NCBI RefSeq assembly: GCF_016433145.1
Contig: NC_058131.1
Coordinates: 138,045,794 to 138,109,793, forward strand
DNA from: Gracilinanus agilis
Taxonomy: Eukaryota
DNA: 64,000 nucleotides
Direction: 5' to 3'
Shown: positions 1-64,000 of the stretch, piece by piece
Position numbering within the stretch: position 1 is the first letter of the stretch
How the letters are laid out: each line of letters begins with the position of its first letter
The notes under the pieces: generated by a model
Databases searched by the model: none
What the model was told of the DNA's origin: nothing
The model's input: only the letters and a program-made list of their open reading frames with translations
Position numbers and translations under genes: made by a program

Positions 1-29
1 TATTTGCCAAGTAATAATTATTATCTTAC

Positions 30-186
30 TTGATCCATCAACAACCTTGGAAAGAAGATAGCAAATTACCCCCATTTTATAGTTGAGAAAATGGAGACAG
101 AAAGAGGTTAGAGGACTTACCTGGTGACAATACACCTAGTAAGTTTCTGAGACAGGATTTGAATTTGGGTCTTGACCTGACTTAAG
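30..186 (-). mobile_element. MIR-family SINE remnant
   Basis: MIR core in reverse orientation (cccattttatagttgagaaa...ggatttgaatttgggtct). Confidence 0.7.
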
Positions 187-369
187 GTTGCCACATAGCT
201 GCACACATGAATACCTAACTATTCTGCAAGCAGGACAAAGTATTCTAGTTCCTATTTTGTAACTAGCAGGAGAAGTATGGTGTAATGAGTGTCATGTTGG
301 GATTGGAGTCAGCTAATAGTTCCTCCCAGAAGGAATCATTAGAGAGAACAAAAACAAAACCTTGACAGA

Positions 370-800
370 AAGGGAATATTATAGATATATTATCATTCCT
401 AGATTTTAGCAAAGAATTTGAAAAAGTATCATGCTATTAGAGAATTCAGAAACTCAAAACCCAACACTCAATTCACTCCACCATGCTGCTCTGATGATCA
501 ATCATTGCACATTTATTAAGTGCCTTGTATGTGTCAAGCACTATGCTAATTTCTGACTAGCTATAAAATGGGGATAAAACAAATTACGCGGTCTACATTA
601 TAGTTTTCAAGATGATTTAGGCTGAAATCTAACTGACTTCTAACACTTAAAAGCAGGGTGATAGTGGACATCATTTAAAACTTTTCAGTGATCCCATGGA
701 ACTCTCTAAATCTTTGTTGTCTGGACAGCTGCTGAACTGGTTGGTAAAAGGAGCTTCTTTACCCTGAATTTCCTTCACCATAAATCACCAGGGGCGACAA
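370..800 (+). mobile_element. CR1/L3 LINE RT fragments (about 370-425 and 715-800)
   Basis: ctagattttagcaaagaatttgaaaaagt encodes an LDFSKxFxKV-like CR1 RT motif. Confidence 0.5.
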
Positions 801-837
801 AAAACTCAATGGATAGATTAGAAGACAACTACATACC

Positions 838-1045
838 ACTACTTCTCAAAATGTGGTCTGGGGCCCCCTGGGAGTTACTGAAAACTCTTTAAGAGATCTG
901 TGAGGTCAAAATTATTTTCATGAAAATGCTGTTGATATTTTAATTTCTAATGAGGTAAATGTTAATATATATAAAACATACTAATAAAAGCTTTTATGAG
1001 GTCTTCAAAAAATTTAAGAGTATAGAGTGTCTTTGAGAACTGCTA
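838..1045. mobile_element. Old non-autonomous hAT-Charlie (MER-type) DNA transposon
   Basis: cttctcaaaatgtggtctgggg...tgaggtcaaaattattttca...tgagaactg resembles Charlie-group MITE ends. Confidence 0.5.
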
Positions 1046-1104
1046 TTGTAGGCATAATATGCCTAGCTTTCAGGAATGATTTAATAAAAGTAATCAATCA
1101 CCTA

Positions 1105-1310
1105 AGTAGCATAGCGAATGGAGCACTGTACCTAGAGTCAGGAAGACCTAAATTCAAATCCTGTTTCACTTACTAGCTATGTGTCCCTGGACGAATAATT
1201 TAACTTCTGTCTGTTTTAGTTAGTTCATATGTAAAAATGAGGATAATAACACCTGCCTCCCAGGGTTGATGTGAGGGACAATATTTGGAAAGCATTTTTC
1301 AAACGTTAAA
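1105..1310 (+). mobile_element. MIR SINE
   Basis: tRNA-like head (agtcaggaagacctaaattcaaatcc) plus core (catatgtaaaaatgaggataata). Confidence 0.75.
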
Positions 1311-1690
1311 GGGGGTGAAAAGAAAAGGAAAGATATAAACCTTTGTGTAGTACCTATTATGTGCCAGGCCCTGTGCTGATAACCCTAATCTTCTAGAGGA
1401 ACTAGTGACCCTAACATTCTATAGAGGAAATTAGTCCAAGAAAAAATTCTTTTAATAAAAGTATCAGTCTATGACAAGAAAAAGGTGAATTGCCTAAAAA
1501 GACTGATTGTGGCCAAAAAGGAGAATTCAGTAATTAACTCGTTTTTTTTAAAATAGGAGAAAGAGTAGTTGATTGAGAATGAATACAAAAGAATAAAATA
1601 GTCCTATAAAAACAGTGTAAAGTAAGAGTGCTAAAGCCCAAGCAGACTAAAGTTTATGTTGAATGCTAGGAAGGCTTTTTGTTTGTTTTT

Positions 1691-3386
1691 TATTATTTTT
1701 TTCCAGATTTAAATATTTTATTTTTTTAGAAAAATTTTCCATGGTTACATGATTCTTGTTTTTACTTTCCCCTTCATCGCCTTTCAAACCCTCCCCCCAT
1801 ATGCAATGCACATTTCCACTGCTTTTAACATGTGTGATCAGTCAAGACTTATTTACATATTATTGATAGTTGCATTGGTGTGGTCATTTAGTGTCTACAT
1901 CCCAAACGATGTCCACAACAACCCATGTGTTCAAGCAGTTGCTTTTCTTCTATGTTTCCACTCCCGCAGTTCTCCCTCTGAATGTGGGTAGTGTTCTTTA
2001 CCATAAATCACTCAGAATTGTCCTGGGTCATTGCTTTGCTGCCAGTACAGAAGTCCATTATATTCAATTTTACCACAGTGTATCAGTCTCTGTGTACAAT
2101 GTTCTTCTGGCTCTGCTCCTTTCACTCTGCATCAATTCCTGGAGGTCTTTCAAGTTCACATGGAATTCCTCCAGTTCATTATTTCTTTGAGCACAGCAAT
2201 ATTCCATCACCAACATATGCTACAATTTGTTCCGCCATTCCCCAATTGAAGGGCATACCCTCGTTTTCCAATTTTTTTGCCACCACAAAAAGCGCAGCTA
2301 TAAATATTTTTGTGCAAGTCTGTTTATCTATGATCTCTTTGGGGTACAAACCCAGCAATGCTATGGCTGGATCAAAGGGCAGGCACTCTTTTAGAGCTCT
2401 TTGGGCATAGTTCCAAATTGCCATCCAGAATAGTTGGATCAGTTCACAACTCCACCAGCAGTGCATTAATGCCCCAATTTTGCCACATCCCCTCCAACAT
2501 TCACTACTCTCCCCTGCTATCATTTTAGCTAATCTGCTAGGTGTGAGGTGGTACCTCAGAGTTGTTTTGATTTGCATTTCTCCAATTATTAGAGATTTAG
2601 AACACTTTCTCATGTGCTTATTGATAGTTTTGATTTATTTATCTGAAAATTGCCTATTCATGTCCCTTGCCCATTTATCGATTGGGGAATGGCTTGATTT
2701 TTTTTATACAATTGATTTATCTCCTTGTATATTTGAGTAATTAGACCCCTGTCAGAGTTTTTTGTTATAAAGATTTTTTCCCCAGTTTGTTGTTTCCCTT
2801 CTGATTTTGGTTGCATTGTTTTTGTTTGTACAAAAACTTTTTAATTTAATATGATCAAAATTGTTTTACATTTTTTATTATTTTTTATATTTTATTATTT
2901 CATTATTTAAATTTTTTACATTTTGAAATTTTTTTCTAACTCTTGCTTGGTTTTAAAATTTTTAATTTAAAATTTTAAAATTTTCCCTTACCCATAGATC
3001 TAACAGGTATACTATTCTATGTTCACCTAATTTACTTATAGTTTCCTTTTTTATAGTCAAGTCATTCACCCATTCTGAATTTATCTTGGTGTAGGGTGTG
3101 AGATGTTGATCTAAACCTAATCTCTCCCATATTGTTTTCCAATTTTCCCAACAGATTTTGTCAAATAGTGAATTTGTGCCCCCAAAATTGGGATCTTTGG
3201 GTTTATCTGTCTTGCTGACATCACTTACCTCAAGTCTATTCCACTGATCCTCCCTTCTGTCTCTTAGCCAGTACCATATTGTTTCGATGACTTCTGCTTT
3301 ATAGTATAGTTTAATATCTGTTACTGCTAGGCCACCTTCCTTCACGTTTTCTTTTCATTATTTCCCTTGATATTCTCGATCTTTTG
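1691..3386 (-). mobile_element. 5'-truncated opossum-type L1 (ORF2 C-terminus plus 3'UTR)
   Basis: Minus-strand ORFs 2962-3345 and 2179-2613 give L1 ORF2 motifs (DIKLYYKA, HLTPYTKINSEW, TTLRYHLTP, HCWWSC, PFDPAIALLGLYPKEI). Poly-T at the left end. 15-bp TSD tttttgtttgttttt at 1676-1690 and 3387-3401. Confidence 0.95.
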
Positions 3387-3809
3387 TTTTTGTTTGTTTT
3401 TAAAAGGATATAGGTTGTAGCTTGTTTTTCAAATTTGATGTGAGGACCAGAGAAGGAAGAGGAACAATGATTTTGGTAAATGAGATTGATGATTATAGGA
3501 GATGAGGAGAAGACTTTGATTTTTTTTCTCAGTTTCTCTGCCAAGGAAAATCATCTCTGAATTGGAAGTAAGAATAGAAATGGTTACTGCATCATTCTAA
3601 CGAAAGACAAATAAAGAGATAAAAAGAGCCTACCTAATCGCCCTAAGTAATTTCCATTCACTAATTCCAGTTCACTAATTCTACCATTCTCCATCCTCAA
3701 GTACTGGCAGTTATGATTGCTCAGCAACCGGCAGTGATTTTTGCCTTTACCATGACTGTCTTTCAGGCCTGATTTGCCATTCTTTCTCACCTTGGTCTCT
3801 TGGGAATAT

Positions 3810-4060
3810 CTAATTTCCTTCAAGACTCAGTTCAAGTAATAGCTAATTTCTTCATCTTTCTCCACCCATTTAGTACATTCCTCCCCCAAAGTATCTCCTA
3901 TTCATTTGTATACTTTCTGCATATATAGATATATGTTCAAGTATTATCTCCTAAAGGGACTCATAAATTGCTTCATTATTTTGTATTTGTACTCCTGTAT
4001 CGACACAACGCCTGGCATTCGCTGGATTAAGTGTTTTATAAATACTTGTCAATTAATTGA
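3810..4060 (+). mobile_element. L2 LINE 3' end remnant
   Basis: ttccttcaagactcagttcaagt and a cctggca...aaatacttgtcaattaattga terminus. Confidence 0.6.
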
Positions 4061-4409
4061 CAAAATTCTGTAGCACATTATTAAGGAGATAGTCTGAGTA
4101 TTTAAAAGGAAATATTTAAAAGAATTGCTAAGAACTGTCATATCTTTAATAATAATAGATCATGCCATAATAAATGTAGACAGTGCAACTATATTTCAGG
4201 GAAAAAATGACAAAATCTATTTTACAGATATTATAGACAGATGTAGGGTAGAAATGTTTAGTTAAGCAGACCTGGAACTGCTTATGATTGACAAAGCATT
4301 GTGCATTCATTAAAGGGTAAAGTTGAAAGAAATTTTTAGTGAAGTTTTTCATTAATCAATCTTTGGTCCTGCGTATGTGTTTCTTAAATACTTTTTTCAA
4401 GACGTAAAG

Positions 4410-4960
4410 ACATAGAAGGCATGTTAAATTTGCAAATGACAGGAAGTTTGGAGCAATAGCTAATATATTGTTTGGCAAAGTCAGTATCTTAAAAGGCCTT
4501 TATAGTAACCTTTCACAGTACTATCAAGTTATTCATTCAGAAATCAGGATATACAATAGCTAACTTTTTAATTAAGTTCAGGCTAGTGTCTTTTTTTCCT
4601 TTATTTCCTTAAACAATAGTCAATTAAGACATTAAGAAATTAGCAGAATCTAGTAAAATGATTTTTTAAAAAAATAAATGGAATACTTTGGTTCAGAAAA
4701 ACTATTTCATTATTATTGAACAAGAGCTAGATTACAGGTCCTTTGGAAAATATCTCATAGTGTGGCGTGTCAGCCAAAAATATCTAGTACTACCTTAAGC
4801 TACATTAATAGAGCCTTAGTGTATAGAAAAGGGAAGATGATGATCCACTACACTCAGTCCTAGTCAAACCACATCTAGAATATGGTGTTCAGTTTAGGGG
4901 CTCACATTTTAGGAAAGTCTAGGTAGAATAGATTTTTTTCAAAGAAAAAAAAGACAAGCT
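4410..4960 (+). mobile_element. CR1/L3 LINE 3' ORF2 remnant
   Basis: aaatttgcaaatgacaggaagtttgga (KFADDTKLG-like) and ctagtcaaaccacatctagaatatggtgttcagttt (LVRPHLEYCVQF-like). Confidence 0.75.
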
Positions 4961-5379
4961 GGATAGAGGACAGGTAAAGTCTAAATTACTGGCCAGGAGG
5001 ACAGTGACCACACTTCCCCTTGTATCATACTACATTGGAGCACCAAATACTTATAGACCCCTTCCTCTACCCTGGGTGCAAAGCACAATTTTAACAAAGT
5101 TTTTTTCTTTTGTTTTGCTTTTATGAATAGATTTTTTTCCAGGTATCTCAACTCTTCCCTCTCCTCTCCACACCACAGAAAGCATCATCTAGCAATCTGG
5201 TTTATGTGTGTGTGTATGTATATGCATATGTATAATATCTTTCATGTTTCCACTTCTCAATTCATTCTCTGGAGGAGAACATTCACAAGTTATTCTTCAA
5301 ATGTTAAATTTGTGGCTGAATATGGGCTCTTGGTTCTACTCATTTCACTCTTCATCATCTCACATAGTTTTTTCTAAGT

Positions 5380-5890
5380 TTTAAAAATATTAATTTGAGT
5401 TCCTGGCCTAAGAGGATGATGGGGTGGAGAAATGTTATTGTTTGGAAGAGATATTCTGTAATATCTGAGGGTGACAGCCCTTCTGGAGTTCTTTCTCTTT
5501 CTCTTTTCTGCTTCATCACTACTGAAGTCTGCTTGAGATCCACCAGGTGTAAGTAAGCTTCGCAAGAAACCTATCCAATGATGTTTGTTTTTGTCTGTAT
5601 TTCAAAATTCATCTAATGTGGAAAATGGTCTGGTCATTCAGCAAATATATAATTCTGCTTGTTAAAGCTTTATCAAGGTGATATTTTTCAAGCTAGTTTT
5701 GTACTTCCACCAATTTTGCATGCATTTCCTTGATTAATGAAGTAGGGACATCCTCCTTTGCCTCCTCCTGACCTGAATAAAACTCCCCCCCCCACTAGCT
5801 TTTGCTGCTCCCTTTGAAGTTCCTGCAGTTCCTCAGTGTTGAGTTCTTCTTTATGCTCCTGAACTAACACATGATTGTTTCTGCTGGAGT
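5380..5890 (-). mobile_element. Tigger/pogo DNA transposon remnant (transposase C-terminus)
   Basis: Minus-strand translation HKEELNTEELQELQREQQ...LEKYHLDKALTSRII...ILKYRQKQTSLDRFL matches Tigger-type transposase C-termini. Confidence 0.75.
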
Positions 5891-5892
5891 AG

Positions 5893-6478
5893 GCATATGC
5901 TTTTTTCAATAGATGCAGAAAAAGCCTTTGACAAAACACAACATTTATTCCTATTAAAAACACTCAGGAGCATAGGAATAAATGGAGCTTTCTTTAAGAG
6001 GATAACTAGTATTTATCTAAAACTATTAAGAAGCATTATTTGTAATAGGGATAAACTTGATGCCTTTTCATTAAGATTAGAGATGGAGCAAGGATTACTA
6101 GTATCAGTACTATTTAATATTGTATTAGAAAGGCTATATTTAGCAATAAGAGAAGAAAAAGAAATGGAAGGAATTAGAATAATCATTGATGAAACAAAAA
6201 TATCACTCTTTGTAGATGATATGATGGTAGGTTTAGAAAATCATAAAGGATCAACTAAAAAACTAGTTGTAGTATATATGTAAATCATTAGCATTTCTCC
6301 ATATTATCAACACAGTTCAACTGAAAGAAATAGAGATGCCATTTAAAGAAACTGCATATAATATATAGTACTTGAGAGTATATATGTCGAGACAAACCCA
6401 GAAACTATATGAATAGAATTACAAAACACTTTTCACATGAATAAAGTCATATCTAAACAATTGGAGAAACATTAACTT
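5893..6478 (+). mobile_element. Old L1 ORF2 RT fragment
   Basis: SIDAEKAFDK...FLLKTL, LFNIVLE..AIREEKE.EGI, SLFVDDMMV.LEN are L1 RT motifs. Confidence 0.9.
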
Positions 6479-6841
6479 CAGGCTAGCCTACTTTCCTTAG
6501 GGTCCTAGGTGGTATAAAGGAGAATGTGTCCCCTGGGTTTTGGGTGGGAAGAGGAACATTAGTTCTCTCTCCTCTCCCTCTTTCTCTCTCACTTTTTTAC
6601 TCTATATTCAAAATAAATATCATTTTGGTAAAAACAAATTTATATGAATTTACTAAACATAACAAAGGCATTAATTTTGAGTGCTTGTGGGAAAATACAC
6701 TGAAATGGAGGTTCAAAATGATGGCCTTAGAGAAAGGATTAGCTCAAATTTTTATTGTTACTTTAATTGATTGATTGAACACTTCTGGGCCTTTTGTTTT
6801 TACATTAATTGGGTTTGAGGTAGAAAGTTATACTCTTACAC

Positions 6842-7569
6842 TGTGATAATGAGATTAAATCTACCTTGCCCATCCTTAATCTAATCACCAAAGGTGAGAA
6901 CATCCCCACTTAATTCACAAGTTGGAAGGTATGTGACCCACTTGTGCAAGAGTGAGTGATGAATCAAAATTTACTGAGTGCCTCCTGGGCAGTCCTAAGA
7001 AAAGTGTCTGTTGTGATTAGACATATAAACAAAGAGGAAGGCACAGGAAATGATGCAAAATAAGCCCCTTTAAAAACAGAGTTCAGTGAGTTCAGCTTCT
7101 TCTTGTTCATGACTTAGACCTGGAGAAGCATGGGACCTGGGACCCTGAAACCTTGGTGAGACCATTCTTAAATCTTTCCCTTAGAACTACATGTGGTGAA
7201 TGAAGAAGACTGACTGACTACCTTAACTTCCCTGGAGGTACTAGCCTCTGGGAGGCTCCCTTGATTGGGAGAAGCCCTAGTGTCCAAACCCCTTGTTAAT
7301 TGATTTTGGGGCTCTCTGACTGGGCCTCTGGAGCCCTGCTGGAGTAAAGCCCAGACTTGAATACAAATCTAGTTGTTAGATCTCTTACTCTTCTTCTCTT
7401 CTCTACTCTACTCTACTACCCTCTTCTCATCTCTCTACTTCCACTCTCTCCTATATTTTGTAAATAAATTACTAAAATCATCTTAGGAATTGGTATTTAT
7501 TCAGTTCCTTGGTGACCACACCTTTAAATATTAATATATCCAATCAAAAAACCACTTTTCCCTCTTACA
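6842..7569 (+). mobile_element. Solo ERV LTR (family A)
   Basis: TGTGATAATGAG...CCTCTTACA termini and AATAAA near 7463. The first about 100 bp match the reverse complement of the right end of the 16964-17645 element. Confidence 0.8.
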
Positions 7570-7639
7570 CATGAATATATGAAAGATTCAACACATAATT
7601 TTAAAAAGGCATTTATCTTTCATCATAGAATCTATACTA

Positions 7640-7800
7640 TGTATTGCTTCCAAGGCAGAAGAGTAGTGAGGGCTAGGCAATGGGAGTAAAGTGACTTAAC
7701 CTAGGGTCATACAGCTAGAAAGTGCCTGAGGCCAGAACTAAACCCAGGACTCCCCATATCTAGGCATGGCTTTATATCTACTGAGCCACCCAGTTCCCCC
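7640..7800 (-). mobile_element. SINE-1_MD/MdoSINE-type SINE
   Basis: ttccaaggcagaagagtagtgagggctaggcaatggg...actgagccacccagttcccc. Confidence 0.85.
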
Positions 7801-8852
7801 TAATTTATAACTTTGAAATCCATCTTGCTTTCCTTTATTTCCTTTTAGCTGATCTTCTGAAGTATGAACTTGAATATTTTGAGATCTTGAAAAAAGATCC
7901 CATTAAATTCTAATCATTTAGAGAAAAAGTAGACTAATATTTTGGTACTGATGACAGTATTGAGTAAATAGTTATTAAATGAATGAATGAATATATGTAT
8001 GTATGTACAGAATGAATGACAACTAAAAGCAATTGATGCATAGTGAAAAGGAGTTAGCTCATTTATTTCCCTTGTAGTTTCTTTTTAATTAATACGTTAT
8101 TCTTGCTCAGATCCAATTATACCTAAAAATTGTTTTAGTCTAGAAAGACCAAAAAAATCTCAATAAAATAAATGAATACTAACTTATTTATTAAATGTAT
8201 AAAGGTCTTCTTTCAGAAGATCAGTTCCATCTGTGCCATAATGTAGGATACAGCCTAAAATTTCCCAAATCTTTGGTATTATTATGTTTTTGTGGTGATT
8301 TGCTTATTTCTTTTGAAAGTGGATTAACAAAAGGTAATTCAATTTCAATTGAAGATTTGGGTTAGTTGAATTCCTGTTAGCAATGATTTCTCTGTACATA
8401 ATATTGCTCCATGCCCTATAAGTGGCCTGTGTCTTTAGATTAAATAAACTCAAGGAGAATAAAATCAGTTTTCAAAAATGTTAGTAAATTTATTATGTTT
8501 TTCTGTCCTTATATGTCTTCTCCTGTCTTTCCTCCAAAAGAGACTGTTATTCAACACACTATGTTCATATATACTGAATAGCACTATATACAAGTCTGAT
8601 GGTAGTAGTTGCAACAGGATACTTTATTAATTAAAAAAACCTCAAAACTATCTATAATCTCATCGATTTGAAGTGATAGCATAATCTAGATGATAACTCA
8701 TCCATGTCTTCCCACCCTATGGGACTTATGTTCATGTCCTCTTATTCATTCATAAAAGGGAGTCCATCAAACATCATGGTGCTCTTCCTTCCTTTTTCTT
8801 GGCATTATAAGAGAATGGGTGCATCATTGGTTGTCCAGCTATCAAGTCTCAC

Positions 8853-9003
8853 CTTCTCACTTTGGCCAGTATCACTACTCTTCATTCTTTTATTATATCT
8901 TTACTCCAATTCTCTGGAATTCTTCATTGCTTATATTTTGCTGCTTGCTCATGCCCATCATTCACCCCTCTGCTGCCCTCTGTGTGATATTCATTGTTTA
9001 ATT
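8853..9003 (-). pseudogene. Candidate degenerate exon of the - strand gene
   Basis: ctctaaag|AATTAAAC...GAGAAG|gtgaga. 151 nt, ELNNEYHTEGSRGVNDGHEQAAKYKQ*RIPENWSKDIIKE*RVVILAKVR. Confidence 0.35.
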
Positions 9004-9829
9004 CTTTAGAGATCATTGTATTTCATATCTTATTGCTCTAATGGAACATAAGATAATTTTTAAATGAGCCTTTGCTTTCATGGGAAAGATAGATTTATGA
9101 AAGGAACATTGCAATTTTCTGAGGTCAATCTAACCTATCTCTTTCTTCTGCCCAACTCTACTCCCAATTTCTTATATCTTGTATATGTTATATGTATAAT
9201 TTATATATTCATTATCTATATGATAATTACATATTATATATATAAAATATAAAATAAATATCTTTATTTCCTAGACTACATTACCTACTGAATGACAAGC
9301 TCCTTTAGATTACCCATCCAAGTTCATACTGTGATCAGGACTTTGGATATCATTAATGTAGGAAATGCCCAGATTGGAGATTCTTCTCCATCAGCCTCAA
9401 TTGTAGCTAAGATATTTTCCAGCATCACTGAGAGGTTAAGTTACTTACCCATGGTCACACAGCCAATGTATTTCAGAGGCAGGAAATGAAACTCTTCCTT
9501 CTTGGCTCCAAGGCCATACTATTCTTTCCACTATGCCATGGTACATCTTGTGCAAATAATAAAAGAAGTAATTAAAAGAAATTCAGTTAAGCAGGAGGGA
9601 GAATTCTTAGTATAGTGGCTCACAGATGGGTGTTATTAACAATATGTACCATCTGGTAGCTTCATATTTTAACCAATTATTCTTACTAACTAGGAGCTAT
9701 GTGTAGTCATTTATACGCCCCTGAAGGAGTCTGTATTATCAACATGAATATGTATTAAGTTTTTAAATTACACAATCTTTAAAAATTACCATTTAACTTT
9801 TTTGTACTCTCTAAATCTTTCTGTTCTTA

Positions 9830-10290
9830 GAAAAGCCTGAGATGCCCTACCTGAAACATAGGTCTGCATAACACATGGGTCAGAGAATCTCACTCCTTTG
9901 CTCAAGCACCTGAAATAACTTCTAGCTATTTAAGGGATAAAATAGAAATTCCTGATCCTGCCATTTATGAACCCAACCTTGAATTTGGACTCAAATGTAT
10001 TTCATACCATTTGCCTTTGCTTGCTTTTCATCTAAGTAAAATTGGAATAAAGGCTTTGTCCTGCCCCCTCTCACCTTTGTGTATTTGTACAGACCATAGA
10101 CCATAATGGATACCCGCTCTCTGCACATTCTGTGCCCTTCTTATCCTTCAGTGTTCAGCTCAAGTGCGACTTTTCAGATGGCATCTAAGAACTCCCTCGC
10201 TTGGAGTAATGCCTCCTTTCTTAAATTCCCCAAGTTTTTCTTTGAAATCTCTTATATGCCCAGCACTTTCATATTTGTATTCTAACAATT
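9830..10290 (+). mobile_element. L2 LINE remnant
   Basis: tcactcctttgctcaagcacc...ccttcagtgttcagctcaagt are typical L2 3' motifs. Confidence 0.6.
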
Positions 10291-10319
10291 TGTTTAAATG
10301 CTTTATCCCTTGGCAGCTG

Positions 10320-10540
10320 CAGGGGATAGAATGCTGGTCTTGGAGTCAGGAAGATCTTTTTCCTGAGTTCAAATCTGATCATAGACACTTAAGCTATGTG
10401 ACAAGTTACTTAACCCCATTGCCTCAGTTTCCTCATCTGTAAAATGAGCTGGAGAAGGAAATGACGAACCACTCTAGTGTCTCAGCCACAAAAACCCCAA
10501 ATGAGGTCAGGAAGAGTCAGATGTGACTGAAAGCAACAAC
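10320..10540 (+). mobile_element. Mar1/MIR-type CORE-SINE
   Basis: ggagtcaggaagatc...gagttcaaatc...cctcagtttcctcatctgtaaaatgagctggagaaggaaatgacgaaccactctagtgtc. Confidence 0.85.
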
Positions 10541-11780
10541 TATAGATTGATAGACACACATAAATAAATATATTTTCCAGAGTTATAATATCTGAGTTGA
10601 AGTTATATATTATCAAAAATGTGAACTAGTCAGCAGTTCCAGAGAAAATATGGAAATAAATGCTGCACTACTTTCTATCCCCCCCAGATGAATATGTACA
10701 ATTAGTGCAAGAAGAGTGATATTAGGAAGTTATTTTTAGTTTTATCTTATGAAGAGATTAAGAAACAAAAATGTGGTTGATAAACCCATATATCTAGAAC
10801 CTATGTCTCTAAATGTGACATAATAGAAAGATGCTTATTTACCCAGACATGCTAACAAATTGCAGTACTTTACAATTTTAATGGGTCTAGGCTCTCAACA
10901 AAATTAGAATTACCTATTGCAGTATAGATTATTACTCACCCTTACCTTCCTATCACTTGTAATTCCTGTCTATTTCATCCCATATAGCTTTGTTAATATA
11001 TGCCCAATATACTACTGCTTTTGCTCTAGGTCTTCTCATATTTCTCAGATATCAGCGAATGTATGAGTGAAAAAAAATTATTACTTGCTTAGTTTGTACC
11101 AGGTAGTGTGCTAAGTCCAAGTGATATGAATGGGGGAAAAAAGACAGACACATTATTCCTAAACAAAATATACTATATCACCTTTTATGCCTAAGTCATC
11201 AACGGTAATATCCTACAAGCAACTTATATCTATCTTACATTTTACTTTGCCTTTTCATCACTTGTAATTTTTTATTCTTCAGAGATTTCATTGTTTCTTA
11301 TGGCTACCTGTGACTGTGGGTGATGGATGGGTAATACCTTTAGTATGTGCAAAAATAATTCTCATTAAAATGTCATAAAGGTATGAATGTAGGTAAGTGA
11401 TTTGGCAGGTGCTTATATCTTCTCATATACTTTTTGTTTTCTTTTTTGTTTTGTTTTTGTAATAATATTGCCCTTGATATTTTTACTAATTATTTGCTAT
11501 CTTCCTCTGTGAGAGATGTCCTTTTAAATTTTATTTTTATTGGCATGTTTTTACATCATTCATCTCTTAATGTACCCTCCATTTCCTATCCAATGAGCTT
11601 TTCTTTTAACAAAGATTTTAAAAGAAAGAAAAAAGCAATTCAGTAAAATCAACCAATATGTCAACTGTATCTAACAGTGTTTATACTATTTCATACTCCT
11701 ATCCTCCATCTCTGTTGAGGGTGGGGTGGAAGTACTAGTCTTATCTCATTATAATAATATTCTTCAAATTTGTTCTGTTA

Positions 11781-12545
11781 TGTCACAACTGTGGGATAGG
11801 TTTATATGGGGGAGGAAAAGTAACATGGAAAGAGGCTTTTTTTCTAGTAGGTTCATGAAATCTTAATAGTCCACTGAGAGGCACAGATACAAATAAGTAT
11901 TACTAGCCTTGGTACCTTGGTTTATCCCTTGAGGAAGGGGTTCTTGGTTGGGTCAGGTAGATTAAACCTGATTCTTTGGATACTCTCTGGGAAAGATCAC
12001 ACTGGGAACAAGTAGGGAATAATGCATCAATAATGCTTCAAAAAGACACAGAGAATACAAAGGCAAGTGGCATAGGGAAAAATAGGGGGGGGGAGGGAGT
12101 CATATAGTGTCATTTACCTAATTGCAGTTGGATCAGTGGGGAAGCATGGATCCATAGGTGGAGGAGTGCTTAAAGAACAGGGTTTTGGGGTCACACTCTT
12201 ATAGGGTTCTGGTGAGGGTATGGTCTAACTCTTACCCATAGCATCTTGGGGATTATTCTTTGACATATCAAATATTATCTCAAAGTTATCGATGCCAGTT
12301 ACTTAATTTGAATAACATTTCTCTAGTTTTACTATTCATGTATAAAGCTTATCTGTAGCTTAGAAACTAAGAGGCCATCTTTAGGACCAAGGCAGCTATT
12401 ATATTGGACCCTAGCTGTATTCTCCTAATTTAGTACATAATCTATGGATGTGACCTTAATTAATTTAGGAGGCAATTTTGGAAAGTGGCTTCTCTGTTCC
12501 CTTTTAAACTCTTAATTCTGATTTCCCATTAATTTTTACCTTACA
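11781..12545 (-). mobile_element. Probable solo ERV LTR
   Basis: TG...CA termini (tgtcacaac...ccttaca), about 760 bp, LTR-like composition. TSD not resolved and strand tentative. Confidence 0.55.
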
Positions 12546-12569
12546 CTGTCTACCTATATACCCACTAAC

Positions 12570-12780
12570 TATATTAAGTGGTGGGATGGTTGGGGAGTTC
12601 CATGGCAAGATATAATTTCAACACAAGATGCATCACAATTTTTATTTCCATTATAGTAATCATTGTATGTTTTGCTTCAGTACTGTTTTACTGTAAAGTA
12701 AAGCACTACAATAATTCTTCACTCTTCATGAATTCTTATGTCTTCCCATGCATCGTGTGTTATGGCATTGTATTCGTATA
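12570..12780 (-). pseudogene. Candidate degenerate exon (3' boundary uncertain)
   Basis: gattacag|TATACGAA. The phase-1 frame reads VYEYNAITHDAWEDIRIHEE*RIIVVLYFTVKQY*SKTYNDYYNG. Confidence 0.35.
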
Positions 12781-14554
12781 CTGTAATCTGCTTAGACATT
12801 TCCCAGTTCATGAGCAACTACTTTATTAATGAAATTGAAAGGAGGGAGAAGGCAGAACTATGATTTCATTGTAGTAGTAAATTCCCAGTAAAGAAAATCC
12901 TTCTACCAATGTAGATCTGCAACTATTCTTCCAGTTAAAATCTTAGAGAGTAGCCTGAGGGAACAAGAGTTTTAAGTAATTTGCCCAGAATGATACCTCT
13001 AGTATGCTAGTGGCAGAACTTGAATGTAGATCTACATGATTCTAAGGTCAGGTCTCTATTTATACTACATTTTTTTTCTTTGAGATATCTTAAATATCAG
13101 TCTCTTCTTGCTTGAAAATTGTGTTTCTCCCCCCAACTGTATCTTTTATATCATCCAATATCATGTCTTTCCAATTTCATCTTCTTAATTTACTTGTTTC
13201 CTTGTTTAGTATAATGAATGGCAAGAGACATTCTAAATGTATGGTCCCACTGTCATCAATAATGAGAAAAAAATTGCTATAGAAACATTGACAAACCTTT
13301 TCCCATTCTTTATCTATCTCCTTCCAATTTAATCTATAGATGCTCTGTGTTTAGGTCCTTAACTAGCTATCCCAAATCAGGCAAGGGGTCAGTATTGGTT
13401 GGGGGTTGAGAGAAGGGTAAAGACTGAAGATGATAATCTGGATCTAATTCAGAGAGAAGATTTAGGATGATCTGATTAAATTGCATTTTACATTAAGCTT
13501 TTTGTATAATCATTACATCTATTTCTATTCAGGTTTGTTGCACTTATATATTGAATCTTTAACCACCCTCCTCCATATTTTTCCATATTTCCATTAAGAC
13601 CATTTTTAAAAGAGAAATTGAATTTTGATGGGGAAGACCAAGTAAAGCATTATAATAAAATCTTAAAGATTGAGGCTTATATAGAGGTCATATTGGAAGA
13701 AAGGAAAAGGCAGAAAAGAAGGAAGGTATTACCTAACTTTGTGAAATATTGTAAAAGATGTAGTGTTGAAATGTTGGAAATGACTTGAGACATGGTCAAC
13801 AGAGAAACTTAATGGATGATTTCATTATAAATCTGTTTCAGGGCAAGGAAAGGTACAAAGAGTAGGTAAAGATATGATACAATGCCAGGGTGCCAAAGGA
13901 TAATGAAAGAAGTTATTTAGCAACAGGAATGACAGCACAAGAAGTGAGCAAAAAGACCAAAATTATTTGAGAGAAGGAAAATTCTCCTTGGCCTCACTGC
14001 TAAACTCAACAACCTTCAAACACACCTTTGGCTGTTGTTTTCCAAACTGTATGGGAGAAAAACGAAATGGCTAGCTTTATGGAAAAAGTGACATTAGCAA
14101 TAATTTTTTTGGAGGAAAAAGTTAATTGGAGATGACTGGCCTTACTCAATACAAATGTGCTAAGGAAAGACATTTTTACCTTTGTATATTCTAAATCTTT
14201 CTGGGGTTCAGTCCATAGACATTTTGGGGTAATTTACATGACGTGGCCCACCTTCAACAGAGAAGAATATGCAATATGAAGGAAGACATGGAGGGAAGCA
14301 AGTTTAGTTTCAGAACTTGGGGAGGGGGAGATTGGAAGACAAGTAGCAAGCAAATGAAATCCATGTATACTAATTTATCCAGGAGTGGGACATGGGAACT
14401 TTTGATTGAGCAGGATAAGTGCACAGGTTCTCATAGTTACTCAAAGAGATTCATTATGTGGAGAGCAATGTTGTGGGACTCAGGAGAAAGAGCAGAAAGT
14501 ATTAAGTGGTCCAGCACTTTCTAGTGCTGAAAAGATCTAAAAGGGCTTGCAGTA

Positions 14555-15020
14555 TGTTTTAAATTTAATATCTATTTTCCCCCAATTACATGTAAAACCA
14601 ATTTTAACATTAAAAAAATTGAGTTCCAAATTCTTTCTCTCCCTCCCCTTACCCTGAGATGGCAAGCAATTTGATCTAAGTGGTACATGTATAGTCATGC
14701 AAAAAATATTTCCATATTACTTATGTTGTAAAAGAAAATGCAGACCAAAACAAACTAGAAAAAAAGGATTGTTTAAAAAGTATGATTCAATCTACATTCT
14801 AACTCCAACGGTTCTTCCTATGGAAGTAAGTAGCATTTTTCATCATTAGCCCTTTAGAATTGTCTTGATCATTATATTGTTGAGTCATTCACAGCTGATC
14901 ATTATACAATATTGCTATTACAATGTAAAATGTCCTCTTGGTTCTGCTCATTTCACTGAATCAGTTCATGTAAGTTTTTCCAAGTTTTTTTGAAAATATT
15001 GTGCTCATTATTTTTCATAG
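14555..15020 (-). mobile_element. Marsupial L1 3'UTR remnant
   Basis: cccccaattacatgtaaaaccaattttaacatt...ccattggttctgctc-like L1 3'UTR in reverse orientation. Confidence 0.7.
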
Positions 15021-15479
15021 CACATTAAGTTTACAACTTCACCAGTAGTGCATTAGGACAGTGACACCTTGACACAAGAGTTTAATTCATTCGGGGCCAA
15101 TCTTGTAACTCAATTTGCTCCTGTGTTAAATCTAATTTCCTCATTTAAATTAATGGAAATGCAATTAATCCATTTCAGCCCACCCCAAAAAAACACATGA
15201 ATTTTTTGTTTTATATGCTTTTAAATATGAAAATGTACTTTATAAATAACAAATAAATATATTTACAGATAATAAGAAAGAATGTAAAGAAATAAACTTG
15301 CTTATAAAATGTTATTTATCTTCAAGGTCAGGCAAAGATGCTGGCAGAAAGTTTTCATTTCATGCACTATCACTTAACATAACTTACTAAAATTGGCCTT
15401 ACACATTAAGATATGTAACTTTATTGCTAAACTTAATTGTTATTTTTAAAATTTACTCATCATCATTTTCTTCACTGAA

Positions 15480-15860
15480 TTTTGGCTGTTTTACCACTCT
15501 TTCCTCAATTTCACTTAGAACCATTTCCATAAAAACCTTTCCATGGAAGTTTGTTTCTTCCTGCCTTTCAAAATGTTTTGATAATGTGTGAAAAAAGTGT
15601 TGTTACACAGCTCCAATGAACGACCTGTTGCAACTTTTTCTGGGTGTGTCTTTTCAATAAACTGTTTAATTTTTTTCCCCAAATCCTCAACATTATCTTA
15701 ATCTTGCTTGTACTCATTACTTCATCAACCTCGGGCTCCTCCCCACTAATTTACTGCAAAACCTCCACATACTGCTGCTGTTGTAACTCCTTTCCTCTGT
15801 TATCACAACCCATGGTTAAAAGTTAAGAAATTTGTCAAAAAAACTGATAACAAAGACAAA
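15480..15860 (-). mobile_element. Second Tigger/pogo transposase C-terminal remnant
   Basis: Minus-strand translation QFIEKTHPEKVATGRSLELCNNTFFTHYQNILKGRKKQTSMERFL. Confidence 0.75.
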
Positions 15861-16129
15861 AATAAAGAAGAAAGCAAAAGCAATTCAATACAGATGCTTG
15901 CAAGTCTAAATAAACACTGACCTAAATGAGGCAGCCTCTTTTAACTTGTGAAACCAAAGGTTCAACAGGCTATCCAGTGGAGGGTGGGGAAAGCTTGTGA
16001 TTCAAATATCCACTCATGACTTAAAGAAAAATATCTCAATCATGACTACTCAAATCTCAAATTGCTTGTGACTTAAGGTGCTTGTGTATCAAGGTACCTT
16101 CTGTATCTCAATTTTCTCACATCTCTATT

Positions 16130-16945
16130 TGTCATTTTCCCTTTTTGTCATTTAAACCAATTCAATAGGAGTGGTATCTCACAGCTGTTTTAATTTACAT
16201 TTCTCTAATTAATAGTGATTTGGAACATTTTTTCACACAACTAAAGATAGCTTTGATTACTTCATCTTGTAACTGCCTGTTCATATCCTTTACCCATTTA
16301 TCATTTGGGAAATGGCTTGTCTTCCTATAAATTTGACTCCGTTATTTGTGTATTTGAGAAATGAGGTCTTTATCAAAGGAACTTGTTATGAAATAACTTT
16401 TTCAGTTATGATTACTGCGTATTTCCTTCCACCCTATTTTCTCTTCTGTTTATCTCCTATTTATCTCTCTCTCACCTTGTCCTCAAAACCACCCCAAAGT
16501 GTTTTGCTTCTGACTATTGCCACCTTCCAAGCTACTCTCCCTTCTATTAGCCTTTCCTTTCTCATGTCCTTTTCACCTCTTACTTTCCAATAGGGTAAGA
16601 TAGATTTCTATATCCAACTGAATGTGTATGTTATTTTTTAGAGTAAATTCTGATTATATTAAGGTTCAAGTGCTCATGCTCCTCCCTTCATTTTTCTCTC
16701 CACAGCAAAAAGGGTCTTTAATGGCTCTTTTAAGTAAGATAACTTTATTCTACTGCTCCTTTCCCACTTTTTCCTTGGCATTCTTCTTCACCTTTTAGTC
16801 CAATTTTTTATGTCATCCCATCATATTCAACTTATATCCATGCCTTCTGTCTTTGTATACTCCTAATTGCCCTAATGATGATAAATCCATAGAAGTTAAA
16901 GATATCACCTTCCCATATAGGAATACTATATTATGTCCCTTGTGA
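16130..16945 (-). mobile_element. Old L1 ORF2 3' fragment with flanking L1 sequence
   Basis: gtggtatctcacagctgttttaatttacatttctctaattaatagtgatttggaacatttttt is reverse L1 ORF2. Confidence 0.75.
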
Positions 16946-16963
16946 TTTCTCTTTCCTGTAAAA

Positions 16964-17645
16964 TGTAAGGGGGAAAGGGGGGGTTTTTTGGGTTCAATAT
17001 ATTAAAAGATGGTCACAAGAGGATTGAACAATTATCAATCCTCAATTAAGAATAATATCAAGTCAAAATTGACTTTTATGCAAGTTTATTTACAATTGAG
17101 AAGAGAGAGAAGAAATAAGGAAATAAGAATCTAACACAGTAGGTAAATTATTATGATCCTCTAATTAATCCAGGTAGATTTAATTAACCCTCAGCTGAGA
17201 GTCAGAGGGCCAGAGGCCCAGAGTATTACAGGGAAGTTCTCCTTAAGAGAAGTTCAGGAAGATTCAGTCTTTAAACTTACCACATGGACTTCTAAAGAAG
17301 ATATTGAAAGCAGTCTCACCAAGGTCTCAGCATTCCAGCCAGCACTCCTCCATGGACCAGAAGAACTCCTTCATCAGCCATCCTCTTCACCAGAAACCCC
17401 TCTCACTCACTCAACTGCCTCTTTTAAAGGGGTCACTTATGCGTCACTTCCTGTGCCTTCCCCTAGTTTGTGTGTCCAATCACAACAGACACTTCTCATA
17501 GGACCACTTAGGGGGCAGTCAGTTGATTCTGATTCATCATCCACTCAAGCACATGTGGGTTAAGACCTCCCAGAATTGGAAGGTGCTTTCACCTTTGGTG
17601 ATTAAATCTAAAGATGGACAGTGTAGACTTAATCTAATTATCACA
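16964..17645 (-). mobile_element. Solo ERV LTR (family A), opposite orientation to 6842-7569
   Basis: The reverse complement starts TGTGATAATTAGATTAAGTCTACAC and ends CCCCTTACA. tttatt (reverse AATAAA) near 17086. Confidence 0.8.
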
Positions 17646-17920
17646 TAACCTTTTTATGCTTTACTTGAAGCTTGTATTTGGAAGTCAGATCTTTTTATCA
17701 GGAAGGCTTGAAAGTCTTCTATTTATTAAGCACTATATTAAATGTTGAAGATAAAGTCAAAAAAATCAAAACAGTTTCTGATCTTAATGATCTCATATTT
17801 TAATATGAAAAGACCATGTACAAAAAGTTTTAGCTACCAGTCAAATGGAAAAATTCAGTCCTAGGGGTACAGCGGCAGAAAGAATCATATTTTTTAGTTT
17901 AACATACACATTGAAAATAC

Positions 17921-18119
17921 CATATCCATTTCTGATCTTGAGACATTTGTTTATATCAATAACTTTGATGATGAGAGGTTTGTTATTTTAGATCTGCAAA
18001 TATGAAGTTAAAAATAGTTCAAAAGAATTTGGTGCTGCAAAAGGCTGCAAGGAGATAGGGTCTGTATCACTTGTCGAAGCAGATGCCAGACAAACATCCC
18101 TATATAATGGGTGTAGGCC
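17921..18119 (-). pseudogene. Degenerate exon
   Basis: tttcctagtctag|GGC...GGATATG|gtattt. 199 nt, GLHPLYRDVCLASASTSDTDPISLQPFAAPNSFELFLTSYLQI*NNKPLIIKVIDINKCLKIRNGY, one TAA. Confidence 0.5.
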
Positions 18120-19999
18120 CTAGACTAGGAAATGGTATCATGAAGAATAAAAGTTAGGGAGCAGAGAAACAAAAGCCAACAAAATGGTATAAAAAGAAGT
18201 AGTAAAATAGCAAATACAGACAGATTAAAAATGGCTAAACATGAAGATGTTTATTTATTTATTTAAGCATTTGTCTCCTTTCCTTTACTCATCAAGATGT
18301 TTAAAAAAATTAAAGTCTGCATGAAATAGAGCTTACTCAAAGCAGAGATATCTTGAAGACTAACATATGTTGGTTAACACCAGTTCTCTGTCCAAGATCA
18401 GTGTGACAGAAAGGAAGAAATACCTCAGAATAAATCAAACACCTTGGCATTTTGGACTTTCAAAACCCCTTAGCCAAGATTTTGAAGGGAAAGAAGAGTG
18501 GGAAAATAATACTTCCAAAGGTCCATAGACTTGGAAAGAAAGTTTTTTTGGGAGCATCAAAAATGGGAGACAAAAATTTAGAAGAGCTATTTAAAAAGTA
18601 GAATATCATCTAAAAAAAGAGGAAAAACACTGAAGAAAGCACATTGGCTTAGGAAAAAGAATACCTGGGACAAAATACTGCCTCTGTTACTTACAACCTA
18701 TGTGACAGTACAAATCAGTTACCCTCTCTGGGTTTCAGTTTTCTTGCTTATCAAATGAGTGATTTGGATAATAAGACCTTTGAATGTCCTTTATAGTTCT
18801 AAATCTATCATCTGGTGAAGAAATAAAGAGAAAATGATAAAAAAATGTGATGTACTTTGAAATATCTTTACAAATGGAAAGTGAAGATTTAAGGATAATT
18901 GTCTTTTAATTTTTGAGGAGTCCAACATTCAGACTAGGATTGGATTCATCCTGCATGGTTCTAAAGAGCAGAACAGGTTGTGGGACTAGTAGGTGGATGC
19001 TACAAAGATATAAAAGTAGTCTTTATATAAGGAGATGTTAACGATTAAATGAGCCAGTTGAAAATGGAGTAGTCTGCCTCAGGAGGTTGGTTACCGTCAC
19101 TGGTTGTCTTCTCACTGGTTGTCTTCTAGCAATGGCTAGATGACTAATTGTCATTTTTGTTTTAGGAGGGATTCCTTTTCAGCAGAGGTTGAAAACCAGC
19201 TGGCCTCTGAGGTCCTTTCCAACAAAGCTTATGTGATTCTTATTAGCTATATTTGGCAATGGAGTCCAAAGAATGTAATTTTGTAAAATTTGCATAACAA
19301 CTTCAACAATAGAAAAAAGTAGTTATCAAATGCAATAATTAATTTATGTGCAAAGATGTTAAAAAGTGTAAAATGGGCTTTAGGAATACAAGATATTACT
19401 CTTTGTCATTTGAACAGTTTTCTAGACAATAAAATACTGTGTGAAGAAGAAAGGAAGACTTTGTTGCTTTCAGTATATAGTTAGACTTTTCAAGCTAATG
19501 CCTGGAGAGGATTCAAATGTTCCATAATATAGATGGCTATAACACAATCAGTCTACCCAATGTGGCGCATATTATTTCCTATTGCCATTGGCTACATGAA
19601 ACACCTTAGGTGTATGGATTTGATCACTGAACGTTATTGGACAGACATTGTGGCAGGTCTTGGTAGGCAGTGGCAGATCCAGGTGAAGAACAAAGACTAT
19701 TCTCATGCTTGTGTTTTGTGGAAGGATTTGGAGGTTGAACAGAGATCTCACATACTTCTTTCTTTGTCTTCCTTTCCAACACTCTACTTTTTACTAACTG
19801 AAGTGAATGTAAAGCATCAATAACCCTGGGAGCTGATTAGATAAGTGTTTGACAAAAATTATTACAAACACTTGTTTTCTCCCCTGGAATTTTTTACTTG
19901 AATCAGGTTTGATGAAAATAAATCCAATAGAGAAAGAGGTGATAAAAAGACAATTCTACTAATAATGTCCTAGAAATATCTACATTTTAATTTGAACAT

Positions 20000-20670
20000 T
20001 GTGGAAAATAAATATTGAATTGGAATATTTTGGGGGGAATAATTTTCTCTTTAGCCCTCCCCTGAAAGTTTGTTTTTAAAACTTAAACAGGTTTCTCCAG
20101 TCTATGAAACTGAATTTTGTATTCCCTTCTTTTGTCTAGATCTTTTATACACAGGAGGAGATTTGCTCCTTATTTGTCTATAAATAAGAACTTGATTAGG
20201 TGATGCAGTCAGCTAGACCACCCTCATGTTGTTGACAATTTATGCTCTGTGCAACTATTCTGGCAGCCAAATGGCAGGAAGGAAGAGGGCCTTTTGGCCT
20301 CCTAATGATCCACCTTTTCTTGTGGTTGAAACCTGAATTTATTTCCTACGTGACTGTTCTCCAATTAGAAATGTCCTAGGAGAGACTGAGTGATAATGGT
20401 TAATAGGGATATGTGTTGGCTTGCAGGATAAGAAGTCAGCTTTTGGACTAACCCAGCTCTCCTGTTTAGTTGCCTAGCGGCTCATGATTAAGCCTCTAAC
20501 ACTCTCTAGGCTATGTTCATATTATTCCTTTTAGGCTCTGATCAAGTTTTTGGCTTTTGTTTGGACCTTGGAAAGAGTCCACTGGCTATTTCGAAATCTT
20601 GAGTGGCAGATTTAATAAATTAATATTTTAAAACTAAAAATACAGCCTCTAGAGTATTTCATTCATTACA
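20000..20670 (+). mobile_element. Solo ERV LTR with 4-bp TSD
   Basis: TGTGG...TTACA termini, ACAT at 19996-19999 and 20671-20674, AATAAA near 20615. Confidence 0.8.
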
Positions 20671-20971
20671 ACATCATATAAATAGATGGAACAAATCCTC
20701 TTCTAAAATAGAATTTATATTCTATCAGATGTGGCAACTGACAATTACTTTTGCTTAAGCATTTTTCTTTGTCATACGGGAGAGTTCAATGTGGGGCTGG
20801 AGGAGAGATCAGATGAGGGCAAAGGCATATTGCAGAGATGATTGTGAAGTAAAATAACAAAGGGCATAAATTAAATGAATTTGAGAGTTTTCTGTTTTGT
20901 GCTTCTTTAACTGTATTAAGTGAAGTTGATCAGTTATAAATGTCCTTTAAATCTAGAGGCACATACATTTT

Positions 20972-21139
20972 TTTCAATTTTTTAAATGTTTATTTTGAAG
21001 ATTTTCCCATAGTTACATGTTTCATGTTCTTTCCCTCTCCCCCAAACTCCCTAATCCCCTTATCCACTGGGTTTTACATGTATCGTTGATCAAGACCTAA
21101 TTCCATATTATTGATAGTTGGACTAGAGTTATCAGTTAG
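20972..21139 (-). mobile_element. Severely 5'-truncated L1 3' end
   Basis: Opossum L1 3'UTR plus poly-T. 16-bp TSD gaggcacatacatttt at 20956-20971 and 21140-21155. Confidence 0.9.
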
Positions 21140-21267
21140 GAGGCACATACATTTTGATGATTTTCAGCTTGGGGTTAAGCTGTGTACAATCTTTTTTCTC
21201 CCCTTAGATTTAAGCTTGTTAGGCCTGCTGGTATCACTAAGCTAATCAGGAATGTGTAAAATCTCAC

Positions 21268-21356
21268 TGCTGGAGGGCAGCATTGTCTCAAGATCTCAGC
21301 TGAGTGAGTTGTCAAAATCAGCCACTTCAACAAGTTTCCCTTCTCTGTTTGTTCCA
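21268..21356 (-). pseudogene. Exon of the - strand gene
   Basis: tgtctttgttcag|TGGAAC...CCAGCA|gtgaga. 89 nt, open as VEQTEKGNLLKWLILTTHSAEILRQCCPPA, or GTNREGKLVEVADFDNSLS*DLETMLPSS in another frame. Confidence 0.5.
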
Positions 21357-21448
21357 CTGAACAAAGACATGTATGCATAAGTGTGTATATGTGTGACCCC
21401 ACTCGCCTTTGACTAATTATTCCAGCATTTCTCTCCATGATTTCTGAC

Positions 21449-21549
21449 CTGAGAGGCAAATGCTGAACAAGATCTCCCTTTCAACTCTTTTATATCCATC
21501 GAAAAGGCTTTGTTTAATGACCGAAGTCCTCGCCCAGACCTCATGTCCT
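21449..21549 (-). pseudogene. Exon of the - strand gene
   Basis: ttttgtcttatactataag|AGGAC...CTCTCAG|gtcaga. 101 nt, open as RGHEVWARTSVIKQSLFDGYKRVEREILFSICLS. A 92-nt intron separates it from the next exon. Confidence 0.5.
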
Positions 21550-21989
21550 CTTATAGTATAAGACAAAACCAAAAACATTTCTTTTCTATGGGATATATCA
21601 GAGCTAAGTTTTAAACAATCTCCTTGCAAATAGCCCTGAAATTGCTTGGGAACTAGGCTGATTAAAAGCCAGATATTTGATGTGAAGCAGCAACTAGGAA
21701 AGCCACTTGGCTATTTGACTCAGTTTCTCCACACATTCGGAGGTAACAATACAGGACTTATTTGCTAGTTTATGACATTGTAAAAATTTGTGATCAACGG
21801 GTAACATAACTTCTTTCTGAAAAGGAGAAAAGAGAAGATTGAGGTGAAGCTAATGAGGTTATGCACTATAACATACTACAGTAAAATCCTAGTTATCCAT
21901 TAATGGAAGGGATAGTAGATAATACAAAAACCACTGAATTTGATTTGTGAATATACTTAATGACTGTGATTTATTTTTTGGTTTTTACC

Positions 21990-22395
21990 ATGCATCTTCC
22001 TTAGGAAGGACATATTGGATCTAAGCAATATATGAGCAGAAATACGCCCAGCCTCCATATTACAGAACTTTGCCTTCACATTCTCCAGTCTTGTGTATAT
22101 ACCTAGCACGTACTCTGCCCCCCCTCTATCAAAGCTACTTCATACATTGTTCGTTCAAGTTTAGCTCATGACTCCGTACTGAGGCTCTAGGTTATTCATG
22201 GACTGGATTTAGTCTTGGGGGCTCCTTAATAATCATGGTCCTTGACTCATGGCTCCACTCAGGTCTTTCTTGGGAATAACAAAATTTGGCTCATTTTATC
22301 TCTCCCTAGGTTTGTTGTAAGAATCTGTAAGACAGTTTTTCCCCTCAGTCTCTGTCTAGTGAACACTTTGGTCTGTGCCAAGGGGGTCTACAACA
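21990..22395 (+). mobile_element. Possible LTR 3' remnant
   Basis: Ends ...agggggtctacaaca with LTR-like U5 composition. The 5' end is unclear. Confidence 0.3.
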
Positions 22396-22659
22396 AAGGA
22401 AAGAAGTGCAATTAGCTACTTCCACGAAAGAACTCAGATTATTGAATTATCAAATATAGGACAGGCTTGATTTAATCTGATCAACAACAAAATGCAAAGG
22501 ACCTGTTCTTGAGCCCCCAAAAAGCCAAGGCAACAATCTATCCCCTTAGGAAGGAGCAGCTACAAAGTTTCCAGGGTCATATTTGAACCCAATTCCTCCT
22601 GTCTTGAGGTCTGGTGCTCTACTGACTGTGTTACCCAGCTGCCCCTCTTCTTAGGTCAC

Positions 22660-23175
22660 TTAGGTCTATATCTTTTTACTGTCCTTTGTTTTGAAAGAGG
22701 ACCAATGACATCTTGGAGTGATATCTTGACTTTTGTGTGTTGGATTTAAGTGAGGAGGAGTTTCACAAAGTCATTGGCCTTACTCTGTCTTCCAGAATCA
22801 GCAAGTTCAGTGACAGGACAAAATTCAAGACAACTAGTAGTGGCCTGGGATGCAGCAGATGATTGTAGCATCTTCAATGTCTGACAAAGTTCTTAGTATT
22901 CCACAGCACCAACAAATTGTTCGCATCTGCTCATACAGCTGGAGAAAGTCTTCATGTGCTTGGGGGAGACATCTATCCTGACTCACTGATGGATTTGAGG
23001 CTTGTAGTTACTTTCAACCTCGTTTAGCCCATTTGCCGATATGGTTGTACTGGATTGTGGCCGCTGCACATGGAAGTCACAGATGAGAGTTGGATGAGGG
23101 GTGGACACAAAAGGTGAATGAGCAGTCCTGAAAAGGGCTTAGCAAGCCCTCATAGCAGGGGCACTAGTCCTCTCA
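22660..23175 (-). mobile_element. Marsupial RTE-related SINE (WALLSI/Mar-type)
   Basis: ctttgttttgaaagaggaccaatgacatc...ggatttaagtgaggaggagtttcacaaagtc. Same family as 38225-38690 and 56620-57062. Confidence 0.7.
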
Positions 23176-23885
23176 ATCCTTTTGGTGATCTATATATTTC
23201 TCTAAATAAAGTACTATCTTCAAGGAGACCTCTAGTAATGAGAAACTACTTAGGATTTCTAGAGAATCAAGTAGTTCACTCCTAAGGTGATTATTCTAAG
23301 GACCTGCACAGTCTTCCAGGTTAATTGTACTATCCTTCCCCCAAACAAAGGGGTTAGTGTTAGGAAAATGTGTTATCAGAATTAATATTTTGTTATAAAG
23401 AATTGTGTGCAGAAAAGTATACTTTCAGTCATCTCTAGTGAAAGATTAGAGGTTTTTGTGAGAAGATAACCGCTTTTTTCCCATTGGATCAATATAGTCT
23501 ATCAGCATTTGTGTTGTTGACTTTTGTGCTAACTGTATATCAAGGGATTTCACATTTTGACAAGGAAATAAAATGATTAGGAGGAAATTTGCATCATAAT
23601 ACTATAACACCAGGGAGAGAGAGAACAAATTAAAATTTTATCCTTCTATGTTTCAAGTCCCTGTAAAAGAATTAGTTCTTGTTCCAGGGCTAGCCTTATG
23701 ATCTTGGACACACCATTTTGTTTCTCTCTGCTTCACTATCTTCATATATATCTGTATGCAAATGCATATCTATATCATCTACCTCAGTGGGTTATGGTAA
23801 GCATCATATGAGATTTTTGTGGAATCGGTTAATGTATATAGCCCATTGGAACCTGTTAAAATGCTATCTGTGATTATATAGGTTT

Positions 23886-24035
23886 TATATATATATATAT
23901 ATATATATATAGGTTATATGTATGTTATATATAAATAGATTATATTATATAGATTATGTGCATGTTATATATATATATAAATAGATTATATAGGTTATAT
24001 AGATATAGATATAGATTATATAGGTTATATATATA
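23886..24035. repeat. (TA)n-rich microsatellite
   Basis: tatatatatatatatatata...taggttatata units. Confidence 0.9.
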
Positions 24036-24039
24036 TCAC

Positions 24040-24430
24040 TTATTAGGTGCCAGGCACTTTTCAAAGCTTTACAAATATTATCTCATTTGATCTTCACAAT
24101 CCTGGGTGTTGGGTAGATGCTATTATTAATCCCATGTCATAGATGAGAAAATGAAAACAAAGAGAATTTAAAGGACTTGCCCAAGATCACACATTAAATT
24201 ATCATTCTATTAAATTATCTATGGCCAGATTTAATTCAGATCTTTCTTATTCCAGGTTTAGTACCTATCCATTACACCAGCTACTTTTGTAGAATGTTAA
24301 GTTTTACAAGGTGCTTTGGAAAATCAAGCAGGCAAAGGCTAAATGGCTTCTCCAGGGTCACGGAGCTAGTAAGTATCTGAGGCTGGGTTTGAACTTAGTT
24401 CCTTCTGACTGTAGGTCCAGTGATCTATCC
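24040..24430 (-). mobile_element. Two MIR remnants
   Basis: aatcccatgtcatagatgagaaaatgaa...gacttgcccaagatcacac, and a second core ccagggtcacggagctagtaag. Confidence 0.7.
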
Positions 24431-24729
24431 ATTTAGCCACCCTGCCTATAGTCTAATTCACAAAATATGAAAATCAATGAAGGGTAAGTCAGTTTGGTTC
24501 ACTATTTCCTGTTCTGACTGATGGTACCCTACTTTTTTCTTTAAAAAAATATTTCTGCCTTTTGTTTTTTACATGACAGCCATTTTCTAAGATTAATCTC
24601 CAAATCCCTACCCTATAGTACAAACCCTCCTTTGTAACAAAGAAAAAAAAAGTTAGTAAGCAAAACCATTACATCAAATATGTCTAACAGCATAGGTAAC
24701 ATCTCATACTCTTAATCCTTAGGTACCAA

Positions 24730-24960
24730 AGTGGCTAAATGAATAAAGCCTTGGACTTGGAGTTAGAAAGACCTGAATTCAAATTCAGCCTCAGCACTTG
24801 CCAGTTTTGTGACTGAGCAAGACACTTGACCATCGTGGGCCTCAGTTTCCTCATCTCTGAATGAAGACAACAGTACCTATCATCCAATGTTGTGAGGATC
24901 AATGAGATATTTGTAAAATATTTCACAAAACTCTAAAGTATTCTATTAATGCTAATTATT
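24730..24960 (+). mobile_element. MIR SINE
   Basis: ggacttggagttagaaagacctgaattcaaattcagcctc...ggcctcagtttcctcatct. Confidence 0.8.
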
Positions 24961-25491
24961 ATTAATAATTCACAACCTCTTTATTTTTATATTTACTAGA
25001 TATAAATAATTTTTATTAGTTTTTTAGTTCCATTTATTTATTTATTTATTTATTTGTTTGTTTATTTATTTATTTTTAGGTTATTTTCAGTTGCTTATTC
25101 TCTTCTCCTTTCCTCCTACTTCTTTTCCATACAAGATTTCATATCCTCCATCCTTCAACATACATTCCTCCTTGCCTGCCCTAATTACTCCCCTATCCTA
25201 GATCTTCTTTAACCTACTCCTCTTCTATATTCCCTTATATCTACACCCTTATAAGACTTTTTGCCTGCCAATCTTTATGACATATATCTAAACAAAGCAA
25301 TGTTGGTAAATGGTTAATCACCAACTCTCTGGGGTGGGTGGGTGGGAAGCAAATACAAAACACTTTTAAGTTTATTTTAATCTTTATTATTAATATTTTC
25401 TGCATCAATTTCATGACTAGGAAATCAACAAAGTGATAAGTCAGGTCCTGATTTTTATTATTAAACAAATTCCTAGCTATAAATGTTCACA

Positions 25492-25550
25492 TTGTAAAAT
25501 TAAACACTCCCCATTCTCCAACAGCTAGTTCAAACTGCTCTGGCACGACC
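25492..25550 (-). pseudogene. Candidate exon (donor uncertain)
   Basis: Strong acceptor cagcttcttttatatacag|G, then VVPEQFELAVGEWGVFNFT. Confidence 0.4.
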
Positions 25551-25706
25551 CTGTATATAAAAGAAGCTGACTGAACTAGATTGCCACAACTGGAGGAGAC
25601 TAGAGATCATCTGGTCCGACAGTCCAATTTAAGGGAAAATGAAGGGACTTGACTGAGAATACAAGGATTATGGTGGCAGAGTCAGAACTAGAAGTTAGGA
25701 ATTTTT

Positions 25707-25882
25707 TTTAAACCCTTAACTCCTGTGTATTGTTTTATAGGTGGAAGATTGGTAAGGGCAGGCAATGGGGGTCAAGTGACTTGCCCAGGGTCACACAGCT
25801 GGGAAGTGTCTGAGGCCAGATTTGAACCTAGGACCTCCCATCTCTGCCTGGCTCTCAATCCACTGAGCTACCCAGCTGCCCC
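25707..25882 (-). mobile_element. SINE-1_MD/MdoSINE with TSD
   Basis: 17-bp TSD tagaagttaggaatttt at 25690-25706 and 25883-25899. Confidence 0.95.
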
Positions 25883-26352
25883 TAGAAGTTAGGAATTTTG
25901 ACTCCCAGTCCAGCATTCTTTCCTAGCTCTCATCCTCCATAGACAAAAATAAGACACTACCACCTCTCAATTAGCAGTCATATCCTATCCCACGAGATTA
26001 ATGGCAGCCTTGGAACTAATGCCCAGATCCTCCAACCAGCAGAGAACAGTGCTCTCTGTGAAGAGGGTAAGTGGACCCCTTATGAAAGGAGACTTGATAT
26101 TTCTAAAATAAATATTTTATTTCTTCACAGTAGTGATCTGTGGAGCCACCTAATTTTCTTAGCTGAGTCCCTTTCATGCTGCCAGAAAGCCAAGTCCCTT
26201 GTCTCCCATAAACTGGGTCATTTGTGATAGATAAGGTGTCACTTCCCCTTTAAGGCTGGGAAGCGTAGGGAGGACCAAGCCTGGCAATCAGAGATGGAAT
26301 TGACTAGGCTAGTAAATGGAGGCATCCTTGCATTTTGCATTCTCTGCCTTAC

Positions 26353-26434
26353 AATGTCTTTGATTGCCAGCACTGTCAGTTCAGGTTTAACACATTTCTA
26401 TGGAGAACATCTGTGGCACACAGCATTCTTCATC
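26353..26434 (-). pseudogene. Degenerate exon
   Basis: ccttgtctgttcttgccag|GATGAAG...GACATT|gtaagg. 82 nt, MKNAVCHRCSP*KCVKPELTVLAIKDI. The phase-2 start matches the phase-2 end of 28348-28818. Confidence 0.55.
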
Positions 26435-27559
26435 CTGGCAAGAACAGACAAGGCAGGACTGATTTCCATCCCCCCACCCCCACCCCACCCCAGCACAGGA
26501 TACAGTCTGGCATGTACAGTAGCTCTTATAAATGCATTCTGAGCTTAGACAGTTTCTTAGTGTTGACAGCCAGCAGCTTTCATCTTGCTGGGCTTCTTTC
26601 AGCTTTGATCCTCTCACTCACTCCACTTTTCTGTCTCTGTGCCCCTTCTGACACCTGGCAGAGCACATAGGGACTGTATTGGGGAGTTCTTCCCCCCTTC
26701 TCTCTCTTGGGTACAAGCTTTTAGTGCTTTTCCTCCCCTCTCCAACTTAGCACAGTACCCGGCACATAGTAGTACTTGATAGATATTTATCAATATAGTA
26801 GGTACTTAAAAAAGCCCAATAAAATGACTAACCTCATGCACCTTACCCCACTCTACATGTCCTTTTACTGCCATCTTTTCTCATCCCAATACTGTCCAGC
26901 AGCCCCAGAGAGGAAAGTGTCTCATAAAATGAATTCACAGTGAAGTTTAGTGACTTTATACATTCACTCTCCCTTAGCATGAGAGTAGGCAATGCCTTCC
27001 TCAAAAGAGTAGGCTCCTAAGGGAGATATGAAATCATAATTAATATCTTATCTTTAGAATTCCAAGTCAGCATGCCAGACTACTAGGAAAGTTGTCCGAT
27101 AGCAAAAAGTTGCTTCGCAGTGAGCTTTTGTAACTTAGCATCTACTTTGTCTATATGTAAGGCTAACTGAGTATTTTATATGTTATTATATATTATATTA
27201 ATATTAAAAGAATATTGGGAAGCATAATTTAAAAATTAAGAATTAAGAGCCAGACAATCCAAGTCCAAATCCCAGCTTTATTACTTACTATTTGTATGAC
27301 CATATGTAGCTCATTTAATTTTGCGTGGGTCTCCATTTTCTCATCTACAAAACTGTTTGGGTTAGACTAGATTGTCTTTAAGGTGTTTACAAATTCCAAA
27401 ATTATATGAGGCTTCTGGAAAGATCTCTCCAAGAAAATCTGAAAGAATGTTTTATAGGACCAAAAACATTAAGTGATAATACAGAATATTCTGATGTGTT
27501 ATGAACAATTTTCTGAATACCCATTTTCAATTCAATTCAAAAAAATCTTTATTAAGTTT

Positions 27560-27705
27560 CTCTTCTTCAAACTAAGGCAGAAGAGTGATAAGAGCTAGGT
27601 AATTAGGGTTAAGTGACTTGCCCAGAATCATACATATTTGAACCCAGGACCTTTCATCTCTAAGCCTGGCTCTCAATCCAGTGAGCCACCTAATTTCCCC
27701 CTATT
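27560..27705 (-). mobile_element. SINE-1_MD-type SINE, internally deleted
   Basis: cttcaaactaaggcagaagagtgataagagctagg...agtgagccacctaatttcccc. Confidence 0.8.
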
Positions 27706-28347
27706 AAGTTACTACATTGTGTAAGTTAGTTGCTGGGCTCCGGGGACACAAAAACAAAATTGTAAAATAGTCCATTTCCTTACATACCTTTTATTCTACT
27801 AAGAATATTATTCTAAGAAGATATAATACTTACATAGATAAATAAGGGCTTTCAGGATGGAAAGAGCACTAGAAAGTAAAGAAATTAGGAAAAATTTTCC
27901 AAAGAAAATACCATCAGAGTGAAATCTTGAAGGCAGCTAAGTTTTCTTAGTAGATGGAGATAAGGATGGTGCTCATTCCGGGGATGGGGAGCTTATAATG
28001 AAATCATTACAATCTTCTGCACATATTTTCCCTCGCTGTGTAAAGGGACTATGGGCAAAGAGAAGATATGGTATAATAAAAGAGGAGACCCTATCCTTGT
28101 CCTAGAGAAATAACAATCTCATTCTCTTTTCCCATTTTTGTTGACCCTATTTTTACTGTTTGAACTTCTTTGAACCAGTAACAGGGTTATCCCTATTTAA
28201 AAAAAAGTATTTCAGAAGTATCTCATCCCTGACACCACTTATCTTGGTCTATTATTTTGCAAAGGACTTTAGAAAATGGGGTTGTTTTGACACTGAATAT
28301 AAAACACAGCTAGAAAAAACAAAATGGTAGGAGCAGTCAATGCTTAC

Positions 28348-28818
28348 ATGTGAAGCTGAAAATAATCATCCTTTAGCTTTTTATAATGGGCTGGCTCAGA
28401 GTCAGTCCATGTGGGGCCCAATCCTCCTACCTTCTGTATCCTTTAGGACAATTGTTGTTGTCCCTCATGAATCCAGGCTTATTTTCATTAGAGTCAAAAG
28501 GGCACTGCTACTTCATGAAGCCAAATATTTGCCTGTGATAATGAAGCATTGGCACCTCTCTATTTCTAATCATTTGGAAGAGCTTTAATGGACTTAAAAG
28601 CTCAGATGCTATATGTTTGAAGAGAAAAGGTGCTAACCTCTTATGCTTAGACTCTACCAACAAATATGTCATTAACACCCTACTTGCATTAGAAACCTTT
28701 CTCTTAAGAACTGATACTTTGGGAGAAAGAATAACCAATATGGACACCTGTTTGGCACCAAATAACCTTTCCTACACTGCTGTGCCCTGTGATTTTTCTC
28801 TTCTTTGTCAGGCAGAGC
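28348..28818 (-). pseudogene. Degenerate large exon
   Basis: ggctgtag|GCTCTG...CTTCACAT|gtaagc. 471 nt. Protein-like pieces in shifting frames: ALPDKEEKNHRAQQCRKGYLVPNRCPYWLFFLPKYQFLRERF...GGLGPTWTDSEPAHYKKLKDDYFQLH. Confidence 0.45.
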
Positions 28819-29025
28819 CTACAGCCATGGGTAGTGTTGAGACAAGGAATGAATTGATTTGGATCTTTTACTTAATATCTTGATTCCTCCCAATCCCATA
28901 ATGGTAAACTTTAGTTGCTTACATAAATCCAGAAAGAATGTACTGCAATCTAGTTAAGGTTCCAAACCTCTACTTATTTTTTTTTTGCTCTCCCTCCATC
29001 AGCACTAAAGGACAGAATCCTATGA

Positions 29026-29255
29026 CCTTGTTGGCGAAGCTGTGGCACACTTGCACAGCTGGCACTTGGGGAGCTGCTCCATCCCCTTCTTCCCAGTGCC
29101 CAAGGACATTTTTTGCATGCTTCACTGGGCTGTCCAACCACTCCAAAGGAAGCACTTTTTCCCTCAACTCTCTCTGGTAATGGGGGAGGAGGGCTCACAG
29201 ACAGCTTGAATTTGTCCTCTGGGCACTTGGACTGTGAAAAGGTTCACCAACCCTG
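29026..29255 (-). mobile_element. hAT MITE (CAGTGATGGCGAACCT-like TIR family)
   Basis: The right end gggcacttggactgtgaaaaggttcaccaaccctg is the reverse complement of the start of the 44265 element. Degenerate 8-bp TSD tcctatga/ccctataa. Confidence 0.75.
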
Positions 29256-29479
29256 CCCTATAAATTGGCAGAAATTCTGATTCATTGACTACCACCCCCT
29301 CAGGTCTATTATGTGATGGACATTTTTGAGTTAGACTACATTCGTGACAATAAGGAACCATGAGACGACTCTTTTGTAGATGGCCTCTACTATACTCTTC
29401 TGTATTATTCTCTTGGAATTTACTTTGGAATATTGGAAGGAAGAGTCATTGGAGAAAAAAACTGGTATATCTATCTGTC

Positions 29480-29652
29480 TGTCTCTCTATCTGCCTGTTA
29501 TATGTACATTTGTGCATTTATAGAACTGATATATATGAATCTGTGTATATATATATATCTCATATATATGTTTATATATATGTATTTCTATTATATGCCT
29601 ATACCTATGTATGTGCATGTATGTATACATACATATGTGTATGTGTGTGTAC
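29480..29652. repeat. (TA)n/(TATG)n/(TG)n low-complexity tract
   Basis: Directly visible in the sequence. Confidence 0.85.
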
Positions 29653-29745
29653 TAAACCACCGTGTCAGAATTGGGCTCTCCCTTATCATCATGAAAGGCA
29701 GTTAAGCAAAAATAGACTGATCTCTTGCTCATTTTTAAATCTCAC

Positions 29746-30616
29746 CTTCAGCTAGATTTCCATATCTCTTTCTTAGCCTTGCTCTACTTTTGTGAACCAG
29801 TAGGTATGAAGTTAAAAGCCAAGCAGTGCACTGGGGTAGCCTTTGGCAAAGCCCCTTCTGGAAGTGTGGAGGCTGACTGCATTCAAGCCAAAGCACCCTG
29901 CCCACGCTGGTGCCTTCCTGATCCCTTTACTCCACTGTCTTCCCTCCTTTGCAAATCTCCTCATTTCCCTTTCTGTCTGGATTTGGAGACATCTGTGATT
30001 CCTCTGAAAGAGTTCCTTTTTAAAAAGCAGAAAGCAGCTTTCAAAAGGTGCAATGAAACAGGACCTCAGGCATCAAGGGGAGCTGCTCCAAAGAGTGTAA
30101 TACTTCTAGTATGAGCTGCAGGATTATCCTGCTGTAGAATGGTGGGAGCTGGCTTTTCAGTCCAGCTTGTTCTATTCTATTTAAGTAGTCATTGGAACCA
30201 TGTGGTGTTTTTCCTTTGGACCTTTAATTGCCATTGCATGGAACATAAAAATAACCCCAGATACTTTGCATTCATATTCTCAGTGGGAACACTTGATTAT
30301 ACATCTCTTTATAAATCCTATCCACAAAGACCAGGGTCCTTTGCTCTGTAAGCTCTTTTTCTCTCTCTAGTGGCTGTCATTTGAATGTAAGGATGCCAGC
30401 TCTTTCCTTGGTGATGCTCCAGGTATAAATGCACTGCTTATATAACTGGCCTACCTCTTCTATTCTGACAAGATGTATACTGGGTCATTGTAGAAAGTTG
30501 CCTCATCATCACCTCTTCCTTTGGTTTGGCGCTATGGTAGGTTTCCTTCTTATCAGAGCAGGTGCCTTATAGGCACTCACTACCCAGGTGCTCACAAGTC
30601 CCTTTTAAGTCTGGGT
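29746..30616 (-). pseudogene. Degenerate exon(s): 162-nt exon 30455-30616 plus a long downstream frame, or one large exon
   Basis: atttcag|ACCCAGAC. Donors at AGAAGAG|gtaggc (30455) and CTGAAG|gtgaga (29746). Translations: PDLKGTCEHLGSECL*GTCSDKKETYHSAKPKEE..., LEREKELTEQRTLVFVDRIYKEMYNQVFPLRI*, YLNRIEQAGLKSQLPPFYSRIILQLILEVLHSLEQLPLMPEVLF. Confidence 0.5.
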
Positions 30617-31821
30617 CTGAAATGACAGCAATTGGAATCCTTCCTAAATAGGTTTTATCTTATTAAGTATTCATCCTATTAAGCTGCAATGTTTATTCTC
30701 TGCCACTCAGTTCTCTCTCCCACTTTGCCAATATTTACTTTTTGCACAGGTCCTCTTTCACTTTTTAGTGTTTACCTCATTGAAGTATTTGCCTTTCTTT
30801 CTGAAGTTGGGACCATTGTGGCATAGTGAATAGACTGCTGGGTATAGAGACTGGAAGACCTGTGTTCAAATCCCACTTTTGACAATTACTCCTTTCGTCA
30901 CTCAAAGGAAGTCTCTTTACTTTGTAGAGCATCAGGAATTTCCCTGGGATTTAATCTGTTTTGTAATCAATGAGTTGTGATATGTGTTGGTTGAGGTTCT
31001 TTCTATACTGAGTTCTCTATATCAACGAAATCCCAGATCTCTCATGAAATAACATAATTCTTGTCCCCTCTGTCCTCTTTTGATTTTTTCTCCTTCATCT
31101 TAAAGTCTTTTAATGAAACCTGTTGGTCAAAGTTGACCTACATTTAATGCTCTGATTCTGAAATAGCCATTGAGCTTTATGAATGGAATCAGGGTCAGAA
31201 GGTCCTAAGATGTAGAGCTGGAAGAGACCTCTAAAATAATCCCTTAATTTACAAATGAGGAACCTGAAACTCAGGTGACAGTGATGTAGCTAAGATTTCA
31301 ACTTATGTGGTCTGCCTCCAAACCTAACACTCTTTCCAATCTGTGAAACTGTGGCCTCTACTCAAGTGGCCCACTAGCAGCTTAGACTACTTTGTGACAG
31401 ACACATGTTTCTACAGTAGGATATTACGACTTTTAAAATAAAGAGGCTTTTTTTTCTTTTTTACTCTCCCATCATCACCATTGCCCCTGCCTTTCTTCAT
31501 CGTGTAAGCAGGATATAACCTGGATGAGGTGGGGTTGGAGGAAGAGGTTGTATTTCATAGATAAGGCCAAAGAAAGTAAATTTTTGTCTTCCATCACTCT
31601 GAAAAAGGTTATCAAAAAAGGATAATCCAATGATAGCAATAAACATCAATACTCTACTCAAAAGAATCATGATAAGTAGGGTCCAATTGTTTACCCACCC
31701 TCAAATCAGGTGGCTCTATCCTCTATGAAATTTCCCACCATCTTTCTCCCAGATGCAACCTCTAAAATGTTTAATTCCTTCTGACATTGTAATAAAATAC
31801 ATTTTCCTGATGTCTCCTTAC

Positions 31822-31929
31822 TTTGTGTTATCTAAGTAATGGCATATCCTTCTGAGAGATTTCTCCTTGAGAGAAGTTTTCCCATTTTTACCTTTTTGTC
31901 CTCAACACTTATCTTGCATATGATAGTTT
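31822..31929 (-). pseudogene. Degenerate symmetric exon
   Basis: tattttaaaag|AAACTATC...ACACAAA|gtaagg. 108 nt, ETIICKISVEDKKVKMGKLLSRRNLSEGYAIT*ITQ. Confidence 0.5.
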
Positions 31930-32320
31930 CTTTTAAAATATTCATAGAATTGAATTTTTGTGGAATAATAGCTGCCCAGATTACTGTGAAGTATGTGTAC
32001 ATGATACCCTAAGGTATGGAGAGACTGACTCTCCAATTAAACATATAGTTGAGAAATGTTAATTTTAGAAAGAGGAAAACAAAAAAGAAAACCTTGATTG
32101 AACATCCACTTGTCACCAATGTGTACATAACTGAGTATAAGTGTTTCTTCAGTGAGAGACTCCCCACAAGTCTTATTTTTGCCTATTGTTCTCAACTGCT
32201 TGAATGTGCAGAGAATAGAGAGATTTTTTTCTCTTTTTCAACTCCATCATCCATGCCATTTTTCAGCCAAGGCAAGTCAAGACAAAGTAGCTAACATTTT
32301 TTTAATCTTTTTTCTGTCAC

Positions 32321-32514
32321 CTTTCCCATGCAAAATGGAGAGCAAAATCTCGAATTTCCTTTTCTGAATGCTACTGCTCTCCAAAACCTGGCTTTTTCTT
32401 TTGTAGCTTCTACCAGTTACTAGTACTATCCATCTCCTTTCATATTAAAGATCTTGGATTTCCTCCATGGGAAAATCCTTTCATAAGAAGATAAAAGCTC
32501 ACATATTATTATTA
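32321..32514 (-). pseudogene. Degenerate exon
   Basis: aaaacttttctcaag|TAAT...GGGAAAG|gtgaca. Fragments KDFPMEEIQDL and HSEKEIRDFALHFAWE lie in different frames. Confidence 0.4.
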
Positions 32515-32539
32515 CTTGAGAGAAAAGTTTTAGGAAGTT

Positions 32540-32800
32540 GCTTGTTTTGCATCTACGTGGTCCAGTAGAGACTGTGCTGGGCTTGCAGTCAGGAAGAATT
32601 GAGTTCAAATCTAGTGTCAGACATTTACTACTTGGGTGACTTTGGGCAAATCATTTTAACATCTGTTTGCCTCAGTTTCCTTAATTATAAAATGGGGAGG
32701 ATAATAATAGAACCTCTTTCACAGAGTTGTTTTAAAGATCTAATGAGATGATATTTATAAAGTATCAATGCCTGACAAACATTAGGCACTATATAAAGGC
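32540..32800 (+). mobile_element. MIR SINE
   Basis: gggcttgcagtcaggaagaattgagttcaaatc...cctcagtttccttaattataaaatgggg. Confidence 0.8.
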
Positions 32801-32939
32801 ATGCATGCAGTTAGCATCAGAGACAGATTTTGAACTCCAACCTTCTTAATGCGAAGTCCACCCATGTTACTTTTCACTTACGAGGGCTTTGAGGGAAGGT
32901 ATACTCAAATATAAAACTGCTAGGAATAATTCATTTTAC

Positions 32940-33219
32940 GTCATTGTTATTCCAGTCTCACATAATGTTCAAATGACCGCTGGAGAATCCATCCAGTACC
33001 AGATTCTCATTTTGATACTCTTGTTTTTGATTGGCAAGGATATTCAGTCAGGCACACTTGTTTCTGGCTCATGACTTTATCATCTTTTTAAGTTCTTCTT
33101 CATGTTGTATTATTGGATGGTGTGTGTCCAAGAATTTATACCTCTTGGCATTTCAAGCAATTCGTTCCTTTTGAATCTCCAGAGCCAACAGACTTTCAAT
33201 TTAGGAATGGGCTTTATTG
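32940..33219 (-). pseudogene. Degenerate exon (donor uncertain)
   Basis: Follows a 75-nt intron (33220-33294). NKAHS*IESLLALEIQKERIA*NAKRYKFLDTHHPIIQHEEELKKMIKS*ARNKCA*LNILANQKQEYQNENL. Confidence 0.45.
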
Positions 33220-33294
33220 CTGAATCTTTGTAGGTATTTGGTCACGAAAAACATTCAGAAAGATAGCGGGAATGGGAAAATGTAGGGAACTTAC

Positions 33295-33370
33295 TGAGAA
33301 GCCAGGTTTGTTTTTACCATCATATAGAAACATACATAGTATTGATTATTGGACTGGTTTTGCCATTTCC
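33295..33370 (-). pseudogene. Exon
   Basis: gtccaaag|GGAAATGG...CTTCTCA|gtaagt. 76 nt, phase 1 to phase 2, open: KWQNQSNNQYYVCFYMMVKTNLAS. Confidence 0.45.
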
Positions 33371-33659
33371 CTTTGGACATTTTTTTACACAAGAGAAGAT
33401 AAGTAAAATTGGTAGAGGGGTGGGGAACATCATACATGTGAACTTTCCATTCGTCTGAATGTTTAATAATATTTCACTGAAAAACTATGTCCAGGAAAGC
33501 AGGGAGATTCACTGGCCAGAGTCTAATTGTTCTACAACCTAAAGACTTTCAAACATTTACTAAAGTTGAAACCACAAAATATGTGGGAGAAATAAGATAA
33601 ATTTTCCTGAGAGAGAGATTCCCTTGGTAGCCTGCAATTTAGCATCTGGTGCCTTGTTT

Positions 33660-33920
33660 GTATTCTACTTTGGCTAGACCATATCTGGATAAATTATATT
33701 GAATTCTGGGAGCCATTTTTGGGAAAGTCATTACTAGATTGGAGAATGGCTGCCAAAGGGCAACCAGAGGGATTCGAGAACATGCCATATTAGGATCATT
33801 TGAATTTACTAAGAATGTTTAGCCTAAAGAAGAAATGGCTGTAGTCAGAGAAGTGGGTCAGGCAAGAGATATTTTCAAGTATTTGAAGAGATCTTATGGC
33901 AGAAGAATTAGACTTGTTCT
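33660..33920 (+). mobile_element. CR1/L3 3' remnant
   Basis: accatatctggat...gaatgtttagcctaaagaaga...ttcaagtatttgaagag...gaattagacttgttct. Confidence 0.65.
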
Positions 33921-34236
33921 ACTTGCTCCAGCATAAGAATCATAAAATCATAGATTTAGACCTAGAAAGTACCTTAAAAGTACCTAATTCAATTTCCTAT
34001 TTACAAATAAGTTAACAGAAGTCAAATGACTTGCCCAAAGTCTTTTGGTTTTGGTTTAAATGTCAGCTTCTTCAAGAACCTCTCTGACATTTCAGTTATG
34101 AATAATTAAAGATCCTTTTTACACAGAAAAAATTTGACTCCCTTGTAATCAACTACTTTATATGAAGAAAAGAGATATTGTTACAATGGCTCAAAATGGT
34201 TCAAATCAGATTATGTGGCAATATTCAGATTCTAAC

Positions 34237-34412
34237 TGGCAAATGTTTTCTCCATATCTTCCTTCTCTTTGTATTTTCTCTTCCCATGTACGAATGGTAT
34301 ATGCCTGTATTTTATCATAAGTTTTATTTGCCTCTTCATGGTGATACAGAAAAGCATGACAAAGTACATCACAAGGATCAGCAGAACATTAGGATATTGA
34401 AAGCATGAAAAC
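34237..34412 (-). pseudogene. Exon
   Basis: aaaaag|GTTTTCAT...TTTGCCA|gttaga. 176 nt, phase 2 to phase 1, open as FSCFQYPNVLLILVMYFVMLFCITMKRQIKLMIKYRHIPFVHGKRKYKEKEDMEKTFA. An overlapping frame gives ADPCDVLCHAFLYHHEEANKTYDKIQAYTIRTWEE. Confidence 0.5.
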
Positions 34413-35110
34413 CTTTTTTTAAAAAAGCAACTATATTGCTCAATTCGCCGAGTATCATTTTTCAGGTGTCTATTATAAGCAAGTTCAGTGCTAGGTTCTT
34501 CTGGGCATATGAAGAGATAAAATACATTGCTCCTGTCTCTTTATATAGATCCTTATGCCTGTAACTGAGGGGGAAAATATTTATTAGTGAACATTTAACA
34601 AAAGCTAAAAGATAATAGCTTTATATAGCACTTAAAAATTTGCAAAAGCATTTTGTATATAATATTTGATCTTTATACCAACCCTGGTAAGTACATTTTT
34701 TATTCCCAATTTACTGATATGAAAACCAAGACTGAGAGAATTTAAATGACTTGCCTGGGATTATATAACTATATAAGCAAATGTTACAGGCAAGATGTGA
34801 ACTTAGACTTTCCTGACTCGAAGTTCAGCCCTCTATCCAATGTGCCACCTACCTTTCTACTGTCAAAGATGAAAGCCAAACGGATGGTAAACAAATTAAG
34901 TAAGTATGAGAAAAGTTCAGAGGAGTTTCTCTCCTAGGCTAGAGTGGTCAAGGAAGTCTTCCTAGAAATTTCCACTTGAAATTGAGTCTTGAAAGATGAG
35001 ATTCATTTATTTTCTGGATTAGAGGAAAGATGGTATACCACAATTAGAGAAGCCATAAAAGCAAATGACTAGAGTGAGGAAAGTATAAGGTATATTTGGG
35101 AGAAGCCATT

Positions 35111-35158
35111 CAGATAAGATAAAATAAGATAAGATAAGATGAGATGAGATAAGATCAG
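35111..35158. repeat. (GATAA/GATGA)n pentanucleotide repeat
   Basis: cagataagataaaataagataagataagatgagatgagataagatc. Confidence 0.85.
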
Positions 35159-36213
35159 AGCAGCAATTAGAGTACTGGTGCATCAAGGCTTCAAAAGAAG
35201 TATCAGTATCCTTGTTCAACAAAAGTTAAATTTCATCTCCTCTAAGAAACCTTCCCTCGTGAATACTATTCCTTGACTAGACTTATAGGGAACTTCATTT
35301 ATGCCAATTGTACCTTCAGATCACAGATTTAAAGCCAAAAGAGAATATAAAGGTTAACCCCCTCATTTTATAGATGAGAAAACAGAATCAGAGAAGTTTG
35401 AGTGGAAGTAACAAAAAGTAACCTATTAAAGGTTTTATTACAAAGCTGGAAAAATCTTCCAAACAAGCAAACCCTTTTTTTAAAAAAAAATGGAATAGGG
35501 CACCTACTCCTGAGGAGTTGGATACCTCTCACTTTAGGACTTCAAGGAAAGGATAGATGATCACTTTTTGTGGAGATCATAAAGGAGATTTCTGAGTAAG
35601 GTAGAGTTGAACAAGACAGCTCTGAAGTCCTATATATGTCCCAGTCTCGATAATTCCATTATCTTACCCAAGATATGCTGCTAGTTCCAAACAAGCATTT
35701 GGGAAGAAGTCTGCAGCTTCATTTCTGGAACTGAGTAACATGATCCAGTTAGCATTCAACTTCCATGCTGACAGCTAATTTATTGTCTAATTGTAGGGTT
35801 GTTGGGGAGGTGTGTGCATTTTCCTCCCCAAGCCTCTACTGACTGCAAAAGGTAATTACTGAAACAGCTCAACTCCCCTCATAATATGGAAGCCACGCAT
35901 TTTCTTGAAATGACTTAACCCCTGCTGTCTGCTGAGATGTCCCTGAAGAGAGCAGGCAGAGAGAGGCCCACATTATAGAGTGGAATATTCCTTTTCATCT
36001 CAGCTTTATGAAGCAATGTTAATTACCTCCTTGCAAGAGCTAAAATTCTGCAAATGCAGGTAGACAGGAAGACAGGATATTGGAAGACGCAGCCATTTAA
36101 AACACTCTGGAAAAAGGGGCTCCATGGTGTTATTCAAGTCTCTTGTCTATTTTGAAAACGGCAGTGAAGCTTCAAGATAGTTTTTGGTGGATTATGGATT
36201 TGCATTGACCCAC

Positions 36214-36293
36214 CTGGTACTTGTAGAAAAAAGGGTCCCTTTCTCACTGAAAATCTCCTCTTCAGCACCTTCTTCGAGTTCCACCTGAGCAAT
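36214..36293 (-). pseudogene. Best-preserved exon of the - strand gene
   Basis: tgttttttttttttaaag|ATTGCTCAG...AGTACCAG|gtgggt. 80 nt, open: IAQVELEEGAEEEIFSEKGTLFSTST. Confidence 0.65.
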
Positions 36294-38224
36294 CTTTAAA
36301 AAAAAAAACATACAGTGAATAACCATACAAAGTTTCACTGGAGGAAGAACAAAACACAAAGGATTATGAAGTTTTGAATCAAGTTATCCTAAACTCTGCT
36401 CCTGGCACTCTGAGGAAGGAGAAATAGTCTTGCCCCCTACAAACTCCTCTGATTCTTAGTGCCATTTCCCTCTGGCAATAAAATTGATTTCCAAAATGCA
36501 ATTACATTTACAGAGTCTTCTTTCTCCCATGTTCAAAACTTGGCACTGCCACTGGCCACTTCTGTAATCTTGGGAATATCATTTCACATCTCTCTCCTTT
36601 ACTTTTCACCTATGTAAAATGAGGGAATTGGCTTATGTGATCTCTGAGGTCCTTTTGAGGTCTGAATCTAGACTATTAAGAGCTTGTGAATGAAAGTGAT
36701 GTATAAGAAAGAGCATTTTTTCTGTAGTCAAGCTGAGTCCAAATCTGAGCTCTCTGGACAAGCCTCGACAAATCACAACCTTCATGGCCAGGTCTTAGAT
36801 TCCACATCTGTAAAATGAGGGAATTGAGTTAAATGATAACTAAGGACCCTTCTAGTTTAAAAAAATCTATAATGTATTAGGTTGACTTTCAAAGCTCTCA
36901 TTTCTCCTCTCTGCCACCACCTCCAAATAAAAGGACAGATAGACTTCCTTCCATCCCTCTCTCCCATTCAGTGCCCATTTAGATTTTAAATCTTTTTTGG
37001 AGGTGTTGGTATTATCAACTAGTTTTATGGTTTTTCAAGGCATTTACTTACCCTCTGGAAAGATCAGGAGTGAATGGTCAAGTAGATCAGAAAATGACTA
37101 TTTCTAAGACTCTTAGAATTACAGGGCTATAGGGGAAGTTCAGGGGTAAAATGATGGCTTTACATAATCTGCCTTTCAAAGTATTCAGAGTGATTCATCA
37201 AGTTATCTTTTTCAGCAGACACATTTTCAGTTTACTGATGGAGGGAATGATATAAACAAAGAAGGAACTATGAAGTCTTGTTCCTAAGGAAAAATCAGTT
37301 GGTTGATCATGGGAGTTGGGGCTGGGGGTTCAAGATAGTTTGATTTTGAGTGCAGAAACATTTGGGAAAGGGGACAGTCTATCCCTCAGAATGTCTAATC
37401 CTTAGACCTGTGGGAATTACAAAAAAGAGTCATCTTTAGGAGAGAAATACTGTTGTGATAGGGCCCTGGGACATGGCTGCCTGAAGGTAGTAGTTCTTCA
37501 TGGCAGACCAGGCTAGTGGAAGATTAGGCAATAAGGTATAGAAATGGCAGACATCAGAGAGGATGTCTGTTCTCTTGGAGAGGACGTATACCATCATAGC
37601 TCTATTCACTTCAAGCTAGATACAGTTTTGACAATGCAATTATGACTTGGCTACAGTGAATTAGTGGTAATAGTAGACTGAATCCCTAATCTTGCAATTC
37701 TAAATCACCAGTACATGCTATTTTCAGCAGAGAAAATGATCAGTCATTCAAATAAATATATAAATCCTCTCTAATTGGCCAGTACTTTGGAAAGTGCTAT
37801 GGGGTAAGAGTGATGGATAGAGAAATTCTTTTGAAGGTACACAAAATTAAAAAGCTAGTGTAGTCATAGATTACATTAAGAGAAATAGAGTAATCTGGAA
37901 TTAGGGAAGTGAGGGGCCCTCTTTACTCTTCCCTGGTACTTTTGGAGAATTGTGGTCAACTCAGGGTAACACATTTTAGGCAGGTTTGTTGAGAAAATCA
38001 AATAAGATAATAGTTGTAAAGCACTTATGGTGGTGATTGGTACTTAGGCATTTAATAAATGCTTGTTTTTATTTCCTTCCTTTTCAAGTATTTGCAAAGT
38101 TGTCATGAAGAAGTAACATTTGATTTTTTTCTAGTTTTTCCCAGAAGGCAAACAGAACTAGGGATAAGGAGTGGAAATTGCAGAGACAAATTTAGGCTCA
38201 TTATAAAGAAGAACTTTGTAATAA

Positions 38225-38690
38225 TTAGAGCTCTCCTTGGTTGGTCATTGTCCTTTGTACTCAAAGAACACCAAAATCACTAGTGATGTCTTTTGAATCA
38301 TGCATAAATTGGATTTAAATGAGGCAAGTTGAACAAATCTCACTTCCTCTTCTGGAATCATTGAAATCCATTGGCAAGACAAAAGTCAAAATGACTGGGG
38401 ATGACTCAAGATGTAGTGAATGACCTTGGCTTCTTCACTATGTAACCAAGCTTTAAGAGCTCCACAGTACCTGCTTCTGCCACCTTCATGGCCACTGGAA
38501 CAAATTGTTCTCTTCTGCTCTTTCCACCAGGGGAAGTCTTCACATACCTAGGGTAGATCCTCCTAACTCCCAGATGGATTTGAGGCCCATCAGTTACCCT
38601 GAGTTCCCTCCTGAGACAGTTTACCTGCCTCCCGAGACAGTTAACAAGGTGTATGTGCTACAGTTTTTTGGAACCACAGTTGAGAGCTGG
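38225..38690 (-). mobile_element. Marsupial RTE-related SINE (WALLSI/Mar-type)
   Basis: gttggtcattgtcctttgtactcaaagaacaccaaaatcac...ggatttaaatgaggcaag. Same family as 22660-23175. Confidence 0.7.
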
Positions 38691-39109
38691 ATGGCTCTCC
38701 TAAAGTGGAATAAGCAGTTGGAGGAAATAATGTGTTCTCCCTCATGGAGATCTTCAGAGAAAAGCACTTAGATTGCCTATCTGTTAGGCACACCTCATTC
38801 TGACGTCTGATTTGGACTAGGTGGCCTCTGAGATCCCTTTCAGTTCTGAGATTCTGCAAAGGCAGCTGTATCTTCTGGGTATCTGCTGGAGTTAGCAGAA
38901 AGAGTTCTTGACTAGGACACACAGGAATATAGTTAATTAAACTTTCTCAGTCTCCATTTTGTCTGTCAATGTAATGTCCTGCCCCTCTAACTGCCATAAG
39001 ATACAAGATGGAAATTGGCAGTATGATCATTATTATTGTCATCATCATCACCATCATTATCAACAACAACCATCCTAGGCCTGTATATTATCACACAGTA
39101 GAAAAATGC

Positions 39110-39380
39110 TAACTTTATAGTCAGAAAACAGAAGTTCAAATCCTTCTTCAGATACTTTTCCTTGGCCAAGCCAATTAGCATTTTTTTAAGACTCAGTTTC
39201 CTCATCTGTAAAAATAGGTACAATAATAGCTCCAACCTCATAGAGTGATTATAAGAATCATATGAGATAACCAATGTAAAGTGCTTTACAAACTTTAAAA
39301 CAGCTATTATTGTTGTTATTCCCATTTTAGTGATGAGGAAACTAAAACTTGGAAAAGCTGACTTTCCTAGAGTTAACAAC
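39110..39380 (+). mobile_element. MIR remnants
   Basis: gaagttcaaatccttcttcagatac...ctcagtttcctcatctgtaaaaatagg...gtaaagtgctttacaaac. Confidence 0.7.
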
Positions 39381-40047
39381 AGAGCCAGCCCTACTGCCTC
39401 CAACTTCAGCATTTTTACACTGCGTGATATTTTGTTCTATTATCTTAGGTCTAAGGACTTCAATTCTACCTTATTACTCCTAGAATTTGTGGAAGAAGAA
39501 GGAAAGCTAGGCATAATATCAACTCTATATAGATCCTATAAAAAGGGGTTTGTTTTCCTTCTTATTTCTCTACTCTGCCAATAAGTAGAGGTGTGGTTTT
39601 GAGAAATTTCATTTTCTGGGCTTTGGTTTACTATAATATGAAGGGTTTGGAAAGAACTCTAAAGCTTCTTCTTACCCTATACTATAGAAGTCTAAGTAAT
39701 AAGATCATAGATTTAGAGCTATAAGGAATATTGAAGATCATATTGTCCTACCTCCTTATTTCACATCTGAGTAAACAGACTAGTAAACTAAACATATGAA
39801 TAAAATCCAGAGGTCCAAGTGAATTGATCAAAGTCACTTGGCTAGTTAAACCAAGTTCATAAGTATTTATTAAGTACTCAATATGTGACAAGCACTGGGG
39901 ACACACAAAAGGGCAAAAATAATCCCTGTCCTCAAGGAATTCACATTCTAATATGGCAGAGCTAGAAATCAAACCCAGGCTCTTGCTCTGTTAAAATCTT
40001 GTAATTTCCATTTCTCCATCTGGCTTCGTAGAATTCCTCATATTTAC

Positions 40048-40333
40048 AAATGAACAGCAATATATATCTCTTCCAAAAAAGGGAAAAATGTGTTCTTCAT
40101 TTGTATGCTGCTGTAAATATTCTTCCTGCTGCTGGTTAATGAGATTATATTTTGATATCCATCTTCTGATTTAAGAATCTCCAGCATCCTTCCTTGTTGA
40201 CACAATCTACCTATTCCTGAGAGAAATTCATAGTGAAAGAATTCCAGGTTGTAGAAGGTCCAAACGCCATTTGATAGGTAAATATGTTTTCTCATTTGGT
40301 TTCTGGTGAAGAAACACTTCTGCTACCTATTGC
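40048..40333 (-). pseudogene. Degenerate exon
   Basis: ttgcttctactaaag|GCAATAG...TCATTT|gtaaat. The phase-1 frame has one stop, then QKCFFTRNQMRKHIYLSNGVWTFYNLEFFHYEFLSG. An alternative frame reads IRRWISKYNLINQQQEEYLQQHTNEEHIFPFFGRDIYCCSF. Confidence 0.45.
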
Positions 40334-40546
40334 CTTTAGTAGAAGCAATAGAAATATCCATGCATGAGGGCTCCCTTGTTTCTAGGCTTGGCTTGGTGAT
40401 GGAGTGAAATTTTATTTGTAGGTTAAATGAATTTTCAGTTGGCTGACATCTGCTTAGTACTTTGAATATGACCTGCTCCCTTTTTTTTCTGGAGCCCTGA
40501 AAAGAAATTGTTACTGTTCATTTGAAACTATTTGGTAGCACTGCAC

Positions 40547-40747
40547 CTGAATTTTTGGATAATATTCATTTTCCTGAGTCAAGAGAGCTGCTTTTTAAAC
40601 TACTTCTTGTGATTTCGAAAGTGAGGACATTCCAGCGTACCAAGGGATTAACAGCATCTGCTGGGAAAAGCTCAAGGATGGGATTCTGAGGATAATCTCA
40701 AAAGTCATGTCTGAGTCTCTGCAGATTGAGATTCTGTTGATAAAGGA
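40547..40747 (-). pseudogene. Degenerate symmetric exon
   Basis: tttaag|TCCTTTAT...AATTCAG|gtgcag. 201 nt, phase 1-1: LYQQNLNLQRLRHDF*DYPQNPILELFPADAVNPLVRWNVLTFEITRSSLKSSSLDSGK*ILSKNS. Confidence 0.5.
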
Positions 40748-41212
40748 CTTAAAGCTCAATGAAAAATGAATGTTAGTAATACACAGTAGATACTTAATAA
40801 CCAAGTGTCTTATTAAAGGTAGTTGTGTCTTGTTACAAATAATGGAAGAAAAACACAAATGTGCATGCTAAATCATACTGGCAAATATGAGAAATACGCA
40901 AACTTAATCAATGTCTAACACTGATACTGGAGACCATATGATTTTTAAAAGCACATTTGATTTTCTAGTTAGATTCTGTCATCCCCTATCTGTCCTGCTC
41001 TTTTCTTCCTTGCTAGTAGTCTCCCTGCTGAACTAATTTATAATTATTTTGTATATATTTGTGTTTATTAACTTTATATTTACACTTTATACCTTTTTAT
41101 ATGTATTTGTTTCTTCAATTAGGATGGAAGTTACTTTCAAATAATAGTTTCTTTGTATAAGCATTGCTAGTGTCTAACTGTCTGTTACATATTACAGTGA
41201 TCTCTTCCACAT

Positions 41213-41391
41213 NNNNNNNNNNNNNNNNNNNNNNNNNNNNNNNNNNNNNNNNNNNNNNNNNNNNNNNNNNNNNNNNNNNNNNNNNNNNNNNNNNNNNNNN
41301 NNNNNNNNNNNNNNNNNNNNNNNNNNNNNNNNNNNNNNNNNNNNNNNNNNNNNNNNNNNNNNNNNNNNNNNNNNNNNNNNNNNNNNNNNNN
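41213..41391. other. Assembly gap (N run)
   Basis: 179 consecutive N. Confidence 1.
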
Positions 41392-41759
41392 TTTTAGCTC
41401 TCCCCTCATACCAAAGAAGTAAGAATTTTTTCTTTTATATTTATAGTATCTTATTATATATTTGGGATTAAGCATGCATTTCTGAGCTTCTAATCTTTTT
41501 TCTGTGTTGTCTGCAGCCTTCACATGTTGTCTGTAGCTTCTGTAAAATTCCCCAAAATTCTCACAATTTCTTATGCTGATCCTCAATATATCAAAACTGC
41601 CATGGGAAAAGTGTGTGGAAACTGAGGCCCAGAGAGATTAAGTGACTTCTTAAAGGTCACATATTCAGTTTAGGGGTAGATACAGGATCAGCATCCAGAA
41701 GCCCTAGTCTTCTAACTTGTAAAATGAATGGAGTAAAAGACTAAATGATCCCGAAGTTT

Positions 41760-41932
41760 CCTTTTTGTTGTTGTTCAGTTGGTCCCTGCTATATCTGACT
41801 CTGTGACTCTATTTAGGATTTTCTTGGCAAAGATATTGGGGTAGTTTGCCAATTCCTTCTCCAACTTATTTTATAGATGAGGAACTTAGGCAAACGGGGT
41901 TAAATGAGTTGTCCAGGGTCACATAGCTAGGT
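41760..41932 (-). mobile_element. Mar1 SINE
   Basis: ggattttcttggcaaagatattggggtagtttgccaattccttctcc. Confidence 0.85.
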
Positions 41933-41974
41933 CCCTACCAAAGATAATTCTATGATGCTACAATCCTCTCTCTG

Positions 41975-42088
41975 AGGCCACTGATCCTTCCATTGTGCAC
42001 ACTATTGCATAATATAGATGCTTTTGCCCAAGTCATTAAATAAAAGTATTAAATAGCAAAGGGCCAAACACAAATACCTGAGGCATTC
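41975..42088 (-). mobile_element. CR1/L3 RT fragment (target of the hAT MITE)
   Basis: Minus-strand SRGMPQVFVFGPLLFNTFI.DLG resembles the CR1 RT motif GVPQGSVLGPLLF..FINDL. Confidence 0.7.
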
Positions 42089-42096
42089 CTCTAGAG

Positions 42097-42288
42097 CAGG
42101 GGTCAGCAACCTTTTTGGCCGTGAGAGCCATAAACGCCTGCGAAAGGAGGAGGATGGAGGCAGAAGGCGCTGGAATATGGGGCGGGGGCTGAAGGGTCCC
42201 CTGGGGTATATCCTGGGGCTCTGCCCGGTCTGGCAGGTCGGGAGGTGGAGCCAGATTTGGCTTGAGAGCCATACATTGCCGAACCCTG
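42097..42288. mobile_element. Young Charlie-group hAT MITE
   Basis: TIRs caggggtcagcaa / ttgccgaaccctg and a perfect 8-bp TSD CTCTAGAG (42089-42096, 42289-42296). Confidence 0.9.
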
Positions 42289-42489
42289 CTCTAGAGAATT
42301 CTATCAAGTTAATCTGGAATGAACTGCTTGCTATCAGAGCAGCTAAGTGGAACAGAGGATATGGCACTGGGCCTAGAGTCTGGAAGGCTTATATTCATGA
42401 GTTCAAAACTGACCTCCAATATATATGTATATGTACATGTATGTGCATATACGCACATGTGTTTGTCTTGAATACTGCAGTAAAATGTT

Positions 42490-43270
42490 TTCAGATTAAT
42501 CTTTCATGAAGATTTACCCCCTTTTACTTATTTCTTTATCCTAGATGCATTGATGTTCTTAGCACAGAAGTTTTTAAATTACACATGATCAAAATGATCT
42601 ATTTTATCTTTTGAAATTGCCTCTATCCTTTGTTTGGTTAAGGCTGCATTTCCCATAGCTTGTGAAAATTCTATGATCTGCTTCTCTTCTTAATTGTTTT
42701 TATGGTATGATGTAAGCCTAATTTTTCCAGCAGTTCTTATCAAATAGATCTTTCTTCAGTAATTTATATTTTGGGGCTTATAGAACACTGAATTACTGAG
42801 TCCCACTATTTCTTATTCTCCCTCGTGTAATGTTCTTTTAAATGTTCTTTTGACCTACTTTTCTCTTTTTTTCTTGACCATTACTGCCTGGTTTGGTGGC
42901 TGAGGCTTTATGATATTCTTTAATGTCTATAAAAGCTATTCCCCCTCGTTCCTATCTTTCAAAAACTTAAAAACACCTTTCTTTGTTCCTTTGTTCTTCC
43001 AAATGAATTTTCAAAAGGTATTTTTATTGACTTCTGAAAAGAATTCCTTTTAAATTCCATATAAACTATAAATTAGCCTTAGTATTATTATCATTTTTAT
43101 TATATTGGCACAACCCATCCATGAGTACTTAATTCCAGTTACTTAAGTTATTCTTTATATTTTTAAGGAGCACTTTGTAATTGAATCTATTCAAGTATTT
43201 CATATGCTTTGGTAGACTGACTGAAATATTTTGTGCATTTTAAATTTTATTTTTAATGTGATTTCCCTTT
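42490..43270 (-). mobile_element. Old L1 ORF2 remnant
   Basis: cctaatttttccagcagttcttatcaaatag and gatattctttaatgtctat... are reverse L1 ORF2. Confidence 0.7.
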
Positions 43271-44264
43271 TTATTACCTATAACTAGTTGCAGAAACAGA
43301 TATCACCTTGATGTGAGGAATGCTTTCCTAACAATTAGAGCAATTACAGAGTAGAATGGGCCATCTCATCTGGTGTGTGTGTATGGGGATAAGGGTGGGG
43401 GTGTTCTTCATTTGTTCAATTGGTAATTTAGTGATTACTTGTTGAAGATATTGAAAAGGAAATTGCTATTCAGGCAAGAGGTTGAGCATCATGTACTCTA
43501 ATGTTCCTCACAACTCAGATTCTATGGTATAACCAAAAGATTTTTGATTCAGAAAAAAAAGAGTTCAAAATTGGATCCCAACTCTTAGTAATTGTATAGT
43601 CCTGGTCTGGTCACTTAAATTCTCTGAGCCTCAGTTTCCTCATATGTAACATGAGGGTTATACTTGAGTATAACTTGAGTAATACTTGAATAAATTAAAT
43701 CCAAGTTGTTATAAGGAAAATGATTTGGAAACCCAAAAGAATTAGGTGAATATTAGAGGATATTATCCATTATTATTACTGTGAGTCAGAAGATCTGCAT
43801 TTTAATCCAGATAGTGTAATATCTTTGTGATGTTGAGTAAGTCATTTATCCTTTCAACCTTAGTTTCCTCATCTATAAAATAAAAGGATTAGACTAGAAA
43901 ATTTCTAAGGTCAAGGATTTCTTAGCTTTAAGATTCAGTTATATAAATATATCTTACTCTCTACCCTTTCAAATCTCTCTTTTTTCATGACTGGGGATTC
44001 TGCATCTGCCTCTAGTCTCTCCTGAGTGTTAGTTCCAATATCAGCAACTGTCAATTAAATATTTTAATATTGATGTTGGCTAAGTTTCTCAAATTCAACA
44101 TATCCAAAAAAGAATGCATTATCTTTTTTTCCCTAAGTCTGTCGTTCTTCCATACTATCTTATTTATATTATCAATATCCTTGCAAAAAATAAGTTTTTC
44201 GATCCAAATTCATATACAGCCATACACACCCCCTGGCCCCAAGGAAAGAAGCCATGTTCTATAG

Positions 44265-44477
44265 CAGTCATGGCAAACCTTTTAGAGACCAAGTGCCCAA
44301 ACTGCAACCCTCACATTGCATGTGAGCCCCTCCTCCATCTTACTCCAAACAGGAGAGGGAGGAAGCACTTCCATTGGGCTGCTAGGCTGAGGGGTGGGTC
44401 ATGTGAGAAATGTCCTCAGATGCCTGTGGAGAGGGGCAGGGGGGCAGCCCCCTCCAGCACACAGTATGCCAACACAA
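44265..44477 (+). mobile_element. hAT MITE (CAGTGATGGCGAACCT-like TIR family)
   Basis: Starts cagtcatggcaaaccttttagagaccaagtgccc. TSD ttctatag (44257-44264) / ctctatag (44478-44485). Confidence 0.8.
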
Positions 44478-44983
44478 CTCTATAGCATGAATCTGCAATG
44501 CCCAAGTTTCCCAGATCAGATTGGGATAATTCTCTATAAAACTTTTAAATCATTCAGTGCAAGTCAAGGTCTCTGTATATCTATCAGAATCTCATAGCTG
44601 AAAGGGTCAACACTATAACTTGAAATGTGCTGGGGAGATCAAAAGTAAAAATAGATTGCCTGCCTCCAAGGTGCTCACAGTCTTATCAGTGAGATGATGC
44701 ATGTTAATGGAATGACACAATTCTAAACAATGTGTTTTTAATCATAAAATAAGATTCACATGAATACTGAAGGGATTCCAAGTAGATCAGCAATTAGTAT
44801 CAAATACAACTATTTGATTTGGGAGAACTTCCCCTAATAGGAGGACTTATTGCTATCTGGGCCATTCTTTCTCTGGCAAAGGAAAGTAGTGGCAGAAAAG
44901 GTAAGTGTTCCTGATCAGGGGGCAGCTCAGAAGGGCACCTCTCTGTGATTGTAAGTCCCTAATACCTTGTTACCATGTTTCTT

Positions 44984-45178
44984 TCTTTTTTTTTTAATTT
45001 TAAACCCTTAACTTCTGTGTATTGACTTATAGGTGGAAGATTGGTAAGGGTAGGCAATGGGAGTCAAGTGACTTGCCCAGGGTCACACAGCTGGGAAGTG
45101 TCTGAGGCCAGATTTGAACCTAGGACCTCCTGTCTCTAGGCCTGGCTCTCAATCCCCTGAGCTACCCAGCTGCCCCCA
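44984..45178 (-). mobile_element. SINE-1_MD/MdoSINE with TSD
   Basis: 15-bp TSD gttaccatgtttctt at 44969-44983 and 45180-45194. Confidence 0.95.
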
Positions 45179-45937
45179 CGTTACCATGTTTCTTAAGGAA
45201 GAATAGAAAGCTTTTCTTTCTCTGGCTGGCAAATGTTTTGTTGTTCCTTCCTATTCTACACTGCTCTGTATTGTTTTTCGGTAAATGTATGTTTGCTAAA
45301 TGGAGAGTAGTTCTGGGAAAGCAGGGAGGAATTAAAGAAATGCTATTGGGAGTAATCCAGCTCATCACTTAACCGTAAAGGAAGGTTTGAAGGGGAAATC
45401 CAAGATACCAGAGAACTTGCTTTTCCATTTAAATATTCAACTCCCTATACATTTCTCCCCTGTACATAGTATCCTCCTAAGTAAAGAAAGCCTATTTTAG
45501 TGAATAAAGCATTGCTTTGCTATTGGAAGACTTGAGTTTAAACCTTCTACTTAATAGTGAGTTGATCCTGGATATTTAGTATTTCTGGGTTTCATTTTCC
45601 TCATTTTTCAATTATTGGCATTACCTAACTCATAAAATTGTTTCAAGGAAAGCTCTTTGGAAACCTTAAAACACTATGTAAATGTGAGTTGTTAATAAAC
45701 TCTTATTAGCCATTTATTATTTTATTTTGAACTGTTGTTCTCATTCATGATGGTTCTGCTTGTATAACGTGCCTGGCATGATCCTAAAGTCAAGATACCG
45801 AGTTTAATTCCCACTACTGACACTCACTGGCTATGTTAACTATAAACGAGTGCTCCGTATTTCACTAAGAACTTGGGATATGAATTTGAAACCAAACACA
45901 GTCAAACTCAAAGTGCATACACTCTAATAGGGAGAGA

Positions 45938-45939
<2 letters not shown>

Positions 45940-45980
<41 letters not shown>
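45940..45980. repeat. (CA)n microsatellite
   Basis: About 20 CA units. Confidence 0.95.
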
Positions 45981-45983
<3 letters not shown>

Positions 45984-46326
45984 CCATCTAGAATACTTGC
46001 AGGGATAGTATAGTGACTAATGCCATGCCCAAGTGAATTGGCATATCCCTTCTAGGAACAAAGAAAGAAAAAATTCAGCCATTATTTCAGAGCTGGAGGG
46101 CAGAGGGAAACACTAAGTATACAGTGAGTGAGCAATGGAGGATGGGGAGCTACCTGATATATTAGATCCCAGGAAGATGTAACAAATCAGAAGAATGGGT
46201 CCCTAGGGTAGAAATTTCAGAGATGAAGGACTAGAAATTCCAGTATGCTGTCTTTAGTCTAGGTGGCAAAGGGAACGGTGAAGTTGTCGGGAGGGTTCAA
46301 TGAGAGTTCAAAGGCATGAACATTAC

Positions 46327-46402
46327 CTCCTATCTTAACCCATTCACTGGTTGAATCTTGTACTGGAGTCTCAAGAGACATTGATTAATGGAGAAAAGGC
46401 AT
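46327..46402 (-). pseudogene. Degenerate exon with a probable 1-nt insertion
   Basis: cccaacttcattaag|ATGCC...ATAGGAG|gtaatg. 76 nt. Removing one T gives a 75-nt phase 1-1 exon, DAFSPLINVSETPVQDSTSEWVKIG. Confidence 0.5.
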
Positions 46403-46814
46403 CTTAATGAAGTTGGGTTTAAACATCTTGTCAGCAATAAAAGCTTAAGGCAGTTCTAGTGCAATAAGAAGCCTAGACACAGAGGGGAGTAGAGAAACTA
46501 TGTGGCCCCCTGTTTCATGTAGTCATTTTTTAGGGAAATCTCAATTGTACAGATTGGAAATAGTTCATCAGGGGTAGGGCCTGTTTCCCCAGAGCCCTCA
46601 GAGGGAGGGAGTGTAGAAAAGAGGTTATTTAATGTGCCATGCTGAAGGAGGAGTTAAGTGGAGAAGAAGAAAAGAATGCAATTAAGAAAAAGAGACAGCT
46701 TTGAGGATTTTACTCATGGGGCAACCTTTTTTCTAGAAAGTAACTTTCAATGCTCTTGGGTTCTGGCTAGAGGCAGTAGGAATCTTACTTCTGAAATGAG
46801 ATATATTGCCTTAC

Positions 46815-46949
46815 CCTTTAAAAGTCAGAGATTATTTGGAGAATAGCAGGATACGACGCTGTAAGATATTAAAGAAAAAACATCTTCACTGGCTCATAAT
46901 ATAGAAACAGAAGATGTTAAGACTTCATCTTTCAGTGGAACAATGTCTA
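46815..46949 (-). pseudogene. Degenerate symmetric exon
   Basis: ccattcatacaag|TAGAC...TTAAAGG|gtaagg. 135 nt, phase 1-1: VDIVPLKDEVLTSSVSIL*ASEDVFSLISYSVVSCYSPNNL*LLK. Confidence 0.55.
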
Positions 46950-48084
46950 CTTGTATGAATGGTATATAATATATATGTGGCATGACTTAAATCTATCCAA
47001 GATCAACCAAAAAAAACAGAATGCTACAATCTTATTATTTGTGTTATATCTCTATCAAATTGTTTAACTAGAGTTGATTGTTTGTATTTATGTTCTTAGC
47101 ATATTAAATATTGTGTATGATGTGTATGTGTATATGCATATTCATGTACACATTTAAGGCTGGTAGTTGGTCTTGAAAACAAGAATTTTTAAAAACTCAG
47201 ATGATTACTTCTCCAGGCTCAACAAACATCATTTGATGTAATAACAACCTCTAGTGAAGACAGTGATCATCAGTTAAATAAATAGATTCATAAGATGGAA
47301 GATCTAATTATCATAATCATAAACTAGTCATTTAATTCATAAAGGGACCTTAAAATTAATTTAATTCACCAATCTGTGTCAATCAATGAGGAACTGAAGT
47401 TCAGAAAAGTTGTGTCACATATTTAAGGTCACAACTAGTTAGATGGGTAAGAAGAGAGGGAAAAAGGTAGGCAGAGATAATTTATTAACTACTTAATATG
47501 TGCCAGGCAATCTGCTAAGCACTGGAGATACAAATACAAGTATGCAAAACATGTTCCCTATGGTAACTTACATTCTAATGGGATGTGGTAGTGGGAGAGA
47601 CCTACAGAAAGAGGTAGAGAAAGGAGGAGGAAGAAAAGGAGGACAAGGGATATAAGTTCATTGTGGCATGGTGGGAAAATGGATGGGAAGTGAAATGAGA
47701 GCCTGGTTCTATAAAAGATGAGTCAGAAGCTCACATATAAGAGCCCAGTATCCCAAGGGCAGAGTCCAAAATTTTGAGTAAGGAGAAAGGATGAGGAAGA
47801 TGGCTAGAATGAAAGCAGTATTATATGAAGATGGCCAACTTTTCCTGACTAGGTGCTGAGTATTATTTTAACTACATTGAGTTTGTTGACTTGACTTTCA
47901 AACTGATTATCAGTGGAGATTAACTGGCTCATGAATTTAAGCTACATTCCTATTGACTCTTCAGGACAGACTGGTGAAATAAGAGGCATACCATGTTTAC
48001 ATAACATATCTTTTCTTCCTAAAGTGAAGTCTACCACCATAATCTATAACCATTTCTAGTAGGGCAGAACTCTTACCTTCTGTC

Positions 48085-48255
48085 TTAGAATCAATACTAT
48101 GTGTTGGTTCTAAACCAACTAGGTAAGGGCTAGGTAATGGTGGTTAAGTGACATGCCCAGGGTCACACAGCTAGGAAGTTTCTGAGGCCACATTTGAACC
48201 CTGGACCTCCTATCTGTAGGCCTGACTCTCAGTTCACTGAGTCACCTAGTTGCTC
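48085..48255 (-). mobile_element. SINE-1_MD-type SINE
   Basis: ttagaatcaatactatgtgttggttct...cccagggtcacacagctaggaag...actgagtcacctagttgctccc. Confidence 0.85.
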
Positions 48256-48288
48256 CCAACAAGTCATTCATCAAATAATATTTTTATT

Positions 48289-48294
<6 letters not shown>

Positions 48295-48323
<29 letters not shown>
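48295..48323. repeat. (TA)n microsatellite at the start of an old L1 remnant (to about 48560)
   Basis: Directly visible TA run, followed by reverse L1 3' sequence. Confidence 0.85.
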
Positions 48324-48326
<3 letters not shown>

Positions 48327-48928
48327 GCTCTCTTGATTCTGCTCATTTTGCTCTGTTTTTCCACAATAAACTGATTCATCATTTTTAGGGTATAGTAGTA
48401 TTCCATTACAATGATATGCCACAATTTTATTTATCCATTTCACAACTAATAGGCATCCCTTCAGTTTCAGTTCTTTGCCTTCACAAAGAAAGCTGCTACA
48501 TACATTTTAGAACATATAGTTTGTTTTCCATTATCCTTGATCATCTTAGGAAATAAACCTAATTGTCGTCTTTTGCTGAGTCTTTTGCACCTCTTCTTTA
48601 AAATTCCTCATTTTGGTTATATATTACAGCCTACCTACCCCATCAGGTGCCTCTCCATTGCCTTCCATGTGATATGCATTCCATTTTGTGAAAGAACCCA
48701 GACCAGCCTGCCTTCATTTATCTCTCTACTTTATTCTTGATTCCATTTCAATTTCAAAAGCATGCTCCCAGAGTAGGTACATGCATTCCCTGTCCCTTGC
48801 TTTTCATCTCCCCTTTTAATGTTGTCTTTCTCCATTAGAATGTAAACTCCTTAGAGCAGGGACTATCTTTTTATTGCTTATATTTTATCCTCAATTTTTA
48901 GCACAGTGCCCAAAATTTAGTAAACACA

Positions 48929-49067
48929 NNNNNNNNNNNNNNNNNNNNNNNNNNNNNNNNNNNNNNNNNNNNNNNNNNNNNNNNNNNNNNNNNNNNNNNN
49001 NNNNNNNNNNNNNNNNNNNNNNNNNNNNNNNNNNNNNNNNNNNNNNNNNNNNNNNNNNNNNNNNNNA
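48929..49067. other. Assembly gap (N run)
   Basis: 139 consecutive N. Confidence 1.
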
Positions 49068-49452
49068 ATACCAAGAAGAATAATGGTATTAAAAGGATGG
49101 GCTTTTGCCACCCCTTCGGGACCCAAGTTTACATTTAAAGGAATAGTCTAAAGGGTTGTTATATTTTCAGAGACCTAATCTGGGGTGTTTTGGGGTGCCA
49201 TTTGCACTTGCAGAGATTCATTGCAGAGTTTATCCAACTAGGACTCTCATTATATGTGCTAATTTTATAAGGATCTATTCTAGTAGGAGAAAATCCTCAC
49301 TTTTTCCATTTTTAAAAAATTGTTATTGGATAGTCTATTTCCTGATATGCTTACTTTACAATGCTGACCAACTTCTTTGAGATAATGTATATATGATTAA
49401 ATGTTTAAGTACTGATTATCTGTTGTATTACTGCTACATTTCAAATATTCAG

Positions 49453-49719
49453 ATGAATATGAATAATGTTGATATTGCATCCCTAAGGCACTGGTGCCTG
49501 GCAATACAACTAGAACCATACAGAGAATTTCTAATTAAAAGAATGCCAGGTGACTTAGATGACAAGGATGTTGAGAGAATTTTACAAGATGCTGTTGATA
49601 TGTTGGAGAAATATGAAGTGCTCACTAAGATATATTATTTGAAAGACAAAAGTTTGTCTGTTTTCTACAAATTTCCTGAGAATATGGATACTTCTAAAAA
49701 TCTTGATAAGATAGTTTAA
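49453..49719 (+). CDS. PNMA/MOAP1-family N-terminal-domain protein (Ty3/Gypsy Gag-derived), 88 aa; in-frame upstream ATG at 49393 gives 108 aa
   Basis: SLRHWCLAIQLEPYREFLIKRMPGDLDDKDVERILQDAVDMLEKYEVLTKIYYLKDKSLSVFYKF aligns without gaps to the PNMA N-terminal pattern as I recall it (LLEDWCxGMDMxPRKALLIxGIPxxCxxxEIxETLQAxLxPLxxYRVLGRMFxRxxxxxAVxxEL). Acceptor ttcag|ATG at 49452/49453. AATAAA at 49718-49723 overlaps the TAA. Confidence 0.78.
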   Translation: MNMNNVDIASLRHWCLAIQLEPYREFLIKRMPGDLDDKDVERILQDAVDMLEKYEVLTKIYYLKDKSLSVFYKFPENMDTSKNLDKIV

Positions 49720-49849
49720 TAAAGGAGCTTTGCTATTTTCCATAGGAAATCTGGCTCACCTATTGTATAGTCTTCTTATATTTTACTTCCCTCTACATGG
49801 TCTCAGATTCAAGAACATTGGCCTTCTTACACACATACATTCCATCTCT

Positions 49850-50026
49850 CAATTCCATGCCTTTTCACTGGTTGGCTTCCCTGCCTGGAATTCTCTCCCT
49901 CTATATGTCTGTCTCCTAGACTTCTTGGCCTGCCTTCAGAACTCAATTCAAATGCCACTTTGTGTAAGAGGCTTCTACCTTGCCCCTTTTCTTTTGTTTT
50001 TTCCTGGGATGATCTTCAGTTTACTC

Positions 50027-50071
<45 letters not shown>

Positions 50072-50235
50072 CAGACATATTATATATGTATTCTGTACAT
50101 AGTTTTTGCATGTCATTTCTTCCATTAGATTAATTGAGGACAAGCATCATGTTTTTATATTTCTTTGTAACCCAGCATTTAGTACAGTGTCGACACATAA
50201 TAATTGCATAATAAATGTTTGTTGACTGATTGGAT
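49850..50235 (+). mobile_element. L2 3' end containing a (GATA)n microsatellite (50028-50071)
   Basis: ctgcctggaattctctccct...ccttcagaactcaattcaaatgccac...ataaatgtttgttgactgattgga. Confidence 0.8.
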
Positions 50236-50260
50236 GACCATGTGCTATTCAGTAACCAAC

Positions 50261-50401
50261 TGCATTGTCTCTTCCAAAAACACATGTTGATTGACCAGCT
50301 CTACAAGTTTCCTATCCATTTGCATATTGTAACTTGTGCAATAGATTTTCTTCATCCACTTCATTTTTCTTGGGCGGACAATCAGACCAAACTCATTTGA
50401 G
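50261..50401 (-). pseudogene. Exon
   Basis: tcttttttatacttgccatttaag|CTCAAATG...AATGCA|gttggt. 141 nt, open in phase 2: SNEFGLIVRPRKMKWMKKIYCTSYNMQMDRKLVELVNQHVFLEETM. The donor is weak. Confidence 0.45.
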
Positions 50402-50547
50402 CTTAAATGGCAAGTATAAAAAAGATTGGGCACAAGGGATGTTAAAATATAATCTAAATGGTTGTGGGTACACACACACTGGGTTGGAGGAGAGACAGAA
50501 CCAACCAGGATAGGGAGACCAGAGTACACAGCTAAGCTGCTGTTAAC

Positions 50548-51219
50548 TGTCAAGAATGACAGTTAGCTCAACTGTCACCCAGCTCACCACTAGGCCAGAG
50601 TCTTTGAAACCAGCAGGCAAGGTAAAGGGTTTTTTAACAGTTTTAATTATGATTTACTTATAAAGGTGGGATAGGGGATTCTACACTTAATACCCTAAAG
50701 GGCAAAACACAGGAGCAAGGGGAGGACTTGTCTACACTAACTCTAATGGACCTAGGCCAGGCAGGGCTCAAAGAAGCAGTAATAGAGTTTCTGGGAAGGC
50801 TGCTTCACACCTGGTTCCAGCCAGGTTTGACCAGCACAGCTAAAAGGGGCTGAGGATGGCTTTCTCACAGTAATCCACAGATGATCACAGGATGCCAAAA
50901 GCCAAGGTCGTCCAAAGTATCCAAGTATAGAGAGAGTGTGCTTGAGATGCTGTCCACCAGATCCCAAACCCCTCCTCCACCTGGTGCTGCTCTGTAGTTC
51001 TTGTCCACTTGCTAGATGCCACCACCACTCAGGATCCCAGGGAATTGGGATGCAGGTCTGAGATCTCCCAGGGCTAGCAACAGTTTGTGCCAACCACTAA
51101 TGGAGTCTCTCTCAGAGCACAAGCCACTTCCTGCTCCTTCATTCCATCTTGGAATGCTCCAGCCTTTCCTACTAGGTCCAACCTTAATAATTAATTACTA
51201 ACTAATCTTCCTCACAACA
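50548..51219 (-). mobile_element. Probable solo ERV LTR
   Basis: TG...CA termini, about 670 bp, GC-richer interior. TSD not resolved. Confidence 0.6.
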
Positions 51220-51391
51220 CAAATAATGACAAAAATATATATAGTGTAGTTTATTTAGGAGACCTGAGATATTAACCTGGCTCAATCATCAATCAACTGT
51301 GGGACACTGGATTTTTGCTTCCTAATCAATGAAATGAATGGTTTGACCTAAGTGATTATTTGGATCATAGACTGTTAGAAATAGAAGGGGC

Positions 51392-51637
51392 AGGGGCAGC
51401 TGGGTGGCTCAGTGGATTGAGAGCCAAGCCTAGAGATGGGAGGTCCTAGGTTCAAATCTGGACTCAAACACTGCCTAGCTGTGTGACCCTGGGCAAGTCA
51501 CTTGACCCCCATTGCCTAGTCCTTGCTGCTCTTTTTGCCTTTGAACCAATACATAGTATCAATTCCAAGACAGAAAGTATGTGTTTAAAAAAGAAAGAAA
51601 CAAAGAAACAAAGAAAGGAAGGAAGGAAGAAAAGAAA
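51392..51637 (+). mobile_element. SINE-1_MD/MdoSINE with A-rich tail and TSD
   Basis: ggggcagctgggtggctcagtggattgagagcc. TSD agaaatagaaggggc at 51377-51391 and 51638-51652. Confidence 0.95.
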
Positions 51638-52179
51638 AGAAATAGAAGGGGCTTTAGTAGCTAGTTAGTCCAACCTCATTTTACACTTGAAGAAACTGAG
51701 GTCCTAGGAGCTTAAGAGACATATCAAAAATCACACTTTAAGGGCTTCATCTGGCATGTATTTGGGTGACTTTGCATTTGAAGAGAATCAGTGGAGAGGT
51801 TCTTTTCTAAGACTTTCCACACAGAAAGTGGAAGAAACAGAATCCATACTCTAATCTTCTGAGTCTAGACTAAAACCATTTTCCATTGTGCCACTCTAAT
51901 TTCAATACATTCCCTTCCAGCTCTCAAATTCTGGCTTATAAAAGTAGCAACATACCAATTTAATACTTATACACAATAGTCAATTATTTCGCAGATTAGT
52001 AGACTTCTGATGTTAGAAAAAACAGGTACACGTTAATATAAGAAGGCTGATTGAGTGTTTTGTTTTCGGTGTGGATGAACAGTTTGGGTTTGCACTGACA
52101 GTCCTTCATGGGAAAAGATCTTGCTTTGTAGGCTTCCCAAAAAAAGGTTGCCATAGTTACAAGGAAAAAGCCCACCCAC

Positions 52180-52455
52180 TTCATCTGAAGGTTCAGAACA
52201 AGGTCATTCATCCAATCATCACTTCTGTACTTCACGAACTGTGAAGAAGATCCAACTGAAAGTATTCAAATATTAAAAATGAGGAAATCTTACCAAATGC
52301 TGTCAGATGTGAAATGTGGAGACTTAAAAAGCTCATGTATCTTCCTGACAGGTACTAAAGTAGGTCTGATTATTTTAATTTGGGAAGGAAAAAAAACAAC
52401 CATTTCCCAAACTGTGTAATTTAAATCTGGCTGAAAGAATTTCCCTCCTACTTTC
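52180..52455 (-). pseudogene. Degenerate exon
   Basis: ttgtcttcactcaaaatattcag|GAAAG...CAGATGAA|gtgggt. 276 nt: ...FPSQIKIIRPTLVPVRKIHELFKSPHFTSDSIW*DFLIFNI*ILSVGSSSQFVKYRSDDWMNDLVLNLQM. Confidence 0.45.
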
Positions 52456-52543
52456 CTGAATATTTTGAGTGAAGACAAAGTAATTGAAATGGAGCATGAA
52501 AAAGGATAATTGTGAAAATTTATAAAAATCAAGTCTTTCTTAC

Positions 52544-52679
52544 GACTTTGAGCTTGTAGTTTATTTTACATCCTATGTGTATTATATAAACACATGCATC
52601 AAATTCATCTACACCATTTCTACATTGTCGGTATACATTCAGGAATGCTGAGATCTCATAGTGAATCCATGTATTTTTT
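52544..52679 (-). pseudogene. Exon
   Basis: cacttcttttcaatcaaag|AAAAAATAC...CAAAGTC|gtaaga. 136 nt, open: KNTWIHYEISAFLNVYRQCRNGVDEFDACVYIIHIGCKINYKLKV. An 88-nt intron separates it from the next exon. Confidence 0.5.
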
Positions 52680-52689
52680 CTTTGATTGA

Positions 52690-53520
52690 AAAGAAGTGTA
52701 TTTGGACCCATCCACTCTAGAAAGCAGTTTGGAACTATGCTTCCCAAATTACCAACCTGTGGATTGCCTTTGATACAAAAATGCCATTACTAGGTCTATA
52801 TCCCAAAGAGATCAAAGAAAGAAGAAAAGGACCAATATTTGCAAAAATATTTATAACATTTCTTCATAGTGAAAAAGAACTGGAAGTTAATGGGAGAAGT
52901 ATCAATTAGGATAAAACTAAACAAGTTGTGTTGTATGAATGTAATATAATATCATTGTACCATAAGATTTGACAAAAATAATTGTTTCAGGGCAACCTAG
53001 TGATACTTGTATGAATTGATGCTGAGTGAAATGAGCAGAACCAGAAAAATGATTTGTATTTATATAATAGCAATCTCACGATAAACAGTTTTGAAAGACT
53101 TATGAACTCTGATCAAAACACTGAACGTGGGATAAGCTGGATCAGTGGATTGAGAGCCAGGCCTAGAGACAGGAGGTCCTAGGTTCAAGTCTGACCTCAG
53201 ACACTTCCTAGATATGTGACCCTGGGCAAATGACTTAACCTCCATTGCATAGCTCTTACCACTCTTCTGCCTTAGTGCCAATACATAATATTGATTCCAA
53301 GATGGAAGAGAAGGGTTTAAAAAATACTGACCAACCATGGTTTTAGAAGGTTGTTGATGAAGGCTACCTACCTCCTAACAAAAAAGTGATACATTGAAGA
53401 TATAGAATAAAACATATTTTTATAGTCAATGCTGGGATTTATTTTATTTGACTATGCATATTTCTGAAAAGAGGTATTTTCCCCTCTCCTATGGCACTGG
53501 GAGATGAAGAAATAATATAA
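52690..53520 (+). mobile_element. Old L1 3' end interrupted by a SINE-1_MD-type SINE (about 53140-53320)
   Basis: cattactaggtctatatcccaaagagatcaaag (LLGLYPKEI). SINE ggatcagtggattgagagccaggcctagagacaggagg. Confidence 0.85.
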
Positions 53521-54119
53521 AAGCTTAATAATGGGTAAAAAATTCAAACTGAATGAATCAGTGAAGCTCTATTGGGAATTTTCATGTTCCTTTCTCTGTG
53601 CCCCTTCTCCTTAATTTCACATCCTCTTATCATGTTGTCACAAAGGTAAGGGCTTAACAACTCTTGTCAGTTATAGCCATGTCCTGAAGAGAGACTGCAA
53701 TGCCGAGCTAATTTATCTTTTGAAAGGGAAAAGCAATGCCAGGACTGAAAGCAGAATCCATAAAGAGATTAGAGCACCAAAATGTTGTACTCCAAACCAA
53801 AGGTTTAGGTATAGGTGGTATAGAGAGCTTTTGCCCAAATTCTGGGATGAATTATCTTCCCTATCCATTGAAGTCTTTTCCTTCTTTCAAGTATGAAATC
53901 AGGTGCCACCTGCTCCTTAAAGCTTTTTTTCTCATACATTCTCCTCTCCAGATAAAAGGCCTATCTGCCCTAATCATGGCATAAAATTGTGCCGAGATCT
54001 CTACTTTGAATGTCTCACAATTTTTTCTTCCTATGGAACAAAAAGCCACATCAAAGCCTCCTAGCAATAGATATGAATATTTTCTTCAAAAAGAGTTACT
54101 GCAAGCACTGAAGAACCTC

Positions 54120-54142
54120 TCTCTCTCTTTCTTCCCCCCCTC

Positions 54143-54202
<60 letters not shown>
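54120..54202. repeat. (TC)n(CA)n compound microsatellite
   Basis: Directly visible in the sequence. Confidence 0.95.
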
Positions 54203-54205
<3 letters not shown>

Positions 54206-54959
54206 GAAATGTTGAAAGACATTGAGTGACTATCAAGGTAAAAGAGATCTTCCTGTATTAGTCCTGTCCGTGTAGTCATATTGCTATTAGCTTGTTAGAG
54301 CAAAGATCAACATTAACACTCAGTTGGAAGAAAGATAAAGATGAACTGATACTGCAGGCAATTAAGACTATTTCAACATGGCCCATTTAATGGAATCTAT
54401 TTTGCCAAGAATTAGGGGAAAATAAAAACAAGAAAATAAGAAGGGACTATTACTATTTCCTGTAAAAGTTTAACAAATTTAAAGCAATCAAAGCAACGAG
54501 AAGCCAGAATTGCCTAGAAAGCTATTCTAAGCATTCTGCTTTCAAATAGAGATTCTTGGCAACCAATGGAAACACTAATTTTGAAGCTTCTTACTCATTT
54601 GGAAAAGTTTATGAAGTAACTCTTTCCTCTTGTCGGAGAGGTAATAGCCAAGAAATACTGAATGAGAAACACATTTGAGCCATGGCTAATGATGATTTGT
54701 TTTGCTTTACCACATATACTTATTCAATGAAAGGCTTCTATTATGGAAGGATTGCAAGTACCTTGCTAAACAATATATAATTTTTAAAATAAACTATATA
54801 ATGGAAGTTCACAATTTCATATGCTATCCCCTTTTTGTCCTTTGTCTATTGGAATGTTGGAGTGTATATACATTATTGTAAAACTTAAAATTAAAAAGAA
54901 AATTATTTTCAAAAGATTTATAAAGGTCAGTGGTAAAAGATCAACAATAATATCTCAGG

Positions 54960-55165
54960 GAGAAGCAATGGGAAAAAAAGGTTGCACCACACCAATGTAA
55001 CTATCAATAATATGTAAATAAGTCTTGATTGATCACACATGTTAAAACCAGTGGAAATGCACATTGGATATGGGGGGGGTGAAGGGGAGTGAAGAGGAAA
55101 GTAAAAACAAGAATCATGTAACCATGGAAAATGTTTCTAAAAAAAGAAAATATTAAAAAAAAGAA
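54960..55165 (+). mobile_element. Opossum L1 3'UTR fragment
   Basis: gattgatcacacatgttaaaaccagtggaaatgcacattgg...aaccatggaaaatgtttctaaaaaaa. Confidence 0.85.
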
Positions 55166-56619
55166 AGAGGTTGCAGAAATAAATCCTAATAAATAACAGC
55201 AGCTAATACATGTATAGTATTTTATATATGTGATCTCATATAGGCCTTATAGTAACCATGTTATAACTCCACTTTTTATTAACCATATTTTATAGATAAG
55301 AAAATTGAGTCTCAGTGAGTTTAAGTGACTTGTTCAAGGTCACACAGCTTACAAATAACAGAGGAAGGATCCCAGTTTTTCTTGATTCCAATTCTAGTAA
55401 TTGACCCATTATGCTATGATTCATTTTATCCAGCATGATTTGATTAAGCCAAATAGCATATAAAATTAAATTAGAAAAACATGAACAGATGAAAAGTAGA
55501 ATTTACAACAAACTGTTTTCTTTGCTAATCACTTTGGTACCAATCCATTTAGACACCAGCATTTCCTTATCTAGTGTGCGAAATTGGAGAAAATCATGTT
55601 AAGGAAGAGGATAATAAAAGTATCTGACCCAAACTAAGTATATATAGAAGAAAAAAGCATATGTCAGAGGCCACATACTTTTGAGAGATGAATTCCCAAG
55701 ATATCTGAAAGAAAAAAGAGACCAAATAATTGAAGAAAGCACAGATCATGTGACTAGCCCTCTACAACAAATATCTACTGACCTATATGCCTACTCTTCT
55801 CTTAATAAAATCTTTGTAAAAATAACTTGAATATGTAATGAGGGTATCTTTAGTGAAACTATGAGAGGGGAATAGACATGTAATATAACCCATAATAACT
55901 CTTTTGCACATGACTGACTAAAAGATTGTAAAAATGCAAGGTTTTACAATGTTTACAGTTAATTGACTAATTTTAAAAAGCCACTCATCAAGAGCAAAAT
56001 ATAAGCCTTTAAAAGTTCTCTTCCAACAGAATGACTTCCATGTATATATTAAGATAACTATTGTATAATGGCTGTCATAATTTTTCCTTCTCAATGGGTG
56101 GGGTAGAGGTGGTAGGAGGGAGATAATTTCAAACTGAAAATAAAATTTAAGCAATTTTCAAAGAAGATAACAGTGTTGATATATAGATGCAACAATAGAT
56201 TGAATTCCTATGATCCTCTGATTATGTCAAGGGAGGAATGAAGATAATGTTTGACATTGTCATCAAAGATGTCTCATATGGAATGAAAATGGAAGCAAAG
56301 TTTCCTTTAGATAGTTACATCTTCCAGATGCTCTTGCTTGTGGATGATATAATGCTAATTACACAATTTATCTAAACCATAAAATATCATTTTTTCCTGG
56401 GAACAGACCTGTGACTCTATTTGTACAAGAAACATCCAGTAAGGAAACATCCTCTACCCAGGGAGATTTGTACCTGTTCCATACCTAAGAGTTGTGTGGT
56501 AAAGTGGCTTTCCTAAATCACACAGCCAAAATATGTTAGAAACAAGACTTGAACTCAAATCTTCCTGATTCTGAGGTTGACTACCATTGGGATATAGAAG
56601 GTTGTCATGGAAGACAAAT

Positions 56620-57062
56620 ACTTATGGTGTGAGTGCTTGCTGAGCCCTTTTGAGGGCTGCTTTATTCCTTTGGAGCCACCCAGCTCTCACCTGTGGTTCT
56701 AAGAAGCTGTAGCATTTGCAGCAGACACTCCAAGCTTAACCATCTCAGAAGGGAGGTTAAACCAAATTGAAGATAACAACAGGTCTCAAACTTGTCATGA
56801 GTTAGGGAGGTATCTAACCCAATCATGTGACGACTTCCCCAGGGAAAGAGGCAGATGACAAAACTTTGTTCCAAAGGTTATGAAGGCGGCAGAAGCAGGT
56901 GCTATGGAGTGGTGATAGCTTGGTCAGACATTGAAGAAGCCAAAGTTATCTACTGCATCTCAAGCCATCACCAGCCAGCTTCATTTACATCTTGCCACTG
57001 GACTTTGATGACTCTAGAAGAAAGAGTGGCAACTTTGTGGAACTCTGCCTCATTTAAATCTA
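56620..57062 (+). mobile_element. Marsupial RTE-related SINE (WALLSI/Mar-type)
   Basis: cttgccactggactttgatgactctagaag...aactctgcctcatttaaatc. Confidence 0.7.
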
Positions 57063-57065
57063 ATA

Positions 57066-57795
57066 GTCAAACTATGCCCAAAGAGTGCTAAAAGACTGCC
57101 TGCCCTTTGATCCAGCCATACCACTACTTGGTTTATACCCCAAAGAGATCATAAGGAAAAAGACTTGTACAAAAATATTTATAGCTACAGTCTTTGTGAT
57201 GGAAAAACTGGAAAATGAGGAGATGCCCTTCAATTGGGGAATGGCTGAACAAATTGTGGTATCTGTTGGTGATGGAATACTATTGTGCTAAAAGGAATAA
57301 TGAACTGGAAGAATTCCATGTGAACTGGAATGATCTCCAGGAATTGGTGAAGAGTGAAAGGAGTAGAACAAGGAGAACATTATACACAGAGACTGATACA
57401 CTGTGGTAAAATCAAATGTAATGGACTTCTCTACTAGCAACAATGCAATGATTCAGGACAATTCTGAGGGACTTATGAGAAATAATGCTATCCACATTCA
57501 GAGAAAGAACTGTGAGAGTAGAAACACAGAAGAAAAACAACTGCCTGATCACAGGGGTGAATGGGGATATAATTAGGGATATTGGCTCAAAATGAGCACC
57601 CTAGTGTAAATATCAATAATATGGAACTAGGTCTTAATAAATGACACATGTAAAACCCAGTGGAATTGTGCATTGGCTATGGGAGGGGGTGCGAGGAAGG
57701 GAGGGATAGAACATGAATCCTATAACCATGGGGAAAATGTTCTAAATTAAATAAATAAACTTTTAAGATTAAAAAACTAAATAAATAAATCCAAT
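57066..57795 (+). mobile_element. Opossum L1 3' end (ORF2 C-terminus, 3'UTR, A-rich tail)
   Basis: LPFDPAIPLLGLYPKEII.KKTCTKIFIA, followed by ...aaactaaataaataaa. Confidence 0.95.
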
Positions 57796-58770
57796 AGTCA
57801 AAAAACATCAACATGGATGTCATTTTGATCCACTTCTCATATTATGCCATACTGTCCAAGGGCCTAAGTGAGATTGACACCCATTCAAAAGAATACAGAA
57901 TAACGATTCAGAGGAAAAACTCTGTGTGTGTTGGGTGGGGACATTCTATCCTGACAATCATAATAAGCAGTTGAATGAACAGCATATTGAATTGGTTCAT
58001 TGTATGTATCTCTTAGACAGATGCTACAGATGAGCAATGACTTGGATCCAGAGCTGAAGAGGAGGAAATGATCAGTCTGGATTGTATTTGGAATGTTCTG
58101 TAGCATTTTCAATGAATCCTCAGCCACTTTATAAAGTAGGAATAATTGTAAGCAGAAATATTCTTCTATAATTTATAATCCTCAACATTACCCGGTACAC
58201 TGACTGGGTATGAAACTTACATATGATCACATACCTAGTGAGTGTCAGAAGCAGTAATTGGCCCTGGGCTTTGGTCACCCCAGGGCACCTCTTCATCCAT
58301 TGCATTATGCCCCCCTTATCATTTTCTATAGCTACAAATCACAGAAAATAACCAAAATAAAAAGTGCAATTGACATAAAGGTCAAAGGAAACATGTATGA
58401 TGGGCATAAATAGGACATAGACTATTACTAGTGATACCTCAATATCATAAAATAGATCATCTAGGAAATTCATGTTGAAGAAAGGACCAGTTATGTAGAG
58501 AGAGTTAATTATAATAGATGGACAGTCTATGTGCTATCATTGTACTCATGGAATGTTAAGTTTTCCTCTATGACAATCATTAAAACCAAATATTAGAATA
58601 AGCTGAACTGAGAAGACATTTGGCTCATTGTATCATGTAGTGTTAGAAAAAGACCTAAAAGAAGGTCCCCAAATATTTTCTTTCTGCCCCTCCTATGCTT
58701 CTCAGAGGATTTATAGGATAACATAAAATATTTTATTTTGTAGCACTTTAAGGACTGAAAAACATTTTAA

Positions 58771-58775
58771 ATATA

Positions 58776-58807
<32 letters not shown>

Positions 58808-58830
58808 CATATGTGTGTGTGTACACAAAC
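58771..58830. repeat. (TA)n/(TG)n microsatellite
   Basis: Directly visible in the sequence. Confidence 0.85.
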
Positions 58831-59485
58831 ATATTACCTTATCCTCACAAGAAACCTGTGATGTCAGTGCTCTTCTTATCCCCAAGTTACTTTATTTCTT
58901 GGCCATGAAAAAGATGCATTGCAACCTTTTTGACCAGGAGTGCCAATACTGATGAGCTAAGAGATCCATTAAATTAATTTTTCCCAGCTATTAAAATATA
59001 AGTTCCTTGAGCACAAGTTCTCTTCCAAAGGGATTTTTTTTGTATTAGCAGCACTACAAGTTGGTGCTAAATAAGTATTTGTTGAATCAATCAATCAATC
59101 AACCAACCGACAAACATTTATTAAGCACCTGCTATATGAAAGACACTGTGCTGGAAGCTGTTGATACAAAGCTAAAAAGTAAAGCAACCTCTTTTCTCAA
59201 GGAGTTTACATTTCATTGGGCCAGCTAATGAGTGTATCAAAAAAAGGAGCAGCTGTAGCATAAGGTTAGGAATGATAACAATAGCAGTGATAAATTTATT
59301 TAGCACTTTGACATTTATAAAGCATTTTCTTCGCAATAACTCAGTAGGGTATGTATTGAAGATATCATTATCCTCATTTTATAGAAATTGAGACTCAGCA
59401 TGTTTAAATGACTTGCCCAAGGTCACATAGAAAGTACCAGTGTTAAAATCAGCTTCAATATCCTTCTGATTTTAAGTCTAGTCCT

Positions 59486-60128
59486 TGTCCTTATTAACCT
59501 GAAAAAAACACAAAGCTACTAAACTAGTCAGAAAAACCAAGTCTTTAATCAGGAAAGAGATAGTGTTCAATATTTTGGCCGCCACACAGAATCAAATGCC
59601 TAAAAACCACACAAGAGCCAAAGGTTCTGGCACTCTGGGAACAGTATCTCTGAGAGGATCACTGCCCTAGATGATTCTCCAAAGAACAATAGAATTTGGG
59701 GAACTTATATACCTTTTGGGGAAGCAAGGACAAGGAAGTATGATTAACTGACATTACCATGGCTACAAGGAAATGAGAGGTCCAACCTACACTGACAGGA
59801 TGCAAACAGGCTGGGGAAAGAAACTGTAGGCAGAGACAGGGGTATCAGGGAGTGCTCTACTTAAAATAGATACTAAAAGGATAGTTCCTGTACCCAGTTG
59901 GTCTTCTTGAGAACAGATCTGATACAATAGGAGAAACTTCCAAGATTAAAAGGGTACTTAGCATTTGATTTAGATCTACTATTTCCACCCAACTAGAACC
60001 ATTAAGTTCCCTAAAGTCTGTTAATCAGTCTGAAATGGCTAAGTATAGGATTTCCCTTGGGGTGAATTCTCAGGAGAGGGGCAGAATTGGGGTCTCCAGA
60101 TTTCAAGGTGGCATACTACATCTCCACA
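59486..60128 (-). mobile_element. Probable solo ERV LTR
   Basis: TG...CA termini, reverse TATA (cttatatacc, about 59704) and reverse ATTAAA (tttaat, about 59545). Confidence 0.6.
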
Positions 60129-61859
60129 TATACTCCACAAAGACCACAGAAGCCAAAGGTTGGAATAGTTAAGTGAGTTAGAAGTACTGGTAGTAGGATG
60201 TAAAGAGCCTAGAACAATTTAGCAATATCCAGGTGGATGAGTAGTGAAAGACCTATGCCATAGCATTTATATAAAAACTTCTGTCAAAAGTGTGATTAGA
60301 ACATTAACACTGCATACATTAAATCGTAGTCCTCTTTGTACTCAACTGAGTGACAAAAGTCAGTAGAGTTTTACTGGACATTCCACTAGTAGTAGGTACC
60401 ACTATTGTGTTCAGTGGTGAACTGAATCCAGGCAAATGGTCAATGCACCTATGCAGTTGCTCTGGGATGAACTAAGATGGGATAGTAATAGGAATGTCAG
60501 GAAAGCTAAAGGAGTAGAAAAAGGTCAGCAACAGCTTCTATGCATGGGCCATTGGATTTTAACTACCCTATCACTCAAATTAATTCATCTAGTAGGAAAA
60601 AATATCTGGGATTTAATAAAACTTTTTAAACTATTCAGAAGATACAAATGAACACAGATGATAAAAAATATTTTCAGGTTTTTTTTTAGCATAAAAAACT
60701 AATTTCTGAACAATACCAGCCAGCCAAATGCTGGTATTTTTTATTTCCAATGTTAAGATTCTCTTTTAGAAGGGTTTTCCTTTCTTCCAAGGATAGCTGT
60801 GGTTTTTTTTTTAAGAGGAAGCTCATGCTTCTTCAGTGGTTACCTCCCTTCCCTTTCCCAGAGAGAGAAAATGTTTTTAATGAGCACTTGTTCCAAGAGT
60901 AGCACTATGCCTCTGCCCCTCTATAGGTGACCCCATTGTCATCCTACTAATGAGGCCTCTTTATGAGGCTTGATATTTGAATGTGATATCTGGAAGGTCT
61001 CATTTTTAATGATTCTGAGAAAGTATGGCAAATAATTGAGCCAAAGTTACAGAATTAAAACAGCATTAAAATGCTAAAGGTTGTCTATGTTGAGGGTGGA
61101 TTTCATCCCGTCCTCTTCATTCAAGATTTATAGGGCAAGAATTTAAAACTTCATTTCAATTAGAATTTTTTACAGTATCTCTGTCAATTTCCTAATCTGG
61201 AAAGCTGACATAATATTTACCTTGCAAATCCTTCAATGAACTTTTATGAGAATAAAATTTAAATAATATGTTGGAAATACTTAAAAAAGAACAAAGGGCT
61301 ACATAATGCTAAGGCATTGTCATCAATTAAGTTCAAGAAGTTTGAATTAAATGTATAGCATCATGGAATCCCAGCATTGTTAGAGACTCCAGATGGTAAT
61401 CCAATTCAACTCCTAAAGTATTAAAATCATGAAATCTTGGCTAGAACATCTCTGACAAGTGGTTATTCATTTTCTACTGGAATATCTTGAAGGGTAGAAA
61501 CCTACTTCCCCACGGGAAAAACATTTATTTTTAAGATGTTTTCCTTATTGTAAGTTAGGATCTGTCTCCCTCTTGCTTCTTTAACAATTGATTCAGTGAT
61601 TTTAGGTCTGCTTTCTGGAACTACAGAGAAAAAACTTAATTCTTTGTTCATATATGTAGTAGAAAGAGATATTGACCTGGACTGAGAAGACCTGAATAAA
61701 GTCTCCATTCTGATACTTTTCTAACTGTCTGGCTGAGTGAATTTACTTAAGACAGTTTTACTATCTGTATAATATAGATAATAGGAACTTCCATTCAAGG
61801 TTTTTGCCTGATTGGAGGCCTAACACCTACTCCAATAAAAATCATTTTTTAAAAAAGAA

Positions 61860-63500
61860 CACCAGACTGAATGATGATCAAGAAATCCATGAAAAGCTGC
61901 GGCAAGGGACTTGTTTGGCCCCGAATGATACAAAAATTCATCCAGAAGCCAATGTACAGTAGGAAAGAGGTCCATCAAAAAGCTAGCCTGCTCTAGAAAG
62001 CTATAAAATAGCTTCCCACTCTATCTAGAGATGTGGATAGCCTGAAAGGCTCTGAATCTGTTCATGTTGAGAGTGGAGGGATGCACTAAGAAAGTCCTAG
62101 AATGGTCAGAAGTTCACAGTGAAGACATTGGAGGGACAAAAAATGACAAGAATGGAAAGCTTCAGAAACCAGTTTAAAGCATAACATTTCTCAGACCAGA
62201 ACATTCCAGGTCCAGGTCCTTATCATTCTACGCTGCACTGAAAGTCTAATGTGATAACTCTCAAAAGTATAGGATAGCCCAATCCCAGGAGGGGGAGATC
62301 GACTCAGGAACTCAAGTGACCCCAGGGTAAGACCAATCAGAGCCTACCAATCCATTTAAAAATACTATAGCAGGGGGGCAGCTAGGTGGCTCAGTGGATT
62401 GAGAGCCAGACCAAGAGATGGGAGGTCCTGAGTTAAAATCGGGCTTTAGACACTTCCTAGCTGTGTGACCCTAGGCAGGTCACTTGACCCCCATCCCTAG
62501 CCCTTACCACTCTTCTGACTTAGAACGAATATACAGTATTGATTCTAAGATGGAAGGTAAGGGTTTTCAAAATTTAAAAAAATTAAAAAAATAAAAATAT
62601 TATAGCAGGGAATAGAGCCTGATCTTGACAAAAATTCAAATTCAGGAACAAAGGCTAGAAAGGTGAGCGTAGGCAACCATAAAACAGTCAATATTCAGAA
62701 GTATCAAGTCCACAAGCTTTTATTAACTGCTTACTACATACTAGTTCTAAGTACTAGGAATAACAGAAAATGGTAAACCTAATCCAAATAGCAGGCTTCC
62801 TGAAAAATTAGAATACATTGAAAGAGAAATCAGTGACACTGTAAAGAGAGCAATAGAAATTAGAATAAATAAAAAATAATATTATAAGGTACATGCTATG
62901 AAAAATAACTTGCCCAGAAAACAGGTTGAGAGATAACTGAAGAATCATCCGACACCCTGAAAACTATGTCAAAAAAGCCTAAAAACTGCATTACAATTAA
63001 GAATAATAATAGTAGAATTTATATAGAGCCATAACATTTGAAAAGCTCTTTAAAAATATTATTTTTTTCTCTTAACAATACTTTGAAATAAGTATTATTA
63101 TCTTCATTTCACAAATGAAGAAGGTCACACAGTTGACCTTCTTCTGAAAGTCATTCTGAATTTTCTGAAGTAGTATTTGAAATTCAGATCTTCTTAACTC
63201 TAGGTCCAGTATATTATTGATCAGATCTATAAGAACAAGAAAATTAAATGAAATTAGAAAGAATCCATTGATCACTTCCAAAAATAAGCCCCAAAGGAAA
63301 AGTCTCAGGAATATCATTGCCAAAATCTGGAGCTTCTCAAAGAAAAAATATCACAAGCAAAAAGAAAGAATTTAAGTAAACACTAAGAAACTATAAAAAT
63401 GGTCCAGAAGACTTGGTAACTTACTGGAAACAGGAGGATCTTTTAGAATATAGTTTTTCAAAAGGAAAAAATATATAGGCTTACAACCATAAATAACTTG
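61860..63500 (+). mobile_element. Ancient L1 5'UTR/ORF1 remnant with SINE-1_MD (about 62375-62595) and MIR insertions
   Basis: agtctcaggaatatcattgccaaaatc...aaagaaaaaatatcacaagc resembles the L1 ORF1 motif PRNIIAKF..KEKILQA. Confidence 0.65.
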
Positions 63501-64000
63501 GGAAGCTAAGTATAATCCTACAGATGAATAATACTGATAATGATAATGATGATGATGATGAATATCATAGCACTTATATAGTACTTTAAAGCTTGCAATG
63601 AATTTCACACATTAACTCACTTGATCTGAATAACAACCCTATGAAGTAGATGCCATTATTATCATCATCTTTATTTTACAGATAAGGAAGAAGAATCAGA
63701 CAGATTAAAGTGGCCACTTAATAAGTACTGAGGTAGAGCATTGAACTTTGGTCCTTGTGACTCTAAGCCCTACACTCTCTCCACTGTGCCACGTAGCTGC
63801 CTTTAAGAAAAAAATAACTGTTAAAAGAAAAGGAGATTTTAAAGAATTCTTAATGGAAGACCAAAGCTGAGTAGAAATTTGAAAACCCAAAGACTCAAAT
63901 GAAATGTAGAAAGGTAAATTTATTTGCATAATTCAAATGGGTTATAATATGATAAAGAACTAATGTTCTAATATGGGTGGGAAAGAACAACTGTTCCTTT

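Follow-up and report, generated by a model that had tools for sequence, protein, structure and literature searches.

An isolated open reading frame related to the N-terminal domain of PNMA-MS1 in the marsupial Gracilinanus agilis

The reading frame and its genomic surroundings

A PNMA-type open reading frame (ORF) is located at 49393..49719 on the + strand of the window (the whole 64-kb stretch of Gracilinanus agilis DNA analysed here) and encodes 108 amino acids from its first ATG to a TAA. From stop to stop, the frame is open over 112 codons (49381-49716). Two more ATGs in the same frame, at 49453 (giving 88 aa) and 49459 (giving 86 aa), both lie inside an (ATGAAT)2 motif, and a pyrimidine-rich tract ending in cag is found immediately 5' of the ATG at 49453. 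At the other end, the stop codon forms part of the heptamer TAATAAA (49717..49723, +), in which TAA (49717-19) overlaps AATAAA (49718-23). An initial annotation, made from the letters of the sequence, had described an 88-codon frame (108 codons from the upstream ATG) and this overlap between stop codon and hexamer, and both descriptions are accurate. However, the heptamer occurs 44 times in the 64-kb window versus ~31 expected; being commoner than expected, it carries no weight as poly(A) evidence. Stops make up 6.1% of + strand codons in this 35%-GC window, and 18 ORFs of at least 100 aa are present. The length of the PNMA-type ORF is therefore unremarkable, and its interest rests on homology. 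No record of the exact 108-aa and 88-aa products was found among 15 billion proteins.

The surroundings of the ORF are SINE- and L1-rich (~35% GC), with L1 ends, SINEs of MIR/CORE type and a (GATA)n stretch recognizable near it. SINEs with a MIR-like core lie at 45048-45178, 48128-48258, 51405-51533 and 53138-53266 and are 83-84% identical to each other in pairwise comparisons. Two repeat pairs (52767-52814/54988-55079 and 57104-57151/57597-57688), each in the same orientation and ~80% identical, resemble by eye the 3' end of L1 ORF2 and the 3' UTR, which suggests that two L1 3' ends lie downstream. Microsatellites occur at 45941-45980, 54160-54200, 48295-48325, 50029-50075 and 58765-58815 (two of them (CA)n, two (TA)n and one (GATA)n). 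Far 5' of the ORF, an L1-type ORF2 fragment at 5897-6283 (+) matches Pfam RVT_1 (E 1.7e-9), and two segments on the - strand, 2179-2613 and 2962-3345, look L1 ORF2-like by eye, with no Pfam family matched.

The flank directly downstream of the ORF (49760..50260) is strongly diverged, SINE-like by eye and not PNMA-derived, with a (GATA)n interruption at ~50029-50075. This SINE-like element is unfit for dating the truncation of the ORF (see below): its sequence has diverged too far to be matched with other copies, and a later deletion could have juxtaposed an old element and the ORF. Upstream, a run of 138 N (48929-49066), 327 bases 5' of the first ATG, may hide part of the 5' context; another run, of 179 N, spans 41213-41391. 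No CpG island was detected in the 64 kb (maximum observed/expected ratio 0.47, 198 CpGs). Neighbouring exons of any kind were likewise not found, with no further exon-like or domain-bearing ORF among the tested pieces.

Relationship to PNMA-MS1

The ORF product matches the Pfam profile PNMA_N (PF20846, 'PNMA N-terminal RRM-like domain') with 38.2-39.2 bits (E ~1e-9), the curated gathering cut-off being 27 bits; residues 29-101 of the ORF correspond to profile positions 4-76 of 92. Among solved structures, the top match is PNMA2 (PDB 8uyo; E 1e-5, gap-free). A HMMER search of 1.84 billion representative proteins returned a sole protein at E ≤ 0.001, P0001, a 462-aa protein of which residues 2-77 are 46% identical to residues 27-102 of the ORF. 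P0001, a Petaurus protein named 'paraneoplastic antigen Ma1 homolog', contains PNMA_N, PNMA_C and a terminal CCHC knuckle, and is located within a laminin gene, as is the Tasmanian devil protein P0005. Since this position and architecture are those published for PNMA-MS1, a gene of 456-458 aa in LAMA3 (PMC3789554), we identified P0001 as PNMA-MS1. Six more PNMA-MS1 orthologues were found, in wombat, tammar, koala, devil, bilby and opossum. BLASTP aligns residues 26-102 of the ORF with PNMA-MS1 residues 1-77, gaplessly over 77 residues and with 45% identity.

No protein closer to the ORF than PNMA-MS1 was detected in a library representing 15 billion sequences, including seven annotated marsupial proteomes, and the whole-library search gave no eutherian protein at E ≤ 0.001. 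A metagenome scan for orthologues or host-derived marsupial DNA found no relative. A second scan returned a 21-residue match (ADIAILRHWCL...) at L002 200-262 (contig Ga0137414_1262990), which was taken as chance: similarity stops there, and the contig is unrelated. The PNMA N-terminal (RRM-like) Gag origin and the gapless alignment put forward in the initial annotation are thus upheld by the PNMA2 match, by the PNMA-MS1 match and by the profile search it had proposed, which proved significant with a score well above the cut-off. Judged by these matches, the ORF goes back to the 5' part of the Gag gene of a PNMA-type retrotransposon, with marsupial PNMA-MS1 as a distant relative.

The homologous part of the ORF consists of 77 codons (49468..49698, +), equivalent to PNMA-MS1 aa 1-77 and to PNMA_N positions 4-76. 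Its identity to the seven PNMA-MS1 orthologues is 40-45% in each case, the only gap being against Macrotis P0006, which has a 1-aa insertion. By comparison, the orthologues are 82-94% identical among themselves over aa 1-77 (6 of 7 compared gaplessly, the bilby with its 1-aa insertion), and full-length identity between the PNMA-MS1 proteins of different species is 74-84%, with the ORF far below. Because the ORF is equally far from all seven orthologues, it falls outside the PNMA-MS1 group, from which it diverged before the marsupial radiation.

At the DNA level, we compared the window with the Tasmanian devil PNMA-MS1 locus (L001). Homology is confined to an ungapped block of 238 bases with 61.8% identity (49462..49699, +; L001 2995-3232), which begins 6 bases 5' of the PNMA-MS1 ATG and stops at codon 77. 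Beyond this block, blastn detected SINE sequence only between the window and the devil PNMA-MS1/LAMA3 locus; a SINE with a MIR-like core beside devil PNMA-MS1 (L001 6626-6762) represents the sole other DNA similarity of both loci. The devil locus contains a strong splice-acceptor-like site (within L001 2860-3000), with a pyrimidine tract ending in aaacag, ~118 bases 5' of the ATG, consistent with the two-exon structure published for tammar. Sequence homologous to this upstream region of devil PNMA-MS1 is absent 5' of the window ORF. The start codon also differs: PNMA-MS1 reads AAT AAT ATG GAT, whereas the window reads AAT AAT GTT GAT (GTT at 49468-49470). With the homologous ATG replaced by GTT, translation would need an ATG 3, 5 or 25 codons upstream; the homology starts 3 codons past the ATG at 49459 and 5 codons past that at 49453.

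At the C-terminal end, the homologous stretch is followed by six codons, NLDKIV (49699..49716, +), without significant similarity to PNMA-MS1, and the ORF ends 7 residues past profile position 76. The PNMA-MS1 orthologues cover PNMA_N positions 4-92, compared with 4-76, or roughly four-fifths of the domain, for the ORF. Absent from the ORF are PNMA-MS1 aa 78-92 (IPSTITVGENTWKLV), which equate to profile positions 77-92 and are worth ~14 bits in PNMA-MS1; the terminal strand segment (ITVGENTWKLV in PNMA-MS1), near-invariant among the orthologues, is lacking. Two apparent continuations of the homology were considered and rejected. A MAFFT pairing of NLDKIV with PNMA-MS1 aa 105-110 involves one identical residue, and frame 3 after the stop, which reads EIW... 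and recalls the ENTW of PNMA-MS1, is put down to chance, since it is unsupported by tblastn, HMM and blastn.

Over the 73 profile positions that are common to both, the ORF scores 39 bits and the PNMA-MS1 orthologues 54-57 bits, a difference of 15-18 bits. The ORF matches 28 of the 54 columns that are invariant in PNMA-MS1, with W, C, P and several L/V/F retained. Devil PNMA-MS1 and eutherian PNMA2 have 21 residues in common, 11 of which are kept in the ORF, two glycines having been replaced by R and E. The locus had initially been called an intact mini-gene. The frame is indeed open and does encode the PNMA N-terminal domain alone; 'intact', on the other hand, does not describe a domain that stops at profile position 76 of 92, has GTT in place of its ATG and scores 15-18 bits below its relatives.

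The rest of the gene was searched for in several ways. With PNMA-MS1 as query, tblastn against the whole 64 kb found the ORF stretch only (all else E > 4), as did an HMM of the seven PNMA-MS1 orthologues applied with filters off to 3581 six-frame pieces (all else E > 19). Pfam searches with 20 + strand pieces from 49.7-57.6 kb gave no gag or pol domain, and those with 16 other ORFs (15 of them at least 100 aa long) gave only the L1 RVT_1 at 5897-6283. No LTR-like direct repeats were found around the ORF between 45 and 60 kb, where the repeats are MIR-core SINEs, L1 3' ends and microsatellites. The remaining PNMA-MS1-like gag (capsid, zinc knuckle) is gone from the 64-kb window. The initial observation that no LTR, capsid, zinc knuckle or pol accompanies the ORF therefore holds, by tblastn and HMM, by Pfam on the tested pieces and by the repeat search in 45-60 kb.

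Constraint and decay

Differences between the ORF and devil PNMA-MS1 are distributed over the three codon positions as 30/21/40, of 77 each (chi-square p = 0.05). Nei-Gojobori analysis of the same pair yields pN 0.32, pS 0.68, dN 0.42 and a saturated dS of ~1.8; the resulting pairwise dN/dS of ~0.23 sums both lineages and inherits the saturation of dS. Stops and indels are both absent (0 and 0) across the 77 homologous codons. The coding-like pattern of differences together with the lack of indels suggests that most of the divergence between the ORF and PNMA-MS1 arose under coding constraint. The path of this divergence includes the PNMA-MS1 lineage and any time spent as an active retroelement, and pN/pS thus says nothing of constraint at the ORF locus itself. 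Three-point distances assign the ORF a branch of 0.57 versus 0.23 for PNMA-MS1 (~2.5x, from 69 sites and with wide error). The indicators that concern the ORF lineage, namely the profile score, the replaced residues and the branch length, point to relaxation.

How long a frame of this kind survives was evaluated by simulating the neutral decay of 77 codons, with AT-biased substitutions and indel-to-substitution ratios of 0.05 and 0.10. The probability that the frame is open and gap-free was 0.19-0.33 at d = 0.05 substitutions per site, 0.03-0.11 at d = 0.1, 0.002-0.017 at d = 0.2 and ≤ 0.003 at d = 0.3. Neutral decay since before the marsupial radiation (d ≥ 0.3) is effectively excluded, and neutral decay of no more than ~0.1-0.15 substitutions per site is consistent with the open frame. 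Were the entire excess of the ORF branch neutral (d ~0.17), the frame would have stayed open with a probability of only ~0.005-0.03, which counts against a relic. The purifying selection at which the open frame had initially been taken to hint is not borne out for the ORF lineage: the open frame fits limited neutral decay, and pN/pS is not lineage-specific.

Foldability was assessed using AlphaFold2. The 88-aa product, modelled with an eight-sequence alignment, reached a pLDDT of 51, and a control, PNMA-MS1 aa 1-110 with the same shallow alignment, reached just 57. Because the control is also low, neither model is usable. The low-confidence control model puts a strand at PNMA-MS1 aa 88-93, in the region that is missing from the ORF.

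Origin of the reading frame and comparison with known systems

On balance, we consider the ORF likely to be an orphan stump, probably without function, left from the 5' part of a gag paralogue of PNMA type (Ty3/Gypsy, Gypsy12_DR-like). It would stem from an independent insertion of the retroelement lineage that gave PNMA-MS1 or from a very early PNMA-MS1 duplicate. The precursor may have evolved as a coding sequence through most of its divergence, until all beyond codon 77 was lost by a deletion or rearrangement within the RRM-like domain; since then, the stump would have drifted by roughly ≤ 0.15 substitutions per site, still without acquiring a stop or frameshift. It would not give rise to a functional protein, and both TAATAAA and the ATGs upstream would have arisen by chance in AT-rich DNA. 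We favour this explanation because the domain is truncated, the start codon is lost, divergence is faster and there is no annotation or promoter signal. Opossum and tammar are reported to contain 12-19 PNMA 'pseudo' loci each (PMC3789554), and so a single open stump is unsurprising; moreover, the ORF was noticed precisely for being open. For PNMA-MS2, a second PNMA locus, arrival in the opossum lineage has been argued to postdate the American-Australian split (PMC3789554). PNMA-type elements may thus have been active relatively late, and a youngish relic is plausible. Several points speak against a relic: the 77 codons are free of indels and stops, their substitutions look coding-like, a clean 77-codon block next to complete loss of the rest needs a deletion exactly there, and an in-frame ATG is present 3 codons 5' of the lost start.

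The main rival explanation is a domesticated mini-gene for a shortened PNMA RRM-like domain of 86-108 aa under purifying selection in marsupials. Its frame is open where 6% of codons are stops, it aligns gaplessly to PNMA-MS1 with a pairwise dN/dS of ~0.23, many core residues are retained (28 of the 54 PNMA-MS1-invariant columns), the lost start has a replacement in-frame ATG and the 3' end a plausible poly(A) hexamer, and the simulation rejects neutral decay since before the marsupial radiation; genes consisting of the RBD without the rest are also an established outcome in placentals (PMC11011659). We nevertheless regard this explanation as unlikely. Profile positions 77-92 are missing, whereas in human PNMA-family genes most matches to the RBD profile cover it entirely, and the RBD shows conservation among placentals (PMC11011659). 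The dN/dS is not lineage-specific and suffers from a saturated dS, the ORF scores below PNMA-MS1 on the profile and sits on a longer branch, and no similar annotated protein exists in any marsupial in the library with its seven annotated marsupial proteomes. Neither a CpG island nor other promoter evidence accompanies the ORF, AATAAA is common in the window, and the structure prediction (pLDDT 51; control 57) is uninformative. More doubtful still is the full claim of a micro-protein gene of 86-108 aa that is under purifying selection, independent of PNMA-MS1 and the first such capsid-less PNMA gene outside placentals. Convergent capsid-less domestication in marsupials, as raised in the initial annotation, is treated here as a hypothesis.

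A constraint of another kind seems to us improbable, in which the block would have been kept, for instance, because it contributes an exon or UTR to some longer or non-coding transcript or has a regulatory role, with an incidental open frame. In its favour, the ATG at 49453 directly follows a pyrimidine-rich tract and cag, and the first exon of PNMA-MS1 is non-coding and spliced ~118 bases 5' of the ATG (PMC3789554); however, the tested pieces contain no further exon-like or domain-bearing ORF, the third-position excess points to coding rather than to RNA or DNA constraint, and nothing indicates transcription. We give very little credence to the initial suggestion that the ORF could be the published PNMA-MS2 locus, for which the only argument is that both are short, PNMA-related marsupial ORFs. 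PNMA-MS2 comprises 112 aa, with homology restricted to the central capsid (Iwasaki et al. 2013, PMC3789554). It is located between OR1Q1 and an OR1J2-like pseudogene, which are 12 kb apart, and is known from opossum only, with no expression detected (PMC3789554). The present ORF comes from the N-terminal domain, and the window is without capsid homology (tblastn, HMM). Furthermore, 17 of its 18 ORFs of at least 100 aa were scanned against Pfam, revealing no capsid or olfactory-receptor family, and there is no ORF of at least 300 aa, and hence no intact OR gene.

The meaning of the locus depends on which of these explanations applies. If the ORF is conserved and expressed, capsid-less exaptation of the PNMA RNA-binding-like domain would have taken place in marsupials as in placentals, and a PNMA domain without its last strand could be retained. 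If, instead, it is a relic, as we favour, it would record a second marsupial PNMA-type gag lineage, separated from PNMA-MS1 since before marsupials radiated, which bears on whether one domestication or several insertions lie behind marsupial PNMA sequences.

The presumed ancestral source of the domain is the RBD-CA-NC Metaviridae of reptiles, amphibians and fish (for example, Gypsy-30_Ami and Gypsy12_DR; PMC11011659). These are likened to the ORF by description only, and differ from it in their LTR, capsid, nucleocapsid and pol, which were not found at this locus. PNMA-MS1 and the ORF share the RRM-like N-terminal domain family and are collinear over codons 1-77, with 40-45% amino acid and 62% nucleotide identity. 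Unlike the ORF, PNMA-MS1 encodes a protein of 456-462 aa in which the N-terminal domain is complete and a capsid and a CCHC knuckle are present. PNMA-MS1 lies in an intron of LAMA3. It is the only marsupial gene covered by Henriques et al. 2024, in whose text and supplements a second marsupial RBD sequence does not appear (PMC11011659).

The placental genes CCDC8 and PNMA8A-C belong to the PNMA family and have the N-terminal RBD but no capsid (Henriques et al. 2024, PMC11011659), and are in this respect like the ORF in idea. However, their RBD is full length, three of the four join it to unstructured stretches at the C-terminus and they are conserved in placentals, whereas the RBD of the ORF is truncated and has nothing fused to it. 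Finally, marsupials have other short, isolated PNMA/Gypsy12_DR-related fragments that resemble the ORF, namely PNMA-MS2 and, in opossum and tammar, the 'PNMA pseudo' loci, all of which are considered to be pseudogenes or remnants of retroelements (PMC3789554). In contrast to the N-terminal-domain-derived ORF, PNMA-MS2 stems from the capsid and is located in an OR cluster.
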